Notes under the pieces: model-generated | What the model saw: only the letters and a program-made list of their open reading frames with translations | The model's database searches: none | Told to the model about the DNA's origin: nothing | DNA from: Naegleria gruberi | Taxonomy: Eukaryota | Direction: 5' to 3' (one strand) | Assembly (NCBI GenBank): GCA_000004985.1 | Contig: GG739489.1 | DNA: 1,229 nucleotides | Part shown: piece by piece, positions 1 through 1,229 of the stretch | Numbering within the stretch: the stretch's first letter is position 1 | How the letters are laid out: each line of letters begins with the position of its first letter | Program-made: the position numbers and the translations under genes

Positions 1-60
1 TTTTGTGTTGATTTAGTTGATTTTGTTTTTTTGTTATATGTAAAATCAGAGGATGCTTCT
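1..60. promoter_or_regulatory. T-rich tract (ttgatttagttgattttgttttttgtt) that may be a poly(dT) nucleosome-disfavouring element at the far upstream edge
   Basis: Strong T bias on the + strand and a short direct repeat TTGATTT (8..14 and 18..24). The function is inferred only by analogy with yeast promoter poly(dA:dT) tracts. Confidence 0.15.
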
Positions 61-103
61 ACACTGTAAATATGAATGATTGAGCAAGTTCCAAGGTTTG
101 GAT

Positions 104-114
104 TGTTGTAAAAT
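104..114. repeat. TGTTGTAAAAT 11-mer, copy 1 (copy 2 at 225..235), each preceded by a CCAA..GG motif
   Basis: Exact 11-bp repeat 121 bp apart. The left flanks (ccaaggtttggat / ccaaatgggtat) are also loosely similar, suggesting a larger degenerate repeat unit in the upstream region. Confidence 0.3.
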
Positions 115-167
115 ATTGAGGGTTCATTCCTCATAAACGTTCTATTAAGGTGGGCATGTTAAACTTT

Positions 168-175
168 TATAAATA
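168..175 (+). promoter_or_regulatory. Second TATA-like element (TATAAATA), farther upstream
   Basis: Matches the TATA consensus but lies ~390 bp from the ATG and upstream of the repeated elements. It could be an alternative or irrelevant site. Confidence 0.15.
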
Positions 176-200
176 ACTACAAATTAGAAAAATAGCTCAA

Positions 201-223
201 TTTCTGAAAATCACCAAATGGGT
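201..223. promoter_or_regulatory. Copy 1 of a duplicated 23-bp promoter element TTTCTGAAAATCACCAAATGGGT; core ACCAAATGGGT (213..223) is an imperfect ACC-N5-GGT palindrome
   Basis: Seen in sequence: 20 of 23 positions are identical to 261..283, and the two copies start exactly 60 bp apart. The core resembles an 11-bp ACC...GGT palindromic site, the same architecture as the yeast Zap1 ZRE ACCTTNAAGGT, although the central bases differ. Confidence 0.4.
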
Positions 224-224
224 A

Positions 225-235
225 TGTTGTAAAAT
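225..235. repeat. TGTTGTAAAAT 11-mer, copy 2, immediately 3' of the copy-1 palindrome element
   Basis: Exact match to 104..114. It lies within a longer ~35-bp unit (201..235) whose first 23 bp are duplicated at 261..283. Confidence 0.3.
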
Positions 236-260
236 GTGCCCCGAAAAAGCTTTGCAAATA

Positions 261-283
261 TTTCTGAATTTCACCAAATTGGT
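261..283. promoter_or_regulatory. Copy 2 of the duplicated element TTTCTGAATTTCACCAAATTGGT; contains the perfect 13-bp palindrome CACCAAATTGGTG (272..284)
   Basis: Seen in sequence: the reverse complement of CACCAAATTGGTG is CACCAATTTGGTG, so 6-bp arms flank a central A/T and the palindrome is perfect. Core ACCAAATTGGT at 273..283. A perfect palindrome of this length in a promoter is typical of a dimeric transcription-factor site. Confidence 0.4.
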
Positions 284-352
284 GTTCAGTTCGCAAGTTC
301 TTCTTAGTTCATTCATTGCCTTAATATCCTTGTATCCAAAACAACAATTTTG

Positions 353-360
353 TATATAAA
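353..360 (+). promoter_or_regulatory. Consensus TATA box (TATATAAA), candidate core promoter of the 565..732 ORF
   Basis: TATATAAA matches TATA(A/T)A(A/T)(A/G) and lies ~205 bp upstream of the ATG. Sequence downstream of it (380..564) is A-rich and G-poor on the + strand, as is typical of yeast 5' leaders. TSS position is not determinable from sequence. Confidence 0.4.
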
Positions 361-494
361 TTTGTAGATATTTTCCAAGTCTCAACAGAAAAATCTTATT
401 TTGAAACTTTCAAAATTAGAGAAATTAGAAGAGAGAAAGGCACAGGAACAGTAAACAACAAGATATTTACAAACCAGAGTCAACTTGATGTTCA

Positions 495-551
495 ATGAAC
501 AATATTGGAAACGTATTTGAGAATGATTGTATAACTGATCAACAGCAATAA
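495..551 (+). other. Possible upstream ORF (18 codons, ATG495..TAA549-551) in the presumed 5' leader, ending 13 nt before the main ATG; a second short uATG at 488
   Basis: Seen in sequence: ATG AAC AAT ATT GGA AAC GTA TTT GAG AAT GAT TGT ATA ACT GAT CAA CAG CAA TAA. It is only relevant if the TSS lies upstream of 488, which cannot be determined here. The uATG contexts are weak (t/c at -3). Confidence 0.15.
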
Positions 552-564
552 TACAATTAAAAAA

Positions 565-732
565 ATGTCTGAACAACCAACTCAACCAGTCCAACCACAA
601 GGTGAAGAACATAAGGAAAAGAGATGTGCCAAGCACGTTCATGGTGAAGAACACAAGCACGAAGGTGAACACGTTCATTGCAGCAAGCACGTTCACGAAC
701 ATGAAGTCAAGCCAGAATCTGATATGGAATAA
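565..732 (+). CDS. Small (55 aa) hydrophilic His/Glu/Lys-rich protein with two Cys and repeated KHVH/EHVH motifs; putative metal-binding small protein; not in the ORF track
   Basis: Seen in sequence: ATG at 565 sits in an A7 tract (559..565) followed by TCT (AAAAAATGTCT), the yeast high-expression initiation context. Open to TAA at 730..732. Codon choice is almost entirely yeast-optimal (GAA x9, CAC/CAT, GGT, AAG, CCA, CAA, AGA, TCT, GTT/GTC), and no CTG codons occur. My translation: MSEQPTQPVQPQGEEHKEKRCAKHVHGEEHKHEGEHVHCSKHVHEHEVKPESDME. Consensus TATA box about 205 bp upstream, A-rich G-poor leader, AATAAA elements just downstream. The antisense ORF 382..702 uses poor codons (GTG, CTT) and is a Phe/Leu-rich mirror artefact. 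Confidence 0.65.
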   Translation: MSEQPTQPVQPQGEEHKEKRCAKHVHGEEHKHEGEHVHCSKHVHEHEVKPESDME

Positions 733-903
733 ATTTCATTACTATTAAGCTTAATAAATCAGTACTTGATCGACTTTCATATTTCCTATTTGTTGTTATC
801 TATCCATCATTAATCTTATTCAAAATAATGATTTGATGAAAGATTAAATAAATCTTTACAGTTCCAAAATCTGTATTTTGTAGATGAGTTACATCAATTA
901 GTT
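733..903. terminator. AT-rich 171-bp convergent intergenic spacer containing 3'-end formation signals for both genes
   Basis: AATAAA at 728..733 (overlapping the stop), 753..758 and 847..852 on the + strand; T-rich and TA-rich runs on both strands; no ORF. Typical of tail-to-tail yeast gene pairs. Exact poly(A) sites are not predictable from sequence. Confidence 0.4.
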
Positions 904-1229
904 TTATTGCTTGGTAACGTTGAAAATCATGTGACCAGTGAGTGCAGTTCCAACACCAGCAAACAATCCAAGTTGTACAGCTTCTGTTGGAGTAGTAGTA
1001 AATTCAAAGAGACCTTCACCTTGAGTCTTAAAGTAGGCATGATTAAATCTGATAGTATCAATGTTACTAGTGCTTGGGTATTTAATCTTGATATTAACAG
1101 GTTCATTAATCTTGAGAGTACCAGTGTTTGGTAAAATCAATTCACCTTTAGCATCATTCCAGTCCTTGAGGAATACTGGTCTATCAATCTTTTCTCCTGT
1201 AACTTCAAATGACAAGAGACATTCAGAAC
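904..1229 (-). CDS. 3' portion (C-terminal 108 codons plus stop) of a larger gene running off the right window edge; C-terminus has a Thr/Pro-rich linker, a ~20-aa hydrophobic segment and a short polar tail (possible membrane anchor or GPI-type signal)
   Basis: Seen in sequence: the minus-strand frame is open from the window edge (1229) to TAA (complement of 906..904). The track's start at 1215 is TTG rendered as M. Codons upstream of it (..S-E-C-L-L-S-F-E-V..) stay in frame with no stop, and the only nearby ATG (1222..1220) is out of frame. Codon usage is yeast-preferred (AGA, CCA, GGT, AAG, TTC, ACC/ACT, GAA). Protein tail: ...EGLFEFTTTPTEAVQLGLFAGVGTALTGHMIFNVTKQ*. The same-locus + ORF 907..1134 is Ser-rich, shorter and TTG-initiated, so it is judged spurious. 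Confidence 0.7.
   Translation of the reverse strand, partial: SECLLSFEVTGEKIDRPVFLKDWNDAKGELILPNTGTLKINEPVNIKIKYPSTSNIDTIRFNHAYFKTQGEGLFEFTTTPTEAVQLGLFAGVGTALTGHMIFNVTKQ

What the first reader, a model, noticed from the sequence alone, without database searches (positions are those of the whole stretch)
201..284. Duplicated palindromic ACC-N5-GGT promoter element, 60 bp apart, upstream of the His-rich ORF
The 23-bp elements TTTCTGAAAATCACCAAATGGGT (201..223) and TTTCTGAATTTCACCAAATTGGT (261..283) share 20 of 23 positions and start exactly 60 bp apart. The second contains a perfect 13-bp palindrome, CACCAAATTGGTG. The 11-bp core ACCAAATTGGT has the same length and the same ACC/GGT end triplets as the S. 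cerevisiae Zap1 zinc-responsive element ACCTTNAAGGT. The central five bases are A/T-rich but differ: AAATT here against TTNAA in the ZRE. Paired with a His-rich product, this is a coherent hypothesis of zinc or other metal regulation. Alternatively the site belongs to a different dimeric factor. CC-W5-GG is one base short of an Mcm1/SRF CArG box (CC-W6-GG).
Basis: partly seen in the sequence, partly recalled or inferred. Interest (0 to 1): 0.65.

Follow-up and report, generated by a model that had tools for sequence, protein, structure and literature searches.

The report
Paired 24-base promoter repeat, unknown factor

Summary
ATTTCTGAAAATCACCAAATGGGT (200-223) and ATTTCTGAATTTCACCAAATTGGT (260-283) match at 21 of 24 positions, 60 bp apart. 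No dinucleotide shuffle reached this (0/300 for identity, 0/1000 for a composition-weighted score). The similarity has sharp edges and the flanks are unrelated.

The "palindrome" part is weak. Only copy 2 is a perfect 13-bp palindrome, and 69% of shuffles contain one of that size. The conserved unit is asymmetric and extends 13 nt 5' of the ACC.

The Zap1 reading fails where I could test it:
- On a score matrix rebuilt from 86 published S. cerevisiae ZREs, the copies score about 1.2 or lower. The published cut-off is 4.5 and the consensus scores 11.7.
- The C. albicans Zap1 motifs, the A. fumigatus ZafA CARGGT core, the CArG box and the heat-shock element are all absent from the element. CCAAT occurs in one copy only.

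The yeast assumption is also unproven. The only detectable relative of the neighbouring gene is a Naegleria gruberi protein (31% identity), and Leu CTC usage is un-yeast-like.

The most likely reading is a paired binding site for an unidentified factor, 70-130 bp upstream of a consensus TATA box and 282-365 bp upstream of the His-rich ORF. No orthologous promoter or second locus could be found, so function is inferred from position and non-randomness only.

The parts
200..223 (+). Copy 1 of the 24-nt element, ATTTCTGAAAATCACCAAATGGGT. It lies -365 to -342 from the ORF's ATG.
260..283 (+). Copy 2 of the 24-nt element, ATTTCTGAATTTCACCAAATTGGT. It lies -305 to -282 from the ATG and ends 70 bp upstream of the TATA box at 353.
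272..284 (.). Perfect 13-bp palindrome CACCAAATTGGTG, present in copy 2 only. Its minus strand carries the only CCAAT found in either copy.
353..360 (+). Consensus TATA box TATATAAA, 205 bp upstream of the ATG. It is the presumed core promoter of the His-rich ORF (inferred).
565..732 (+). 55-aa His/Glu-rich ORF with 10 His, 12 Glu and 2 Cys, carrying CxKHVH...HVHCxKHVH. It has strong codon bias (GAA 12/12, AAG 6/6, CCA 4/4, CAA 4/4). It is the presumed regulated gene.
   Evidence: no homologue or family
168..175 (+). Second consensus TATA box TATAAATA, 25 bp upstream of copy 1. This is the basis of the rival reading that copy 1 lies at or near a transcription start.

Best explanation
The two 24-nt copies are a pair of upstream regulatory sites for one unidentified sequence-specific DNA-binding factor, or for two adjacent factors. 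One would bind the ATTTCTGAA block and one the TCACCAAAT-N-GGT block. The sites lie 70 and 130 bp upstream of a consensus TATA box and would control transcription of the small His/Glu-rich ORF at 565-732. Two sites 60 bp apart would give cooperative or additive occupancy, as in many eukaryotic promoters. Copy 2 is the more symmetrical copy and would be the stronger site.

Shown: the repeat is non-random, sharply bounded, and lies in non-coding DNA upstream of a TATA box and a codon-biased ORF.

Inferred: that it binds protein, that it acts on this ORF, and that the signal is metal status. The last rests only on the product's composition.
For: - The repeat is beyond chance: 0/300 shuffles for identity and 0/1000 for the weighted score.
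- The similarity stops abruptly at both ends and the flanks are at shuffle level. This is what selective retention of a short element predicts, and it is not what a recent 60-bp tandem duplication predicts.
- The three differences fall at two places only. One is an AA/TT dinucleotide between two perfectly conserved 9-mers, and the other is one base before GGT. This fits a bipartite site.
- The location is promoter-like. There is no credible ORF, tRNA or Rfam RNA in 1-564, TATATAAA lies at 353-360, and the ORF shares the neighbour's codon usage, so it is probably a real and well-expressed gene.
Against: - No comparative evidence exists. I found no orthologous promoter, no second locus with the element and no source genome.
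- No known factor's consensus fits.
- Three upstream ATGs (488, 495, 523) lie between the TATA box and the start codon, so the real transcription start and the promoter geometry are uncertain.
- A chance probability of about 1e-3 to 1e-2 per window is not decisive if thousands of windows were screened.
Confidence: 0.45

Rival explanations
1. The repeat is a non-functional relic. A short patch was copied once, by template switching, gene conversion, or as a fragment of a dispersed repeat or mobile element, and it has no regulatory role.
For: - There are only two copies and no third in the window.
- No known motif fits.
- No conservation data exist.
- The 21/24 identity is compatible with a fairly recent copying event that has drifted little.
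Against: - Slippage-type duplications are normally adjacent and carry their flanks. Here the copies are separated by 36 unrelated bases and have sharp edges.
- TRF finds no array.
- The metagenome and viral scans found only isolated chance matches in unrelated contigs, not a repeat family. Those collections probably do not contain the source organism, so this is weak evidence.
Confidence: 0.3
2. The ACC-N5-GGT cores are zinc-responsive elements bound by a Zap1/Csr1/ZafA-type zinc-finger activator, which induces a zinc-binding His-rich protein in low zinc.
For: - The 11-bp length and ACC/GGT ends match the ZRE. The ends carry the greatest specificity according to PMC2688839.
- Paired ZREs are common in strong Zap1 targets such as ZRT1, ZRT2 and ZPS1.
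- The position, -282 to -365, lies within the 100-500 bp zone where functional ZREs cluster.
- A His-rich product is a plausible metal binder.
Against: - Rebuilt ZRE matrix: copy 1 scores 1.2. Copy 2 scores at most 1.0 before the penalty for T8, which is unseen in 86 sites. The minus strands are no better. The published cut-off is 4.5.
- Positions 4, 5 and 7 each cost about 3.4 units.
- The C. albicans motifs and the ZafA CARGGT core are absent from the element.
- Conservation extends 13 nt 5' of the ACC, which a ZRE does not explain.
- A fungal origin, and hence the presence of a Zap1 orthologue, is not established. The only relative of the neighbouring gene is from Naegleria.
Confidence: 0.05
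3. The copies belong to another transcription unit or to the transcript itself. The TATA box at 168-175 fires about 25-30 bp upstream of copy 1, so copy 1 lies at a start site or in a leader. GTATGT at 222 could open a 5'-UTR intron that removes the upstream ATGs. The repeat would then act at initiator or RNA level rather than as an upstream site.
For: - TATAAATA lies at 168-175, 25 bp before copy 1.
- The only GTATGT in the window abuts copy 1 at 222-227.
- Three uATGs would otherwise burden the leader (sequence).
- A CTGAT...CAG lies at 535-545, just before the ATG.
Against: - There is no TACTAAC or ACTAAC branch site anywhere in the window.
- Copy 2 has no TATA box about 30 bp upstream.
- A single GTATGT is expected by chance about 0.5 times in this window (my own estimate).
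- Rfam finds no RNA.
- Direct repeats cannot pair with each other, so no RNA structure follows.
Confidence: 0.1
4. The repeat is pure coincidence in A/T-rich DNA.
For: The sequence is 70% A+T. A +1/-2 local score as high as the observed one appeared in 4/300 shuffles of the whole window. The finding also comes from a scan of many windows.
Against: 0/300 shuffles reach 21/24 and 0/1000 reach the composition-weighted score. Seven of the 21 matches are G or C.
Confidence: 0.05

Closest known systems
Zap1 zinc-responsive element (ZRE, ACCTTNAAGGT) of Saccharomyces cerevisiae
   Same: It is 11 bp with ACC and GGT ends and an A/T-rich centre. It often occurs in two or more copies a few hundred bp upstream of the ATG. 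It controls metal-homeostasis genes.
   Different: The centre is AAAT(G/T) instead of TTNAA, which costs about 10 units on the published-score matrix and puts the site far below the 4.5 cut-off. The conserved unit here is 24 nt and asymmetric. No Zap1 orthologue or fungal origin is shown.
Candida albicans Zap1/Csr1 motifs (ACCTTGGTGGTTA, TAGTGGTTAT) and Aspergillus fumigatus ZafA ZR motif (DYYVYCARGGTVYYY)
   Same: Copy 2 contains TTGGTG, as C. albicans motif 1 does. A lone CAAGGT lies elsewhere in the upstream region (92-97).
   Different: Neither copy contains CARGGT, and neither matches the C. albicans 8-mers TAATGGTG or ATGGTGGT. The CAAGGT at 92 has poor ZR flanks, and a hexamer hit is expected by chance.
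Mcm1/SRF CArG box, CC(A/T)6GG
   Same: It has a CC...GG frame with an A/T core, and is a dimeric MADS-type palindrome.
   Different: The spacer is 5 bases, not 6, in copy 2. In copy 1 the spacer contains a G. Neither CCWWWWWWGG nor CCYWWWNNGG is present in the window.
CCAAT box (HAP/NF-Y complex; iron-linked through Hap43/HapX in fungi)
   Same: The minus strand of copy 2 reads ACCAATTT.
   Different: Copy 1 reads ACCCATTT, so the pentamer is not part of what the two copies share.

Membership tests
Zap1 ZRE (S. cerevisiae) | 11-bp site with ACC at the 5' end and GGT at the 3' end | tested here: met
   ACCAAATGGGT is at 213-223 and ACCAAATTGGT at 273-283.
Zap1 ZRE (S. cerevisiae) | Overall match to the ZRE position matrix: RSAT score at least 4.5, the lowest bona fide ZRE (consensus 11.7) | tested here: not met
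   I rebuilt the matrix by least squares from 86 published site/score pairs (rmse 0.29). Copy 1 (+) scores 1.2 and copy 1 (-) at most 3.9. Copy 2 (+) scores at most 1.0 and copy 2 (-) at most 0.7. The last three values exclude the penalty for the never-observed T at position 8.
Zap1 ZRE (S. cerevisiae) | A Zap1 orthologue is encoded in the same genome, and the transcript is induced by zinc limitation | not testable with these tools
   The source genome was not identified. No expression data are available.
C. albicans Zap1/Csr1 site | Match to ACCTTGGTGGTTA or TAGTGGTTAT, or to the 8-mers TAATGGTG or ATGGTGGT | tested here: not met
   The motifs come from PMC2688839. Read by eye against the sequence (no pattern scan was run), the element has AAATGGGT and ATTGGTGT only.
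A. fumigatus ZafA ZR motif | Essential hexanucleotide core CARGGT | tested here: not met
   The core is defined in PMC6070888. The hexamers ending in GGT in the copies are ATGGGT and ATTGGT on the plus strand, and TTTGGT on the minus strand. CAAGGT occurs only outside the element, at 92, 598 and 1018.
Mcm1/SRF CArG box | CC-(A/T)6-GG, or CCYWWWNNGG: 10 bp with a 6-bp spacer | tested here: not met
   There are no matches in the window. CC-W5-GG occurs only at 274.
CCAAT box (HAP/NF-Y) | CCAAT pentamer present in the shared element | tested here: not met
   CCAAT is on the minus strand of copy 2 only (278). It is absent from copy 1.
Heat-shock element | Alternating nGAAn/nTTCn units with 2-nt spacing (GAAnnTTC or TTCnnGAA) | tested here: not met
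   The copies contain TTCTGAA and GAATTTC, with 1-nt spacing. The only TTCNNGAA is inside the coding region at 692.

The most novel reading that the evidence does not exclude
The 24-nt unit ATTTCTGAA-NN-TCACCAAAT-N-GGT is the recognition site of a so far undescribed metal-responsive regulator, in a poorly sampled non-yeast eukaryote (possibly a heterolobosean-like protist). It drives a lineage-specific 55-aa His/Glu-rich metal-buffering micro-protein. This would be a metal regulon convergent with the fungal Zap1-ZRE system in having ACC/GGT ends, but not homologous to it.
Probability: 0.1. Interest if true: 0.5.

Novelty: new member of a known kind. Interest (0 to 1): 0.25.

Why it matters
If the pair is a genuine regulatory module, it gives a defined 24-nt handle for finding the regulator and regulon of an orphan His-rich micro-protein. 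Affinity capture, one-hybrid screening or a genome-wide motif scan could all start from it, and the organism's transcription factors are essentially unstudied. As it stands, this is an ordinary-looking promoter direct repeat. The attractive link to the well-known yeast zinc sensor does not survive a quantitative test.

Tried and rejected
1. Finding the source genome or orthologues.
- Exact-product look-ups for four window ORFs and for P0007 found nothing.
- Word-indexed protein searches with the His-rich ORF, the neighbour fragment and a two-sequence alignment found nothing.
- The tblastn-confirmed scan of prokaryotic genomes found nothing, and an exact 32-mer in viral contigs found nothing.
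- The exhaustive HMMER search of 1.8 billion representatives gave only one believable relative of the neighbour gene: the C-terminal domain of a Naegleria gruberi transglutaminase-like protein (E 1.9e-4, 31% identity).

2. Finding other copies of the element. The metagenome and viral scans for TCTGAANNTCACCAAATNGGT gave 10 metagenome contigs and 1 viral contig (the same sequence as one of the 10). G+C ranged from 33 to 69% and no flanking similarity was seen, so these are chance matches.

3. Family and RNA scans. Pfam, PDB sequences, Rfam (E up to 1) and tRNA scans gave nothing.

4. Structure. AlphaFold2 on the neighbour fragment gave pLDDT 41, too poor for a fold search.

5. A degenerate 60-bp tandem array. 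TRF and a five-unit alignment show no array, and the flanks are at shuffle level.

6. A Saccharomyces-type intron starting at GTATGT 222. There is no TACTAAC or ACTAAC branch site.

7. Literature string searches. Searches for the motif, the ACC-N5-GGT notation, peptide fragments, window DNA strings and Naegleria plus histidine-rich returned only primers, papillomavirus E2 sites, restriction-modification systems and bacterial regulators.

8. Consensus scans. Rap1, Reb1, Abf1, Cbf1, Gcn4, Yap, Aft, Mac1, STRE, MSE, Ste12 and GATA have no site in the element. Tec1 and Fkh hits lie elsewhere in the window.

Full report
**What is in the window.** The 1229-bp window is A/T-rich: 29% G+C in 1-564, 23% in 733-903 and 40-47% in the ORFs. 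It holds three regions:
- a 564-bp stretch with no credible ORF, tRNA or Rfam RNA;
- a 55-codon ORF on the plus strand (565-732) encoding MSEQPTQPVQPQGEEHKEKRCAKHVHGEEHKHEGEHVHCSKHVHEHEVKPESDME;
- the last 107 codons of a convergent gene on the minus strand, which enters the window at 1229 and ends at 904.

The two ORFs share one codon dialect: GAA 20/20, CAA 7/7, AAG 12/14, CCA 8/9, AGA 3/3 and GGT 9/12. The short His-rich ORF is therefore very probably a real, well-translated gene.

**Checking the observation.**
- The 23-mers at 201-223 and 261-283 differ at three positions.
- The similarity extends one base further 5', giving a 24-nt repeat (200-223 / 260-283, 21/24, start-to-start 60 bp).
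The best 24-nt window pair has 21 matches, and none of 300 dinucleotide-preserving shuffles exceeded 20, for either the whole window or the upstream 564 bp.
- A composition-weighted local score, in which G/C matches count more, is 28.6 against a maximum of 28.4 in 1000 shuffles.
- A cruder +1/-2 score was reached by 4 of 300 shuffles of the whole window.
- The repeat is therefore non-random at about the 1e-3 to 1e-2 level per window.

ACC-N5-GGT occurs only in the two copies (expected 0.11). That is the same event as the repeat, not extra evidence.

**The palindrome.** CACCAAATTGGTG (272-284) is a perfect 13-bp palindrome.
- At least one palindrome of that size, with arms of 6 or more and a centre of at most 1 base, occurs in 69% of shuffles.
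- The window holds three others, including a 19-bp one.
- Copy 1 is not palindromic beyond its ACC/GGT ends.
- What the two copies share is asymmetric: two perfect 9-mers, ATTTCTGAA and TCACCAAAT, separated by a variable dinucleotide (AA or TT), then one variable base and GGT. It starts 13 nt 5' of the ACC.
- The 3' flank after GGT is unrelated in the two copies.
- A symmetric dimer site is therefore not what is conserved.

**Edges and copies.** A gapped local alignment of 140-245 against 246-351 returns exactly the 24-mer and nothing more. The upstream and downstream flanks align no better than shuffles. TRF finds no array, and a five-unit alignment at 60-bp period is unconvincing. There is no third copy in the window. 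This is not a recent 60-bp tandem duplication. It is either a short element kept by selection or a short patch copied once.

**Promoter context.**
- A consensus TATA box, TATATAAA, lies at 353-360. That is 70 bp after copy 2, 130 bp after copy 1 and 205 bp before the ATG.
- This geometry is typical of upstream regulatory sites.
- Three upstream ATGs (488, 495, 523) lie between that TATA box and the start codon.
- A second consensus TATA box (TATAAATA, 168-175) lies 25 bp before copy 1.
- The only GTATGT of the window abuts copy 1 (222-227).
- There is no TACTAAC-type branch site, so the intron/leader alternative stays a minor rival.

**Testing the Zap1 idea.** Wu et al. 2008 (PMC2535606) list ZRE-like sites with their RSAT matrix scores. 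They give 4.5 as the score of the weakest bona fide ZRE and 11.7 for the consensus, and they show EMSA binding down to 4.7. Such scores are additive, so I recovered the matrix by least squares from 86 distinct site/score pairs (rmse 0.29).
- The penalties are about -3.4 for A at position 4, -3.5 for A at position 5 and -3.4 for T at position 7.
- T at position 8 never occurs in the 86 sites.

| Site | Score |
|---|---|
| Copy 1, plus strand | 1.2 |
| Copy 1, minus strand | at most 3.9, before the T8 penalty |
| Copy 2, plus strand | at most 1.0, before the T8 penalty |
| Copy 2, minus strand | at most 0.7, before the T8 penalty |
| Weak published site ACCAACAGGGT (control) | 4.8 reproduced, 4.9 published |

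All four are far below the cut-off. Nobile et al. 2009 (PMC2688839) note that specificity is greatest for the ACC and GGT ends.

The C. albicans Zap1 motifs (ACCTTGGTGGTTA, TAGTGGTTAT, and the 8-mers TAATGGTG and ATGGTGGT) are not present in the element. The same holds for the CARGGT core that is essential for A. fumigatus ZafA (PMC6070888). CAAGGT occurs once upstream (92-97), but outside the element and with poor flanks.

**Other known sites.**
- No CArG box (CC-W6-GG or CCYWWWNNGG) is present.
- CCAAT is on the minus strand of copy 2 only.
- HSE spacing is wrong.
- Rap1, Reb1, Abf1, Cbf1, Gcn4, Yap, Aft, Mac1, STRE, MSE, Ste12 and GATA consensus sites are absent from the element.
- Literature string searches for the motif and for 'ACC-N5-GGT' returned only primers, papillomavirus E2 sites, restriction-modification systems and bacterial regulators.

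**Is this a yeast?** There is no evidence for it.
- The His-rich protein has no homologue, Pfam family or PDB relative.
- The neighbour fragment has no word-indexed homologue.
- In an exhaustive HMMER search of 1.8 billion representatives, its only believable relative is the C-terminal domain of a Naegleria gruberi transglutaminase-like protein (XP_002671414; E 1.9e-4, 31% identity, aligned to its very end).
- Leucine is encoded by CTC in 5 of 10 cases. From my own knowledge, this is unlike Saccharomyces or Candida.
- Exact-product look-ups for four window ORFs found no contig.
- The tblastn-confirmed scan of prokaryotic genomes and an exact 32-mer search of viral contigs found no related sequence.
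- The scans for the element itself returned 10 metagenome contigs and 1 viral contig (the same sequence as one of the 10), with 33-69% G+C and no flanking similarity. These are chance matches.

**Verdict.** The duplicated element is real and non-random. Its most economical reading is a pair of binding sites for an unidentified factor, or a bipartite site for two factors, upstream of the His-rich gene (confidence about 0.45). A functionless copied patch is the main rival (about 0.3). A Zap1-type ZRE is unlikely (about 0.05), because a defining feature, the matrix score, was tested and not met, and a fungal origin is unproven. A metal link rests only on the composition of the product. I found no second locus, no conservation data and no known motif match, so the finding is of modest interest until the source genome is identified.

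Noticed in passing
window 398-416: A perfect 19-bp palindrome, ATTTTGAAACTTTCAAAAT (9-nt arms), lies 38 bp downstream of the TATA box at 353-360, near the expected transcription start. Arms of 9 or more occurred in only 2.2% of shuffles. This makes it statistically more unusual than the 13-bp palindrome in the finding.
   Followed up: partly
window 488-534: Three upstream ATGs (488, 495, 523) open short uORFs between the TATA box and the ORF's ATG at 565. Either the real start site is further downstream, or translation of the His-rich ORF is uORF-controlled.
   Followed up: no
window 630-722: The His-rich ORF is internally repetitive at DNA level: three copies of a unit of about 39 nt at 630-668, 666-704 and 684-722. 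This gives the near-mirror motif CAKHVH...HVHCSKHVH, a likely metal-binding arrangement with no database relative.
   Followed up: partly
window 904-1229 (minus strand): The convergent gene's C-terminal 107 aa resemble only the C-terminal domain of a Naegleria gruberi transglutaminase-like protein (31% identity, E 1.9e-4). Together with Leu CTC 5/10, this argues against the assumed yeast origin.
   Followed up: yes
window 743-758: A 14-bp perfect palindrome, TATTAAGCTTAATA (743-756), overlaps an AATAAA (753-758) 21 nt after the stop codon. It is a possible 3'-end signal. Overall the window is enriched in perfect palindromes: 4 observed against 1.1 expected, P about 0.02.
   Followed up: partly
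window 104-114 and 225-235: The exact 11-mer TGTTGTAAAAT occurs twice, 121 bp apart, and the second copy lies directly after repeat copy 1. About one exact 11-mer repeat is expected by chance in this window (my own estimate), so it is probably a coincidence.
   Followed up: partly

Follow-up and report, generated by a model that had tools for sequence, protein, structure and literature searches.

This locus raises two questions: whether a short, unlisted open reading frame is a gene, and what its histidine-rich product would do. The window, by which we mean the whole stretch of 1,229 nucleotides analysed here, is AT-rich throughout. It carries on its plus strand a 55-codon ATG ORF closed by a TAA stop (Table 1), whose translation is exactly the peptide proposed in an earlier note on this DNA. 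As that note had supposed, the ORF is absent from the ORF track because its 55 aa lie under the 60-aa default; it shows only when the setting is lowered. The start context and the downstream AATAAA that the note had claimed were also found, the first as AAAAAATGTCT, which fits what we take to be the A-rich start consensus of budding yeasts, and the second in three copies, one overlapping the TAA. Judging from the sequence, this is very probably a genuine small gene, presumably transcribed and translated, and its product is apparently an orphan. We favour a cytosolic, disordered His/Cys/Glu protein that would bind and buffer metals, most likely zinc, and give this reading a probability of roughly 0.4.

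Table 1. Coordinates and properties of the features discussed in the text, numbered from the first nucleotide of the window.
Feature	Position	Strand	Remarks
Candidate TATA box TATAAATA	168-175	+	motif scan
24-nt direct repeat ATTTCTGAAWWTCACCAAATKGGT, two copies	200-223, 260-283	+	3 mismatches, 60 bp apart
Candidate TATA box TATATAAA	353-360	+	205 bp upstream of ATG
uORF	488-520	+	10 codons
uORF	495-551	+	18 codons
uORF	523-534	+	3 codons; in the His frame, good context, ends 30 nt before the start
Start context AAAAAATGTCT	560..570	+	A at each of -5 to -1; Ser as codon 2
Predicted product MSEQPTQPVQPQGEEHKEKRCAKHVHGEEHKHEGEHVHCSKHVHEHEVKPESDME	565..732	+	55 aa, 6.4 kDa, pI 5.9
(x-Gln-Pro) x3, EQP-TQP-VQP	571..597	+	N-terminal
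GEEHK module, two copies	601-615, 643-657	+	one synonymous CAT/CAC difference
C[AS]KHVH module: CAKHVH, CSKHVH	625..642, 679-696	+	two synonymous changes and one Ala/Ser
Four tandem 18-nt/6-aa hexads HVHGEE, HKHEGE, HVHCSK, HVHEHE	634..705	+	start at residue 24
Peptides of the predicted product: Ac-SEQPTQPVQPQGEEHK, HVHGEEHK, HEGEHVHCSK, HVHEHEVKPESDME	within the 565..732 product		
AATAAA	728-733, 753-758, 847-852	+	motif scan; first overlaps the stop; first two are candidate 3'-end signals in the 23% GC spacer
106-aa antisense ORF	382..702	-	codon-on-codon complement of the His ORF, 183 nt past the sense start
Convergent neighbour, 3' end	904..1229	-	at least 107 codons, runs off the window

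The peptide contains 10 histidines in 55 residues (18.2%, where the earlier note had given 16%), along with 12 Glu, six Lys and two Cys, the last at residues 21 and 39. The three HVH pairs, HKH, HEH and both cysteines are present as described, and the description of a chain without a hydrophobic core held up: aromatic and large aliphatic residues are absent (zero Leu, Ile, Phe, Trp or Tyr) and GRAVY is -1.79. The chain is laid out as MS-(EQP-TQP-VQP)-Q, followed by GEEHK-EKR-CAKHVH-GEEHK-HEGEHVH-CSKHVH-EHE and then by VKPESDME. Eight of the ten histidines fall into a period-6 HxH register (shuffle P = 0.0035), in which HxH and HxxxH spacings alternate and each registered His has partners at i+2 and i+4. 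Each C[AS]KHVH module is a candidate metal site composed of one Cys and two His.

The GEEHK and C[AS]KHVH modules each occur twice. Of the changes that separate the copies, taken together, three are synonymous and one is conservative, which corresponds to a pN/pS of roughly 0.14 if they are internal duplicates, a value from a small sample. Mostly silent differences are the outcome expected of selection on the peptide, and they hint at constraint on the peptide and not on the DNA; since no homologue was found, these internal repeats are the sole evidence of constraint. The sequence CACGTT, a Pho4/Cbf1-like half E-box, occurs three times in the ORF, each time encoding His-Val, and we judged it to be a by-product of the repeats.

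No signal peptide, targeting sequence or hydrophobic segment was found in the 55-aa product. A single-sequence AlphaFold prediction contained no secondary structure and had a pLDDT of 48, weak evidence that agrees with disorder; with the strongly hydrophilic composition, it supports the intrinsic disorder that had been proposed. The computed net charge moves from -5.6 at pH 7 to +6.1 at pH 5. Two other identities were set aside. The string HEGEH (residues 32-36) matches the HExxH motif of zincin proteases, a coincidence in a peptide that is far too small and disordered, and a secreted histatin-like or Kex2-processed peptide would need the signal peptide that is absent.

Upstream, the TATA box of the earlier description is represented by two candidates, TATATAAA and TATAAATA, the former being the nearer. 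The segment from 400 to 564 is rich in A (47%) and poor in T (24%), a base bias that fits a sense-strand leader. The interval from the TATA box at 353 to the main ATG contains three upstream ATGs, at 488, 495 and 523. They would be in the leader only if transcription began upstream of them, for example 40-120 bp past the TATA box at 353; they would then count against simple constitutive high translation, and with a later start they would be irrelevant. The uORFs may reflect translational control, or transcription may begin downstream of them.

The 24-nt direct repeat further upstream was not matched in Markov nulls (0/200). Each copy contains ACC-N5-GGT (213-223 and 273-283; two found against 0.11 expected), and from their sequence we consider the two elements candidate regulatory sites. 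The zinc-responsive element (ZRE) recognised by Zap1 has the consensus ACCTTNAAGGT (PMC2535606), with its ACC and GGT ends as the most specific positions (PMC2688839). These ends are retained in ACCAAATGGGT at 213 and in ACCAAATTGGT at 273; the central bases are mismatched in both. Because they fit ACCTTNAAGGT at only six of its ten specified positions, the link to zinc is thin, and we take the resemblance as a lead only, a weak regulatory hint. A Rap1, Abf1 or Mcm1 reading of the repeat was set aside after poor matches by eye, and no STRE (AGGGG/CCCCT), HSE, iron (Aft-type), copper (Mac1/Ace1-type) or MRE consensus site was found upstream; the absence of copper, iron and stress sites counts against the favoured metal reading. 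An exact 11-mer, TGTTGTAAAAT, occurs at 104-114 and again at 225-235, directly after the first 24-nt copy, and its first occurrence is preceded by a palindrome, CCAAGGTTTGG, at 91-101, so the upstream element may exist in a third, degenerate form. The T-rich left edge of the window holds a 9-nt tandem repeat, GTTGATTTA, of 2.3 units at 7-27.

How would such a peptide work? In the reading that we favour, a single-exon gene would give a soluble, disordered protein of 55 residues, presumably located in the cytosol or nucleus given the lack of a signal peptide or targeting sequence. Its working part would be the four HxHxxx hexads, flanked by the paired GEEHK and C[AS]KHVH modules and set among Glu and Lys. 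Histidines at i/i+2 and i/i+4 would reversibly chelate divalent transition metals, assisted by the two Cys thiolates and nearby Glu carboxylates, and one chain could hold several ions. Zn2+ is our best guess, since the ligands are a mix of His, Cys and Glu and the upstream elements faintly resemble ZREs, with Ni2+, Co2+ and Cu as further possibilities. The protein could then buffer, store or donate metal, and would be expected to release it on acidification because all ten ligand histidines titrate near pH 6.

On chemical grounds it is reasonable to expect that the peptide would bind metal, given its regular HxH/HxxxH array and its pair of CxKHVH modules. Each of the two cysteines stands three residues before an HVH, with acidic residues around, and such an array of histidines combined with Cys and acids looks like the design expected for multi-ion chelation. 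There are precedents in which His-rich proteins that are small or disordered bind and store metals: Hpn, a protein of 60 aa with 28 His, sequesters nickel (PMC4671568), and His-rich segments of dehydrins bind divalent metals, Cu among them (PMC10358736). Several points weigh on the other side. With two Cys and 18% His, the peptide has a modest set of ligands next to Hpn (47% His) or the metallothioneins. In vitro binding of metals is common to all His-rich peptides and would by itself be no proof of a metal role. Three uATGs after the TATA box at 353 and ahead of the start are unusual for the mRNA of an abundant protein.

If the gene is real, it has been hidden by length cutoffs and is unrecognised by the family, structure and sequence databases searched, and it offers a simple case in which His-based buffering of metal, or its release gated by pH, could be put to the test in a yeast-like eukaryote. 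Its layout, a periodic array of histidines with paired Cys modules, can be read with unusual ease. The small cytosolic metal buffers known from such eukaryotes are Cys-based and mainly serve copper. A much bolder version, which we regard as a long shot, is that the peptide would found an unrecognised class of 'histidine metallothionein' in eukaryotic microbes, in which an abundant, free-standing cytosolic HxHxxx microprotein serves as a His/Cys/Glu buffer for labile zinc, or for another divalent metal, with release by acid and control through the duplicated ACC-N5-GGT element. Were this true, it would be a candidate cytosolic zinc buffer for budding yeasts; to our knowledge these yeasts have no zinc metallothionein, and we know of no cytosolic zinc buffer demonstrated in them.

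The same disordered protein could instead be a stress-protective or pH-responsive polyampholyte whose histidines matter by their pKa and not by chelation, either shielding proteins or membranes in the manner of hydrophilins and dehydrins or serving as a His-based pH sensor or buffer. This, the main rival, is possible, and we lean towards doubting it. The evidence that the frame is coding serves it equally well, the lack of predicted structure suits it, and so does the flip of net charge between pH 7 and pH 5. Yeast hydrophilins are similarly small, abundant and stress-induced, and are defined by Gly above 6% and a hydrophilicity index above 1.0 (PMC3306391); the peptide has an index (-GRAVY) of 1.79, but its three Gly in 55 residues (5.5%) fall below the first threshold. 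The label 'hydrophilin-like' given to it in the earlier note is therefore right for hydrophilicity and narrowly misses on glycine. Dehydrin His-rich segments mediate membrane binding as well as metal binding, but a dehydrin by definition carries at least one K-segment, of core (D/E)KIK(D/E)K (PMC10358736), and the peptide lacks this segment, having no Ile and no KIK. Accumulation of the transcript under osmotic or dehydration stress is a further mark of hydrophilins, and the absence of STREs upstream argues against a stress role too. Finally, the HxH/HxxxH register, with a Cys placed beside each KHVH, is more specific than titration by pH would need. If the product is merely a lineage-restricted stress peptide, the locus is an ordinary orphan small gene.

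Metal buffering and stress protection both presuppose that the frame is translated. It could also be non-functional: an ORF that arose by chance, or very recently in one lineage, within a purine-rich stretch, and that is either not translated or yields a product without function. Its length by itself is insignificant, since 31% of null sequences (903-nt Markov sequences of non-coding composition) contained an ATG ORF of 55 codons or more. Of the six frames, three run open through the region, the sequence is repetitive and of low complexity, and there are uATGs in the putative leader. Codon usage points strongly the other way. We scored the window with a codon table taken from its sole other gene, the convergent neighbour at 904..1229 (-), which avoids importing the table of another species. 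The His frame had a log-likelihood ratio (LLR) of +50 bits, whereas the other five frames gave -2 to -27. Non-coding windows of 165 nt (n = 796) averaged -22.6 with a standard deviation of 8.4 and a maximum of 0.7, which places the His frame 8.6 sd above them. The codon statistics of a neighbouring gene can in this way rescue genes of fewer than 60 aa.

The choice of codons is consistent with this score. Among the degenerate codons, 46 of 53 belong to a preferred set of budding-yeast type, against 24.9±3.4 in synonymous draws from the non-coding base composition, and none of 20,000 simulations reached this count. All six Lys codons are AAG (P about 6e-4), a choice that runs counter to the AT bias and is the most telling single one in the ORF. 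GC content is 44% in the ORF, 29% upstream and 23% downstream, and by codon position in 565..732 it is 71, 27 and 34%. Ten His codons among 54 have P about 1e-6 under the non-coding composition, where about 1.4 would be expected. Tandem Repeats Finder reported no simple repeat in 565-732, which disposes of a simple-sequence DNA repeat as the origin of the pattern, and Rfam and tRNA scans of the window were empty. The perfect start context and internal duplicates that differ chiefly at silent sites also argue against a chance ORF, and young de novo ORFs typically do not have such codon adaptation. We conclude that the His frame very probably codes for protein, and we consider the non-functional reading unlikely.

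The earlier note's claim of a strong coding signal with optimal codons thus survived, and two of its further claims did so in part. 'High expression' agrees with the biased codon choice, but much of the apparent optimality is inflated because GAA, CAA, CCA and AGA are also mutationally favoured in an AT-biased genome, and there may be uATGs in the leader. A 'yeast' origin is plausible, given the A-rich start, the AGA, CCA, GGT, GAA and AAG codons and the 171-bp convergent spacer; it is unproven because the neighbour has no homologue and uses CTC for five of its ten Leu codons. Leu CTC at such a frequency is unusual for Saccharomyces or Candida. A ciliate-type genetic code was rejected, as GC falls to 23% right after the TAA.

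Searches for relatives bear on the same alternative. With the 55-aa peptide as query, no Pfam-A family was returned at E <= 10, a word-index search of 5.8 billion clusters gave no candidate, and a PDB sequence search was empty. An exhaustive phmmer search over 1.84 billion representative proteins had a single match, P0001, a 635-aa translated tandem repeat that we rejected as a relative because the similarity is compositional. Scanning JGI metagenomes, prokaryote genomes and IMG/VR at the DNA level with the back-translated peptide gave no relative, an exact-sequence locus look-up had no record, and literature string searches for substrings of the peptide, and likewise for small His-rich yeast proteins, returned nothing. 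The product is thus, as had been suggested, not a recognised named gene, and a lack of relatives among these proteins and DNA collections is what a chance ORF would predict. 'Orphan' is meant relative to the collections searched, with eukaryotic genome DNA outside their scope, and ORFs of 55 aa are rarely annotated.

A spliced gene would change the reading of the 5' end. In this alternative an upstream exon transcribed from the TATA box at 168 would end in ATG-G at 218-221, directly before a perfect GTATGT at 222-227, or the coding exon would be in another frame. The arrangement resembles a budding-yeast mini-exon, with TATAAATA about 45 bp upstream; AACTGAT and CAG at 533-545 could provide a weak branch point and acceptor, and the intron would take out all three uATGs. 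On the other hand, a CTAAC-type branch point occurs nowhere in the window, and the AG at 545, if joined to ATG-G, would lead into frame +1, which has an LLR of -6 bits where the His frame has +50; the His frame is itself closed upstream by an in-frame TAA at 532-534. GTATGT is also part of the first 24-nt copy and missing from the second, and it is not a rare sequence, with about 0.2 expected in about 560 nt by our own estimate. We therefore hold splicing of this kind to be very unlikely.

The last alternative, that the real gene is the antisense ORF 702..382 (-) with the His frame as its shadow, is so improbable as to be nearly negligible: although no other ORF over the region is as long and it extends well beyond the sense start in AT-rich DNA, its codon LLR is -6 bits, it lacks a comparable start context, its product is rich in Phe, Leu and Val as the complement of Glu, Lys and His codons predicts, it had no homologue in the 5.8-billion-cluster word index, and it is open as a by-product of a sense strand without TTA, CTA or TCA codons and a T-poor leader. 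We had included it in the searches partly because ORFs of 106 aa are likelier to be called in relatives and could reveal orthologous loci. A 100-codon cutoff would pick this antisense ORF.

The convergent neighbour is separated from the His ORF by a spacer of 171 bp with 23% GC. The last 107 residues of its product are beta-rich, and the hydrophobic tail that closes them, AVQLGLFAGVGTALTGHMIF-NVTKQ, is a candidate C-terminal membrane anchor or GPI-type signal. No relative of this fragment was found in Pfam, the PDB, the 5.8-billion-cluster word index or the DNA scans, and its AlphaFold prediction (pLDDT 41) was too poor for fold comparison.

To place the predicted metal-buffering peptide among known systems, we compared it with several families. 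Alternating histidines capture Zn or Ni in the (HX)n loops of ZIP and CDF zinc transporters and in the His-rich tails of SlyD, HypB and UreE. Those segments sit in larger folded or membrane proteins, whereas here the array makes up nearly the whole of a free-standing protein, and phmmer found no similarity to any of them. Yeast hydrophilins such as Sip18, Stf2, Hsp12 and Gre1 are, like the predicted peptide, small, highly hydrophilic, unstructured and cytosolic, but the known ones are not His-rich and have no homology to it. The fungal metallothioneins Cup1, Crs5 and Zym1 occupy the niche that we propose for it, being small, inducible cytosolic metal buffers without aromatic residues. Metallothioneins chelate through many Cys arranged in CxC, CxxC or CC clusters. 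The peptide has two Cys in 55 residues (3.6%) and no CxC, CxxC or CC, so its chemistry would be His-based.

Two families come nearer in chemistry. His-rich dehydrins, such as the KS-type HIRD11 of Arabidopsis and CuCOR15 of citrus, are disordered and rich in Lys, Glu and His, with HK and HxH segments that bind Cu, Zn and further divalent ions (PMC10358736), and their composition is very similar to that of the GEEHK...HKHEGEH stretch. They are plant-specific, and apart from the missing K-segment there was no homology by phmmer. Hpn and Hpn-2 of Helicobacter pylori are alike in size (60 and 66 against 55 aa), soluble, and combine His with a few Cys and with Glu and Gln; in Hpn, however, 28 of 60 residues are His, mostly in runs, and there are CC pairs, whereas the 10 His of the peptide are never adjacent, follow the HxHxxx pattern and are accompanied by single Cys (PMC4671568). 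Accordingly the peptide has no HH and no CC, and neither phmmer nor the word-index search returned homology to Hpn. Hpn is bacterial, and the window carries gene signals of eukaryotic type. The two have in common a presumed job, to sequester divalent metals and hand them on, and Hpn is very abundant where the peptide is codon-optimised. By analogy, and while being a member of none of these families, the peptide would in its working come nearest to Hpn or to the His-rich part of a dehydrin, placed in the niche of a metallothionein.
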